This document shows positions 1 to 64,000 of a DNA stretch of 64,000 bases, in pieces (the first letter of the stretch is position 1; each line of letters begins with the position of its first letter). Location: the NCBI GenBank assembly GCA_963808625.1, contig CAWEHK010000033.1, forward strand, positions 32,001 to 96,000. Reading direction: 5' to 3'. Source of the stretch: an uncultured delta proteobacterium. GTDB lineage: Bacteria > Desulfobacterota > Syntrophobacteria > Syntrophobacterales > Syntrophobacteraceae. A program made the position numbers and the translations under genes. The notes below the pieces were generated by a model. That model was not told the DNA's origin, made no database searches, and was given only the letters and a program-made list of their open reading frames with translations.

Positions 1-307
1 GCGCCAATCTCGCGGTTTCGGGGGCGTCCAGATCCGACAGCTTTAGGTGTTCCATTTCCTTCGGGCTACCATAGCCATGTAATTTGGCGAACGATTCATT
101 TACAGTGAAGTTCGTTTCGCCGATTGGCATCATCATGATCCCGTCAGTAGCCTGGTCAAAAAGCGTCCGGTATTTCGACTCGGATTGCTGTAGCGCCTCC
201 TCCGCCTGCTTACGTTCGTCTTCTGCCTTCTCCAGTTCGGCCATGCGCCTACGCATCTGGATCAATTCATCAAGCAATTGCTCCTTGGTCTTAACTTTGT
301 CTTTCAT
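1..307 (-). CDS. PAS-domain sensor protein, N-terminal part (runs off window)
   Basis: Manual translation from ATG 307 (GAGGAG RBS): MKDKVKTKEQLLDELIQMRRRMAELEK...RKQAEEALQQSESKYRTLFDQATDGI, a typical coiled-coil/PAS S-box entry; not in ORF track. Confidence 0.85.
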   Translation of the reverse strand, partial: MKDKVKTKEQLLDELIQMRRRMAELEKAEDERKQAEEALQQSESKYRTLFDQATDGIMMMPIGETNFTVNESFAKLHGYGSPKEMEHLKLSDLDAPETARLA

Positions 308-923
308 TCCGAGTCTCCTCAGATTTAAGTGGCACTGCTCTGCCCGGAATAATTCTACCATATTCAGAGTTAGACCTTACTTGCTACCGCGATGTTTTCA
401 AACGCGAGCGACGCCGAGGATGGGTTCAACGGTAGCCCGTCGGAGGGGGGCGCCGGGGGCGGCCGGCACAGCGGTTCATAAGAAACTTGTATACCAGAAA
501 CCGAGTAAGATACCCAAGGTAATGATAGCTGCCTTGAATCGCGCTGTTGACGCTGCAACCTTTTAATTTCAGCTCTCCTATATGGATACCTGGAGGTCCT
601 GCCAATTCCCTCAACAGTTGCTTTCTATATGTGCACAAGGCCAACCGTTGGAAAGCCCGAGTGCTGGACAACCGCTTGGAGAGCGCCCCCTTTCCCTCAA
701 CCAGTTTCTTCAGGATCTTGAGTGCGGTTTTCGGCGCTTTCGGAAAACGTTGCAGTCTCTCTTTCTTGATCTTCTCCCAGTCCAAAGCTCGACTATGATA
801 CACACATGACCCCGTGGGTAGGACATGGTGGTGATACGGAGAAGGGGAGCAAGCGATGATGAAAGTGGAAACGCTAGGAGCTGGAGAGAGGACCGGAAAA
901 CGAGCCAGGCTGTTGAGTCTCCT

Positions 924-1310
924 TCATTTACTGCCCTTGAGCTTCTCGATCTCCTTTTTTTGCACCATATCAAAATACTTGTCGGCTTCTTCAATGCTGA
1001 AAAACACTGCCTCGCGAGGCAAAGCGCTTACGATGTCAAACACTTTCCGAATCTGTGGCTGCAGGTTGATCAGAACCACATGACCATCTTGTGACCTTAC
1101 AGCCTTTCTTGCGCTCACAATTGACTTGATCCCCATACTGCTGATGTAGTCCAATCTTTCCAGATCAAAGATCAATAACCTTGGAGAGCTGCTCACCACT
1201 GGGCCAATCTTCTCCTCAAGCTCAAAATACGTGTTGCTATCCAGCCTGCCTTCCAGTGTGATCAGGTGGGACCCCTCGTGACGCTTTATAATACCGACTT
1301 GCAGAGACAT
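924..1310 (-). CDS. STAS-domain anti-sigma factor antagonist
   Basis: LEGRLDS...FDLERLDYISSMGI motif; GAGGAGG RBS before ATG 1310. Confidence 0.9.
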   Translation of the reverse strand: MSLQVGIIKRHEGSHLITLEGRLDSNTYFELEEKIGPVVSSSPRLLIFDLERLDYISSMGIKSIVSARKAVRSQDGHVVLINLQPQIRKVFDIVSALPREAVFFSIEEADKYFDMVQKKEIEKLKGSK

Positions 1311-1459
1311 GGTACATTTCCTCCTCAGCAAAAGAGCGACCGTAGAGCTATTTTTTTCCTCTGGTTCTTCTGTAGTTCAGTTCTTGGCGATTGATGGATT
1401 TCATTCTGTCATTCCCATTGAAGGATGCATGGATTCGAGGTTGAGCGCAGTCCGTTGCT

Positions 1460-1810
1460 TTAAGACTCCGAGTCTCGCCTCAGCCTTCCCTTTACGAAGA
1501 AAACACCACCGGCGATGAGCGATGAAAGGCCAAGGACGGAGTCGATGACTCTGGCTTGGGTGGACATCTCGGGGAACACAATGGTCTGATAGAGAAGGTA
1601 TGCCAAAACCCCCATTATGGCTCCTTCCCTCAGATTGCTGCGTTCCAAGATTTTTCCTTTGCACTCAAGGTTGAGCTTTACAGCATAGTTGAGGAGAATC
1701 CCTGTGAAAATCAGACCGTAAAACAATCCTTCGTTCATTTCTTGACCTTCAACTTGTTCGTTCAGGCTGCGCCAAAGAACACATGGCAGATCTGCGCCTG
1801 AGCGCATCAC
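1460..1810 (-). CDS. small hypothetical membrane protein (~3 TM)
   Basis: Hydrophobic segments; start overlaps the stop of the upstream AlaX-like gene; alternative start 1738. Confidence 0.55.
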   Translation of the reverse strand: MMRSGADLPCVLWRSLNEQVEGQEMNEGLFYGLIFTGILLNYAVKLNLECKGKILERSNLREGAIMGVLAYLLYQTIVFPEMSTQARVIDSVLGLSSLIAGGVFFVKGRLRRDSES

Positions 1811-2274
1811 TCAACATTCTTCGCCAGCTTGTATCTGATCCTCAGAATGCCTTCCTCAAAGCTGGTTGACACTACTCGAAACGCCCCGATCTCACCCGTG
1901 GATTTCACATGAGGACCAATGCAAGGGCAGGCATCGTAGTCACCTATTCGGATGATTCTTATGTCATCGCCAGCATCTTCCGGAAGCCTTTCCAAATTGT
2001 ACTGCCTCTCTGCTTCGTCTCTGGGAACAAATTCTTCGGTAACAGGAAGATCCGCCTGAATGATGTCGTTGACCTGCCTGGCCAGTTCATCGACTTCCTC
2101 TTGAGATAGAGCTCGGTCAAAATGGTAGTCGAGTTTGGACTTTTTCCTCTCGATGTGGGCACTGAAGCACCGGCCAGAGCGAAACATCCTATTCATCGTC
2201 TGGTTCACGATGTGCTCTGCTGAGTGCATCCGCGGATCAAACTGTTTTTCCAGTAGCTCGGGCATACCGCTCAC
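1807..2274 (-). CDS. free-standing AlaX-type tRNA editing protein (tRNA_SAD domain)
   Basis: HSAEH (HxxxH) and CPCIGPH (CxxxH) zinc motifs; IRIIRIGDYD. Confidence 0.85.
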   Translation of the reverse strand: MSGMPELLEKQFDPRMHSAEHIVNQTMNRMFRSGRCFSAHIERKKSKLDYHFDRALSQEEVDELARQVNDIIQADLPVTEEFVPRDEAERQYNLERLPEDAGDDIRIIRIGDYDACPCIGPHVKSTGEIGAFRVVSTSFEEGILRIRYKLAKNVE

Positions 2275-2358
2275 CCTTGACCTTTCACTTTACCGCCCGG
2301 ATATGTTTCTTACCTTGCAGGTTAGTCGGCCACATATCTGCCCCTGCAGAATGCCCCG

Positions 2359-2565
2359 TTATTGCAAGGATGAAATGAAATACCAGATCGCGATCACAAT
2401 AAAGGCAATCGCCGGAATCAGGCCCATCAGCTTCCTTCGGCTCTTTGCAAAGATGGACTTTTTGTCCTCCTTCTTCATCTTTTTGACCGGTTCCGCAGTT
2501 CGCTTGATGGTCTTCTTGTTTGACATGGTTATCCTATCCTTCTCCATGGCCCTTGGGGCAGCCAT
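2359..2565 (-). CDS. small basic protein with C-terminal TM helix
   Basis: Lys-rich N-terminus followed by LIPAIAFIVIAIWYF. Confidence 0.5.
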   Translation of the reverse strand: MAAPRAMEKDRITMSNKKTIKRTAEPVKKMKKEDKKSIFAKSRRKLMGLIPAIAFIVIAIWYFISSLQ

Positions 2566-2674
2566 GTCATTGCATATCTGAAATGGCCTACCAGCATACC
2601 ATCTTCATTTTCGTCCTGGCGCCGAAGCTTCAAGGTCGACGGTTTGTTTAAGGACCCTAATTTGCCTGAACTCC

Positions 2675-2958
2675 TCAGTGCCTCGTCTGCAATCTTCTCC
2701 ACAACGCTTCAATGATCACCATCGAGGCATCATCAGGATGCATTTCTTCTGATCCGCAAGATTCGCAGAAGATCCTTGTTCCCATGCCACAGCTGGAATG
2801 CTTCCCTGATTCCCGTTTCCAATCCGAAATGGAATTCTACCAGGTCTGCTTCAGTCGGCATTCTTGATCAACTCTTTTTCTCCGTGACCCAAAGCAGCGA
2901 TCATGTGGTCGACTGCTTCTTGAACGGTTCGCGGTAAACCACCTTCAGCAAAAGGCAT
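2675..2958 (-). pseudogene. DUF6794-like small protein with two frameshifts (pseudogene or sequencing error)
   Basis: Stitched translation MPFAEGGLPRTVQEAVDHMIAAL...LVEFHFGLETGIREAFQLWHGNKDLL..CGSEEMHPDDASMVIIEALWRRL; HFGLxxxIR, LWxGN and HPDDAS motifs recalled for this family. Confidence 0.65.
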
Positions 2959-2978
2959 TCTGGATCTCCCTGGTCAAT

Positions 2979-3170
2979 TCAATGAGAGGTGTTCGTGCCA
3001 CCCTTGGTTTGTTTCTCAATTTCCAATTGTTTCTGAGCTTTCCATGCAGGGCACCATTTCCCATGCCACTCCATGACCTTCCCGAACAGAGTATCGGGGT
3101 TCTTTCTGGCGTACTGGCAGAGCGTGCAGTTGTCACAGGTCTCTCCAAGAAATCTGGTGAATCGGTTCAT
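2979..3170 (-). CDS. small Cys/His-rich protein
   Basis: AGGGGG RBS; CDNCTLC...HGKWCPAW. Confidence 0.7.
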   Translation of the reverse strand: MNRFTRFLGETCDNCTLCQYARKNPDTLFGKVMEWHGKWCPAWKAQKQLEIEKQTKGGTNTSH

Positions 3171-3302
3171 ATAGCCCCCTGCTTTTGAGTTAAGGCGCCA
3201 GTGAAGATGTGATAGTGTGTCGTAATTCGGGTTGTCATTTTACCCGATTCGGTTTGGAATTTGCGATTTATGTCGTCACCCAACTGCCCTCTCGGGGGAC
3301 AA

Positions 3303-3554
3303 ATGCGGGAACAACCAAAGCTTCAGAAAATCATCTCAGGTGGACAAACCGGTGTTGACCGAGCAGCACTGGATATCGGTCTTGAGTTGGGGATTCCCAT
3401 TGGCGGCTACTGCCCGAAAGGAAGACGGTCTGAAGATGGAACCATTCCCATCCTGAAAAGCCTCTTCTTACCTGTTCCTAATATCGCTCGTGTCGCCTGC
3501 GCTGTTGGGGGGCTTCAAAGGTCAGCGGGACAAATAGCGGAAATTGAGGCTTAG
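3303..3554 (+). pseudogene. truncated putative molybdenum-carrier (SLOG) family protein
   Basis: [16 protein letters not shown]...[16 protein letters not shown] signature, then similarity stops abruptly. Confidence 0.75.
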
Positions 3555-3644
3555 GCGATTACCGGAAGGGCTCGGAGAAGACCCTGGCTTTTTCTGTTTT
3601 TTCTACACAGGAGCAACACAGGAAAACAGGCGGTGTCTATAAAG

Positions 3645-3721
<77 letters not shown>

Positions 3722-3882
3722 GCATGATTCATGGAAGCCAACTTCATGGTTGCCGAATTTAATAGTCGTTTTACCCTTGCATTGTCAACAGCCTTCTCCA
3801 TGACGACGGCTTCTCCATAGCCTCGCTCAGGTCATTATTCTTGCTGATTAGCGTCGCTCTTCAGCCATGCATTTTGTCAACG

Positions 3883-3998
3883 GTCATTCCCGCATGCTCC
3901 CCGCTTAAAGCCTGCGGGGAGAGGCTTTAGCGGAAATCGAGCAAGGTTTTGCCCTATTACAAGCTGGATTCCCGCTCAAAACCGCTGCGCGAATGACA
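3883..3998. repeat. GTCATTCC...CTGGATTCC...GAATGAC palindromic REP-like element
   Basis: Inverted ends GTCATTC/GAATGAC and internal CTGGATTCC; related copies near 7931-7999 and 42629-42656. Confidence 0.7.
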
Positions 3999-4162
3999 GA
4001 TTCAGGAGCTCTGGTTAACATAAATCAGCCTTGGCTTCGTCTGGTTGAAGAATAGCGCTAATCGGATTTTTCTTTTGTGTTTTTCAGAGGCAAGTCGTAA
4101 ACAACCAGGGATTCGGATGGTTGTTCCATGGCAAGGTCCCGTTCATTAATGGAGGATGGTCT

Positions 4163-4330
4163 ATGTCGCGCAGAAGCCAGTGGCTGAGCTTGTTCGGGGG
4201 ATGTGTCGTCTTTGTGTTGGGCATCATGGAACTCTACCAGCAGGGGAAGTGGGTTCTGCTTATACTGGGTCTCCTGATCATCGCCTTCACCATCTCCAAC
4301 CTGGTCAAGAGCAGACTGAAGGAGGAGTGA
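4163..4330 (+). CDS. small two-TM membrane protein
   Basis: GGAGG RBS, two hydrophobic helices. Confidence 0.6.
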   Translation: MSRRSQWLSLFGGCVVFVLGIMELYQQGKWVLLILGLLIIAFTISNLVKSRLKEE

Positions 4331-4456
4331 GGTGCTGCTAATTCTCTCGCGCGGGTAATTGCCCTTGACCTTGGCGAGCAAATCATCTAACTTTCATGCG
4401 CTTAATGGCAATAGTTTACTTGAAGCTCTAAATGCAGAGGGAGAAAAGCGTCCGGT

Positions 4457-5947
4457 ATGGAAGATCTCAACCTGGTGATGCGGGAACGGTTAAAAAAGGC
4501 GACGGAACTCGAGCAGAATGGTGTGGCACTTTTCCCGAACCGATACCCCGTCTCCCATCGCATCAAGGATCTGGCGGCTGGTTTTGCCTTATCCTCCGCT
4601 GAAGAACTCGAAGCGCAAACGGAACCTTATACGGTCGCCGGCCGAATCATCGCCATCCGCTCCTTCGGCAAGTCCATTTTCATGCATCTCCTGGATTCCG
4701 GACAAAAGCTGCAGGTCTACATACAGCAGAACCAGTTGGACAAGGAGGGGTATGAGCTTTCCAAAAAACTGGATATCGGAGACATCATTCGCGTCCGGGG
4801 GCCTCTCTTTCGAACCCGCACGCAAGAGCTCACCCTGCTCGCCAAAGAGGCGGTTCTCCTCAGCAAGAATTTGCGTCCCCTTCCCGAAAAGTACCACGGT
4901 CTGAAGGACGTCGAACTTCGCTATCGACAGCGCTATGTGGATCTCATCGTCAATGATGTGGTCCGCGAAACCTTCAGAAAACGTGCCGAAATCGTGCAAA
5001 GCGTCCGGCGCTTCCTTATGGACAGGGGCTTTCTTGAAGTGGAGACGCCCATGATGCAGCCGATTCCCGGCGGCGCGACGGCGAAGCCCTTCAAAACCTT
5101 TCACAATGCCCTTGGGATGGAGCTGTTTCTGCGCATTGCTCCCGAACTCTATCTCAAGCGGTTGTTGGTAGGGGGATTCGAAAGGGTTTTTGAGCTCAAT
5201 CGGAACTTTCGGAATGAAGGCATCTCGACTCAGCATAATCCCGAGTTTACCATGCTGGAATTTTACCAGGCCTATGCGACGTTCGAAGACTTGATGAGCC
5301 TTACGGAAGAATTGTTCGGTGCGGTGGCGACGGCCGTTAACGGCGGCAACCTCCGTCTCCCCTACCAGGGACAGGAGATCAACCTCAACCCGCCTTGGGC
5401 TCGATACCGTTTCAACGATATTCTTGTGGAAATAGGCAACATCCCTCGATCAGCCGTTGAGGATCCCGAGGAGACCATGAAACTAGCCGGCGCCATGGGC
5501 CTTGGGCCGAACCGCGGGGAGGGCCAGGGGAAACTGCTCACCAAGATATTCGACTTGGCGGTTGAGCCGAAACTCATCCAACCAACCTTTGTCAGCCATT
5601 ACCCGTTGGAGGTCTCGCCGCTTTCCCGTCGAAACGAATCGGACCCTGCCCTTGTCGACCGTTTCGAGCTGTTCATAGCGGGGAAGGAAATGGCCAACGC
5701 TTTCTCGGAACTGAATGATCCCCGGGATCAGCGCGAAAGGTTCGTTCACCAACTGGAGGCGCGTCAGGCAGGAGACGAGGAGGCCCATATGATGGATGAG
5801 GATTACCTTCGGGCTTTGGAATACGGAATGCCTCCGGCCGCAGGTGAAGGCATTGGAATCGACAGATTGGTAATGCTTTTCACCGATTCGCCATCGATTC
5901 GTGATGTGATCCTTTTCCCGCATCTTAAGCCGGAAAAGAAGATGTAA
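4457..5947 (+). CDS. lysS: lysine--tRNA ligase (class II)
   Basis: RYRQRYVDL, LRIAPELYLKRL, FRNEG, YGMPPAAGEGIGIDRL. Confidence 0.98.
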   Translation: MEDLNLVMRERLKKATELEQNGVALFPNRYPVSHRIKDLAAGFALSSAEELEAQTEPYTVAGRIIAIRSFGKSIFMHLLDSGQKLQVYIQQNQLDKEGYELSKKLDIGDIIRVRGPLFRTRTQELTLLAKEAVLLSKNLRPLPEKYHGLKDVELRYRQRYVDLIVNDVVRETFRKRAEIVQSVRRFLMDRGFLEVETPMMQPIPGGATAKPFKTFHNALGMELFLRIAPELYLKRLLVGGFERVFELNRNFRNEGISTQHNPEFTMLEFYQAYATFEDLMSLTEELFGAVATAVNGGNLRLPYQGQEINLNPPWARYRFNDILVEIGNIPRSAVEDPEETMKLAGAMGLGPNRGEGQGKLLTKIFDLAVEPKLIQPTFVSHYPLEVSPLSRRNESDPALVDRFELFIAGKEMANAFSELNDPRDQRERFVHQLEARQAGDEEAHMMDEDYLRALEYGMPPAAGEGIGIDRLVMLFTDSPSIRDVILFPHLKPEKKM

Positions 5948-5954
5948 ACAAAAG

Positions 5955-7199
5955 ATGAATTTTGAACTCTTTGTCAGCCTTCGCTATCTTTTAGCCAAAC
6001 GGCGTCAAACCTTCATTTCCCTCATAACCTTCATCTCGATTGCCGGTGTCGCCGTCGGTGTGACCGCACTGATAGTGGTCCTGGCCGTGATGAATGGTTT
6101 CCAGGACGACCTGCGCACCCGCATCCTCGGGATTACCTCCCACGTGGTCGTGGGCAGTTTCAACGGTGCCTTTGGCGATTACCAGGCACTGATGAAAGAA
6201 GTCGAAAAGGAACCGGGCGTGGTGGCCGCTACTCCCTTCATCTATGCACAGGTGATGGTCAGCTCCGGAAAGAACGTGTCGGGTGCGATTCTGCGCGGAA
6301 TCGACCCGGCGACTGCGGCCAAGGTCATTAACATTCAAGAGAATATGATCCGGGGAAATCTTGCGGATTTGCGAACTGAGCTGTCCACGGCTTCCGGTTC
6401 CTCACCGCAGCAGGGAATTATCCTCGGAGTGGAGCTTGCCAACAATCTGGGCCTTCGCCAGGGAGAATGGGTGACCGTCATTTCGCCGACGGGGCGTCTG
6501 ACACCCATGGGGCAGGTCCCCAAGAGCAAACTCTTCCAGGTGGTCGGCATCATTCAATCGGGAATGTATGAGTATGACAATACTCTCGCCTACATAAGCC
6601 TTGCGGCGGCCCAGCAATTCCTGGGTATCGGGGATGCTGTTTCAGGCATTGAACTCAAGGTCGATGATATTTACGGGGCACGCCAGATTGCAGAGAGCTT
6701 GAGGTCTCGCCTCGGGCTTCCCTATTGGGTGCGTGACTGGATGCAAATGAACCGCAACCTGTTCTCCGCCCTGAAACTGGAGAAGGTAGTCATGTTCATT
6801 ATCCTGACCTTGATAATCCTGGTGGCGGCTTTCAACATCGTCAGTTCCCTGATCATGCTGGTTATGGAAAAAACGCGGGACATCGCCATTCTCAAGGCCA
6901 TGGGAGCAACCACGGCAAGCATTCGCAAGATATTCGTGATGGAGGGTTTCCTGATCGGGACCTCGGGGACGCTTCTGGGTCTGCTGGGGGGGTTTACGCT
7001 TTGCAGTCTGTTGAAGAAGTACCAGTTCATAGAACTCCCCCGCGACGTCTACTACATTTCAACACTTCCCGTTAAGATGGAAGCGCTTGACGTCGGCATG
7101 ATTGCTCTGGCGGCCATTTTTATCAGCCTTGTAGCGACCCTGTATCCTTCTCGTCAAGCTGCGAAGCTGGATCCCGCGGAAGCACTGCGTTATGAATAA
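5955..7199 (+). CDS. lolE: lipoprotein-releasing ABC transporter permease LolC/E
   Basis: [33 protein letters not shown]. Confidence 0.92.
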   Translation: MNFELFVSLRYLLAKRRQTFISLITFISIAGVAVGVTALIVVLAVMNGFQDDLRTRILGITSHVVVGSFNGAFGDYQALMKEVEKEPGVVAATPFIYAQVMVSSGKNVSGAILRGIDPATAAKVINIQENMIRGNLADLRTELSTASGSSPQQGIILGVELANNLGLRQGEWVTVISPTGRLTPMGQVPKSKLFQVVGIIQSGMYEYDNTLAYISLAAAQQFLGIGDAVSGIELKVDDIYGARQIAESLRSRLGLPYWVRDWMQMNRNLFSALKLEKVVMFIILTLIILVAAFNIVSSLIMLVMEKTRDIAILKAMGATTASIRKIFVMEGFLIGTSGTLLGLLGGFTLCSLLKKYQFIELPRDVYYISTLPVKMEALDVGMIALAAIFISLVATLYPSRQAAKLDPAEALRYE

Positions 7200-7893
7200 T
7201 GACCAGCAGCCGGTGGAGGTCCACGCTCTGTCCGTCACCAAGGTTTTTGGGCAGGGCACCAATACCATTGAACTTTTTCGGGACCTCGATCTGGTGATTC
7301 GTCGCGGTGAGCGAGTGGCGATCGTGGGTGCTTCGGGAGTCGGCAAGTCCACGCTGCTCCACATTCTCGGAACGCTGGAAAAACCTACCAACGGGAAGAT
7401 CCTTTATGGCGGACAGGACATTTTCCTGTGGGAGGAGAAGGAACTCGCGCAGTTTCGCAATCGTCAAATTGGTTTTGTGTTCCAATTCCATTACCTGCTG
7501 CCGGAGTTTAACGCCCTGGAGAATGTGATGATGCCCGGCATCATCGCCGGCCTCTCGCAGCGGGAGGTGAAAGCTCAGGCCCTTTCTCTGCTGGAAAGAC
7601 TGGGGCTGACCGACCGGCTTCACCACCGGGTGGGAGAGCTTTCCGGTGGTGAGCAACAACGCGTGGCGGTGGCGCGCGCTCTGCTCCTGCGGCCAAAGAT
7701 CTTTCTCGCCGACGAACCTAGCGGGAATCTGGACAGTCGGACCGGGCGAAAGCTTCATGAGCTGCTGGTGACTCTGAATGGCGAATTGGGGCTGACGATG
7801 GTGATTGTGACCCATAACCAGGAGCTTGCGGCAATGATGCATCGCACCTTGAGGCTGGTAGACGGCCAACTGCGCCTGGAAGCAAGGAACTAG
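7192..7893 (+). CDS. lolD: lipoprotein-releasing ABC transporter ATPase
   Basis: [36 protein letters not shown]. Confidence 0.93.
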
Positions 7894-8044
7894 TGCTCAA
7901 TTGGATAAGTCATTCACATAACAGATACTGCGTCACCCCGGTGCAAACCGGGGTTCGAAACCGCTTAAAGGCTGGATTCCGGCGTTCGCCGGAATGACGA
8001 CAGGGCGCTTGTTTATGGCGACTATTTCTGCAACGAAGCACTAG
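7890..8044. mobile_element. putative MITE with CTAGTGCT/AGCACTAG ends enclosing a REP-like palindrome
   Basis: 8-bp perfect terminal inverted repeat including CTAG at both ends; internal CCCCGGT..ACCGGGG and ATTCCGGCG..CGCCGGAAT hairpins. Confidence 0.5.
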
Positions 8045-8193
8045 CTGCCAGGCGGTGTTCGGAAAGGAATCAGTTGTGATGGAACGCGCGGTGGGCTATA
8101 GAGGATAAGCTGATTCGGCTTGAGTATATTCTGCCTGATAAAGGGCTTGTTCATGGAGGCTTTTGAACTTTTGGAGGGGTGGAGGCCCGGACT

Positions 8194-10867
8194 ATGTTAA
8201 ACGGCAAGAGGATCGTCCATGGATTGTGGATCCCTCTTTTTCTTGCGATCCTTAGTTCGGCGGCATGGGCACAGCAGGAGCAGAGCCCCAGCGTTGCGAT
8301 CATGCCGTTCACCGTGCGTGGACCGCAGGAACCGGTCAAGATGCAAAAGACCATCGAAGAGCTCCTGGTCCGTCAGCTCAACGGCTGAGGGGGCGAGAGT
8401 CGTCAGCCCTCAGGACGTTGAAAAGGTGGTCAAGCCGGGAGAGGCGGTACAGACCGAGGAGCAGGCCCGGTTGCTGGGGCGGCGACTGCAGGCGGAGTAT
8501 GTCTTGATCGGGAGTTGCAGCCAGATCGGCAATAGCATCAGTCTTGATGCAAGACTTGTTAACACTTCCGGACAAAAGAAAACGGAGCTTATTTTCGCGG
8601 AACAAAGAGGCCCGGAGAATTTGGCGGCGGCCGCCAATACGGTTGTCCAGCACATGCTGGTCAGCCTCCTGGCCAAGGCCGTGATCGCCGAGGTTCAGAT
8701 TCGAGGGAATGAGCGGATAGAACCGGATGCTATCAAGCTGAATATCAGAAGCAAGAAGGGTGAGATCCTGCGACCGGAACAGGTTGCAGAGGACATAAAG
8801 GCCATCTACAAGATGGGCTTCTTCGAGAAAGTGAACGCGGATGTCTCCGACTCGCCGGCCGGCAAGGTGCTCATCTTTGTGGTGGTGGAAAACCCGACGA
8901 TCCAGGAAGTGAACATCACCGGCAATAAAAAGATCAAGGAAAAGGATATCCTGGCCGCCATCTCCACCAGGCCTTACAGCGTCGTGCAGAAAAACCTTAT
9001 CGCCGAGGACGTTCAGAAAATCATCAAACTGTATCATCAGAAAGGCTATTTCAATGTCGATGTGAAATACTCCATCGACTTTCCCAAAGATCCCCGGAAG
9101 GCAACGGTTACTTACGCTATCAATGAGAATGACAAGGTCTACATAAGAAAGATCAGCTTCACCGGCAACAAAAGCTTTTCCGCACGGAAACTGCGAAGCG
9201 TCATGGAAACCAAAGAGAAAATGTTCGTTGTCTCTTGGTTTACCGATCGAGGCATCCTCCAGAAAGAAATTCTGGATACCGATCTTGATCGTCTGAGCAT
9301 CTTTTATCACGATAAAGGCTTTATGGAAGCCAAAGTGGGTACTCCGGAGATTTCTATGAAGGATGACGGCTTTCTACATAGAAATCCCGGTCGAGGAAGG
9401 TGAGCGCTACCGCGTTTCCAGTGTCGAGATAACAGGGGATACACTTGGAGTTCAATGATCGCCTCGTCAAAGCGCTGCAATCGAAACCGAAGGACTACTT
9501 CGGCCGCGAAAAGCTGCGTGAGGATATGGACCGAATAAGCAAAACCTACATGGATCAGGGCTATGCCTACACAACGGTCGACCCGATTGTAAAACGCGAA
9601 TCGGAGCAACAAACAGCGAGCATCGACTTCGATGTGAAGAAGAAGGAAATCGTCCACATCGGCAGAGTAACGATCACGGGAAACAGCAAAACGCTTGATA
9701 AGGTCATTCGCCGGGAATTGAAATTGGCCGAAGGCGACCTTTTCAGCTCAACCAAACTTGAAAAAAGCCTCAACGCCCTGAGAAAGCTGGACTTTTTCGA
9801 AGATGTTGAAATCACTCCCACCGACACCGAACAGACCGACATCATGAACCTCAACGTCAAGGTCAAGGAGAAGCTGACGGGCTCCATCAGCGCGGGTGGT
9901 GGCTACTCTTCCGATGACGGGTTGTTCACCAGCGGCGAAATAACCCAGCGCAACCTGATGGGGACGGGCCAGTCCTTAGGTCTGAAAGGATATCTTGGAC
10001 AGAACGCACAACGTTACGTGCTGAGTTGGACTGAGCCCTACCTCTTTGATCGACCGGTAACCGGCGGCATCGATCTTTATAACTGGCTCAGGGAATATCC
10101 GGACTTCACTCAAGACAGCACCGGGTTCCGGCTGCGTTCGGGCTATCGCTTCGGAAACTATAGCCGCCTCGCCGGTTTTTACACCTGGAGCAGTGCCCTT
10201 GTCACCTCAGTACCGTTCGACGCTCCCCCCATCATTGTCCAACAGGAAGGACGGCTGATCACGAGCAGTATCACTGCGGCTGTGGAGCGGGACAGCACCG
10301 ATCACCCCTTCCTTCCGACGCGCGGAATGGTCTCCATGGCTTCGGTGCAGTGGGCCAGTCCGGTTCTGGGAGGCGAGAGCAATTTCATGAAAGCTGAGGT
10401 CCACCACGCTATTTTCTTCCCCCTGTTTTGGAAATTTGTGGGGTATGTCCGCGGCGAGTTTGGCTACATCAATATTCTCGGGGCGGATGATAACACCTCG
10501 GTCCCTTTGTATGATCGATATTTCTTGGGCGGCATCAATTCTCTCCGAGGTTTTAAATGGGCGACCGTCGGGCCCTACGACGGACCCTATATCATCGGTG
10601 GTACCAACTATGGGCTGGGCACCGTTGAACTGCTCTTTCCCCTGGTCGAGAGTATCGGTATGCGAGGGGTGTTCTTCTTTGATGCCGGCAACGCTTTCTT
10701 GACCATGCAGGATTTCAGTATCAATGCTTTTCGCACCGACGCGGGCGCCGGTATCCGCTGGAATTCGCCGTTAGGACCGTTGCGGATTGAGTGGGGTTAT
10801 AATCTTCGATCCACAACCGGGTGAAAGTCAGTATCAGTTTCAGTTTTCAGCAGGAGCATTTTTCTAA
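8194..10867 (+). CDS. bamA: outer membrane protein assembly factor BamA with N-terminal extension (frameshifts near 8385, 9370-9440, 10815)
   Basis: POTRA repeats (IxGN), SLRGF, GIRWNSPLGPLRIEWG, stitched C-terminus YQFQFSAGAFF*. Confidence 0.93.
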
Positions 10868-10879
10868 GGAGCGTAACAG

Positions 10880-11403
10880 ATGAAAAGAAGAGATTTGGGA
10901 CAGGTGCTTTTGGCAACGGCAGTAGTGATACTCTTTTCCAGCACGGCAGCTTTCGCCGCCGGGACTGCGAAGATCGGAATTGTGGATGCCGTGGGGGCAT
11001 TACAGCAGTCGCAGTGGGGCAAAGCGGCGGCGGATGAGCTCAAAAAGATAGCGGAAAAGATGGACGGCGATCTCGACCAGAAGCAGAAAGCGTTCGCAGG
11101 AGCGAAAGAGGAGTTCGACAAGAAACAAGGGGTGCTTGACGCGAAAGCAAAACCAAAAAGGAGCAGGAGCTTCGGGACATGCAGCAGGAAGGGCAGAAGT
11201 ACCTGATGGATTCCAAGGGCAAGCTGAACGACCTGCAGGCGGCCCTGGCCAAAAAGGTCCATGATGTAGTCCAGAAGATCGGCAAAGACGAGAAGTACGA
11301 TTTGATTCTCGAAAAGACCAGCACCGTCTTTTTCAATGAAAAAGATGAGATAACGAAGCAGGTGGCGAAAGAATTGGACAAATTGCCACCGTTCAGGCCT
11401 TAG
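10880..11403 (+). CDS. skp: Skp/OmpH chaperone (frameshift near 11155)
   Basis: Signal peptide, KIGIVD, coiled coil, YDLILEK; position between bamA and lpxD. Confidence 0.88.
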
Positions 11404-11573
11404 TCGAGACCTTTACCGCTGATTCGCCGGCACACCCCCTGAGCAAAGTTCCCCTCTTGTTCCGGGGGGTGGCTTGTTCCTGAAAAGCCCCATCCGGAGA
11501 CAGCGTTGATGTGGCGCTCCGGCTGTATTGTGCGGAAGGTGAGTCTTATGAGGAGGGCGACCCAACAAGCACC

Positions 11574-12648
11574 ATGGCCATGAAAACATCTCAAGAGCAA
11601 AATTCGCCAAAATCCTTCTCACTGGAGGAGGTCGCCCATCTCACGGGGACAAGAATCAAGGGAAATCCGCAAATTCGCGTTTATGGTATTGGCTCGGTCG
11701 AGAATGCCACCCCTGATCAACTGAGCTTCATCAGCGATGAGCGCTACCTGCCTTTGATAGCCGACTGTCAAGCAGCAGTGCTGATTGTCCCGCCCGCTCT
11801 CGAATACCTCGATCGCCCATTGCTCATCTCCTCCCGGCCATACCTGGCCATGGCGCGCGCCGCACAGCTTTTTTCGAGCCCCCCTTATCTGCCGGCCGGC
11901 ATCCACGAGACCGCATCGATTGGTGAAGCGGCCCGTCTGGGAGACTGCGTGCGGGTCGGCCCCTTGGCCCAAATCGGTTGCCGCAGCCGGATCGGCGAGG
12001 GGACCAGGGTCTATGGCGGGGCCTACCTGGGGTGCGATGTTGAGGTCGGCGAGGATTGCCTCATCTATCCGGGCGTGACCATACTCGACCGGTTGCCGCA
12101 TTGGCAACCGAGTCATTATCCACAGTGGCACGGTCGTCGGCAGTGACGGTTTTGGCTTTGCTCAGGATGAAATGGGGCGCCACATCAAGATCCCGCAAAC
12201 CGGCATCGTCCAGATCGACGACGATGTGGAGATTGGGGCCAACTGCACCATCGATCGCGCAGCCTTCGGACGAACCTGGATCCAGCGCGGGACAAAAATC
12301 GACAATTTGGTCCAGATAGCCCACAATGTAGTCATCGGGGAGCATTCCATCCTCATTGCTCAGGTAGGGGTTTCCGGCAGCACGCGCCTCGGCAAACACG
12401 TTGTTCTCGCGGGGCAGGTGGGAGTGGTGGGGCACATCGAAATCGGGGATGGCGTGCGGGTTGGAGCGCAGTCCGGTGTGGGTCGGTCGGTTAAGGCGGG
12501 AGAGGATGTGTCGGGCAGTCCCGTAATGCCCCACAAGGAATGGCTTAAAATGACTGTCAATGTCAAGCGTCTGCCCCAACTTAAGGCGGAGCTCAGACAA
12601 CTCAAAACGAAGGTCCGGGAGCTTGAGAAAGCCATACACGGGGAATAG
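11574..12648 (+). CDS. lpxD: UDP-3-O-acylglucosamine N-acyltransferase (frameshift near 12095)
   Basis: Hexapeptide repeats, [25 protein letters not shown]. Confidence 0.94.
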
Positions 12649-12650
12649 CT

Positions 12651-13101
12651 ATGGAAAAGGACATCCTTGAGATCCTGAAGATGATGCCCCACCGATATCC
12701 GTTTCTTCTATTGGACCGAATTTTGGTCTTTAGTGAGGACGAAATCGTGGGCCTTAAGAATGTAACCATCAACGAGCCCTTTTTTCAGGGCCATTTTCCA
12801 ACTCACCCGGTTATGCCCGGTGTCCTTATCATCGAAGCCCTGGCACAGGCAGGTGGGCTCTGGGCGTTTTCCCATGCTCCCAAGAAGGAACGATCGGCGG
12901 TCTATTTGATGGGGCTGGACAAGGTGCGCTTTCGCAAGCCCGTGCGGCCGGGTGATCAGTTGATTCTGAAGCTCAGACTCATCAAACAAAGAGGTGCGGT
13001 GTTCAAAATGAAAGGGGAGGCCTTTGTCGACTGATCAGTTGGTGGCGGAGGCCGAGATTTTGGCGACTCTGGATCCCGGAAAGTCGGAGATGGATGCTTG
13101 A
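12651..13101 (+). CDS. fabZ: 3-hydroxyacyl-ACP dehydratase (frameshift near 13030)
   Basis: PHRYPFLLLD, EPFFQGHFP, MPGVLIIEALAQ. Confidence 0.95.
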
Positions 13102-13128
13102 TTCGGTAGGAAGGAGATAGGCCCTCAT

Positions 13129-13905
13129 ATGGAGATTCATGCTACTGCGGTGGTGTCGCCCCGGGCGGAACTGGCTGAAGATGTGAAAATTGAAGCGTTT
13201 TCGATCATCGGCCCTCAAGTTACCATCGGGTCCGGTACGGTCGTCGGACCACATGCCATGATTGACGGCTGGACGACGATTGGTGAGCGCAACCGGATTT
13301 TCCCGTTTTCAACGATTGGCTATCCACCCCAGGACTTGAGCTACCGAGGAGAAGAGACCCAGCTGGTGATCGGGAACGATAACATCATCCGAGAGAATGT
13401 TACCATCAATCGCGGTACCCAGGGCGGCGGCGGCGTCACCCGAGTCGGCAACCGCAACTTGCTCATGGCCTATGCCCACGTTGCTCACGACTGCAATATC
13501 GGCAACTACGTCATCCTGGCAAATGCTACGACTCTGGGTGGACATGTGCGCATTGATGATTACGCCATCTTGGGGGGGTTGGTGGCCATCCACCAGTTTA
13601 TCCGCATCGGCGCTTATGCTTTTATCGGTGGAAAATCCGGACTGCGGATGGATATGCCGCCCTACATGCTTGCTTTCGGGGCCCCGGCCAAACTTTACGG
13701 TCCCAATTTAGTCGGGTTGAGGCGACACGGTTTCCCAAGAACCACGATCCAAGCACTGAAGAGCAGTTATCGGATCATGTTTCGCTCCGGGCTGACGATT
13801 GCCGACGCGATCAACGCCATCCGCCAGGAGGTTGACAGCATTCCGGAGGTGGAAAACCTCATAGCGTTCATGCAGGGTCGTTCAAAACGAGGGGTCACCA
13901 GGTAA
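13129..13905 (+). CDS. lpxA: acyl-ACP--UDP-GlcNAc acyltransferase
   Basis: IHATAVV, PQDLSY, HVAHDC, HQF, NLVGLRR. Confidence 0.96.
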   Translation: MEIHATAVVSPRAELAEDVKIEAFSIIGPQVTIGSGTVVGPHAMIDGWTTIGERNRIFPFSTIGYPPQDLSYRGEETQLVIGNDNIIRENVTINRGTQGGGGVTRVGNRNLLMAYAHVAHDCNIGNYVILANATTLGGHVRIDDYAILGGLVAIHQFIRIGAYAFIGGKSGLRMDMPPYMLAFGAPAKLYGPNLVGLRRHGFPRTTIQALKSSYRIMFRSGLTIADAINAIRQEVDSIPEVENLIAFMQGRSKRGVTR

Positions 13906-13924
13906 TACGGACAGGTAGTGTTGA

Positions 13925-15874
13925 ATGGACGACGCCTTTGTGAATCCTCAGAAGGATCTTCAAAAAATTGGCTTGATTGCAGGGAGCGGACAATTTCCGC
14001 TCCTTTTTGCTCATGCCGCCGCGGAATCCGGTCTCCAGGTTGTGGCCGTGGGCTTTCAGGGCGAGACCGATGTTGCCCTTGCAGAACACGTCGAAGAATT
14101 CCATCTGCTCAAACTGGGCCAGCTCAATCGGCTGATTCGCGCCTTCCAGAAGGCGGGTATAACCCGAGCTGCAATGGCCGGGGCCATCAACAAAACCAGG
14201 ATCTACGCCCGCATTCGTCCGGACTGGCGTGCCGTCAAACTCCTGAACAAACTCAGAAATAAGAAAGATGACTTCCTCCTCAGGGCTATTGCACAGGAAC
14301 TGGAGGCGGATGGAATCCGGATCGAAGCATCCACCATCCTGCTCCCGACGCTTCTTGCACCCGAGGGTATCCTGACGCGCCGCAAGCCGAACCGGCGGGA
14401 AGAACAGGACATGGCCTTTGGCTGGAGGTTGGCGAAAGGGATGGGGCATTTGGACGTCGGCCAGTGCCTCGTGGTCAAGAACCAGTCGGTCCTGGCCGTA
14501 GAGGGCATCGATGGCACCGATGCCACAATCGTTCGCGGCGGGGACCTCTGCCGTGAGGGCGCGGTGGTCATTAAGGTGAGCAAGCCTCGACAGGATCTAA
14601 GGTTTGACGTTCCGGCCGTAGGGCTTGAAACCGTAGCCACAATGAAGCGGGTGAATGCCAAAGTGCTGGTGATTGAGGCCGGGAAAACCATAATCTTCGA
14701 CCAGGAGAGAATGATTGATGCTGCCGATACCGCGGGAATCAGCGTCGTGGTCCAAAAGGATCTGACGGAATATGGTCCGGAGCGTTTGAATCTCACCGAA
14801 GGCGGGGGTCCAGACTTTGACTCCCTGCTGTTGCCGCCATCCCGTCCCGCCCCTGCGCCGCCAAGCATCCTGTTGCGAAAAAGCAGGTCTGATGCTGTGC
14901 GGGTTGGCGTGGTGGGAGTCGGCTACCTCGGGGGGTTTCATGCACAGAAGTACGCGCGGCTGCCGGAAGCCGGCCTTATTGCCGTTGCCGACCCCGATGA
15001 AGGCCGTGCAAGAGCGGTTGCCGCTCAGCTTGAAACCGAATTCACGGTGAATTATCGGGAACTCATCGGACGGGTGGAGGCGGTCAGCATTGCCGCGCCG
15101 ACCCCACTGCACCACCCCATCGCCAGAGACTTTCTCGAGGCCGGTGTTCATGTGCTGTTGGAAAAGCCCATGACGCAAACCGTTGCCGAGGCAGATGACC
15201 TGATTGCCCTGGCTGCGCGCAACGGCTGCATCCTCCAGATCGGCCACCTCGAACGCTTCAATTCCGCCTTCAGCGCCATCCATCCACATCTCAGGAATCC
15301 AATGTTTGTGGAAGCCGACCGCCTTGCGCTCTTTAACGAGCGGGGGTTGGATGTTGATGTCGTGCTGGATCTCATGATTCACGATATCGATATTGTCATG
15401 CATATCATTGATTCACCCCTGAAAGAACTTCGTGCATCCGGGGTGGCCGTGCTGACGGCTTTGCCCGACATCGCCAGTGTTCGGATGGAGTTTGCGAACG
15501 GGGCCGTCGCAAACCTCACTGCCAGCCGTATTTCCACCAAAAACATGCGGAAACTTCGCGTGTTTCAGGGAAATTCATATCTCGTCGCGGACTTCGCCGA
15601 ACGTCGGGCCTATGCCGTGTACCGAGAGGAAGAGCCCGATGAAGACGGATATCCTCAGGTCTCGATGGAAGACATGGAAATCGAGGAGCACGACGCGCTG
15701 GAGGATGAGATCTTCGCTTTTCTCAAGGCAATCAGAAGCGGCGGGGACCCCGCGGTGGGCGGCAGAGAAGGCAAGCGCGCACTGAGCGTTGCCTTGGAGA
15801 TATCATCCCAAATCGAGCAACAGATGCGGACGGGATGGCAGGACTCAGGAGGCGGGTCATCAAAGTTTTTCTGA
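13925..15874 (+). CDS. lpxI: fusion of LpxI (UDP-2,3-diacylglucosamine diphosphatase) and a Gfo/Idh/MocA oxidoreductase (GnnA-like)
   Basis: N-half GLIAGSGQFP, DVGQ, AVEGIDGTD, QDLRFDVPAVG; C-half VGVVGVGYLG, EKP, GHLERFN, DLMIHDID; Pro-rich linker. Confidence 0.9.
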   Translation: MDDAFVNPQKDLQKIGLIAGSGQFPLLFAHAAAESGLQVVAVGFQGETDVALAEHVEEFHLLKLGQLNRLIRAFQKAGITRAAMAGAINKTRIYARIRPDWRAVKLLNKLRNKKDDFLLRAIAQELEADGIRIEASTILLPTLLAPEGILTRRKPNRREEQDMAFGWRLAKGMGHLDVGQCLVVKNQSVLAVEGIDGTDATIVRGGDLCREGAVVIKVSKPRQDLRFDVPAVGLETVATMKRVNAKVLVIEAGKTIIFDQERMIDAADTAGISVVVQKDLTEYGPERLNLTEGGGPDFDSLLLPPSRPAPAPPSILLRKSRSDAVRVGVVGVGYLGGFHAQKYARLPEAGLIAVADPDEGRARAVAAQLETEFTVNYRELIGRVEAVSIAAPTPLHHPIARDFLEAGVHVLLEKPMTQTVAEADDLIALAARNGCILQIGHLERFNSAFSAIHPHLRNPMFVEADRLALFNERGLDVDVVLDLMIHDIDIVMHIIDSPLKELRASGVAVLTALPDIASVRMEFANGAVANLTASRISTKNMRKLRVFQGNSYLVADFAERRAYAVYREEEPDEDGYPQVSMEDMEIEEHDALEDEIFAFLKAIRSGGDPAVGGREGKRALSVALEISSQIEQQMRTGWQDSGGGSSKFF

Positions 15875-16980
15875 GCGCCGGAGAGGCTTCGGGCGATTTG
15901 CACGGCTCCTATCTGGTGCGAGCCCTTAAGGCCCGTGCTCCCGGCATCCAGATCACGTGTATGGGAGGACCTCTTCTCCAAAACGCAGGGGCTGAGGTCC
16001 TGGTGGACCATCGGCGGCTGTCGGTGGTGGGCGTCTCTGAGGTTGCAGGCCACCTCAAAGTGCTCTATGGAGCGTGGCGAACCATCACCACTCATCTTCG
16101 CAGAAACCTTCCTGATAGGGTTATCCTTATAGACTTTCCGGACTTTAATTTCCTCCTTGCCCGGGCCGCCAAGCGCCTCGGAATCAGAGTGTTTTACTAT
16201 ATCAGCCCGCAGGTGTGGGCGTGGAGGAGCGGCAGGGTGCGGACCATCAGACGGCTCGTTGATCGGATGGCAGTGATTTTACCCTTCGAGACCGAATTCT
16301 ATGCTCAATTCAACATGAAAGTGGACTTTGTGGGGCACCCCCTCCTGGATGTTCTGCCGGCTCCACCGCTTCCTGAGCAGGCAAGAGCACGACACCGGTG
16401 GCCAGGTTCAGGACCGCTCATTGGACTTCTGCCGGGCAGTCGCCGGAGCGAAATTCGATCGCTCCTTCCCATTTTTCTGGATGCGGCTGAGATCATCAAA
16501 GATCGTTTGCCTGACGCTTCCTTTATCATTCCTGTTGCCTCTTCTCTTCATCCCTCTTTGTTCGAGGCTGACGTATCGGAGCACGGACTCCCGGTGCGCC
16601 TGGCGACCGGCGACACCTACGGCGTCATGCGCGCCTGTGACCTTCTGCTGACGGTCTCCGGTACGGCAACCTTGGAAGCCGCCATCCTGGGCTCTCCGAT
16701 GATCATTGTTAACAGAGTCTCCAATCTGAGTTATCATCTGGGTCGACACCTGATCCGGGTGAGCTTCATCGGCCTTCCCAATTTGATCGCCGGCCGGCAG
16801 ATTGTGCCCGAATTTATTCAAAGTGATGCCCGACCGGAGCTTATTGCGGCGTCGGCACTGAGCCTGCTGGAGCATCCGGAGCGGCTAAAAGAGCAGCGGC
16901 AAGAACTCGGGTTGATCAGAAACAAGTTGGGAGAGGCCGGGGTGGCGGATCGGGTCGCTGAGCTTGCGCTCCAAAATTAA
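15835..16980 (+). CDS. lpxB: lipid-A-disaccharide synthase
   Basis: AGEASGD, IDFPDFN, SPQVWAWR, LLPGSR, SGTATLE; exact start uncertain. Confidence 0.96.
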   Translation: MAGLRRRVIKVFLSAGEASGDLHGSYLVRALKARAPGIQITCMGGPLLQNAGAEVLVDHRRLSVVGVSEVAGHLKVLYGAWRTITTHLRRNLPDRVILIDFPDFNFLLARAAKRLGIRVFYYISPQVWAWRSGRVRTIRRLVDRMAVILPFETEFYAQFNMKVDFVGHPLLDVLPAPPLPEQARARHRWPGSGPLIGLLPGSRRSEIRSLLPIFLDAAEIIKDRLPDASFIIPVASSLHPSLFEADVSEHGLPVRLATGDTYGVMRACDLLLTVSGTATLEAAILGSPMIIVNRVSNLSYHLGRHLIRVSFIGLPNLIAGRQIVPEFIQSDARPELIAASALSLLEHPERLKEQRQELGLIRNKLGEAGVADRVAELALQN

Positions 16981-16988
16981 GTGTTCTG

Positions 16989-17570
16989 ATGAAGGAGAGG
17001 ACTCCTATGAACGCCTATGCCGATTTTTTGGTGCGAGAAAATTGCATCATGCTGCTTGTGGATATTCAAAAAGTCATGCTCGATCCTTGTGTGGATCATA
17101 ATCTGGTAACCAAAAACGCTGCCGCGCTACTCGATATCGCCGGAATTCTTGAAGTCCCGATCATGTTTTCGGTTCACAACACAGAGAAGTTGGGTGGTTT
17201 TTTGCCGGAACTGTTGCAGAGAGTCTCTCTGCCGGCAATTTACCCCAAGCTGGAGTTCAGCTGTCTGGAAAATGAGGGTATCTTCCGCGCGCTGCAGCAG
17301 TCCGGGCGCCGAACCCTGCTGCTGGTCGGCTTGGAAACGCATGTGTGTATCTTTCATACCGGCGCCCATGCCTTGCGCTTGGGCTATCGCGTACATGTTG
17401 CCGCCGACGCTGTGACTTCCAGGAGCAAGATCAACCGGGAGGTCGGTTTGCGGCGTCTGGAAAGGGCTGGAGCGGTGATCAGTTCCACGGAAATGATCAT
17501 TTTCGAGCTCCTCAATCGGGCGGGAACGCCGGAATTTCGTGCCGCTTTGCCTTTGCTCAAAACGCTCTAA
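16989..17570 (+). CDS. isochorismatase-family cysteine hydrolase
   Basis: LLVDIQ, KLEFSC, GLETHVC, STEMIIFELL. Confidence 0.9.
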   Translation: MKERTPMNAYADFLVRENCIMLLVDIQKVMLDPCVDHNLVTKNAAALLDIAGILEVPIMFSVHNTEKLGGFLPELLQRVSLPAIYPKLEFSCLENEGIFRALQQSGRRTLLLVGLETHVCIFHTGAHALRLGYRVHVAADAVTSRSKINREVGLRRLERAGAVISSTEMIIFELLNRAGTPEFRAALPLLKTL

Positions 17571-17581
17571 CGAGGGGCAGA

Positions 17582-18433
17582 TCAGGGTTTTGCCAGGCAT
17601 TGGCGGACACTCGTCATCGGAAATCGCCTGCCCGGGCAATCCGTGGCTGCCCCCGGTGCATCACGGTGGCCGATGATGTGGGTAACTGGAATATGGTAAT
17701 AATCACATAGGGTTTTCAGGAGATAGTTCAGCGACTGAAGCTGACTGGCCGTGGGAGGTTCGGAATTGAAGTTCCCGACAAGGCCGATTCCGATTCCCTT
17801 CTCGTTCATTCCCGCCACATTGCAGTGCGCGCCGCCCTGTTGTTTGATCCAGCGGGGCGCCACTTCAATTTGACCGTCACCTTTCCCCAAGGTCCCATTA
17901 TCGATCAGGAAATGGTACCCCAACCCATTCCAGAAACCTCGGTCCTGATGCGAACGGTTGATGAGATAAGCCTTGCCGACATCGGTAGCGGTGTGGTGAA
18001 TGACGACATATTTCCACCGCGAGCTGGGGTAAAGCGCGATAACATTGCGAAGAGCTTTGGCATTTGGAATGACGAGCTTTTGGCCCTGGTGTATGGGATT
18101 GCCGGGTTTTAGAGAATTCGCCGTATAGATCGCCTCCGGGGAGACATCGTACATTCTGGAGATTCTCCAAACGGTTTCGAGCGGAGCCACTTCATGGATG
18201 ATGGTTTGGGTGGTCCCCGGGTCAACAAAGCATTTTTCTACAACCTTTGGGCCCACGTCAGAGGACTGAGAGGGTTTGGTGGGAGGCGGGAGGGAGCCGG
18301 TGGAAGAGGCGGACCCTCCGGGCGGCAATGTGGCAACCTTGTGGGTGCAGCCGGCTGGAACCAACATAATGAAGAAAACCAGCACGAAACTGACGGTCCC
18401 CCGGGAACAGAAGGAAAAGAAAGTCTTCATCAT
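17582..18433 (-). CDS. lipoprotein with LysM and N-acetylmuramoyl-L-alanine amidase (Amidase_2) domains
   Basis: Lipobox PAGC, HEVAPLETVWRISRMY LysM, VVIHHTA, GYHFLI, GAHC, GHRD..TDCPG. Confidence 0.9.
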   Translation of the reverse strand: MMKTFFSFCSRGTVSFVLVFFIMLVPAGCTHKVATLPPGGSASSTGSLPPPTKPSQSSDVGPKVVEKCFVDPGTTQTIIHEVAPLETVWRISRMYDVSPEAIYTANSLKPGNPIHQGQKLVIPNAKALRNVIALYPSSRWKYVVIHHTATDVGKAYLINRSHQDRGFWNGLGYHFLIDNGTLGKGDGQIEVAPRWIKQQGGAHCNVAGMNEKGIGIGLVGNFNSEPPTASQLQSLNYLLKTLCDYYHIPVTHIIGHRDAPGAATDCPGRRFPMTSVRQCLAKP

Positions 18434-18555
18434 AATGGTCTCTCTAGCGGGCCATTGCCGTGAAGCATCTTAGGATAAAGCCAAGGTGCACCTACGTTCT
18501 TTCATCTTAAAGATGTTTTGCGTGTTTTCAAGTGTCAATTTCGATGGAAATCTTC

Positions 18556-18585
18556 TTGACAATCCCTTTTCTTTTTAGTTAGTCT
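18556..18585 (+). promoter_or_regulatory. sigma70-type promoter of the leader-aroF-tyrA unit
   Basis: TTGACA-N18-TAGTCT about 30 nt upstream of the leader ORF. Confidence 0.6.
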
Positions 18586-18615
18586 TCCGACCGAAACTGA
18601 AACCGAGGAGAGGTG

Positions 18616-18681
18616 ATGTTTACCAAGTATTACCGCTATTATTATTGCAGCGAAATTCCGGGGAGCGCTGGGGATATGTAA
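18616..18681 (+). CDS. Tyr-rich leader peptide MFTKYYRYYYCSEIPGSAGDM
   Basis: GAGGAGAGG RBS; 5 Tyr in 6 codons; upstream of DAHP synthase and prephenate dehydrogenase. Confidence 0.85.
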   Translation: MFTKYYRYYYCSEIPGSAGDM

Positions 18682-18713
18682 GGCTGCCGATTTATTTTAA
18701 GTGAGTGCATCGA

Positions 18714-18755
18714 AGCCGTGGGTGTCCCGGAGTGATCCCGCGGCTCTTTTGTTTT
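18714..18755 (+). terminator. attenuator terminator 1
   Basis: AGCCGTGGG...CCCGCGGCT stem followed by CTTTTGTTTT. Confidence 0.75.
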
Positions 18756-18776
18756 CAGATTCAATGAAAGAATTCG

Positions 18777-18813
18777 GGCCGTGGGAATCAAATTCCCAAT
18801 GGCCTTTTTTCTT
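18777..18813 (+). terminator. attenuator terminator 2
   Basis: GGCCGTGGGAAT-caa-ATTCCCAATGGCC followed by TTTTTTCTT. Confidence 0.8.
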
Positions 18814-18873
18814 GGCACAGAGCGTCCTGTCGAAGAGATGCCCTGGCCCTTCTTTCAAGGAGGTAAAACGTTC

Positions 18874-19888
18874 ATGATTATTGTATTGAAACCCGGACAC
18901 GAGGATGAGGATCTGCATCGGCTGGTAAGGCGCCTTGAAGACCTTGGCTTCCGAGCCCATATCTCAAAAGGCGAGCATCGGACCATCGTAGGGGCCATCG
19001 GGGATGAGCGCTCTTTACGAGAGGTTCCCCTGGAATCAATGCCGGGGGTGGAATCGGTATTGCCCATCCTTAAGCCTTACAAGCTGGTCAGCAGGGAATT
19101 CAAACCAGAAGACACCGTCATCAAAGTAGACGGACAGGAAATCGGAGGCCAAAAGATCCAGATTTTTGCAGGACCTTGTGCGGTTGAAAGCTCGGGAGGT
19201 TCTGGAGGAGATTGCTGAAGCCCTGCTCCCTTCGGGGGTTCATTTTCTCCGCGGCGGGGCGTTCAAACCTCGAACTTCGCCATACGCTTTTCAAGGCTGG
19301 GGTGAAAAGGGCCTTAAGTTTCTGGATGCGGTTCGGGAACGAACCGGAATGCTGGTTGTGACGGAGCTCATGGACCCCAGAGACACCGTCCTGGTGTGCA
19401 GATACGCGGATATCATCCAGATCGGCACCAGAAATATGCAGAATTTCAGGCTGTTGACGGAAGTGGGAAATATTGAGAAGCCGGTTATCCTGAAGCGTGG
19501 TATGAGCGCAACCATTAAGGAATTTTTGATGTCGGCCGAATACATTTTGGCACAGGGGAACGAGAGAGTCATCCTCTGTGAGCGGGGAATTCGGACCTTT
19601 GAAACCGAAACTCGCAACACTCTTGACATCAGCGCCGTTCCTTTGCTGAAACAGTTGACGCATCTGCCGGTGATCGTTGATCCAAGCCATGCAGTCGGTC
19701 GGGCGGATCTCGTTCCGGCAGTTTCCAAAGCGGCCATTGCAGCCGGAGCCGACGGCTTGCTTATAGAAGTGCACGTCAGGCCGGAGGAAGCATTCAGCGA
19801 CGGCCCTCAGTCGTTGCGGCCTCGGGCTTTTGACAAGATGATCGAGGAATGCCGCCTTGTGGCGACGGCGGTGGGGCGGACCCTTTAG
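18874..19888 (+). CDS. aroF: DAHP synthase type I-beta with N-terminal regulatory domain (frameshift near 19190)
   Basis: [49 protein letters not shown]. Confidence 0.94.
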
Positions 19889-20001
19889 CCGACTGTTGAA
19901 AAACCGTCTCACAGCGATTATTGGATAACGAAGCCGATAGTGAGCCGGTTATTCGGGTAGACTTTTTCTCCAATCGTTCGCGGTTTTTAGAAGGACCCCT
20001 C

Positions 20002-21067
20002 ATGGATGCCCAACAGCACCCCCCTCATTTTCGGCCTGACCAGGAAGAAGGCGAACTGCTGCGCTGGGGACGCGGAAGAACGATCGGGATTATCGGTGGT
20101 AATGGCCAGATGGGCCAATTGTTCGGTCGTTTCTTTGAGACCCAAGGATATCAGGTGTTCGTCTCCGACCGTGACCCGGGTCATGACAACAAAGAGATCA
20201 TGCGAATATCCGATATGGTCCTTTTTGCGGTGCCGCTTCACGAGACGGTGAACATCATCCGGGAGCTTGTTGTGCATGCTCGCCCCGAGCAGCTGCTTAT
20301 GGATTTGAGCAGCCTGAAGGTCGGTCCTGTGCAGGCAATGTTGCGCTCTCCTTCATCCGTTGTAGGACTGCATCCCATGTTTGGGGGAAACATTTCGTCC
20401 TTTGCCGGGCAAACCATCGTAGCCTGCCCGGTGCGCATTGATCCCTTTCGAATGGCGCTGTCTGCGGCAGACTGTTTGAAAATCAGGGGATCCGGGTTAA
20501 GGAATGCAGCCCGGAAAAACACGATTACATGATGAGTATTATCCAGGTGCTGTTTCATGTGACCACCATGCTGACCGGTCAGGGTCTTGCGGGACCTGGA
20601 AGTAGATGTTGGCCGAAACCATGGAATTTACAAGCCCCAGCTACCGGCTGGAGATGAATCTCCTCGGCCGAATGTTTGCTCAAAACCCTGCCCTCTACTC
20701 TGCGATTACCCAAATGAATCCCGTTCACCCGGGAGGTTCTCGACCATCTTGAAGCGGGTCTGAAGGTTACAAGGAATGGTATGGCGCTGCCGATTTCCCG
20801 GCATTTGTGGATGACTTCAAAAGGAGTGCCGAACATCTGGGGGATTTTTGTGAATCGGCATTCGAGGAGAGCTCTGCACTCCTGGACTTTGCCGTCAATT
20901 TGGCCCGATCCAGAAAAGAGCGACCGAGCAACCGCCGGAAAAGGGCAGGGGGGTTAAGATTTTCTCACTCTTTTCAGCGACAACAAATCTTTCCAGACAA
21001 ACTCTTAGGCAGTCCTCACAATTGGAGGTCTGAGAACCCTTTTGGCAATATCGGGCAAAGGCGCTGA
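20002..21067 (+). CDS. tyrA: prephenate dehydrogenase (several frameshifts; 3' end uncertain, about 20960-21067)
   Basis: GIIGGNGQMG, DLSSLK, GLHPMFG, HDYMMSIIQ after frameshift. Confidence 0.85.
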
Positions 21068-21482
21068 ACCAGTCCAAGCCCGTACGGGGACACATCTTGA
21101 TGAATTCGAGAAAACGAACCAGACGATCGACGGCCATGGGGTCAATCGCGTGTTCAACACGGCAGGCATTGGCCTCAGCCTCTGGAGGATCCAGTTGCAG
21201 TGCCGAGATGAAGAATTCTTTGAGGGTTTCGTGGCGGCGGATGATATCCTGAGCAACCGTGCGCCCGGCGGAAGTCAAAGTGATGTAGCTATACGGACTG
21301 TAATTGATCAGCCCGCGACCCGCCAAGGCCTTGAGCGCCCCCGTTACCGAAGCGCGTTGAACACTCATCTGGTCGGCAATGTCTTTGGCGCGTGCCACGC
21401 GGTTAGACCGCTCCAGATGGTAGATGACCTCAAGATAATCTTCCAAGCTGGCAGAAAGCCCTTCCGGGAGATCCTGGATCAT
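20895..21482 (-). CDS. DtxR/MntR-family metal-dependent repressor with Cys-rich tail
   Basis: LSASLEDYLE, ASVTGAL, RRHETL, ACRVEH. Confidence 0.92.
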   Translation of the reverse strand: MIQDLPEGLSASLEDYLEVIYHLERSNRVARAKDIADQMSVQRASVTGALKALAGRGLINYSPYSYITLTSAGRTVAQDIIRRHETLKEFFISALQLDPPEAEANACRVEHAIDPMAVDRLVRFLEFIKMCPRTGLDWFSAFARYCQKGSQTSNCEDCLRVCLERFVVAEKSEKILTPLPFSGGCSVALFWIGPN

Positions 21483-21850
21483 AGCTGATGCCTTTTCGTA
21501 GTTTTTGATCACCGCTTGCACCTTATCCGCTTCCTCACGGCACGTCAAGTTATCCAGTTGTCCCCGAAGTCACGCGAAACCCTTTTTCATCCACGAATGG
21601 ACACGAAGAAACACCAAGCAGAGATGATCATCGATTTACTTCGGGGGGCAACCGCGAGGCTATCTGCCGCACCTCTGCGGCATCTCTCGGGAGGAACTGG
21701 AGAAAAGGCTGGAAGCTTATCAGGGCTCTCGTCGCCAGTCGGTCGCAGCTGATGGAAGACGTGACAGACCTTGCATAAGAGGCCTGTTGGCAAGACCGGC
21801 AGATCACGACACGGCCACCTCGCGCTCTCAGTGATGCGGGCGGCTCTCAT

Positions 21851-24800
21851 TCAATCATTGTCAGCGATATTGACAACCGCACTCCGTGCCGATGGGACGG
21901 CAGCGTACGCTGTGGTGTCCACAAGATTGAGCTCAACGGTCTCGATCCCCTCAGCGATCGCGTCGTCAATTGGTGTAAGGGTGACATCGATGGCGCTTGC
22001 TCCGGCAGGAATGGTTGTCGTCAGCGGCAGATTCGCGTAGTCCGTCCCATTCGTCGCCGTGCCCGTGAAAGTGCATTTTATATCTAATGCGGACCCGGTG
22101 CTTCCGGTACGACTGATCGTAAATTTACCTGCCTTTGGTCCCGCTTCCGAGGCGTTGGGGTCTGTGGCAACAACGCTCACTTTCGGCATGTTGTCCCCTA
22201 GAATGGTGACCGTTCCTTTGTTTGGTGTACCGATCTGGTAGGCCGTCTCGTTGGCTGCCAGGGAGAGAATGACTGTCTGATTAGGCTCCGTTTGGTTGTC
22301 ATCGAGTGGGGTTATGGTGATGTTGATTGATGACTTACCCTTTGGAATGGAGACGGTCTTGGAGAGTTTCTGGTAATCAACACCATTAACAGCGGTACCG
22401 GCAACCGTGTATTTAACTGCCAGGGCGTTCGCTGTGGTCCCTGTTCGGGAAACCTTCAACTTTCCGGCATTGTCCGGCTTTGCAGCGATGGCATCGAACG
22501 CGGATAAGGTGACCGTTGGCAGATCATTTTCCCGTATGGTCATGGTGGCATTGTCGGGGGAGCCGCAACGGTACTTCGCATTGTCCAGGAGAGTGACCAT
22601 TACGGTCTTGTTCCCTTCATATTCCGCATTGTCAATGGGTTTTACTTGGATGTTTGCCGAGGCTGAACCGGCGGGAATCGTAAGAGAGCCTGAGAGGTGC
22701 GTATAATCAACGCCGTCCGCTGCTGTTGAGCCGGTTGTTGCATATTTTACCGTGAGGGCTGAGGTCAAAGAACCGATGCGGGTGACGGTGAATCTTCCGG
22801 TGAAAGTGCCTGCCTCGGTGATGCTTTTGTCCTTGGCGGTGACTGTCACAGAGGGTTTTTCCGCATTCACGATCGTAACCTTGGCACTGGTCGGCGAAGT
22901 GAGGGTGTAAGAGGCATTAGCGGTGAGGGTGAGGTCAACCGTTTCATTGCCGTCATTTTCCTGGTTCTTGATGGGGATGATGTCAATATTTGCCGAGGAT
23001 TGTCCCGCCGGAATGGTGCCAGTGGCCAGAATGGTCTGATAATCGACGCCGTTGGCAGCTTTCCCTCCAATGCTGTAATTAACGACCAACGAAGAAGTGG
23101 TGCTGCCGGTTCGAGAGATTTTGAACTGTCCATTATCGACAACGATCGTGGACGCTTTTGGGTCGGCCGCGGTGATGCTCACCTTGGGAAGATCGTTGTC
23201 GGCAATAGTGACGGTGGCGGTCGGTGGTGGCGAACCAATCGTATAGGCTGCATTGGTCGAGAGGGTCACCACAACCGTTTCCGGACCCTCAAATTCGGTA
23301 TCGTCGATAGGCGTTACCTTGATAACCGCTGAGGAGGCTCCTGTCGGAATCGTCACCGAACCGGTGAGGGATTGATAGTCGGTTCCCTTTGTTGCCGTAC
23401 CGCCAGTGGTGTACTTGACGGCGAGCGCCGCCTTGGTGATGCCGGTTCGGGTAACGGTGAATTGTCCGGTGTCCGTGCCGGGTTCGGAAGCATTGGGATC
23501 GGTCGCAGCGAGCGTAATCGCAGGGAGGTCGTTATCAACGATAGTGACCGATGCGCTCTTGGAGGAGCCCAAGGCATAGCCGGCGCCGGAAGTAAGGGTA
23601 AGGGTGACGGTTTCGTCGCCTTCGTAGTCCGTATCTTCTATCGCCGTTACCAATATGGTTGCGTAGGCCTGATCCGCAGGAATGGTCACGGATGTGGATA
23701 GACTGTTGTAATCAACTCCATTTGTTGCCGTCCCGCCGACGGTATAGTTTACCACCGATTCGGAATGGTTGTTGCCTATCCGCGAAACCCTGAACTGCCC
23801 TTCGGCTCCCCCCGCTTCACTCGTGTTGCGGATGAGATAAATGGATACTTCAGGGTTTTCATCATCCACGATGATGGCGGTTGCCTGATTTGGTGAACCA
23901 ATATAATAAGAGGCGCTGTCGGAAAGAGAGAGGATGACCGTCTTATCAAGATCTACCGTAGTATTATTCAATGCGGTCACGATGATATCGACGGAAGACT
24001 GACTAGCCGCCATGGTCACAATTTCGGGAAGGGTGCTGTAATTGCCGCCCGGCACAGCGGTACCGCTCATTTTGTAGTTCACTATTAGAGGCGCACTGAC
24101 GTCTCCGGTGCGAGATATCGTGAATATAGCCGTGTCATTTCCGGGTTCGGAGGCAACAGCATCGGTGGCGACAACCGTCACCGTCGGCCATTCGTCGTCG
24201 AGAATATTGATCGTGTCAACGGCAGGCGTTCCGATTGTGTATCCCGGGTTGGCCGCAAGGCTGACGATAATCGTCTCGGTCCCTTCGTAGAGTGAATCAT
24301 CGATACTGGCTACCTGAATGACCGTTGTCGTTGGAGTCAGCCGGTATGGTCACCGTACCGGAGAGGGCATTGTAGTCGACACCGGGGTCTGCCGTCCCGG
24401 CAGTGCCATAGTGGACGGTCAGGGGCAAAGCGGTATTGCCCGTTCGACTCACCGTCAAGACCCCGGGGTCTGTTCCGCTTTCAAAGCTGTTAGCGACCGT
24501 AGTGGAGATAGTCACCGTCGGGAGGTCGTTGTCATGAATGACGACCATGCCGTCCTTTGGGTCACCGACCGTGTAGAAATCATCGTTTTTCGAAAGGGTG
24601 ACGATTACTATTCTGTCGCCCTGGTATCCCGTATCGTCTTTGGGAATGACGAGCAAGTCCTGGGAAGCGCTTCCTCCCGGAATAGTCAGGGTGCCGTTGA
24701 GCTTCTGAAAATCCGTACCATTCTTTGCCGTGCCACTGACTTGGTAGTTCACCTGCAGCAGACTGATCTGGGTCGAATTGCGAGTGATGGTAAATCTCCC

Positions 24801-27800
24801 ATTCCTCGGCCCCGTCTCAGATGCATTGTCATCCACCGTAACAATAGTCACGGTGGGGAGATCGTTTTCATTAATGTAGAGGGTGGCACTGAAGGGAGAA
24901 CCGATCTTGTACCAGCCATTGCTGGCGAGGGTAAGTGAAACGAATTCGCGATCTTCAGGGATGGTGTCATCGATTGGAACAATCTGGATCGTCGCAGACA
25001 AAGCGCCGTCAGGAAGGACCACAGACGAGGGGATATAGCTGTAATCGGCACCATTCGTGGCTCGTACCGCCGATGGTATAGAAGACGGTCAGCGCCCCCG
25101 TGGTGTTTCCTGAACGCGAGACCTTGAATTCACCCGGGTCAGAGCCCTCCTCTGCGGCACGATTGTCATTCAAGGTAAGGGTCACCGTGGGCAGATCGTC
25201 ATCGGCAATCGTGACGGTGGCGTTATCAGAGGAGGCGGGGTTATAGAGTTCGTTGGCCAGGAGGGCAAGCTTGACCGTCTCCGGCCCTTCCAACAGGGTG
25301 TCGTTGATGGGTGCTAAGGTGATCGTTGCGGAAGGCGAATTCGCCGGTATCACAAGTGAGCCGGGTAGTGCAGCATAATCAGTCCCATTCGTTGCGGTGC
25401 CGCCTATGCCATAATAGACGGTCAGCGGACTCGTTGTGATCCCGGTCCGGGAAACCGTAAAGAGGCCGGAAACCGCCGGTTCGGCTGCATTGGGGTTCGT
25501 GGCGGCGATGGCAACGATGGGGCGATCATCATCGGCAATGCTCACGGTCGCGCTGCTTTGGGCGGCGATTTTATAGTTTTGAGCGGGCGAAATGGTCAAA
25601 ACTACCTCTTCGATACCTTCATAGTCGGTATCTTGCAAAGGAGCAACCAACACCGTGGCGGACGCAGCATATGCTGGAATCGTTACCGGGCTGGTGAGCA
25701 GGGCATAGTCGGTGCCGTTGGCTGCACTTCCGCTGACGCTGTAAGCCACAACCAACGGATTGGTTGTGCTCCCCGTGCGATACACCGTGAACTGACCTGT
25801 ATCCGGCCCCTTTTCCGCAGCATTGGCATCGGTGGCGACAAGCGAGACAATTGGCCGTACGTCATCGGCAATGGTAATAGTGGCCTTGGGAGGGGCTCCC
25901 ACATTATAGGAAGCGCTGCTTGAAATGGTGACGATAACGGTCTCTTCGCCCTCGATAACATCATCGCTGATTGGTGTTAGGGTGATCGTTTGCGAAGGCG
26001 AACCCGCTGGAATTACAAGCGAGCCGGAAAGCGCAGCATAGTCGTTTACAGCAGTTGCCGTACCGCTGGTGGTGTAGTTGACAGTCAAAGAGGAGGTGGT
26101 AATGCCGGTTCGCGTAACTGTGAGCAGACCTGGATTCGGTCCCATTTCCGAAGCATTAGGGGTGGTCGCAGCGATGCTCACCGTTGGCAGGTCATTGTCA
26201 TGGATGGTCACCATCGCATTGTTGGGCGATCCCAGCTGATATGAAGAATTGCTTGCCAGTGCGAGTACGACGGTCTCGTCGCCCTCATATTCCCCATCGT
26301 CTATCGGCCTCACTGTGACATTGGCCGATGATGAACCCGCCGGAATGGTCACCGAACCGGGCACCGTATTAGGCACCGTCGTGTAGTCGCCACCATTCAA
26401 GGCCGCACCGGCGAGGGTATAGTAGACCACCAGCGAAGAACTGGTGATGCCCGTTCGGGTAATCATAAATTGCCCGGGATCAGTGTCGGTCTCGGAAGCG
26501 TTCGGATCCGTTGCGGTGACTGTTACTGTCGGCAGATCATTGTCAACAAGGGTAATTCTCGCACTATTGGGTGAAGCGACATTGTAGAGGGCGCTTCCGG
26601 AAAGGGTGAGGATGATCGTCTCGTTTCCCTCGTATTCGGTGTCATCAACCGAGGTCACCAGAACAGTGGCTGAAGGGGCGCCGGCCGGAATTGTCGCACT
26701 GAGGGGGAGGGGAGCATAGTCAGACCCGCTCGCCGCCGTTCCACTGACAGTCCAGTTAACCGCCAGGGCAGAGCTGGTAATTCCGGTGCGAGAGATCTTG
26801 AATTCGCCCTTCAGCGGTCCAGATTCAAGGAAAGAGGAAGTGGTCGCCGCGACGGTCACTGACGGCAGGTCGTTATCGACAATGGTCAGGGTGGCGCTGG
26901 CGGGAGAGCCAACTTTATAAGTAGAATTCAGCAATATGGTCAACACGACCGTCTCAGGACCTTCGAATTCCTCATCATCGACCGGTGTCACGGTGATGAT
27001 CGAGGAAGATGAGCCCTGGGCAATAGTGACGGTTCCGGAGAGTTCTTTGTAGTCGGTGCCGTTAGTAGCCGTGCCGCTCACAACATACTTGACCGTCAGG
27101 GGGTTCGAGGTGTTCTCGGTTCGGTAAATGGTAAAACGCCCGGACTCTTGGTCCGCTTCATAAGCGGAGGGATCAGTCGCCGCAGTCGTCACTATCGGCA
27201 AATCGTTGTCGACGATGGTGATGGTGGCCGTAACGTTGGGACCGAGATTGTAGGAAGCATTCGGGGACAGGGTGAGGGTGACGGTTTCGTCTCCTTCATA
27301 GCCCGAGTCGTCAATGGGGGTTACAAAAATACTGGCGGTAGCAGCACCGACTGAAAAGGTTACGGTGCCGAAAAGCTGTCCGTAATCGCTGCCTGACGTA
27401 GCGGTGCCGCCAGCGCTGTAGCTGACGGTCAGAGGCGCGCTGGTTATGCCGGTGCGGGAGACGCTAAATTGAGCCGATCCTGGGCCCTGTTCCGGAACCG
27501 TGGCAACGGTGGTGGCGAGGGTTACCGTGGGCAGATCATTGTCGGCAATTGTGACTGTGCCGCTTTTGGCCAAACCGAGGACGTAGGATGGAGCGGAAGA
27601 AAGCGTGACCGTAACCGTCTCATCCCCTTCGTAATCCAAATCATCGATGGGTTTTACGGAGATTGCGGTTGAAGAGGCAAAGGCTGGAATGGTCACCAAG
27701 CCGTCGATCGCCTGAAAATCAACACCATCGGCGGCGGTGCCGCTGAGGATATAGTTTACGGTTAGAGGCGAAGAATTTATTCCGGTGCGGGAGACAATAA

Positions 27801-30800
27801 GTTGAGCCGATCCCGGGCCTTGCTCCGGAACCGTGGGAACCGTGGTGGCCATGGTCACCACTGGCAGGTCGTCATCGACAATGATCACGCTCGCGCTGAC
27901 GGTGCCAAGGTTGTATGCACTCGAGGATAAGAGGATGACGGTGACCGCCTCGTCCCCCTCGTAATCGAGGTCATCGGTGGGTTTTACGATTATTGAGGCT
28001 GTTGCAACCCCGGCAGGGATGATAACTGAACCGGGGAGCTTCTCGAAATCGACGCCATTAGAAGCAGTGCCTCCGACGGCGTAATTCAAGGTTAGAGGAG
28101 AGGTGGTTATACCCGTTCGCGAAACAGTAAATTGCCCTGCTCCCAGGCCCTGTTCCGGGACCGTGGCAATCGTTGCTGCAATACTGACGGTCGGTAAATC
28201 GTTGTCAAGAATAGAAACCGCCGCAGTGTTCTGTAAGCTAACATCGTAAAGAGCTCCGCTGATGATGGTCAGTTCGACCGTTTCCGTACCTTCATAGGCC
28301 TGATCATCAATGGGGGAAACGGTGATGGTTAGCAGACGAAAGGCCAGCCGGAATGGTGACGGACCCAGGCAAGGAATCGTAATCCGCTCCGTTTGCGGCG
28401 GTCCCGCTGACCATGTAGTTTACCGTAATGGGTACATTCCTGGAATCTGAACAATTAATCGTAAATTGGCCTTTGTCTGCGCCCGGTTCGGATGCCACCG
28501 GATCGGTTGCGGTGACGCTGATCAGAGGTTTGGTCACGGTGATGTAGGAATTCTTGGTCAGAGTATCGGTCCCGCCAAAGCCGCTGACACTCAAACTCAC
28601 GGTGTAGCTGCCGGGCGAGGCATATATGTGGCCTGGGTTCTGAACGGTGCTCGAGTTGCCATCTCCAAAATCCCAGAACCAGCTTGAGAAAGCTCCTTCG
28701 GACGCATCCGTAAATTGAACCGTAAGAGGAAATGTGCCAATCGATTTATTGGCACTGAAATTGGCCAAAAGAGCGTTGAGTTTCGCTACGAAAGCGTCCG
28801 ATCCGGCAGTGTTAAAGGTCATGAATGCGTTCAGAGTGGCAGGAAAATCGAGAGACGAAGTCTTTCCGGTGACATAGACATTGCCGATGGTCCTCGCGGC
28901 AATGCAGTAGCCGATGTCGGCGGCACTGCCCCCAAGGTAGGTGGAGTAGTCGATTTTGTCTCCCGCGGCGCTGATTCTGGTGACAAAGGCATCGGAGCTT
29001 CCTCCACCGTAAATATTTTGGACGGCCTTGACGGTGGGGAAATTGCCGGAGGTTCTGCCGGCAGCGTAGGCGTTGCCATTGCTGTCGACGGCAATGGCGT
29101 AGCCGACGTCGCTGCCTCCGCCCCCGAGAAATGTTGCATAGGAAAGGGCATCTCCCTGGGAGGAGACCTTCGCCACAAAGGCATCGGCGTCGCCGCCGCC
29201 ATAAGTGCTCTGGATGGCATTGGTGTGGGGAAAGTTGGGAGAGGAAGTCTTGCCGGTCACATAAGCTTGGCGGCTGCCGTCAACAGCGATGCCGCGAGCA
29301 AAATCGGCATTGCTGCCGCCCAGAAAGGTCGAATAGGCAACCTGCCCGGATGTGCCCAGGATCTTCATGACAAAGGCATCGGCGTCTCCGCCACCGTACG
29401 TATCCTGAAACCCTCCGGGAACAGGGAAATCCGACGAAGCCGTCTCGCCGGCCACGTAAATACTTCCGTTATCGTCCAAAGCGATGGCATAAACAGAGTC
29501 GGCCTGGGTGCCTCCGATAAAAGTGGAATAAGGGACCGCTATTCCAAGATTGTTGAGTTTCACCACAAAAGCATCGGAATAACCACCGCCGTAAATGTGC
29601 TGCAAAGCGGACCCGAAGATGGGGAAGTCGGGGGATGAGGTCACACCACCGACATAAGCCTGGCCGAACTTGTCCACGGAAATACCTTGGCCAACGTCAT
29701 CAAGACTTCCTCCGAGATAGGTGGAGTAGATCAGAGCCGTACCGGTGGTGTTCAATTTGACCGCGAAGGCATCGGAATAGCCTGTGCTCCCGGGTGCATT
29801 GGGGAAGGCGCTGGCGGTTGTCGGAAAGTCGTCGGAAGCGGTTTCACCCGTTATGTAAGCGTAGCCGAGACTATCCACTGCAATACCGAGGCCGCTGTCC
29901 GTATCATTGCCTCCGAGGTAGGCAGAATATACGAGGGCGGTTCCCGTGGCATTGAGCTTGGTAACGAACACGTCCGCATCGCCACCTGCGTAGGGGCCAA
30001 GGCCCGGCATCGTGGTCGGCAAATTGGTGGATGATGTCTTTCCGGCAAAATAAGCATTGCCCTGCGCGTCAACGGCGATGGCATTGCCGGAATCGCTTCC
30101 GAGGCCCCCAAGATAGGTCGAATAAACCAGCACCGGGTCGATGATGAGAGGGTAATCTCGGTGGTAGGAAGCAATATCAAACCCAAAGATCAACTCCGTG
30201 TTCTCCGGTGATGTTCCGGGAGACCCGGGTTCAATATGGAACCCTCCTTCAACATCAAAACGTTTTCCGTTGATTTCCTGATAGACAACCGGTTTCCGAT
30301 GAGTCAGGCTCCCACCGTCGGGAAGCTGTAACCACAAATCTCCACCGGGGGTGATGCCGAAATCCTGAATGCCTTGGTATCCGAATCTAACCCGCGATGG
30401 ATCAGCGCCGGGTTTTACGATGACGTCGTATTCCAGGGCGTGGTTTGAACCGTAAAACTTGATGTCGACTCCGGGATAGGCTTCGTGATATACGACAGAC
30501 CCGTAAGTCGCGATGTTGGTCCTCCACTTCCCCGGATCCTTTCCGATAAAGTAGTTAACCTTGCCTTCCTGTTGCTGTTGACCGTCAATTCGACCGCCTC
30601 TCTGCATGCCAACGGGGAAGAGACGAACCCGCGAGAATTCGGGGCCTCTTCCTCTATTCGGGGAGCTCACCTTGTCGCCGGATCGAACCGGGGATCGGGC
30701 TTCGGATTCAGACAGGAGGGGGGCGAAGGATTTTTCGAAACTGAAAACCACGTCGTCTTCGGAGAAGAGGATGGAATGTCCAGGACCTTTTTCGTAATAT

Positions 30801-31084
30801 TTTACCCTGTCGGGGAGCTGCCCGTCATTCTTGATAAAATAGAGGGGAATTTTGCCATACATCCCAATTTGCGGTGGCGTATTCTCAATCACTGACAGGG
30901 CCGTGGAAAGCCCGAAGAAGATGAAAGGGCAGAGGAGTGTGATTAACAGGAGCAAGAGAAGGCTGCCCCTTGACCGGCCACGGAATAGATCAAGTCCCGT
31001 TAGGCATCTTCTGATAGCTTTCATTTTCCCCATCTCCTTTGGTTGCGATTTGCTTAAACTGGAATGAATCAAATGAGTGTCCAT
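21851..31084 (-). CDS. giant surface protein (~3000 aa): N-terminal TM/signal, SBBP beta-propeller repeats, PKD, ~20 Calx-beta repeats; split by frameshifts near 28320, 25040 and 24320
   Basis: YSTYLGG/IAVD/DAFV repeats, WFWDFGDG PKD, ~112-aa repeats with GTATNGxDY, YEGDETV and DNDLP; fragments collinear. Confidence 0.9.
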
Positions 31085-31097
31085 GATATTGAGTGCT

Positions 31098-32955
31098 CTA
31101 TTTCCCGCGGCCTGACGATATCAACTCTCTAATTCCCAACTCCTCCGCCCGCGACTCAACTCTTTGAACAATCGCGGGATCCATCACAATATCCTCGGGC
31201 CAGTCACGAAGGTGCTGGTCTTCAGGTCCTTTTTTTGTGGCATCGATGACGATACGGTTGTCCCTTCTAATAAGATCGCGCTTGGGATCGACGTTGTTGA
31301 AAACCTTCCATAACACCAATGAAGCATCCTTCAAATCGATGTAGCTGTCGTACAGGACGACTATGGAGAAGGCCGCCAAGGTCTCACAATTCAGTAGATC
31401 TTCGGCCACTTCGCGACCGTTATGTTTTCCGTCCTTCTGAAAGCTGAGAAGCAGCAAACGGTGCTTCGTATACAAACGGGGAACATGGAAAGTCACCAGC
31501 AGGGATGAGATTTCCCGCAGTGCATCGGCTATAAGCAATTCGGAGGGAATCGGCAGGGAATCACTCGGGCGGCGGCGATGCTTCTCCTCGGGTAAACGCC
31601 TGGTGGCGTCAATTCCAAGCTTCGCTCCAAAGAGGGGTTCGGGTGCACTGTGGTCAAGAACATCGAGAACCCCCTCGGAAACATAAAGATCCGATCCCAG
31701 ATCAACCTCGTTCAATAGGGTCTCGAGAACCTTTCGGGGTGAACCCAAATCCACCTCCGCATCCACCAGGACTAATGCTTTACAGAAGCTCATTTGTCCC
31801 TGTCCCCACAAGGCGCTCATGACCCGACGAGCATGTCCGGGATATTCCTTGCCCATGGAAATGACGGTGAGGTTGTGAAAAACCCCTTCCCACGGCATCC
31901 AGAAATCCCGGATTTCCGGCAGGACGGCATTGAGAAGCGGCAGGAAAATCCGTTCCGTCGCCTTGGCAAGATAGCAGTCTTCCATGGGAGGGCGCCCTAC
32001 GAGGGTGGCTGCAAATACCGGGTGATTTTCGGTGGGTCATGGCGGTGACGTGGAAAACAGGATATTCTCCGACCAGCGAGTAATACCCGGTGTGATCTCC
32101 GAATGGCCCCTCCAAACGCAGCTCAACAGGGTCCACATAACCTTCCAGAATGAACTCGGCTTCGGCGGGTACTTCCAGGTCAATGGTAAGACATTTCACC
32201 ATAGGAACCGATTTTCTGCGGATAAAACCGGCGAGCATCATTTCATCGATGCCGCGAGGAAGCGGGGCTGTGGCCGCGTAGGTCGTCGCCGGGTCCGTTC
32301 CAATCGCGACGGCTACCGGCATACGCTTACCCTCCTGACGATATTCCTGAAAGTAGTGAGAACCATCTTTATGGATGTGCCAATGCATGCCTGTGGTGCG
32401 CCGGTCGAAAACTTGCAGCCGATACATGCCGACGTTCCGTCGCCGCGTTTCGAGGCTGCGAGTAATCACCAACGGCAGCGTAATGAACGGGCCGCCATCT
32501 TGCGGCCAGCATTTCAGGACGGGCAGTTGCGAAAGGTCAACCTGCTCGCCGACAGCCACCACTTCCTGGCAAGGCGCTTTTCTCACCCTCTTTGGGCAGG
32601 AAACGGAGCACTTCCAAGCCCAGGGGAAGCAAGCGCAGGGCGTCCTTTAAAGACTTGGGCGGCTCCATCTGAACGAAGCGGCGCACGCGGTCGGCCAAAG
32701 CATCCAGATCGGGCACCCCAAGAGCCATGCAGATTCGTCGTTCACTTCCGAAAGCATTGGTCAGAACCGGAAATGGCGATTCGACCACGCGTTCGAACAG
32801 CAAAGCCTTTCCACCCCCCGAGACTCTTGGAGGCCAAATCGGTGATTTGAGAAATTTCCAGGTTCTCGGGAGACCGGGGCCTTGATCCTCTGCAGCTCAC
32901 CGGCCTTCTCCAATAAGGCGATAAATTCCTGAAGATTTCGATAACAATACGGCAT
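31098..32955 (-). CDS. UbiD-family menaquinone biosynthesis decarboxylase (frameshifted)
   Basis: CWPQDGGPFIT, NVGMYR, MHWHIHK, EGPFGDHTGYY, LDVLDH, GIDAT. Confidence 0.9.
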
Positions 32956-33032
32956 AAGTGATAAATGCCCCTCCTCTAAGTCCCTCTGGGAAACAGCTCT
33001 GAAGGCAACATGAATTCCAGAACAAGGCAAGG

Positions 33033-33959
33033 TCAAGTCATCCATGTGTCCAGGAGAACCGCCAAAAAAAGGAGCACGGACACAGCGCTGTTGATATGAA
33101 AGAAGGCAAAATTTACCTTATCCAACTGGTTTGGCTGGACCAGTTTGTGTTCGACGATGAGCAGAATGCAAATGAAGAGCAAAGCTCCGAGATAAACAGG
33201 GCCAAGATGAAAAACGAAAAAGACCAGAAACAGGAAAAATAAAGTGAGGCCATGCAGGACAGAGGAAATCTTCAAGGCCTGTTCAACGTCCCGGCAGGCC
33301 GGAAGCGAAAATAAACCTTCTTTGCGGTCGAACTCGATATCCTGACACGCGTAAAGGATATCGAACCCGGCAATATAGGTCATTAAAGCCAGGGATAGAG
33401 GCAAAATGCGCGCGTCCCATTCGCCCGTGCTGGCAATCCAGGCCCCTATCGGGGCAAGGCCAATGGCAAATCCAAGGACGAGATGGGAGAACGGGGTGAA
33501 ACGCTTCGTATAAGAGTAGAAAAAGAGCACCATGAGCACGGGGACCGAAAGGCCCAGACAAAGCCGCCCAAGCATACCGGCACTCAAAAAGAAGATAGAT
33601 GACGAAATCAAGACGAATACAAGTACGGACTTCTGGTCAATTTGACCCGCTGCAAGAGGGCGGGAAGAGGTCCGAGGGTTCCGGCGGTCGTATTCATGAT
33701 CCACATACCGATTGAATCCCATGGCAGCTGAACGTGCGGATGCCAAGGCAAGCAGGATCCACCACAAGACTGCGGACCCTATCGGACGCTGTCGATACGC
33801 CAGCAGCACGGCTGCCAAGGCAAAGGGAAGGGCAAAGACGGTGTGGCTGAATTTGATCAATCGACCGTAAATCAGCATGCGATTCATCAACGCAACCAAA
33901 TTTGCCCCTTTCTCGGAAAATCTTGTCCTGAGCCTCTCTTCTAGCCTTCTCCTGGTCAT
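33033..33959 (-). CDS. UbiA-family prenyltransferase (MqnP-like)
   Basis: IKFSHTVFALPFA, ARSAAMGFNR.D..YD..NPRT, GFDILYACQD. Confidence 0.9.
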   Translation of the reverse strand: MTRRRLEERLRTRFSEKGANLVALMNRMLIYGRLIKFSHTVFALPFALAAVLLAYRQRPIGSAVLWWILLALASARSAAMGFNRYVDHEYDRRNPRTSSRPLAAGQIDQKSVLVFVLISSSIFFLSAGMLGRLCLGLSVPVLMVLFFYSYTKRFTPFSHLVLGFAIGLAPIGAWIASTGEWDARILPLSLALMTYIAGFDILYACQDIEFDRKEGLFSLPACRDVEQALKISSVLHGLTLFFLFLVFFVFHLGPVYLGALLFICILLIVEHKLVQPNQLDKVNFAFFHINSAVSVLLFLAVLLDTWMT

Positions 33960-34184
33960 TGTTGCGTTTTTGTATTAGCATAACTTCTACACCAAGAAAA
34001 GGTTTCCAAAGGTTATTCCCTGTGGCGAGAGTTATAATGATTAATCAATATCGTGAATTCGACCGAACCCGGTATCGGGTCGTCGTCGTTGAAACGGTAG
34101 CAATTATCGGCGTGTGGTCTCCGTTGACAGAATCTTAGCCCATCAGCCCCAAGCTGTTGGATTTGATGGAATAATTGTGGTGAA

Positions 34185-35612
34185 ATGGGAATGAGTGACA
34201 TTCGTAAAGGCATGGACGTTGATTTGGAGGTTGAAAAGCTCGCATTCGGAGGAAAGGCCCTGACGCGGCTGGATGGTCTGGTTGTTTTCATGGACCACGC
34301 GCTTCCAGGCCAACGCGTACGGGTCAGAATCACTAAAAAGAAGCGACAGTTTGCCGAAGGTTTTGTGCAGGAATGCCTTTCCCAGTCTCCTCATTATGTG
34401 GAACCTGTTTGCCCTCATTTTGGAGTGTGCGGAGGATGCAGTTGGCAGGATCTGCAGTATGAGGAGCAACTATTCTGGAAGCGACTGCACGTGCTCGAAT
34501 CCCTCCACCATCTTGCCGGTATCGACGAAGCAACCGTGCATCCCACTGTCGCTTCGCCCGGTACTCTTTGGTATCGGAACAAGATGGAGTTTAGCTTTTC
34601 CAATCGGTGTTGGGTCCAACGGTGGGATCCTGTTTCCGACAGGAATTCACGATCAGACCAATTGGCTCTGGGGCTCCACGTCCGAAAGTCCTTTGATGCG
34701 GTGCTGGATATCGAAAAGTGCATGTTACCGTCGCCACTGGCTGTGGAGATACTAAAAGAGGCACGGTGGTGGTCCCGGGAAAGTCGATTGCCCGCCTACA
34801 GCACGAGGAATCATCAAGGGTTCTGGCGCTTTTTGGTTATTCGTGAGGGAAAACTCACCAATCAGCTTCTGGTCCACCTTCTGACTTCGAGTCAGGGGGA
34901 CAATGGTGCGGTGGCTGAGCGTCTGGCGGGTCACCTCCTCACTCGTTTTCCGGAGATCACCAGCTTCGTCCATTCCCTAACCGACAGAAAGGCCCAGGTC
35001 GCTTCCGGTGACTTCAGCCGGTGTTTGAGCGGCCCCGGCTTTATTGAAGATCGACTCGGGGATTTGAAATTCAGGATTTCCCCTCATTCGTTCTTTCAGA
35101 CCAATACCCTCGCCGCCGAACAGCTTTACCGTGCCATCCTGGAACTCGGGGAATTCACCGGGAAAGAAACCGTTTGGGATCTCTATTGCGGCACGGGAAG
35201 CATTGCCCTCTTTATTGCCGCTCATGTACGGCAAGTGGTGGGGTTTGAAGTGAGCGAGCAAGCGGTAAAAGATGCTTACGACAACTGCATTTTGAATGGC
35301 GTTGAGAATTGCTCATTTGTGTCGGGAGATCTCAAGGATGTTATACGGGAAGGCCGCGGCTGCGGTGAATCAGGTCGCTCTCCGGACGTGGTGATAACGG
35401 ACCCTCCGCGCTCCGGAATGCATCCTCGAGTACTGCAGGCTCTTCTTGAGATGGCTCCCTCCTGCATCGTTATGGTTTCGTGCAATCCCGCTACTCTGGC
35501 GAGGGACCTGGTAGTGCTGCTGGAAAAATATCAGATCGAATCGGTGCAACCTTTTGACCTTTTTCCACACACTCCCCACATTGAATGTCTGGTAAAGCTG
35601 AATAGACGGTGA
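34185..35612 (+). CDS. rlmD: 23S rRNA (uracil-5)-methyltransferase
   Basis: TRAM domain, CPHFGVCGGC, SFFQTN, DLYCGTG, DPPRSG, VSCNPATLARD, DLFPHTPHIE. Confidence 0.94.
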   Translation: MGMSDIRKGMDVDLEVEKLAFGGKALTRLDGLVVFMDHALPGQRVRVRITKKKRQFAEGFVQECLSQSPHYVEPVCPHFGVCGGCSWQDLQYEEQLFWKRLHVLESLHHLAGIDEATVHPTVASPGTLWYRNKMEFSFSNRCWVQRWDPVSDRNSRSDQLALGLHVRKSFDAVLDIEKCMLPSPLAVEILKEARWWSRESRLPAYSTRNHQGFWRFLVIREGKLTNQLLVHLLTSSQGDNGAVAERLAGHLLTRFPEITSFVHSLTDRKAQVASGDFSRCLSGPGFIEDRLGDLKFRISPHSFFQTNTLAAEQLYRAILELGEFTGKETVWDLYCGTGSIALFIAAHVRQVVGFEVSEQAVKDAYDNCILNGVENCSFVSGDLKDVIREGRGCGESGRSPDVVITDPPRSGMHPRVLQALLEMAPSCIVMVSCNPATLARDLVVLLEKYQIESVQPFDLFPHTPHIECLVKLNRR

Positions 35613-35701
35613 TTGCCATAAAGCAATGCGACCCATACGTTATCGAACCCATGAGCAAGCCTTTCGGGAACGTTCAGGGTTCCCCTAATTAGGTTCAACC
35701 C

Positions 35702-37957
35702 ATGTTGCAGAACAAAGATAATCCGCGGCGGTTCTTCCTGAGGAGAATTCCGTTACTCGTCGTGCTCCTTATTCTGCTCTTGCTCGCCGGCTATTTCTTC
35801 TACCTGTATATCGAAGTGAAACAGCGATTTGAATCCCGTCGATGGAGCATTCCTTCCAGAGTTTTTTCCGCAGCCATACCGATCTACCCGGGACAGTCGC
35901 TTTCCATTTCTGAAATGAAGAAGATTCTGCAGGAACGGCGCTATAAAGAAGCCATCAAAGAACCGCTGCAAGCCGGAGAATATAAGTTGGGGCGTGACTG
36001 CATCACTGCCTATCTGCGGGAATTCCGTTTCCCGGGTCATGTTCTCCCCGCGCAGCGGGTTGAATTTACGTTTCAGCAAAGCAGTCTCGTGAAGATGATA
36101 AGCGGCCAGGTCGAGCTGCCCTTCCTGGAATTGGAGCCGCTTGAAATCGTCCGTCTGTTTGGACCCGAGCGGAAGAGTCGGCTGCTCATCAACATCAAGC
36201 AGGTTCCCGCCTATCTCATGGATGGGGTGCTGGCCATTGAGGATCATCGTTTCTACGAGCATCGCGGGGTCGATTGGTGGGGAACCCTGCGTGCTTTGTA
36301 CACGGATATTGTCGCGCGGCGGGTTGTCCAGGGAGGTTCTACCATCACCCAGCAACTTGTGAAGAATTACTTTTTGGAACCGGAACGGACTCTCAAACGA
36401 AAGATCCAGGAGGCTTCCATGGCAGTGGTTCTGGAAGCTCTTTATGACAAGGATGCTATCCTTGAGATGTATATGAACGAAATCTACATGGGTCAAAGAG
36501 GCAGTGTCGCTATTCACGGAATGGGTGAAGCGGCCATCAATTATTTCGGCAGAAACGTTGAAGACCTGACTCTGGCCGAATGTGCCACCCTTGCAGGAAT
36601 GATTCGTGCTCCTAACAGCTACTCGCCCGTGGCAAATCCGGAAGCATCGAGGGAGCGCCGCAATGTCGTTCTGAGGCGGATGCTTGATCTGGGAATGGTT
36701 TCCGCCATAGAGTACGAAAAGGCTCGCGGAGAACCCCGGATCGTGTCTGCCACGAAAAATCCGAGAGACGTCGCCCCCTACTATGTGGACTATGTGCGGC
36801 AGCAACTCCGTGTTCTTTATGATGAGAAAATTCTGGGGTCCGAGGGGTTGAGCATCCACACGGTACTCCATCCGGAAATGGCCGTGGCTGCAGATATCGC
36901 CTTGAGAGAAGAACTTCCCCTATTGGAGAAGGAATTATCCGAAAGTGCGGACACATCTTCTATCTCCGGGCCGCTTCAGGGGGTTATCATCGCGGTGCAA
37001 CCGAAAACCGGGGACGTGCTTGCTTTGATTGGAGGCAGAGACTATGCGGCAAGCAACTTTAATCGAGCCCTCTCTGCCCATAGGCAACCAGGCTCTGCCA
37101 TTCTGCCATTTGTTTATTTGACCGCTCTGGATCGTTTCACACCCGCCAGCTGGATCAAAGATGAGCCGGTGACCTACACGGCTAATGGAATCAGATGGTC
37201 TGCAACGAATTACGATGATCGGTATCGCGGCCCGGTTCTGTTTCGGGATGCCCTGGAACAGTCCCTGAATGCAGCCACGGTCAACCTCGCTGTGGCCGTG
37301 GGATTGGAGAAGATTATCACGATGATTCATAACCTGGGCATAGAATCGCCGATCCAACCGGTCCCCTCGTTGGCTCTGGGAGACTTCGAGGTAACGCCCC
37401 TTGAATTGGCGAAAGCATACGCTGCCTTGGACAATGACGGGCAGAAACCATTCCTTCTCAGTGTTAAGGAAGTGGTCACCGAGATGGGTGAGATCCAGGA
37501 AAGGCGCAGCGTTGAGATAGTTCCTGTTACGACTCCTGCTAGGGCCTTCCTCATCACTGACATCTTGGCGGGCGCCGCGCAAAGCAGAAACCTGGGAATT
37601 ATCAGGGGACTTGGAATCGATGTCCCATGCGCAGTCAAGAATGGGGTTTCCTCCGATTATCGAGATTCGTGGTTTGTCGGCTATACTACCGACCTCCTGG
37701 TAGTCGTATGGGTGGGATACGACGACGGGCGCCCTGTGCGCCTGAGTCTCTCTCAGGGAGCTGCGCGCATATGGGCAAGGTTTATTCACGAGGTCCGACC
37801 ATGGATTCATCCGCAGGAATTCCGGCCTCCCCCGGGAATCGCACAACGGCTGATCTGCTTGGAGTCGGGGAGGCTCGCAGCCACTCGCTGCCGGGAACAG
37901 CGCCTGGAGGTATTCCTCTCTGATGACGTTCCAAAGGAATATTGTACCCTCCACTGA
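35702..37957 (+). CDS. mrcB: class A penicillin-binding protein 1B-like (UB2H, transglycosylase, degenerate transpeptidase)
   Basis: EDHRF, GGSTITQQL, RKIQE, UB2H-like segment; TP motifs read SAIL / SLN / KNG. Confidence 0.88.
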   Translation: MLQNKDNPRRFFLRRIPLLVVLLILLLLAGYFFYLYIEVKQRFESRRWSIPSRVFSAAIPIYPGQSLSISEMKKILQERRYKEAIKEPLQAGEYKLGRDCITAYLREFRFPGHVLPAQRVEFTFQQSSLVKMISGQVELPFLELEPLEIVRLFGPERKSRLLINIKQVPAYLMDGVLAIEDHRFYEHRGVDWWGTLRALYTDIVARRVVQGGSTITQQLVKNYFLEPERTLKRKIQEASMAVVLEALYDKDAILEMYMNEIYMGQRGSVAIHGMGEAAINYFGRNVEDLTLAECATLAGMIRAPNSYSPVANPEASRERRNVVLRRMLDLGMVSAIEYEKARGEPRIVSATKNPRDVAPYYVDYVRQQLRVLYDEKILGSEGLSIHTVLHPEMAVAADIALREELPLLEKELSESADTSSISGPLQGVIIAVQPKTGDVLALIGGRDYAASNFNRALSAHRQPGSAILPFVYLTALDRFTPASWIKDEPVTYTANGIRWSATNYDDRYRGPVLFRDALEQSLNAATVNLAVAVGLEKIITMIHNLGIESPIQPVPSLALGDFEVTPLELAKAYAALDNDGQKPFLLSVKEVVTEMGEIQERRSVEIVPVTTPARAFLITDILAGAAQSRNLGIIRGLGIDVPCAVKNGVSSDYRDSWFVGYTTDLLVVVWVGYDDGRPVRLSLSQGAARIWARFIHEVRPWIHPQEFRPPPGIAQRLICLESGRLAATRCREQRLEVFLSDDVPKEYCTLH

Positions 37958-38105
37958 CGAGAGAATTCGCATCGGGTTCTTTTTGCAGATCCGTTCACAT
38001 ATCAGGCTTTTCATGCTATGAGTCTGACCCGGTCCGTTTGTTCTTCAGACTCAGCCAGATGATAGTATCGACAAACCATCGCCAAAATAGAGGAGGGTTC
38101 TTGAT

Positions 38106-38711
38106 ATGGTGATTTACCTGTGCAAAAGGAAGGTGTCGAGGCTGGCGCTGATTCTTTGCTTGCTGCTGGTTTCAGCCTGCGCTCCCAAAAAACCGGTCTA
38201 TATCCCCTCTGAATGGCAACCGCCTCCTCCCGTCCAGCCGTCGTCGCCCCTTCCGCCATCGCCGGCGCCGGCGCCCAAACAGACGCCCATTCTTAAACCT
38301 CCCCCGGTCATCAAAGAGAGCGATATTGCGGCGCCTGCAGAGGCGCCGGTAAAAGCGGTGGAAAAGAGCCCGGCCCAACCCCCCCCTCAGCGTCTTGCCT
38401 CAATGCATCTCGTGAATCAGGCAAAGACTTCTTTGACCCAGGGTAAACCCGACCCCGCCATTCCTTTGCTTGAAAAGGCCATCCAGATCGATGTTCACAA
38501 CGGTGAAGCCTTTTTCAACCTGGCGCGGGCATGGCGTATGAAAGGGTCTCGCCAGAAGGCGCTCGAATTCAGCAAAAAAGCGGAGATACTTTTTCAGGAC
38601 GATCCGGCAAAACTGAAGCAGGTATACTTGCTTGAAGCCGACCTTTACAAGGAATTGGGTGACTCTGCCAAAACGGACGCATACCGTCAAAAGGCAGCAA
38701 AACTCAAATGA
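38106..38711 (+). CDS. TPR lipoprotein with Pro-rich linker, LpoP-like
   Basis: Lipobox LVSAC, Pro-rich stretch, TPRs (LEKAIQID..NGEAFFNLA); follows PBP1b. Confidence 0.75.
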   Translation: MVIYLCKRKVSRLALILCLLLVSACAPKKPVYIPSEWQPPPPVQPSSPLPPSPAPAPKQTPILKPPPVIKESDIAAPAEAPVKAVEKSPAQPPPQRLASMHLVNQAKTSLTQGKPDPAIPLLEKAIQIDVHNGEAFFNLARAWRMKGSRQKALEFSKKAEILFQDDPAKLKQVYLLEADLYKELGDSAKTDAYRQKAAKLK

Positions 38712-38761
38712 GAAAGAGAAGGGTGAGGGTCTCATTGACTACACTAAGAAAAGGCTAGGGG

Positions 38762-39334
38762 ATGGACGGTGCGGATGAAAGGCAAAAAGATCCTTCCGTG
38801 AGGGTTCGCGGCTATCGGCCGTTCTTACTGAAGGAACAGGAGGAGAAGCTCCTGCATGATATTCGCGCTGTTGCCAAGTCGGTTCTCCTCGGAACCTTTC
38901 TTACGGCACTCTGTCAGGGCCTTGTAGGCGGCATCGGCTTGTCGCTTGTGGGTATTCCCGGCCTCTTCTGGGGAACGGTAATGGGCTTTTCCTCCCTCAT
39001 CCCCATTGTGGGCACTGCGCTGGTCTGGATACCCGCTACCGTCTACCTGCTTCTGTTGGGAAATTGGAAATCTGCCCTATTTTTGGCGCTCTGGTCCATT
39101 TTTCTTTCCGGATCCATCGACAATATCCTGCGCCCGTTTCTCATGCGAGGAGAAGGGAGGATGTCCCCTTTCTATGTTTTCCTGGCCATTATCGGTGGGG
39201 TCCAGTACTTTGGGCTCTCGGGAATCCTCTATGGACCGTTGATTTTGAGCTTCGCCATGATCATGCTTTACCTTTACGGTGTCGAATACCGGGGTGACCT
39301 GCTTTCGGAAACCAAGAACATCGATGCGGTTTGA
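38762..39334 (+). CDS. AI-2E family transporter, C-terminal half only
   Basis: IPIVGTALVWIP, SIDNILRP, GGVQYFG..GILYGP; N-terminal half absent. Confidence 0.75.
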   Translation: MDGADERQKDPSVRVRGYRPFLLKEQEEKLLHDIRAVAKSVLLGTFLTALCQGLVGGIGLSLVGIPGLFWGTVMGFSSLIPIVGTALVWIPATVYLLLLGNWKSALFLALWSIFLSGSIDNILRPFLMRGEGRMSPFYVFLAIIGGVQYFGLSGILYGPLILSFAMIMLYLYGVEYRGDLLSETKNIDAV

Positions 39335-39347
39335 CATCCTTTAGCGC

Positions 39348-39869
39348 TCACACCTGCCACCAAGGTTTTCTTGGCTTTGTCTTGGTCGGTTCCCGCTCGT
39401 CCGCTGACCTCTGAAGCCGTTCAGCTTCTGTCTGTTGCGCCTTATCCTTCCTCATCTCGAGAGCCACTACTCTCTCCGTCAGTTGCTCAATATGGTCTTC
39501 CAGCCGTCGGATAGACTCCTCTCTAGCAAGCATGATTCCTTTGAACTCAAGAAAAAATTGGTTCTGCTTGCGAAGTTCACCCAACTCCAGGAGCATCTGT
39601 TCATAACGTTCCCTGCTCAGGGTCACTATGCCTCCAACCTGTCCCATCTCAGCCGCTTTCCCAAGTGTCCCAAAGAGACGTCCCTGTCCGAAAAGAGGGT
39701 CACTTCCCAGGGACTTGACTTCAGGAAGCAAAAGAAGTGTCCTTGTCCCTTCCTTGACTTTTGTCAAGCGACCTTTTGTGAGGTATCGATGGATGGACTT
39801 GGTAGAAACTCCCAGGATCTGGGCCGCGGTTTTGACGGTGATCTTTTGGTCTGTCATCTGTCCCTTCAT
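39348..39869 (-). CDS. HTH (MerR/excisionase-like) and coiled-coil protein
   Basis: ITVKTAAQILGVSTKSIHRYLTKGRL, coiled coil, terminal KPWWQV; GGAGGG RBS. Confidence 0.8.
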   Translation of the reverse strand: MKGQMTDQKITVKTAAQILGVSTKSIHRYLTKGRLTKVKEGTRTLLLLPEVKSLGSDPLFGQGRLFGTLGKAAEMGQVGGIVTLSRERYEQMLLELGELRKQNQFFLEFKGIMLAREESIRRLEDHIEQLTERVVALEMRKDKAQQTEAERLQRSADEREPTKTKPRKPWWQV

Positions 39870-40030
39870 GATCAATCCCTCCTGCATGAGACATCTTATC
39901 ATAGACTTTTCCGAGTGTAAAAAACACAAAAAGGATTTAGAATCGTATCGAGAGTGCCCGAAAGCGCTCAAGTGAGCGCTAATATTGACCTGAGACCCAC
40001 TCGAGGCATGATGAGACGAGACGAACAACC

Positions 40031-41215
40031 GTGTATTTGACATCTTTCATCCACCGCGACGAACTATTCGATATTGCCGAGCGCTGGTTCTGCGGCCATT
40101 TAAGCCCCAACGACGGGCTGCGCCTGACACAAATCCTGATCAGTGACGGCTTTGTTTTAGGGCAAACCCTGGAGAATCTGGCGAAGAGCCTCATGAAGAG
40201 GGTCTATCCCGGGCTCATCAACGAAAAGCGCATCCACTTCAAAGGAGAGCTACGGGAAGCCATATGCCGCGGTGCCGGGGAGGTTACTGATCGAGAGCGT
40301 GAGCTTTTTTCCTTGTACCGGATGAACCCCGATTTTTATTATCGCGAAACGCCCATCGATGGGGTGATGTGCCTCGATGCTGAAGATCGGCTCACAGGCC
40401 TGTACCGCATAAAGAGGCCGCGGAGGATTGCTGAGAAGGCCAATCGCAAGATTGCCAACTGGATCTTCAGCGTGGTTCAGAGCAGGGCTCAGGAAATGGC
40501 AGCGGAACGAGCCAGGAAGTACGGTATTACTCTCGAATTGCTTCTCACCCCCGAATCGGAAATGGCTTGTGAGTTTGTCGAGGCAGAGAAGGCTATTTCG
40601 CAGGGGTTCGGCGCGGGAAGTGTCAAATTCGACCGCGAGGCTTTAACCATCCACGACGTTGGAGGAATCAAAATCGTTGCCAACGACGAGCAGTTGGTGG
40701 AAATCGAGGATGCCCTCCACCTTGATCCCAACATCCGTGTTGTGCAGGAAGAGAGTTTCTCAGGGTCCTTTCGCGCCAGAAGCCTTGTCCTGGAGTGTTC
40801 TTGGGACGCGGAACAAGCTTTTCGGAGGTACAGGGAATGCCGATGCTGGCAGAAGTATCTGAATCGGGGAATCTCTCAAAGGGATTTGATGAAAGGGTTG
40901 GAATGGCTGCTTCACGATCCCGGGACGACGATAAACGTGGAGTTGATCCTTTCGAACTTTCCGGATCTGGTTGAATCCGAACTTGGGAACAGCATTCATG
41001 AAGAGAGGATAATCGCTCAGAGGGACAGCAAGGTCTATCAGGGCTACATTCCGATGAATGTTGAATTCTTGATCGAGTATCTTTTCGCGGTTGGATTCAG
41101 CCCGCAGACGCACATCGACCATATCCCCATCAAGTTGTGGGGAAGATACCTGCCCGACACCTTGATTTCCTATATGCGCCAGTTGTACCTTTTACCGGTA
41201 CAGGATCTCTTCTAA
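40031..41215 (+). CDS. hypothetical protein with RelA/SpoT synthetase-like motif series
   Basis: 394-aa ORF; RIKRPRRIAEK, HDVGGIKIV, ELILSN..ESELGNSIH. Confidence 0.7.
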   Translation: MYLTSFIHRDELFDIAERWFCGHLSPNDGLRLTQILISDGFVLGQTLENLAKSLMKRVYPGLINEKRIHFKGELREAICRGAGEVTDRERELFSLYRMNPDFYYRETPIDGVMCLDAEDRLTGLYRIKRPRRIAEKANRKIANWIFSVVQSRAQEMAAERARKYGITLELLLTPESEMACEFVEAEKAISQGFGAGSVKFDREALTIHDVGGIKIVANDEQLVEIEDALHLDPNIRVVQEESFSGSFRARSLVLECSWDAEQAFRRYRECRCWQKYLNRGISQRDLMKGLEWLLHDPGTTINVELILSNFPDLVESELGNSIHEERIIAQRDSKVYQGYIPMNVEFLIEYLFAVGFSPQTHIDHIPIKLWGRYLPDTLISYMRQLYLLPVQDLF

Positions 41216-41387
41216 TGAAATTCCGGCACCTTTCGAGATTTTACCCGGACCGAGTTTGTGAGGTTCAAACAAAAAGCCATCTTCACTGTTCCGAGAGAGT
41301 TCGCCGGCATTTCCGTGTCATGGCCTTAACCCTGGCGGAGCCAGAGCGCTGAAGTCGGTATCGGTATTATCTTCCTTCTCTGAAGTT

Positions 41388-42383
41388 TCACCAGCGCAGA
41401 AGTGCTGACGCCCAGGTGAAGCCGGAACCGAAGGCTATGAGGAGCAAATGATCGCCTCTTTCCAGTTTTCCGGCCTGATAGGCTTCGTCTAACAGGAGAG
41501 GAATAGATGCTGCGGTCGTATTACCATATTTATGAATGTTATTCAGGAACTTTTCATGTGGAAATCCAAGGCGTTCCGCGACAAGCTGGTTGATTCTTTG
41601 ATTTGCCTGATGGGGGATAACGTATTTGATATCTTCCGGTTGCATGCTGCATTGTTTAAGCGCATGGGTGACCAGTTCGGCCATACGGATCACTGCGTGT
41701 TTGAAAACGGTTTTCCCGTCCATTTGAGGCCAAATCTCTCCGGTGTCGATGCTCTCATGCGTGAGATAGGGTTTTCGGGAAATATTCCAGACGTCCATAT
41801 GGAGCGCCTTGGCAAACCTGCCATCGGCATGAAGTTCCGTGTAGAGGATGCCGCGATCTTCCTCCGAGGAGGAAGCGAGCACCACGGCTCCGGCTCCGTC
41901 ACCAAAAAGCACGCTGACATCTCGGCCCTCATCGGAGAAATTCAGGGCGTTCGAATGAAGTTCGGAGCCGACCACCAGCACATGGCGGTACATGCCAATG
42001 CGAATGAAAGCATCCCCCACCGCCAGACCATAGATAAAGCCCGTGCACTGGTTGCGCAGATCGAGGCAGCCAATATAGGGAACGCCGAGCTTGGCCTGAA
42101 GAAAGCATGCGGTGCCGGGGAAATGGTGATCCGGGCTCACGGTGGCAAAGATAATAAAGTCTAGATCCGAGGGTTCAAGATGGGCATCCGCCAGGGCATT
42201 GTTGGCCGCTTCGAGAGCAAGGTCCGAACAGTACACTCCCTCTCCTGCAAAACGCCTTTCCTTGATACCACTCCGGGTGCGAATCCACTCATCACTCGTC
42301 GTCATCAGTCGGGAGAGATCGTCGTTGGTTACCACCCGGGGTGGCACATAGCTTCCAATTCCTGCAATCACGCTGCGCCTCAT
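41388..42383 (-). CDS. fabH: 3-oxoacyl-ACP synthase III
   Basis: TSDEWI.TRSGIKERR, NQCTGF, FGDGAGA, PHQAN, GNTTAASIP, FGSGFTW. Confidence 0.95.
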   Translation of the reverse strand: MRRSVIAGIGSYVPPRVVTNDDLSRLMTTSDEWIRTRSGIKERRFAGEGVYCSDLALEAANNALADAHLEPSDLDFIIFATVSPDHHFPGTACFLQAKLGVPYIGCLDLRNQCTGFIYGLAVGDAFIRIGMYRHVLVVGSELHSNALNFSDEGRDVSVLFGDGAGAVVLASSSEEDRGILYTELHADGRFAKALHMDVWNISRKPYLTHESIDTGEIWPQMDGKTVFKHAVIRMAELVTHALKQCSMQPEDIKYVIPHQANQRINQLVAERLGFPHEKFLNNIHKYGNTTAASIPLLLDEAYQAGKLERGDHLLLIAFGSGFTWASALLRW

Positions 42384-42832
42384 GTACTTCCTCCTCAAGC
42401 AAATTTGGGGGGCTGCCGAAATCGCTTTCATAGGGGTTGAACCTAACGTACTTCTCTCTATACCGGGCCGGCGTAAAAGTCACTCGTAATCCAATCGCGG
42501 AGTTTTGGGGTTCTTACGAAAAGGTTCCCTGGGCAGGCGTGATAATATTCCTGCATCGATTCTGCGGTGTGCTAAAATAGATAGGATTTTTTCAATTCCC
42601 AAGTTGAGTGATTCCAACGGCAACCCCTCGTCATTCCGTTGAAAGCAGGAATGACGACTCGGGATCGTCACGATATGAATCGCTCAATTCAAGTACCTAC
42701 TCGTTGAGTCCGGTGCGATGGGCTCCGTGTCTGTCTGTGAGAACAAGAAACCACGACGGATTGAGTACGACTCTCTCCATGCAGCCGCATAGAATTGATG
42801 ACGCATAAACAAAAATCCGATGGGAGCGATCC

Positions 42833-43345
42833 TTGGTTATGGCAGACAACTCCGAAAAGAAATTTCTTCCCAAACCTGTAGGAACCCGCTGCTTTGGTTG
42901 CGGCGACCGCAATCCTTTGGGTCTCAACATGTCCTTCTACCGTCTTGGAACGACCTTGCGTTCGGACATTACTCTGAGCGAGCACCACATGGGTTGGGAG
43001 AACCTGGCCCACGGGGGAATAATCTCCACCGTTCTTGATGAAATCATGGGCTGGACGGTCATCGCCTTTAGACGTGTTTTCTTTGTCACCCGTAGCATTG
43101 AAGTCCACTATTTGCGGCCGGTGCCGCTGAATTCACCCCTTACCGCCGTTGGCGAAATTGAAGCCGATCATGCCCCGAAGGGCTGTTCAACCAGAGGTTA
43201 CCTGATCAACGCCGCAGGGGTGAAACTGGCGGAAGGGCGCGCTCAGATGGTTTATTTGTCGGAGAAACGGTTGCCGCTGCTGCCCGAACAGTACCGAAAG
43301 GACATGCTCAAACTCTTTGAGCGGATCCGGGAGTTGCTGGATTGA
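42833..43345 (+). CDS. PaaI-family thioesterase
   Basis: CFGCG..NP.GL, HGGIISTVLDE. Confidence 0.88.
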   Translation: MVMADNSEKKFLPKPVGTRCFGCGDRNPLGLNMSFYRLGTTLRSDITLSEHHMGWENLAHGGIISTVLDEIMGWTVIAFRRVFFVTRSIEVHYLRPVPLNSPLTAVGEIEADHAPKGCSTRGYLINAAGVKLAEGRAQMVYLSEKRLPLLPEQYRKDMLKLFERIRELLD

Positions 43346-43590
43346 TCCCAGAGAGCTTGCCGCGGCCGAGAGCACCCAACGTCCGGAAAAAATGTGCTGC
43401 GAGCGCTGACGATCACTTCGGCGACGTTAAGGACCTGCGACTTCTGCGTGAAGGGGGCATTGCAGTGTTCGTATGGACGGTGAACGAAGAGGCAGCCATG
43501 CGCTTCCTGATCGAACAAAGGGTGAGCGGAATTTTCACGGACTTCCCTCAGCGGTTGAGATCGGTCCTCGACTTCCGGCGCGACTCATGA
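43342..43590 (+). pseudogene. glycerophosphodiester phosphodiesterase C-terminal fragment
   Basis: GIAVFVWTVNE...VSGIFTDFP; catalytic N-terminus missing. Confidence 0.65.
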
Positions 43591-44387
43591 CGGCAACAAT
43601 CCAAATTGCGATGCTCTTCGCTCTGCCCCAGGAATATGGCTGTTTCAAGCGGCTTACGGCACCATGGCTTCGGGCGCGACCTGAACCTTTCCCGAGCTTT
43701 GTTCGCAGTACCCCTCACCAAGAGCTCATCATGGTGGAAAGTGGAATGGGCTCCAACCGGATGATCGAGGCCCTGAAATGGCTTCTTGGGTGGACCCGCC
43801 CCGACCTCGTGATTGTGGGAGGGTTTGCCGGCAGCCTCATGCCGGACTTGAAGGTGGGGGATGTTTGTCTGGGAGGGGTCTTTAGCAGCTTTGACCGGCA
43901 ATGCGGTTCTCTGGGCCAGCCGACGATCCGGTTGAAATTCTCGGAAAGACTCTTTCGTTTCTGTAAAGAGCAACGGATTCGAGAGACCCGGATGGTCACC
44001 GTTGTGCGGCCGGAAGCAAAACGACTGGTCAGACAAACATTGGGAGATGCCGCTTCGATCATGGATATGGAAAGCTATTCCGTGGCCCGGTTCTGCTATG
44101 AGAACCACATCCCGTTCCTCTCTTTTCGGGCGGTCAGTGATGGCTTCCGCGATGAGATCGATTTCGACCTGCAAGCGATCAGCGATGCTCGGGGACGTGT
44201 AAAAATTCCGCTCGTGCTCTCATCAATAGTTGAAAATCCGGCCCTCGTCAGGTCCTACTTGCATTCATGGAAGCGTTCCAGCAGGGCATCAAGGAGTCTG
44301 GGACGGGCTCTTACCGCTCTTCTCGATCTGTCACCGGTGGAGTTGCGATCCTTGGTTGAGGAGAACTGCTTATATGTGTCAGTCTAA
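43587..44387 (+). CDS. nucleoside phosphorylase-family protein (HpnG-like)
   Basis: SGMG, GGFAGSL..DLKVGD, MDMES, FRAVSD; adjacent to hpnH. Confidence 0.8.
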   Translation: MTATIQIAMLFALPQEYGCFKRLTAPWLRARPEPFPSFVRSTPHQELIMVESGMGSNRMIEALKWLLGWTRPDLVIVGGFAGSLMPDLKVGDVCLGGVFSSFDRQCGSLGQPTIRLKFSERLFRFCKEQRIRETRMVTVVRPEAKRLVRQTLGDAASIMDMESYSVARFCYENHIPFLSFRAVSDGFRDEIDFDLQAISDARGRVKIPLVLSSIVENPALVRSYLHSWKRSSRASRSLGRALTALLDLSPVELRSLVEENCLYVSV

Positions 44388-45248
44388 GGGAGGGCGGCAG
44401 GCCCCCGACAGGGGAAAATCCCGGCAGTGTTGAGCAATGTGGGACGGGGTGAGGTGAGAATGCTTATAGAAGGTGAAAAGCAAGACCAGCAGACTCGGGA
44501 AAAAGAGGATCGTGCAGCCCACAATCCCCAGAAAATGTTCCTCGATCCAGAATGTAACCGCAAGGTTGAAAACAAGGATACAGAGGTAGAGCAGGGGACC
44601 CGACATCCCTATCCAAGGGATCTCGGCAAGCACGGATGGTTTGCCTGGTTCGAGAGCGGGGACGGTATCCAACGCCTGGAGCACTCCGATCATCACTAAG
44701 CCCACCAACAGCCAGCCACCAAAGTTGCTCATCGGTATGCCGAAATAGAGCCCGTTTTGTCGGTAGCCATAGATCTGACCGAGAAACCAGCGGTCGCCTC
44801 TGAGTGCAACAGGGTCGATGATGATATCCAGCAGCACAAATAGAAAAGCCCCCAGAACAAGGGTCTGAAGGGATCGTCTGAGATGATGGGTTTCGAGAAT
44901 GATAACCGTTTTTTTGCTGAAGAGCACCGGGCTGAGGATAAAGAGCGCCATTGCATAACTGCAATAAGAAAGAAAAACATAAGAAAGCGAGTCCATGAAG
45001 GGCACGCCCAAAACCCACAGCTCCCGGTCTGCCGTGCCGGGAAGGTAAAAGTAGTCTCCATAAGGGAATCCCCAATGAATCGAAGAGAATTCGGAAAGCC
45101 AGGCAAGGCTGTAGCCGACGGGAAGAAAGAGCAGGGTTTTTCGCCATCCGAGATGGGATGCTGAGGCAGCAAGGTACATGGTTAGAAACGCAAAAACATA
45201 AGGGCGAAGAGCAATCGTTCCAAGGAGCAGTCGGCAGAAATCAAACAT
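44379..45248 (-). CDS. CruF-like 'carotenoid biosynthesis' membrane protein
   Basis: SEFSSIHWGFPYGDY, GVP, DIIIDPVA, FGIPMSNFGGW. Confidence 0.8.
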   Translation of the reverse strand: MFDFCRLLLGTIALRPYVFAFLTMYLAASASHLGWRKTLLFLPVGYSLAWLSEFSSIHWGFPYGDYFYLPGTADRELWVLGVPFMDSLSYVFLSYCSYAMALFILSPVLFSKKTVIILETHHLRRSLQTLVLGAFLFVLLDIIIDPVALRGDRWFLGQIYGYRQNGLYFGIPMSNFGGWLLVGLVMIGVLQALDTVPALEPGKPSVLAEIPWIGMSGPLLYLCILVFNLAVTFWIEEHFLGIVGCTILFFPSLLVLLFTFYKHSHLTPSHIAQHCRDFPLSGACRPPLD

Positions 45249-46236
45249 AAAGATTCCACTTCACCATCCGCAACAAGTCCTTGCCATTCATCTCGAGGAC
45301 CACGGTGGGTTCAAACCCGCAATGGACCATGCACTGGGCGCAGCGCGGGTCTTTGCCGGATACGTAATGGTCCCAGTCCGTTTGTTCCATGAGTTCCCGA
45401 AAGGTTGGGTAATGCGTGTCGGTGATGAGATAGCAGGGAGATTTCCATCCCTGGGTGTTTCTGGTCGGGTTTCCCCAGGGGGTGCATTGCAGCTTGCGTC
45501 CTCCTGCCACGAAATCGAGATAGAGGGGATTGCTGATCAGGGGAAAGCGCCGCCCCCATCGGCGTATTTCCCTGAACTTCTGCATGATTTCCTGGCGGGT
45601 CAGAAACACCTCGCCGGCTACGTTCTCATAGCTGAATCCCGGAGCCACCAAAATGCCGTCCACACCGGCAGCGGTCAACTGCTTAAAGAGCACCTCAAGG
45701 TCGGCAAGATCCGTTTCCCGATAAACCGTGGTATTAGTGCTCACCCTGAAGCCTTTGCTCTTGGCCGCCAGCAATCCGGCAAAAGCTTTTCTAAATCCGC
45801 CGGGGCGCCCGATGATGAGGTCATGGACGGGCTCGGAGCCGTCAAAATGGAGGTTCCAGGTAAAACGGGAGCAGGGACGGAAGTGCTCTAGCGATTCTTC
45901 GAGCAACAGGCCGTTGGTGCAAAAATAGATGTGCTTTCCGCGTGCAAGCACCGATTCTACGAGTTCATTCACGCGTGAGTAAAGCAGCGGCTCGCCGCCG
46001 GTAATGGTCACCACGGGTGCATCCGCCTCATCGACTGCCTCGAGGCAAGATTCGATGCTCATTTCATCGAGAATCGTGTCACGATACTCGCGAATGCGGC
46101 CGCAGCCGGCACAGGTCAAATTACAGCGATGGGTCGGTTCAAGCATGAGCACGAGAGGGAAAAGCTTTTCCTTGTGCATTCTTTTTCGAACCAAATACCG
46201 GGTCATGGAAGCATAGAGACTGATGGGAAAGCGCAT
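45241..46236 (-). CDS. hpnH: adenosyl-hopene transferase (radical SAM)
   Basis: FPLVLMLEP..RCNL.CAGCG, CTPWGNPT, GWKSPCYL, CAQCMVHCGFE. Confidence 0.93.
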   Translation of the reverse strand: MRFPISLYASMTRYLVRKRMHKEKLFPLVLMLEPTHRCNLTCAGCGRIREYRDTILDEMSIESCLEAVDEADAPVVTITGGEPLLYSRVNELVESVLARGKHIYFCTNGLLLEESLEHFRPCSRFTWNLHFDGSEPVHDLIIGRPGGFRKAFAGLLAAKSKGFRVSTNTTVYRETDLADLEVLFKQLTAAGVDGILVAPGFSYENVAGEVFLTRQEIMQKFREIRRWGRRFPLISNPLYLDFVAGGRKLQCTPWGNPTRNTQGWKSPCYLITDTHYPTFRELMEQTDWDHYVSGKDPRCAQCMVHCGFEPTVVLEMNGKDLLRMVKWNLYV

Positions 46237-46251
46237 TCAAACCTCAATTCA

Positions 46252-47247
46252 CTATTTTCGGGTCACGTAGCCGCGATTGCGGAACCACGAGACGGCTTCG
46301 GCCAGGGCGGTTTCCACAGGGGTTTGGGGAAGACCCAATTCGCTTATGGCTTTGCCCGCATCAAAAAACATGAACCGCTTCGCCATCTTAACCCCTTCGT
46401 AAGGGATAAGCGGCTCTCTGCCGGTGATTTTCGACGTCGCCTGAAAAATGGCGCCTAGAAACAAGATGGGATAATAGGGCAGGCGATAGCGCGGGGCTGG
46501 AATTCCCGAGACCTTTTCCAGAAGCCGAAAAATCTCCGCAAGGGTCAAGTTTTGATTCCCCAGAATATACTTTTCCCCCACCCGTCCGTATTCCAGAGCC
46601 AGCAAATGACCTTCTGCGACATCGGATACGTGGATCAAATTCAAGCCGGTGTCCAAAAAAGCGGGCATACGGCGATTCAAAAAGTCTACGATGATTTTAC
46701 CGGTCGGCGTCGGCTTGTGGTCGCCGGGGCCTACCGGCGTGCTGGGATGGACCATAACCACCGGCAATCCCTGATCAAGGAAACCCTCCGTTGAGCGTTC
46801 CGCCAGGAATTTTGACTTCTTGTAATGCCCTACCATCTCCTCCAGGCAAACGGGAGTCGCTTCGTCGGACGGTCTTCCGCCGGGTTTCAAGCCAAGAGCA
46901 CCCACACTGCTCGTGTAAACGACCCGCTCGACGCGGTTTGCGAGCGCCGCCTGCATCACGTTCACGGTCCCGGTGACATTGGTTTCGTAGATCTCCTCGG
47001 GATTCTTTGCCCATAGACGATAATCGGCGGCAACATGAAAGACGACATCACAACCGGCCATTGCCGACCGGATTTGCTCAAAACTCCGAATGTCCCCTGA
47101 ATGCCAATCGATTTCGGCCCATTCGACAAAGGGCGCAGGCGATTGGGGGCGCCTCAGAGCGCGAACTCTCCAACCCCGCTGCACCAAATGAATTGCCACA
47201 TGGCCTCCAATAAAGCCGGTGGCGCCGGTAATAAAGGCAGTTGGCAT
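46252..47247 (-). CDS. hpnA: hopanoid-associated NAD-dependent epimerase
   Basis: TGATGFIG, FHVAADYRLW, YKKSK, KPTPTG. Confidence 0.88.
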   Translation of the reverse strand: MPTAFITGATGFIGGHVAIHLVQRGWRVRALRRPQSPAPFVEWAEIDWHSGDIRSFEQIRSAMAGCDVVFHVAADYRLWAKNPEEIYETNVTGTVNVMQAALANRVERVVYTSSVGALGLKPGGRPSDEATPVCLEEMVGHYKKSKFLAERSTEGFLDQGLPVVMVHPSTPVGPGDHKPTPTGKIIVDFLNRRMPAFLDTGLNLIHVSDVAEGHLLALEYGRVGEKYILGNQNLTLAEIFRLLEKVSGIPAPRYRLPYYPILFLGAIFQATSKITGREPLIPYEGVKMAKRFMFFDAGKAISELGLPQTPVETALAEAVSWFRNRGYVTRK

Positions 47248-47523
47248 CTTGATTACTCTCAATTTATAGTCGCAAAAAATGTTCGTCTTCTATATCAAAA
47301 TCATCTATAGCTCGCAACCCGACATCTCCGAAAGCTAAAGAAATAAACCGATTTCTCCAGGCTCACAGTCCTCTCACTTACGGGTTGTTGTATTTAACCT
47401 TGAGGTGATCTTTGTGGTTCCCCAATTGCCTTGACTCGTCCTCTTCTCTCCTCTAAACTCGATACCGGATACGCAAAGGTTAGGAGCAGGATTGGAGGGG
47501 CGCTTAAAGAGGGAGGGTCGAAA

Positions 47524-48651
47524 ATGAAACAGACTTTGATGGTGGTCGCACTGATTTCAGTTTTGAGCTTTTGTAGTTCCGGAAACACCCAGGCGCAACC
47601 GATTGAAAGTGAGCTTTATCTGATCACCCCTGTCTCTAAGGACGTCCATGATCCCGTTCTGAAGGCGTTTGAGCAATATGCCAAGAAGAAATGGAACGTC
47701 GACCTGAAGACGAGCGCGATTCCCAAAGGCACACCGGTTGCGTATGGTCAGATCCTGGAATGGAAGGGCAGGCCCCAGGCCGATGTTTTCTGGGGTGGTG
47801 AAGGAACCCTTTTTGATGACCTGGCGGCACAAGGGTTGTTGGAGAAGGTGCAGCTCCCTCAGAAGGTTTGGGATGAAATTCCGGCGAGCATCGGAAAGCC
47901 GGTGCCCCTGCCTCTCAAGGATCCTAAGATGTTCTGGGTGGGGACGATGCTCGAACCCTATGGAATCATCTATCAGCCGAAGCTTTTGAAACGGCTGGGT
48001 GTTGAAATCAAAGACTGGGACGACCTGCTCAATCCTAAACTAAAGGGTCAAATTGCCCAGTGCACCCCCGATCGATCGAGCTCGAGTCATGCCACCTGTG
48101 AGGTCGTCCTCCAGACCTACGGGTGGGAAAAGGGCTGGGAATGGTTGACTAAGCTGGCGGCCAATACGGGAATTTTTACCGCCCGTTCCCGAGACGTGCC
48201 GAATGTGGTGGCAAAAGGGGAATTTGCCGTCGGATTCGGGGTGCCCAGCTATATGGCCTTTGCTGAGGTCCTGGGCGGGTATGAACTCATGTATGTGTAT
48301 CCGACCAACGCCTACGTCACGCCTGAACCAATGTCCGTGCTGAAAGGAGCACCGCATCCCAAAGCAGCCCACGCTTTCATCGAGTTCCTGATATCCGAGG
48401 AGGGGCAGAAACTCGTCTCGGAATTAGGCGTCTACCCCATAACGCCCAAGTACAAAGTTCAGGGCCCTCCGGGATCCAACCAGGAGAAGGCGGTTGCTTT
48501 TACAGGCGGAGTCCGTTCATTCTTCGATATCCCTGTCGGTAACGTTTATGATGTCAGCCTCGCGGGCGAGAAGAAGCGCATTGAAGAGGTCAACGCCTAT
48601 TTTCGTAAGGAGATTACCGAAAAACACAAAGACATCGTTAAAGATAAATAG
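47524..48651 (+). CDS. ABC transporter substrate-binding protein (AfuA/Fe3+/thiamine superfamily)
   Basis: Signal peptide, PQADVFWGG, WDDLL.P.LKG, AHAFIEFL.SEEGQ. Confidence 0.88.
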   Translation: MKQTLMVVALISVLSFCSSGNTQAQPIESELYLITPVSKDVHDPVLKAFEQYAKKKWNVDLKTSAIPKGTPVAYGQILEWKGRPQADVFWGGEGTLFDDLAAQGLLEKVQLPQKVWDEIPASIGKPVPLPLKDPKMFWVGTMLEPYGIIYQPKLLKRLGVEIKDWDDLLNPKLKGQIAQCTPDRSSSSHATCEVVLQTYGWEKGWEWLTKLAANTGIFTARSRDVPNVVAKGEFAVGFGVPSYMAFAEVLGGYELMYVYPTNAYVTPEPMSVLKGAPHPKAAHAFIEFLISEEGQKLVSELGVYPITPKYKVQGPPGSNQEKAVAFTGGVRSFFDIPVGNVYDVSLAGEKKRIEEVNAYFRKEITEKHKDIVKDK

Positions 48652-48691
48652 GAGTGACGATTTCCCGATTTCGAATTTGAGGAATAGCGAT

Positions 48692-48915
48692 ATGAGGAGC
48701 TTTGAGGAATTATCCGGCCGAGGGCAGGGGCCCCGGCCTGGCAATTCCTCAGTTCATCCGCCTTCCGGGTTATTCGCAGCACTCCTGAGAGGAAGTCTAG
48801 CTCCCGGCTTGTCTGGGTCCGGCCGGCAGGTGCATGATTCGGGTCGCATGCAAAAGATTCTTTGAGCTTGCCTCCTAGTGTTGGAAGCAAATCAAAGGTT
48901 CTTAAGAATGCCTGA
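48692..48915 (+). pseudogene. decayed four-helix-bundle (23S IVP-like) gene remnant
   Basis: Fragments MRSFEEL, QFIRLPGYSQHS*EEV*, FELAS*CWKQIKG with in-frame stops. Confidence 0.5.
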
Positions 48916-49007
48916 GAAAATAAAGCTCCGAGCAGAAACAGGATTGAATTCCAGAATTTCTCAATCCTCCACCCCCTCATTCAGAAGAAGAACCCGGTCA
49001 TCTCGAA

Positions 49008-50087
49008 ATGAACATTGAACTGCAGGACGTTGTTAAGAGGTTTGGCGCCCTTGAAGCGGTAAGCCACGTTTCCCTGTCCATCAAAGCCGGGGAACTCTTC
49101 ACCCTCTTGGGCCCTTCCGGTTGCGGTAAGACCACGATTCTACGACTGATCGGTGGTTTTCACCAGCCAGATCTCGGCTTAATCGCTTTCGGAGGTAAAA
49201 ACGTCACCGGAATCCCGCCTTATGAACGAAACATCGGCATGGTTTTTCAGAATTACGCCCTGTGGCCCCACATGACGATCTACGCCAATATCGCCTACGG
49301 ATTGAAACTACAGAAGATTGCAAAAGGAGAGGTTGAAAGGAAAGTCTCCCACGCCCTGCATCTGGTCAACCTGGAGGGACTCGGGGAGCGCTACCCCGGC
49401 CAATTGTCAGGAGGGCAACAGCAGCGGGTCGCTCTGGCAAGGGCCCTGGTTCTGAATCCCGACGTGCTGCTGCTGGACGAACCTCTGAGCAATCTGGACG
49501 CCAAGATCCGGCTCCAGGTGCGGGCTGAAATTCGCAAACTCCAGAAGGAGCTCGCCATAACCACCGTCTATGTTACCCATGACCAGGAAGAAGCCCTCAC
49601 CCTTTCCGATCGCATTGCCGTGATCGAACACGGGCGACTGCAGCAGGTCGGCACCCCCTGGGACCTCTATGAAAGACCGACAAACCCCTTTGTGGCTGAC
49701 TTTATCGGGATCAACAACCTCATTCCGGGTCAGGTTCTGGAACACAGCCAAACCGAAGGTCTGGTGACGGTGGAGACGGAGGTCGGACAGTTCCTGGGGG
49801 AGCACTCAATGAACCTTCAGAGACGAGGGCAATGTATGGTCTGCGTGCGACCCGAAACTGCTTCCATCGGTGAGACGGAACCGGCCGACCATACGCTCAA
49901 CAGGATTTCCGGAGCGGTCAGTTTTGCGTCCTTCATCGGGAATGCCGTTCGCTATGACGTTGATATTGGTTTTGGCCTGACCTTCAGGGTTGATGTTCAA
50001 AATCCAAGGGATCACAAACCCTATGACATTGGGGAGAAGGTCATCGTCAGTTTTTCAACCAGGACGACTCTCGCCATTCCAGCCTAA
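49008..50087 (+). CDS. ABC transporter ATP-binding protein (PotA/AfuC-like, TOBE)
   Basis: GPSGCGKTT, VFQNYALWPHM, LSGGQQQR, DEPLSNLD. Confidence 0.93.
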   Translation: MNIELQDVVKRFGALEAVSHVSLSIKAGELFTLLGPSGCGKTTILRLIGGFHQPDLGLIAFGGKNVTGIPPYERNIGMVFQNYALWPHMTIYANIAYGLKLQKIAKGEVERKVSHALHLVNLEGLGERYPGQLSGGQQQRVALARALVLNPDVLLLDEPLSNLDAKIRLQVRAEIRKLQKELAITTVYVTHDQEEALTLSDRIAVIEHGRLQQVGTPWDLYERPTNPFVADFIGINNLIPGQVLEHSQTEGLVTVETEVGQFLGEHSMNLQRRGQCMVCVRPETASIGETEPADHTLNRISGAVSFASFIGNAVRYDVDIGFGLTFRVDVQNPRDHKPYDIGEKVIVSFSTRTTLAIPA

Positions 50088-50117
50088 CCCCCATGACCCC
50101 GAGGGTCACAACGAAAA

Positions 50118-51902
50118 ATGAAATCCCCCTTTTGTAAAGGGGGGCATGGGGGATTTCATATAAACAGGATGTCAAGGATCGACATGGACCCAGTGCGTGA
50201 GGCAATCACAACAACAAGCCGGGCCGGCTTGGGCCGGCGACTCAACCTCGGCGGTTTGTTGGGTTATGCCGGAATTTGGCTGTTCATGGCGATATTCCTC
50301 ATCTATCCTCTCATCCGCCTTTTCTACGACGCTTTCACCACCGATGCCGACGCCTTCACCTTCATGAACTTCTATGACTTCTTCAGCGATCCTTTCTATC
50401 TTAAAGCCCTTGTTAATTCGCTCCTCCTAGGGGTTGCCACCGTCATTACAACTTCCGTCATCGGGATCACCTTCGCCTTTCTTCTGCTGCGCTACGAGTT
50501 CCCCGGGAGGGGTCTCTTCTCCTTTCTATCAATCGTTCCCATGATCATGCCCCCCTTGGTCGGGGTCATGGGCTTCGTTTTTATCTTGGGCAGGGCAGGT
50601 ACGGTGAATGTGATTCTGATGGATTATCTCGGCTTTTCCAAACCGATCAATTTCATGTACGGAATTCACGGCGTGCTGTTGGTTGAGACGCTGCACCTCT
50701 TTCCTCTCATGACTCTGAGCATCGTTGACGCGATGGGGAAAATCTCGCCCTCTCTGGATGAAGCGGCGGAGAGCGTCGGGTCCACCGGGTTTCGGAAATT
50801 TTGGGACATCACCTTTCCCCTCACCACTCCCGGCTATGTGTCGGGCGCCCTTCTGGTCTTTATCTGGACCTTTGCCGACTTCGCCACACCTCTGGTGGTG
50901 GGGATAGATGATCTCCTGGCTTCCCAGGCCTACCTGAACATCGTACAGTTCGTGGATCGAAGACTGTTCAAGATGGGTATCGTCATCTCCGCCATCATGA
51001 TTCTTCTTGCCATCGTGTTTCTGATTGTCGCCAAGCGCTACGTTGCCCTGAAGGACTACAGCTCGCTGTCCTACAGCGTAATCGAGAGAAGAGCCCTCTC
51101 CACCCCGGGAAAAATCGGGGTGTTAATTTTTCTGAGTGCGGTTCTCATTTTTGCCTTCATTCCCTACCTGGGGATCATCCTCGATTCCTTTGGCAAAGGC
51201 TGGGCCCTGACCCCCATTCCGGTAAAGTATACCTTCCAATATTTTCAACGAGTCGCCATTGAAACCCCCAAGTTCATCCTGAACAGCATCCTCTATTCGG
51301 GGATTACGGTTGTGATCTGCATCGTCATCGGGGTGCCGATCGCCTGGGTAATGGCCCGGACCAAGCTACCCGGACGAGACGCCCTTGATTCTCTCACCAC
51401 CCTGATCCTGGCCCTTCCCGGAACCGGCATCGGCATTGCCTACCTCCGTGCTTTTCGAGAGCCTTTTCCGTTTACGTCCACAGCCCTGATCGGTATGTGG
51501 ATCGTCATACCCCTTGTCCTGGGGGTGCGGCGCATGCCCTATACGGTGAGAGGAACCTTCGCGTCGCTCCAGATCGTCCATCAATCGTTTGAAGAGGCGG
51601 CCGAAAGTGTCGGCGCAAAGAAGGCCACTACGTTCAAGGACGTGACGCTGCCTCTGATCTGGAAGGGGGTGCTGGTGGGATCCCTCTATTCTTTTATCCT
51701 GGCGCTTCAGGAAGCCTCAGCCACCCTTCTTCTGGTGGTTCCCGGCCATGAGATGATGCCCGTAGGTATTTTTAATTTCTATATCGGGGGTTCAGTGAAC
51801 GAAGCGGCCGCCCTCGGTCTTATCTTGATTATTCTTGGAGCAACGTGTCTCTTTGCCATCAACAAAATTACGGGGACGAAGATGGGCGGCGTTTTCGGAT
51901 AG
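50118..51902 (+). CDS. ABC transporter fused permease (AfuB/FbpB-like)
   Basis: Two EAA motifs (LDEAAESVG, FEEAAESVGA); real start probably near 50184. Confidence 0.9.
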   Translation: MKSPFCKGGHGGFHINRMSRIDMDPVREAITTTSRAGLGRRLNLGGLLGYAGIWLFMAIFLIYPLIRLFYDAFTTDADAFTFMNFYDFFSDPFYLKALVNSLLLGVATVITTSVIGITFAFLLLRYEFPGRGLFSFLSIVPMIMPPLVGVMGFVFILGRAGTVNVILMDYLGFSKPINFMYGIHGVLLVETLHLFPLMTLSIVDAMGKISPSLDEAAESVGSTGFRKFWDITFPLTTPGYVSGALLVFIWTFADFATPLVVGIDDLLASQAYLNIVQFVDRRLFKMGIVISAIMILLAIVFLIVAKRYVALKDYSSLSYSVIERRALSTPGKIGVLIFLSAVLIFAFIPYLGIILDSFGKGWALTPIPVKYTFQYFQRVAIETPKFILNSILYSGITVVICIVIGVPIAWVMARTKLPGRDALDSLTTLILALPGTGIGIAYLRAFREPFPFTSTALIGMWIVIPLVLGVRRMPYTVRGTFASLQIVHQSFEEAAESVGAKKATTFKDVTLPLIWKGVLVGSLYSFILALQEASATLLLVVPGHEMMPVGIFNFYIGGSVNEAAALGLILIILGATCLFAINKITGTKMGGVFG

Positions 51903-52031
51903 GCATGAATGGATGCGGATTGAGGTGGTGCTAGGGGCGGACAGGGATAAATCTGCCGTGTTCTTATCAGTCCCGCCCATCCCTGTCTCACAAGAAAGAA
52001 CGAATCACCACAAGGTGCAAACCGGGTTTCA

Positions 52032-53359
52032 ATGGCAAGCAGCGTCAGCCAGAAGTTCGACCTCATCGTCATCGGTTCCGGTCTTGCCGGAACGGCAGCC
52101 AGCTGTTTTGCGGCGGCGCGGGGTTTGAGAATCGCACAGGTCTCGGCCACCGGAGGGGAGCTTGCCTTCGCCAGCGGCTTGCTGGATCTTCTCGGTGTCT
52201 ATCCACCCCATGAACAAAGGCCCTGGGACGATCCCTGGGCCGGGATTGCCGCTCTTGCCGCTGTCTCCCCGCAGCATCCCTATGCACGCATGACCGTCAA
52301 TACCATCCGGGAGGCGCTCAGGGAATTTCTCACAATCCTGGATGCAGCAGGGCTCCCCTACTGTGGATTGCCGGACCGCAATGCTATGTTGGCCACTGCA
52401 GCGGGGACGCTGAAGACGACCTATCGGGTCCCCCAATCCATGTATCGCGGAGTGCTTGCCCTCCAGGAAAAGCGCCCGACCCTGCTCGTTGATTTTGAGG
52501 GTATGAAGGATTTCAGCGCCGCCATGATGGTAGCGGTGATGCGTCCCCGGTGGCCTGCTTTGGCGGCTTTGCGCCTCCCTTTCCCGGAGACCTTCCCGGG
52601 TGTTGATCGCCAGAATCTTCAGCTTGCCGAAGCCGTTGAGTCCTCAGAAGTCCGGGCAGCACTCGCCGATGCCATCCGTCCCCATCTTGCCAGTGCTCAG
52701 TTTGTGGGCATGCCGGCGGTGCTCGGGACTTCGCTCATCGAATGAGGTCATCGCTGATTTGGAAGCTCGGCTCGGAGTGGGGATCTTTGAAATTCCCACA
52801 CTGCCTCCCTCGGTTCCCGGCGTGCGCCTGCGGGAGGCACTCGAGGGGGTCCTGATGCGGCAAGGCGTTCAACTCTTGGCGGGAAGGCGGGTGATCGCGG
52901 TTCGGGATGGGGACAGCCGCTGTACCGAAATTGTCGTCGGTACCGCAAAATGGCGGGAGACACTGGAAGGGGAGGTGGTGATCCTGGCCACCGGGCGGTT
53001 TTTGGGGGAGGGCTCACGGCCGACCGAAACGGTATACGCGAAACCGCATTTGGGTTTCCGGTCACGCAGCCGCCCACCAGAGAATTGTGGCACCGCGAGC
53101 GGTTTCTGGACCTCCGAGGCCACCCCATAAATGAAGCGGGACTGGAAATCGATGATCAGTTTCGCCCCCTGGGGACAAACGGAAGGCCGGCTTCGAGAAT
53201 GTCTTCGCTGCGGGTTCTGTGCTGGCCCACCAGGACTGGATTCGCACCAAGAGCGGAGCCGGGCTGGCGATCGCCACCGCATACGGCGCGGTCGAGGCTT
53301 TCATGAGAGACGGATGTACGCGACGAAACGAAGACACGGATGAACACGGCTGGGATTAA
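52032..53359 (+). CDS. glpB: anaerobic glycerol-3-phosphate dehydrogenase subunit B (frameshifts near 52740, 53005, 53190)
   Basis: VIGSGLAG, SGLLDLLG, MPAVLG, EIPTLPPSVPG.RL, LATGRF, KSGAGLAIATA. Confidence 0.88.
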
Positions 53360-53395
53360 CGAGCGGAGAAGGAATCGGCAGCATCATGTCCGTGG

Positions 53396-54978
53396 CTAGC
53401 CGCGTCTAGCGTCCATCCGCGTCTCCAGGTTTAACAAACCACAGTGAATCGCTTCCTGGAGTTGCTCCTGCACCAGTTGGCCACCCCAGAGCACCGGCCG
53501 CAAGCCCTTCCAGCGAGTTTCAAGAAACGCCTTCAATTCCTGTATTCCTTGGTCGCCCGTGAAGACGCCGAGTCCATAGAGAAAACCCGTCGTTCGTAGG
53601 CTGCAAAAAGCCCCCTGGCAGGACCCTTTGCCCATGCGACTGTGCAGCCGAATGGCATCGAGGCTAACGGCTTCGCGATCGGTCTCGATCTGGTGAACGA
53701 TCTGAGCGACGGCGCTCACGGGTACCATTTCACACTCGCACAGCAGCGCATCATCGGGACTCTTCTGCTGCCTCCAGAGTCGGGGGGCGAGGCCGGCCAC
53801 GACCCAATCGTTCTCTGGCTCACTGGGCAGCGGTATATCCCTGGTGAGGCATGGAGCAGTGACCCCGAGGCGCTCGCAAACCAGATGCGCAGCTCTTTCG
53901 GCCGTTAGCCGGAAGGTCGTCAATTTGCCGCATACGACCGTGATCAAATTGACAAGGCCATCCCTCTCATGATCGATAATCTCGGAGCCCCGACTGACGG
54001 TGCGATCGCAGTCCAGGGGCGTGCCGCAGACGAGTGGTCTGACCCCGGCGAAAGCCCTTACGAAACGTGTTTTGTTCATTATCGGGACGACCTTCGCGGA
54101 TTCTTCCACGAGGAAGTCCACTTCGCCAAAATCGGATCGGAGGTACTCGATATCCTTCACTCTTACCGAGGTCGTTCCCACCAGCGAGACGGTTCCCCCC
54201 GGAACCACAATATCGCCGTCAGCCGGCGGCCGCAGCCGGTTGATGACCCGATCGGCAATTTTCTGCTGGGCGATCAGCATACTGCCCTTCGACCATATCA
54301 CCGGTATTTGCAGGCCGGCCAGTTCGGCAACTTTCCGACCCAGGCGCCGCCGGCATTGACAATCAGGTCCGCCTCGACGTCGATCTCTCTGCCGCTCTTA
54401 AGCCGGCGTATTCTTACGGTACGGATGCGCCTGCCTTGCCGAACCATGCCGACCACCGCGGAGAAAGTCAGCAGCTCAGCGCCATGCCGGCCTGCATCAG
54501 TCATATTATTGTAGGAGAGTGCGAAAGGATCAACGGTTGCGTCCTCAACCCGAAAAGCCGCAATGATATTTTCCGACAATTCCGGTTCAAGGTCTCTGGC
54601 CTCTTGACAATCCACCGCCTGCACCGCTATCCCGTTTTGCACGCAGAGGTGTGGAAAGTCTGCAATATATGCTTCGTTGTCTCCGGCAACGGCAACGAAC
54701 AGCCCCCCGGTATCTATGCAGCATCCGGGCGCCAATTGTTTCAGCAGGCGGGATTCCAACGCGCATTCCTGCGCCGTGACCGGATCGTTGGAAACATAAC
54801 GGGCCCCGCTGTGGAGCAATCCGTGGTTGGCTCCCGATGCTCCTGAGTTGACGTGCCCTTTTTCCACTACCAGGCACTGCAGACCGCGCAACGCGAGATC
54901 GCGAGCCAGACCCATCCCCGCAATCCCGCCGCCGATGATCAACACCTGGGTCTTCAGTCTGCTTGCAGCTCCGATCAT
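53396..54978 (-). CDS. glpA: anaerobic glycerol-3-phosphate dehydrogenase subunit A (frameshift near 54320)
   Basis: IIGGGIAG, GANHGLLHSGARY, GVRPL, GKLTTFRL, CECE..RMGKGSCQGAFC. Confidence 0.92.
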
Positions 54979-55209
54979 TGCCACCGCCTCCCGTTTCAAG
55001 CGTCCCCACATTTCAGAACATCGAATGGCCCTCGAAAGTGTCGCTCAAACATAATATGATTGCAATGGACTTTAATTGAACAATTCTCTTACCCCCTGTT
55101 GTTGAGGGAGGGAAAGCGGGGACTTACAGGCTTTGTGGTCTTGCTCAGGACTGAACATTATCGATAGAAGGACTGCGAGAAGAGCACAATTTGGAGAACG
55201 GAGCCCGAC

Positions 55210-56040
55210 ATGATCGCTTCAATTCGCAAGATGGACATCGAAACCGCAAAAAACCTCGAAGGTGTTTTATTCGATATTGACGACACTTTTACCACTCGCG
55301 GCAAGATCCCGGCATCCGCCTATCAGGCGCTGTGGGCTCTTAAAGCATCGGGGCTCAAAATCGTGCCCATCACCGGCCGGCCGGCCGGCTGGTGTGATCT
55401 CATTGCCCGCATGTGGCCTGTGGATGCCGTGGTCGGCGAAAACGGGGCCTTCTATTTCTGGCTGGACGAACGCGCGGGAATGCTCAAGAGACGGTTTCTC
55501 GATCCCGCCCCCATCCGCCGGGAGAAACAAGCTCGCCTCAAGCAAATCGAACAGGAGGTGATTCAGTCAGTTCCCGGCAGTGCCGTCGCATCCGATCAAC
55601 CCTATCGGGAAACCGATCTTGCCATCGATTTCTGTGAAGATGTCAAACCTCTTGACTGGCAAGCTATTGACCGCATTGGTGAGATCTTCAAAAAGCACGG
55701 GGCGACCAGCAAAGTCTCTTCGATCCATGTCAATGGCTGGTTTGGCGACTACAATAAACTGGGCATGACCAAGGCCATGGCACGAGAACTATGGGGAATG
55801 GACCTCGACGCAACCAGACGGCGCTTTCTCTTCTGTGGAGACTCCCCCAACGATGAGCCGATGTTTCAATTCTTTCCATGCACTGCGGGTGTCGGCAACG
55901 TCCTTCGCTTCATCGAACGGATGCATCATCTTCCGACCTTTGTGGCCGAGTACGAAGGCGGCGAAGGTTTTGCACAAATCGTCGAAACCGTTCTTTCACT
56001 CAGGGCATCGCTTCCCCGTCCGAGTCCAGTGGCTGACTAA
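55210..56040 (+). CDS. HAD-IIB family hydrolase
   Basis: FDIDDT, ITGR, GENG, SSIHVNGW, GDSPND. Confidence 0.9.
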   Translation: MIASIRKMDIETAKNLEGVLFDIDDTFTTRGKIPASAYQALWALKASGLKIVPITGRPAGWCDLIARMWPVDAVVGENGAFYFWLDERAGMLKRRFLDPAPIRREKQARLKQIEQEVIQSVPGSAVASDQPYRETDLAIDFCEDVKPLDWQAIDRIGEIFKKHGATSKVSSIHVNGWFGDYNKLGMTKAMARELWGMDLDATRRRFLFCGDSPNDEPMFQFFPCTAGVGNVLRFIERMHHLPTFVAEYEGGEGFAQIVETVLSLRASLPRPSPVAD

Positions 56041-56386
56041 GTCCCGTGAGCCTCCATTTATCTCTATCATTTCAGGAATCTAAGCTTGTTTCAATTGCAG
56101 AGTCCTGCTCCCGCTGGAAACCATACACATTGGATAAATATTGTTTTAACTAATGATATCAACACATGATAAAAATAATGGGGAAAGTAGGTGATTTTGA
56201 ATTGCTTTTCTAAATTTAGCGATTATACTCTCGGCATGCTGGTTGAGTACGATATTTTGAGTTCTGCAAGAAATCGGTCTTTCGCCAAGACAAAAGGTGC
56301 GGTTTCCGAGCAGTCCCTAATACCGCACCATAAAAGCAGTGGAAAAAACAAAATTTCAACTACAAATTTAGAGAAGGATTTAAGAA

Positions 56387-56587
56387 ATGGCGGAAGGCAA
56401 AGTAAAATGGTTTAATGACAGCAAGGGTTTTGGCTTTATCGAAACTGACGCAGGGCATGACGTGTTCGTTCATCACACGGCCATCCAAGGTGAAGGTTTT
56501 AAAACGCTCGGTGAAGGTGAGCGGGTGAGTTTCGTTGAGGAAAAAGGCGTTAAGGGGCCTCAAGCGACCAATGTGAGAAAGCTCTAG
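56387..56587 (+). CDS. cold-shock protein
   Basis: GKVKWFN.SKGFGFI, DVFVH, GFKTL, KGPQA. Confidence 0.97.
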
Positions 56588-56623
56588 CCAGAGTATAATT
56601 AACGCGATTCGATCATGAACATT

Positions 56624-56655
56624 AGCCGGGGCTATAAAAAGCCCCGGCTTTTTTT
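56624..56655 (+). terminator. Rho-independent terminator after csp
   Basis: AGCCGGGGCT..AGCCCCGGCT followed by T run. Confidence 0.9.
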
Positions 56656-56851
56656 ATGGTACTAATCCCCATTGCCGGCTTCTTCAAACACACAGGGTGT
56701 GAAAACCTTTCGGTTCGCACACCCTGTGCCATCTCAATGACTATTTGTTTCAAGACCTCTTTCCCTCTCGGTCGAAAACATCGAGCTTCATTGGGAGACT
56801 CTGTCTTCCCAAGGAATTACATCAATCCGTGCCGTTTGATCCTTCAAGTGG

Positions 56852-57043
56852 TCATTGGGCGAACTTCTTGCCTTTCAGGAAATCCCGCACTGCATCGGCG
56901 GATGTCCCCACCGCTCTGACGGCATTCTTTAACTGCATGTCGGTGCAGGTGAACTTTTGACACCAGTATTTCACTTCATTCGGTTCATAAGGGTTGACAC
57001 GGTGATTCCCATAAGGGCCCCGTTTGGGTTTACCAGAAGTCAT
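56852..57043 (-). CDS. DUF3606-like small protein
   Basis: RVN..E..EVKYW......QLKNAVRAVG.SADAVR.FL; AAGGAG RBS. Confidence 0.75.
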   Translation of the reverse strand: MTSGKPKRGPYGNHRVNPYEPNEVKYWCQKFTCTDMQLKNAVRAVGTSADAVRDFLKGKKFAQ

Positions 57044-57728
57044 GGTTTCTCTCCTTGTCAAAGGGTGGCAATGCATCGATGAAATGCGAGAAGGCATAAA
57101 CCCAAAACCTTTTTCTTAAGCAGCATAAAAGTCCTTCGGTTGTTATGCCTGACTCACTATCCGGATCTCTCTGGTCCCGGGAGACACACATGAGCACTTC
57201 GGCTCTGGAGACTCCACAAAGCAAAATATATCACTTCGCAGGACTAAAGGATATGCGTCGTGCCTATTTAACCCATAAATTCCCGAGTTACGTCCAAGCC
57301 TTCAATAGTGTTGATGATTATCAATGCCTTTGAGTCGAGCAAGAAAATCTAATCATCGACCGACTTGCTGAGGAAGTCGAGTCCGGAGCGCCATGATTGA
57401 GGATCTAGATGTTAGAGGCCTGGCAATGCCGCAGCATAGGTCTCTCCATAGCCCGATCCGTATTTGCTCGTTGCTGAGGATCTCGATTATTTTGAGAATG
57501 ACTTCGCCTTATGTTCCAGCATTTGTTATCATGACCGCAGTTGGAAATTGGATGAGGTGTCCACCTTTCTATAAGCCGATGCCCACTGTGCGCTGAGCCT
57601 TCCTCCCTCTGGTGGCAAATTGTCGAGAATCGTGGATGGCAACTCAGGATTGCCGCCTTCCAAAGAAACAGGCGGGCGAACCGGGTTGTTTTGCGAGACA
57701 CTGGACCAGCACCGATGGGAGACTGATC

Positions 57729-58244
57729 ATGGCAGAGGCGCAACTTGCATTAGTAAAAGATTTGATCTCCACAGGGTATTTCTTTAAGGAGTTAAGGACT
57801 TACTCCGAGTCTAAGGAAATTGACCTTCCTTCGTTTAGCAGGCATTTTGCCGTTCCATACTTAACCAGAATCTCAGAATCGTATGAAGAATCCGGGAAAC
57901 CGGATAAAAGCCAGATCCTGAATCTTGCTGTCAAGCATCTATCTAATGTCAGTGATGAAGAACTGGTGGAATCCATCTTCGGGCTCAAGAAAATCGCTGC
58001 ATCCGAAATAGATGTTAACGAAAAAGCTTTGCATCAAAGCGACCAGCTCAACAAGTCCCAACTCCGGTCTTGTCGTCAGAAATCCGAATCCGCGACGTCT
58101 CTCTCAAAGCTGCTCGTAAGCATTATCAGGATGTTTAAGCTCTCCGAAGGCACGTTCAAACGCGACAAATCCGAGGAAGGCAGGAATTCGATTTACGATG
58201 TGATAAAAGACAACTGGAACCTATCCGTTCCGTCGACCGTATGA
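57729..58244 (+). CDS. hypothetical protein
   Basis: GGGAG RBS before MAEAQL; 171-aa open frame, no recognised motif. Confidence 0.6.
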   Translation: MAEAQLALVKDLISTGYFFKELRTYSESKEIDLPSFSRHFAVPYLTRISESYEESGKPDKSQILNLAVKHLSNVSDEELVESIFGLKKIAASEIDVNEKALHQSDQLNKSQLRSCRQKSESATSLSKLLVSIIRMFKLSEGTFKRDKSEEGRNSIYDVIKDNWNLSVPSTV

Positions 58245-58625
58245 TCTCGCCATCTGTTTGAAGCCATTCGCAGCGATCGGAGGCAGGTCTTTAGAAGCGA
58301 AAATAGCTGGAGCTATCATCACTCCGGCTCATGCTGGTTCCGAATGGTTTTGGACAATGTTTCGGCGGGAGCTTTCTCACACTGGTCGCATGAATGTTAT
58401 TTAATTCGATCAAGCCACATCAGGAGGGGAAAGCTCTGGCGGGTGGTTGCTGATTGCCGGTCCGTGATCAGCTGCAGAGGCGCCAAATCGGGAGAATCCG
58501 CCCCCCGGTTCAGCGGGCTGAGCCTCACCTCAGAGCTGGTTCACGCCGCAAATCATGCTTGAATCAAAAAGGGGCTTCGGGGGAATGAACCCCGGACTGT
58601 CACACTTCTAACAAAAAAGCACGAA

Positions 58626-60093
58626 TCATTGATTGCGCGCTATTTCAACCTCGCTCAAGAATGTCCATTGTGTGTTGAGAAGCTTGACTGAAAGCGACTT
58701 GCAGTTTTTGAGGTTGAATGGCGTCGAATTGGATATCACATATTCAGTGCCGGAATCTGAAGAAATGCCTGTTCCCATGGGAGGAGGCGTAACTGCCTTG
58801 GTGGGACCGAATTCGGCGCCGTCAGTGGAACAACGTACCTGAAGTTTTGCGGGTGATGTAATCCCCCAACTTGGCTGTACTACAATGTGAACTCCCAACC
58901 AATCCACGTTGGTAGGTGCCGAGAAATCAAATATCAATTGAGCGTTTCCCGGAACACCAACCCAACCGGTGCTGAATATGTTCTTAGGGTCTGCTGTGCT
59001 TGCATCATTGAGTTCTCCATATGAATCAGGGTATTGTGATGAAGGAGGCGTGATCCAGCGATATGATCCTTCATAACTCAAATAGGCACCCTTAAATCCA
59101 TACAGGGCTTGGTAGGAGCTAAACAGTCGCCGAGCCTCCTTGTAACCCGCATTCGGCCCCCGGGAAGGACTCATGTGGCTTTGAAACAGCCATGATATTC
59201 GCTTCCCGGGCAACCGAGCTGCCGATAATTGCTGGTTCAGTCTTGCAACAGAAGCACTGCGTGTAGCTCTTAAAATTGAAAAGCTCCACATCCGCCCAGA
59301 CAGCCTCTGAGCCAAGGCGATTAACTAATTCGAAATAATAATCTTCAGTGGAGTATTTGTCTTGTCCATCCGATGAAGGTTGGTTGGCAAACGCCCCCGT
59401 TCCATCCTGCCATGCTTGGATGTCGATTTCCGTTGCATCCCTGAAAAAAGCGGCCACATGAGCCAGATCTGACGGGCTCAGGGCGCCAGGCTGCAGATAA
59501 GGGGATATGACAACCTTCTTCCCTGGGGTCAATTCCTTCAGTTGGCGGGTAATATTCGAGTAATATGGGATCTTCTTGATCAGAGAAAGATCGGCTCCCG
59601 TTTCATCTGGTATGTACCAACCGGCGAAAGCAGGATGATCTTTGTAAGTATCAGCAACAATCTTTATATTGGTTTTTATATCCTGATATACTAAGTCTTT
59701 ATTGGGACTTTTATGAAAATCATCACAGTTCATAAATGACATGACTGCGCCCATGTATACGATCATCCCTCGTTTGTGTGCTTCATCCAAAACTTCGTTC
59801 AGTTTATCAGGGAATCCGGCAACCCAATAGAAATCGTTCGCGCCGCCTCCACAGCCGGCACCGCTCTTTTTCATGCGAACAGCATCCAGAACAATTATGT
59901 TCATTCCCAAAGAACGCATTTCATTGAGTAGTTGCTTGAATTGTTTGATGGTCATGGCCGGGGTGGTATCACTATAGCCAAAATGAACAAATGACCCATT
60001 TATGAGGTTGAGTGCTTCGTTTGCACTCCCGGACATGGGGTTTGCGACCCATAGTGCCAGCAGGACGATCATAATACCGATGGTCCTTTTCAT
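58626..60093 (-). CDS. secreted DUF4434-like glycoside hydrolase-fold protein with C-terminal beta-sandwich (frameshift near 59250)
   Basis: Signal peptide, HPAFAGWYIPDE, QDGTG, WADVELF; C-terminal WTFLSEVEI discoidin-like end. Confidence 0.75.
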
Positions 60094-60338
60094 TGCGTTT
60101 CTCCATTTGCATGAAGCATTCAAGCACAAATTCTAATAAAGCCGTGAACTCCTTCGGTATTCCCCCGTCAGTCCCCGTCATTCAACGTCGTTTGATTTTA
60201 ACCTATCCCCGGCTATGTTGAGAAGGGGAATAGGCAGGAGAAGGGAAGTCTCCTTGCCGATCCGTTCTCACCCGCCAAGATAGGCGTCCTGTATCCAAAT
60301 GTCCTTTATGAGGTCCCTGCCGTTTCCCTCCAAATCAG

Positions 60339-60848
60339 TCACCCACGGGTTTCCCGCTTCGTTATTTTCCGGAAGAAGAGTCGGACCATCTCGGTGTGAA
60401 GGGCAAAGGCTAAATCCATGGGCTCCGTCAGAACTGCCCTTTCGATGGTCTCCTCGGTGGGTTTAAAGGGAGGGATCTCCTGAGGAGTCTTGGCCTGAGC
60501 GAGACCAAAAATCAAGAGCGTGCCGTCGTCAGCACTTCTCACCCCGAATTCGGTAATTTCGTGGGGCTTCACGGAAATCCCGGTCTCTTCGTATAGCTCG
60601 CGAACGACAGCCTGTTGCCATGATTCACCCAGGTTGACGTACCCGCCGGGAAGAGCCAACATTCCTCTGTGAGGCTCTATCCCTCGGCGAATCACGATGA
60701 GACCTTCGCCAACGGGGAGCAGAACCACCGCAACCGGAATCGGATTGAGAAAAGTGATGTTGCCGCAGATGTTGCAGCGTCTTGGCCAGGCATCGCCGAT
60801 ACGGAAAGCATGCCCGCAATAGGAACAGTGAGAGTTCTTTTCATGCAT
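60339..60848 (-). CDS. NUDIX hydrolase with zinc ribbon
   Basis: CSYCG..CNICG, LPGGYVNLGESWQQAVVRELYEETG. Confidence 0.92.
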   Translation of the reverse strand: MHEKNSHCSYCGHAFRIGDAWPRRCNICGNITFLNPIPVAVVLLPVGEGLIVIRRGIEPHRGMLALPGGYVNLGESWQQAVVRELYEETGISVKPHEITEFGVRSADDGTLLIFGLAQAKTPQEIPPFKPTEETIERAVLTEPMDLAFALHTEMVRLFFRKITKRETRG

Positions 60849-60948
60849 TTTCCGGCTATTCCTTCTCCAATCTCCTTGCCTTTGGTCGATGGTTGTGTAA
60901 GGGATATGCACCAACTCGAAACTGCCTACAACCCTGGAGCGTTCAAAT

Positions 60949-61494
60949 ATGGCGACCGCAAGACCTATTATAACAACCCGAACATTAACTCAAGACCGCG
61001 CACTCACCTTGCGTTTTGCTCAAGAAACGGATGTCGACTTGATATTGCAGTTCACGCAAGAGCTTGCCGACTACGAGCGACTCTCCCATGAAGTGGTGGC
61101 GGATGCCGACACGCTGCGTCGATCACTGTTCGACGGGCAGCGGGCAGCGGAAGTCGTGATTGCGGAATACAACGGAAGTCCTGCCGGAGTGGCCCTCTTT
61201 TTCCACAATTTCTCGACCTTTTTGGGCAGGCCGGGCCTTTTCCTCGAGGATCTGTTCGTCAAGCCTCCCTTTCGCGGCAAAGGGATTGGCCGAACCTTGC
61301 TCTTGTTTCTGGCAAAACTGGCGAAGGAGCGCGGATGCGGTCGGCTGGAGTTTTCGGTGTTGGATTGGAATGAATCGGCTATCGGGTTCTATAAGAAGCT
61401 GGGAGCCCGCGCACAACATGATTGGACTATTTTTCGCATCGCCGGGAAAGAACTGGATGATCTTTCCGAGCACTTTGTTGTGAGAACTGACTGA
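60949..61494 (+). CDS. GNAT acetyltransferase (SSAT-like)
   Basis: ELADYE, FSTFLGRPGLFLEDLFV, RGKGIG, VLDWN..AIGFY. Confidence 0.92.
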   Translation: MATARPIITTRTLTQDRALTLRFAQETDVDLILQFTQELADYERLSHEVVADADTLRRSLFDGQRAAEVVIAEYNGSPAGVALFFHNFSTFLGRPGLFLEDLFVKPPFRGKGIGRTLLLFLAKLAKERGCGRLEFSVLDWNESAIGFYKKLGARAQHDWTIFRIAGKELDDLSEHFVVRTD

Positions 61495-61631
61495 ATTCAG
61501 AGCTGAGGCGCTGACCGTGCGAGGCACAGTCGGCATGAATCGGGAAAAGGGCAGGGGCCCTTCTATTGGGGAGGCCAGGACTTATTTCGACAGTGGTGAG
61601 ATTTTCCGGGGGATACCGGAACTATGGTCGT

Positions 61632-62156
61632 TCAATGATCTGCGTCAACCGGCGCCGAATGTTCATTATCGGCTTCACCTCCGCAGTCTTCAAAGGTAAT
61701 GCCCTTAATCCTGGCATCCGCCGCCATCTTGAACGTGGATGTGAATTCCATGACCACCCTCTTTTCTTCATCATAGAGCGTTGCCCGGCCCTTGAGGATT
61801 CTCCCTTCTCGATGAACCACTTTGGCTTTTGCGGTAACGATTCCTTTCTTTACGGGCGCTAGATACTTCGCTTCCAGCGCAATTGTGCCGAAATGCGACA
61901 AGGGAGGGACGATGCTCTTTATGGCCATCACCACGGCCGTATCGGCCAGGCTCACGAGGGCGCCCCCGTGCATCAGCCCACCGCCTTGGGCGTACTCGAT
62001 GAAGAAGGGCATGCTCAATATCGCCCGACCCTCGGCAGCCTCAACAATACTGACATTCAGCAGCCGCTCGAAGGGGGCGCAGCTGATCCATCCCTCCATG
62101 TGAAAGCGGTGTGGACCTGTCGATGGGGAAGTCGTCGCTATTTCTGTTTTCGACAT
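61632..62156 (-). CDS. PaaI-family thioesterase
   Basis: GLMHGGALVSLADTA. Confidence 0.88.
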   Translation of the reverse strand: MSKTEIATTSPSTGPHRFHMEGWISCAPFERLLNVSIVEAAEGRAILSMPFFIEYAQGGGLMHGGALVSLADTAVVMAIKSIVPPLSHFGTIALEAKYLAPVKKGIVTAKAKVVHREGRILKGRATLYDEEKRVVMEFTSTFKMAADARIKGITFEDCGGEADNEHSAPVDADH

Positions 62157-62249
62157 GTTATCGGTTGCGTCTCCTTGCCAAGCTCATAAACTCGTCATCT
62201 TTTCCACAGAAGGGGAGGGCGCTTACGTTTTCGCGTTTCTCATCATGTT

Positions 62250-62395
62250 CCAGTATTCCCGCATCACCCCGCCTCCTCACCACATCTTCTTCCGCCCTCA
62301 CCGTTTCTCCGCGTCTCCGTGTCACCCCATCTCCCTCTCCCCGCGCTCGGCCTCCCTCTCTCCCTCTTTCCCCGTGTGTCCGCATCGCCGTGTGC
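62250..62395. repeat. degenerate short tandem repeat tract (GACACGG/GACGCGG-type units on minus strand)
   Basis: Pyrimidine-rich plus strand, e.g. tctccgcgtctccgtgtcacccc, ccccgtgtgtccgcatcgccgtgt. Confidence 0.6.
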
Positions 62396-62492
62396 CGCTC
62401 ACTGCGCCTTTCGCTATGGCACGAGGGGGCGGGCTCCGCCTCTTCGCCCCCTCGGCCGCCGCTTCAGGCTCCGTTCGCTCCTGCTTGCCAGG

Positions 62493-64000
62493 CTATCCCC
62501 GCCTGCCAGGCGGAACCAGGGCCACACGAAAACCCAGGATGTGGTACCGGAGCGACGGCTCGGACCCTGAGGCGGAACGCCGAGCGGCAGTACCCGGACA
62601 CGCAGCCCCAGCCGCCGCCCCGGATCACCCGGACCGGGACCTCCTCATCTCCAACGGTATCAATACACCACTCCCAGACATTCCCCGCCATATCTTCAAG
62701 CTCAAAATCTTTCGATCTCGATCGTGGGAAAATGCCCACCGCCGACGTGCTCTCCAGCCCGGCTTCAGAGCTGTTGCAGATGCCATCCTCCCAGTCGTTG
62801 CCCCATGGATAAACGTATCCCTTCGGTCCTCTTGCCGCAGCCTCCCATTGCCGCTCCGTGGGCAGTGTCCCCCCAGCCCAGCGGGCAAAGGCCTCGGCTT
62901 CCCAGAACGAGACCCCGACCACCGGCTGATTCGGAGCAGCAAAGTCGGGATGGCGCCAATATTCTGGTTCGCTGACCTGCTCTTCGCCAAGCCACTGCCA
63001 TCCCTCCTTGGTCCAATACTCTTTCTCCTGGTACCCCCCGGCTCTTCATGAAAAGCCCATACTGCGCGTTCGTCACCGGATAGCGACTGAGCCAGAACGG
63101 CTTGCTAATGGTAAACCGTTCTTTCTTATCACCGTATCGGTATGTCTCCTGCAGGAATCTTCACGTATCCCCGATGCTCGTCAGGATGGCCTGCAACTCT
63201 GCAAGTCGGTGACGATCCGCGGATCTCCCAACCGTCCCAACGCCACGGCCAGGGTGTGTCGCTCTTTGACGGCAATCTCTTGGGCGATGGCCTGTGTCAC
63301 CACCTTCTCGAAGAATTCACACAACTTCCTTGGCAGTTCCACCTTGCGGCCGATGAGGATCTCCAGGCAGTCGCCCAGGACAATCGCCAGGTTCCAGACA
63401 CCACCTGTCGCCCCTTGCTGGGATTGGTCCGCTTCGGGCAACCGGATACCGCTTACCATGTCCTGCAAAAGCTCTACTCCGGCTTTGGGATTGATCTTCT
63501 TTACCAGACAGCCAAACAGGAACGACAGGGTATTCCGCCAACCCGCAGCCGGCCCGCGCTCCAGCATGAGGTCTCTGAATCCGTCCGGTTGGCGCCAATG
63601 GCGAACGAACAGTTGGTCGGTGGCCAGGAATTCCTGGAACGACAGATGGTAAAACGCCGCCCGAGCATCGCCGCGCGACACGAGCAAGCCCGACCGTGAC
63701 AACAGATCTTCCCGCACCGCGACCGTATCGTGGAGCCCCTTGTCCGTGGCGCCATCGAGCTTATGATACTCCTGCAGCAGCAGGTCGATTTCACGGTCGG
63801 AACCAGAGGCTTCGGGATTTTCTCGTTCCTGCCTCAAGCCCTCACCCGTATGCATCCCCAAGGCAATCGCTGCAAGCCGCGCCCGGACCTCAGTCACAAG
63901 CTGAATCACCGGATAACGCTTGTAAAGGACCGTATCGACGATACGGTCATAGAGTTCATACTTGTCTTCCGGCAGGCGCCTGCCCTCCGCGTAGATGATG
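62493..64000 (-). CDS. NACHT-associated region plus C-terminal FGE-sulfatase (C-type lectin fold) protein; partial, frameshifted; candidate DGR target
   Basis: FYHLSFQEFLA, ALGRLGDPR, YPVTNAQY, VSFWEAEAFARW, LPTERQWEAAARG, DMAGNVWEWC, VIRGGGW, stitched LGFRVAL. Confidence 0.85.

Follow-up and report, generated by a model that had tools for sequence, protein, structure and literature searches.

How can a single leader peptide govern two transcription terminators that stand one behind the other? The question is raised by a locus of an uncultured Syntrophobacteraceae bacterium (the window is the whole stretch of 64,000 nucleotides that was analysed), in which a short tyrosine-rich ORF is followed by two terminator hairpins, T1 and T2, and then by genes for DAHP synthase and prephenate dehydrogenase. 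An earlier note on this DNA had interpreted the arrangement as an attenuator sensing Tyr-tRNA, and had left the bypass of T2 unexplained. The promoter, the ribosome binding site, the leader ORF, the hairpins and the downstream genes that it named were all found where it had placed them, and for the bypass a specific answer with comparative support can now be offered, a relay helix between the two terminators. The locus is very probably a ribosome-mediated attenuator, which senses charged tyrosyl-tRNA and controls the DAHP synthase-tyrA genes. The full explanation, in which T2 of this Tyr-tRNA attenuator is switched off by a relay from the freed arm of T1, has in our estimate a probability of about 0.7.

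The tyrosine leader and the genes behind it

All parts of the leader region lie on the forward strand. A sigma70-type promoter candidate (18556..18585) consists of the -35 hexamer TTGACA (18556-18561), an 18-nt spacer and the -10 hexamer TAGTCT (18580-18585); of the promoter proposed earlier the -35 element stood, the -10 element is weak. A consensus promoter and terminator scan of the window flagged neither this promoter nor T1 or T2; the rules of the scanner overlook long loops and bulges. A purine-rich RBS (18605..18613) precedes the leader ORF of 21 codons (18616..18681, ATG at 18616, TAA ending at 18681). The sensor run occupies 18628-18645, the Tyr codons are codons 5, 6, 8, 9 and 10, and the single Phe codon is codon 2. 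Segment A (18658..18703), the putative 5' strand of the antiterminator, extends from the 3' part of the leader to just past the stop codon and has the core GGGATAT (18671-18677).

T1 (18714..18755) is a hairpin (18714-18745) made of the 5' arm B (18714-18722), a loop containing the antiterminator target (18722-18734) and the 3' arm C (18737-18745), and it is followed by the U-tract CTTTTGTTTT, which is interrupted in the window. T2 (18776..18813) has the 5' arm D (18776-18788) and a bulged 3' arm E (18792-18805) in the hairpin 18776-18805, followed by the U-tract TTTTTCTT. The common start that had been seen in the two hairpins was borne out: GCCGTGGG is present in the 5' arms of both T1 (18715) and T2 (18778), and each hairpin is U-tailed. 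The fold of the 296-nt leader region has a z-score of -3.4, the hairpins T1 and T2 have -2.5 and -3.6. Before the gene there is a further element (18814..18863), composed of a variable third hairpin (18814-18848) and the RBS of the DAHP synthase gene (18857-18863). A role of the third hairpin as a translational switch was rejected because of its weak z-score (-1.75) and because of a 12-nt deletion at 18824 in contigs assembled from three runs.

The DAHP synthase gene (aroF/aroA-Ib, 18874..19888, forward strand) has an apparent frameshift near 19191. The prephenate dehydrogenase gene, tyrA (20002..20930, end approximate, forward strand), was recognized by NCBIfam prephenate dehydrogenase models, as a fragment below the cut-offs, and contains several apparent frameshifts. 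Both members of the aroF-tyrA pair claimed earlier are thus present, but the synthase is no orthologue of E. coli AroF, since it belongs to type I-beta (NCBIfam PRK08673, TIGR01361). Short-read contigs obtained independently from near-identical strains do not have the additional bases at 19191, ~20441, ~20470, 20581 and 20609, and the DAHP synthase of most relatives is an intact protein of 337 amino acids; sequencing errors are therefore the most likely cause of the frameshifts in both genes. In 27 of 30 loci the synthase gene is followed by a tyrA-like ORF; L001, L006 and L010 have another ORF in its place. On the reverse strand, a gene for a LysM-like/AmpD-like amidase lipoprotein (17582-18433) is divergent from the leader, and one for a MntR/DtxR-family regulator (20895-21548) is convergent with tyrA.

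Tyrosine-rich ORFs of this kind are rare in the genome. Among 49,361 small ORFs starting with ATG (8-40 amino acids) only three have at least five Tyr per eight codons, and these are three copies of the window leader itself. The window segment ~4066-47248 recurs at G000:C33:146722-200874 and C37:22-36573, hence the region is present three times in the assembly, twice on one contig in opposite orientation. We considered the two further copies as paralogues and set this aside, because the syntenic blocks extend over tens of kilobases at ~74-82% identity. Although its contamination figure is 4.5%, the assembly is probably a chimera of congeneric organisms in one long-read bin, and as the extra copies more likely come from mixed congeneric genomes, they should not be regarded as independent regulatory copies.

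Conservation in relatives, on which the earlier note had staked its reading, was found throughout the order. An orthologue of the DAHP synthase was present in 71 of 96 Syntrophobacterales genomes, and the closest named homologues belong to Syntrophobacteraceae/Syntrophobacterales. The sample comprised 72 upstream regions from 70 genomes of the order, including the two extra copies from the window's assembly and leaving out G057 and G077, whose matches lie near contig ends. A complete Tyr-rich leader was found in 71 of the 72 regions; in the 72nd (L005) the leader is cut by the contig end. At least four Tyr per eight codons occur in 69 of 70 scored leaders, and the 71 leaders contain on average 5.6 Tyr, 1.7 Phe and 0.3 Trp, with Tyr encoded 285 times by TAT and 115 times by TAC. 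As a control we took 72 loci of distant homologues of the enzyme outside the order-like group, two of them without an N-terminal match: of the 70 scored, two reached four Tyr per eight codons and none reached five. The signals upstream are kept as well, a TTGAC motif being present in 71 of 71 loci at no more than 130 nt from the start of the leader (median distance 60 nt), with a TAnnn[T/G] box 16-18 nt from the motif in just 29 of 71, and a Shine-Dalgarno match of at least four letters in 65 of 71. It must be noted that the genomes are kin, thus the locus counts overstate independence.

The length of the leader varies from 14 to 36 codons in the relatives and the peptide diverges outside the Tyr run. 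In seven loci (L003, L007, L008, L130, L135-L137) an early stop leaves a leader of 14 codons, and the segment pairing with T1 is retained 3' of the stop, a sign that in these loci the RNA, rather than the peptide, is under selection. A search of 251 genomes of the phylum with a degenerate DNA pattern gave four matches, two of them true members of the order; the pattern was too strict, it missed even the window and was uninformative on distribution. One of its matches, L151, was rejected because it falls inside a carboxyltransferase-like gene. Small ORFs rich in Phe, Tyr or Trp were seen upstream of DAHP synthase homologues also in L063, L065 and L070 (Chloroflexota/Anaerolineales) and in L050, L069 and L110, with a terminator following in L063 and L070.

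Folding of the leader and a proposed pairing between the terminators

From the observed anatomy, conservation, complementarity, covariation and computed folds we infer the following mechanism. With tyrosine plentiful, the ribosome would translate the leader to its stop codon and cover segment A; T1 (B:C) would form and transcription would end there, and polymerases leaking past an intact T1 would be faced with T2 (D:E). Under tyrosine shortage the ribosome would instead stall in the Tyr run, and A would pair with the 5' arm and loop of T1 (A:B). The freed 3' arm of T1 could then capture the 5' arm of T2 as it emerges (C:D), and neither terminator would form.

The step at T1 was modelled with the ribosome as a mask extending 12 nt beyond the stalled codon, along the lines of a folding check that the earlier note had recommended, and in the window the expected switch was obtained: with the mask on the Tyr codons tested the antiterminator probability was ~1.0, with the mask at the stop it was 0 and that of T1 was 1.0. 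The antiterminator (segment A with the 5' arm and loop of T1) has a computed energy of -29.1 kcal/mol (z -2.65). Of the complementarity between leader and T1 described before, the pairing of GGGATAT (18671-18677) with GTGTCCC (18722-18728) was confirmed. The computed folds leave the TCCGGG register outside this helix, and base 18730 in the loop of T1, on which that register depends, varies in close strains.

In the relatives T1 was called in 70 of 72 loci (L146 was missed, L005 was unscored), and with the mask at the stop it wins in 69 of 70. When T1 is fully exposed, the antiterminator is favoured over it at equilibrium in only 41 loci, and the full switch was seen in 40 of 70. With the 3' end held 4 nt short, as the polymerase would hide it, the antiterminator forms 12.3 pairs in the real leaders versus 6.1 with shuffled linkers, the real value being higher in 67 of 71 loci. 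When leader and T1 were exchanged between genera, the cognate duplex was stronger than the average of the exchanged ones in 18 of 19 genera, some of the margins being tiny. The core antiterminator helix is 74.7% paired in a fixed-register alignment of 25 loci, because the pairing registers differ among families; its covariation score exceeded that of all 500 shuffles, which answers the call for covarying stems. Folded without a ribosome, 57 of 70 loci favour T1, whereas the window and most of its genus form the antiterminator instead. Taken together with the conservation of the leader, of TTGAC and of the RBS, the masked folds support the Tyr-sensing reading of the earlier note.

T2 was called automatically in 28 of the 72 loci (L111 is doubtful). 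The calls include every genome of the window's genus and all eight examined members of a second family, but none of the 34 loci of the largest genus and none of the 6 of a third family. As both 5' arms share GCCGTGGG, the 3' arm of T1 is complementary to the 5' arm of T2. The predicted relay helix (18733..18790) joins C (18737-18746) to D (18776-18785) with a flanking extension; it has 10 pairs between the arms in the window, one more than the own stem of T1 in that register, and a computed energy of -26.6 kcal/mol (z -4.55).

The comparative analysis of this helix used an alignment of 25 tandem loci; L111 and the two additional copies from the window's assembly were excluded. The relay is 97.3% paired (225 cells in 25 relatives), and neither this percentage nor the covariation score was reached by any of 500 shuffles. 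Two pairs have changes on both sides. The pair 18740:18782 is A-U in 15 loci, G-C in six, G-U in three and broken in one, and in five of the six G-C cases (L005-L008, L114) the 5' arm of T1 is unchanged, which indicates that T2 tracks the 3' arm of T1 and is no mere copy of its 5' arm. Contigs of near-identical strains, from three runs, show four substitutions and one deletion across the spanned parts of the leader stretch; the change at 18782 turns a wobble of the relay into a Watson-Crick pair and breaks a pair of T2 itself. Exceptions are L004, which has an internal C-A mismatch, and L170, where the relay is weak.

The computed folds favour the relay for as long as T2 is incomplete. In the window it is preferred until the last 2 nt of the T2 stem are exposed, and its probability is above 0.5 at 4 nt before the end of the T2 core in 24 of 27 Tyr loci. 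With T2 fully exposed it loses at equilibrium in 26 of 27; in the window the passage from relay to T2 is 8.2 kcal/mol downhill (-8.2), over a path barrier of 6.7. The relay would therefore have to hold kinetically. Kinetics matters also in the other direction: in 10 of 25 loci the relay can prevail at equilibrium over a T1 that has formed (median path barrier 9.7 kcal/mol), which would weaken T2 as a back-up, so that its value in this role would depend on kinetics. The relay helix is probably the working bypass of T2.

Twin terminators at other operons and the alternatives

The genome contains 44 tandem terminator-like pairs. Ranked by strength of cross-pairing, the top six comprise the three copies of the locus and three others, which follow leaders with Tyr, Trp and Phe codons. 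A Trp-run leader with cross-complementary twin terminators (G000:C21, ~131031-130717, reverse strand; L155, L159-L188) precedes a second DAHP synthase gene and trpEGDCFBA. A Tyr-run leader (G000:C10, ~70107-70309, forward strand; L157, L189-L218) stands before a gene for a LivK-like ABC substrate-binding protein, a weak match to PRK15404. A Phe-rich leader (G000:C52, ~44430-43987, reverse strand; L156, L219-L248) precedes a phenylacetate-CoA ligase-like (paaK-like) gene, for which TIGR02155 scored just below the cut-off, in an operon that also encodes a probable ACT-domain protein and an ABC binding protein. Twin terminators were found in 27 of the best 30 loci of each set, drawn from 42, 40 and 44 genomes with a match for Trp, LivK-like Tyr and Phe, respectively; the leader call was unreliable in 7 of these 90 loci, which were excluded when folds were counted.

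The Trp alignment is 97.7% paired for the relay, 91.2% for the own stem of T2 (with strong compensation) and 82.7% for the reciprocal pairing of the T1 5' arm with the T2 3' arm. The covariation score of the Trp relay lies within the shuffles (64 of 500), and with the 3' end held back the relay probability exceeds 0.5 in only 7 of 26 Trp loci.

Three other candidates in the genome were noted. A mixed Phe/Tyr leader with a single terminator (G000:C42, ~17907-17642, reverse strand; L158) precedes genes for chorismate mutase-prephenate dehydratase and shikimate-pathway-like enzymes, a Leu-run leader with a terminator stands before a leuA-like gene (G000:C2:52822, forward strand), and a Thr/Ile-rich small ORF is followed by a terminator-like hairpin (G000:C18:172734, forward strand). 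Among the best 30 loci with pheA homologues (61 of 111 phylum genomes matched), an aromatic leader with a terminator was found, besides the window genome, only in L260 (G205), from another family of the phylum, where a Phe/Tyr leader and a single GCCGTGGG-type terminator precede pheA; L256 has no terminator. Since pheA is often not the first gene of its operon, this survey sets no bound on the range of the relay.

The alternative that survives best, and which we still regard as unlikely, is that Tyr attenuation acts at T1 alone, and T2 is a duplicated hairpin that stops a fixed fraction of the polymerases or none, the cross-complementarity being a trace of common descent. The 44 of 72 Tyr loci without a T2 call would fit this, and so would the advantage of a fully exposed T2 over the relay at equilibrium. 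GCCGTGGG also opens single terminators, including that of L260, thus common ancestry does account for part of the similarity between T1 and T2. Plain duplication would let the relay and the reciprocal pairing decay alike, but the relay is the stronger of the two in 22 of 22 distinct arm sets of the Tyr loci, 19 of 21 of the Trp loci and 24 of 25 of the Phe loci; the transporter (liv) set shows no asymmetry (relay stronger in 12, reciprocal in 13 of 25). Counted as distinct types of substitution, the asymmetry is modest, differences in the 5' arms having kept the relay 19 times and broken it 12 times, and differences in the 3' arms having kept the reciprocal pairing 23 times and broken it 29 times. 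The G-C cases at 18740:18782, in which T2 follows the 3' arm of a T1 with a constant 5' arm, speak against mere descent, as do the retention of T2 at the three other operons and the covariation of its own stem.

The roles could also be divided the other way, with T2 as the sole real terminator, T1 as a protector hairpin like those of the multi-hairpin his attenuator, and the relay helix as the antiterminator. The hisL leader is a six-segment cascade of hairpins with one terminator, and its geometry is the nearest to that of the relay. This arrangement predicts the same helices and the same covariation, and the interrupted U-tract of T1 in the window would suit it. We consider it improbable, since most loci without T2 have no terminator other than T1, and the U-tract of T1 is kept in the tandem loci.

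The nature of the sensed amino acid is a separate matter. Leaders of the relatives interleave Phe codons with the Tyr run, and the C. glutamicum AroR peptide, according to PMC11802643, has a Tyr codon yet gave no response to tyrosine, so the leader might sense aromatic amino acids generally, and chiefly Phe. The composition of the leaders makes this quite improbable: Tyr outnumbers Phe by 5.6 to 1.7, while the paaK-like leaders contain on average 7.3 Phe and the trp leaders 3.9 Trp, the lone Phe codon of the window is codon 2, and the operon ends in tyrA. That the small ORF is incidental or encodes a functional peptide, with a protein regulator binding the hairpins, is scarcely credible: the GCCGTGG motif is highly conserved and the genus of the window favours the antiterminator also in the absence of a ribosome, but only the Tyr run of the peptide is conserved, using both TAT and TAC, the position of the stop moves, and which amino acid the run consists of depends on the operon under control.

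Returning to the attenuator with a relay, we lean towards the wider view that Syntrophobacterales possess a natural cascade of RNA strand displacement, with two intrinsic terminators in series under the control of a single ribosome-sensing leader, as a standard module of the aromatic regulon. With the same reservation, the module would serve the DAHP synthase-tyrA genes, the trp operon, the Tyr-sensing transporter and the Phe-sensing phenylacetate-CoA ligase operon.

Comparison with known attenuators

The proposed mechanism is that of classical attenuation. As described in PMC11802643, PMC2659441 and PMC3896937, the trpL, pheL, hisL and leuL leaders of E. coli and Salmonella likewise have a short upstream ORF in which cognate codons form a run, an antiterminator overlapping the 5' arm of the terminator, and an intrinsic terminator before the first gene. 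In contrast to these, the sensor codons are here for Tyr, and two U-tailed terminators, linked by the predicted relay, stand under one leader. The E. coli aroF-tyrA operon is repressed by TyrR and encodes a type I-alpha AroF, unlike the type I-beta enzyme of the window. Rfam searches of the window (E up to 10) returned nothing relevant among the leader families (Trp, Phe/pheA, His, Leu, Thr), T-boxes and riboswitches, and at the gathering score the sole match in seven loci was a tRNA.

It is instructive to compare the locus with C. glutamicum aroR-aroF (Neshat et al. 2014), the nearest tested case, where a leader peptide precedes a DAHP synthase gene (PMC11802643, PMC4046766). In the account of PMC11802643 its Phe-Tyr-Phe sensor responded to Phe and not to Tyr; the leader studied here has a run of ~4-7 Tyr and stands before DAHP synthase and tyrA. 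The idea of a tyrosine attenuator is itself not new, because the 5' UTR of Shewanella aroF was tabulated as a predicted Tyr-tRNA-sensing attenuator (PMC2659441, Table 3). Putative attenuators before aroA-tyrA were listed in Vibrio and Thermus (PMC1173090, Table 7), and in Acholeplasma uORFC-13-1 is a Phe-codon ORF with a terminator before aroF (PMC8632094). The descriptions in these sources, as far as they bear on the four cases, differ from ours in that they do not include a Tyr-codon run with covariation, Syntrophobacterales, or twin terminators. Two terminators in series were reported for the rimP leader (Naville and Gautheret 2010; PMC2965389), in an account that describes stems with inverse motifs and no leader peptide, whereas here there is a leader ORF and a 5' arm shared by the terminators. 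A wide survey of attenuation by Lopatovskaya et al. (2010) discusses chains of helices, according to PMC4833913. Our literature search found no description of the Syntrophobacterales leader or of a relay from terminator to terminator, and an earlier Syntrophobacter prediction may still stand in Lopatovskaya et al. (2010) or in the leader-gene tables that accompany PMC4833913.

Among the attenuators that we found described, only one with a Tyr codon had been tested, C. glutamicum aroR, and in the published account it ignored tyrosine, which makes the conserved Tyr-codon run of the present leader a clean and directly testable case. The relay explains how one sensor could control two terminators and predicts specific compensatory mutants. 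Leader codons can also annotate unstudied genes: the Tyr run before the LivK-like binding protein suggests an importer of tyrosine or aromatic compounds, and for the phenylacetate-CoA ligase the Phe run in front of its gene suggests a function in Phe supply. If the proposed mechanism is true, the leaders that respond to tyrosine would include the first demonstrably Tyr-specific leader-peptide attenuators, the cascade would shut off its operons more tightly than a single terminator and remain fully inducible, and the relay would be a natural multi-layer RNA switch like those that synthetic biologists construct.
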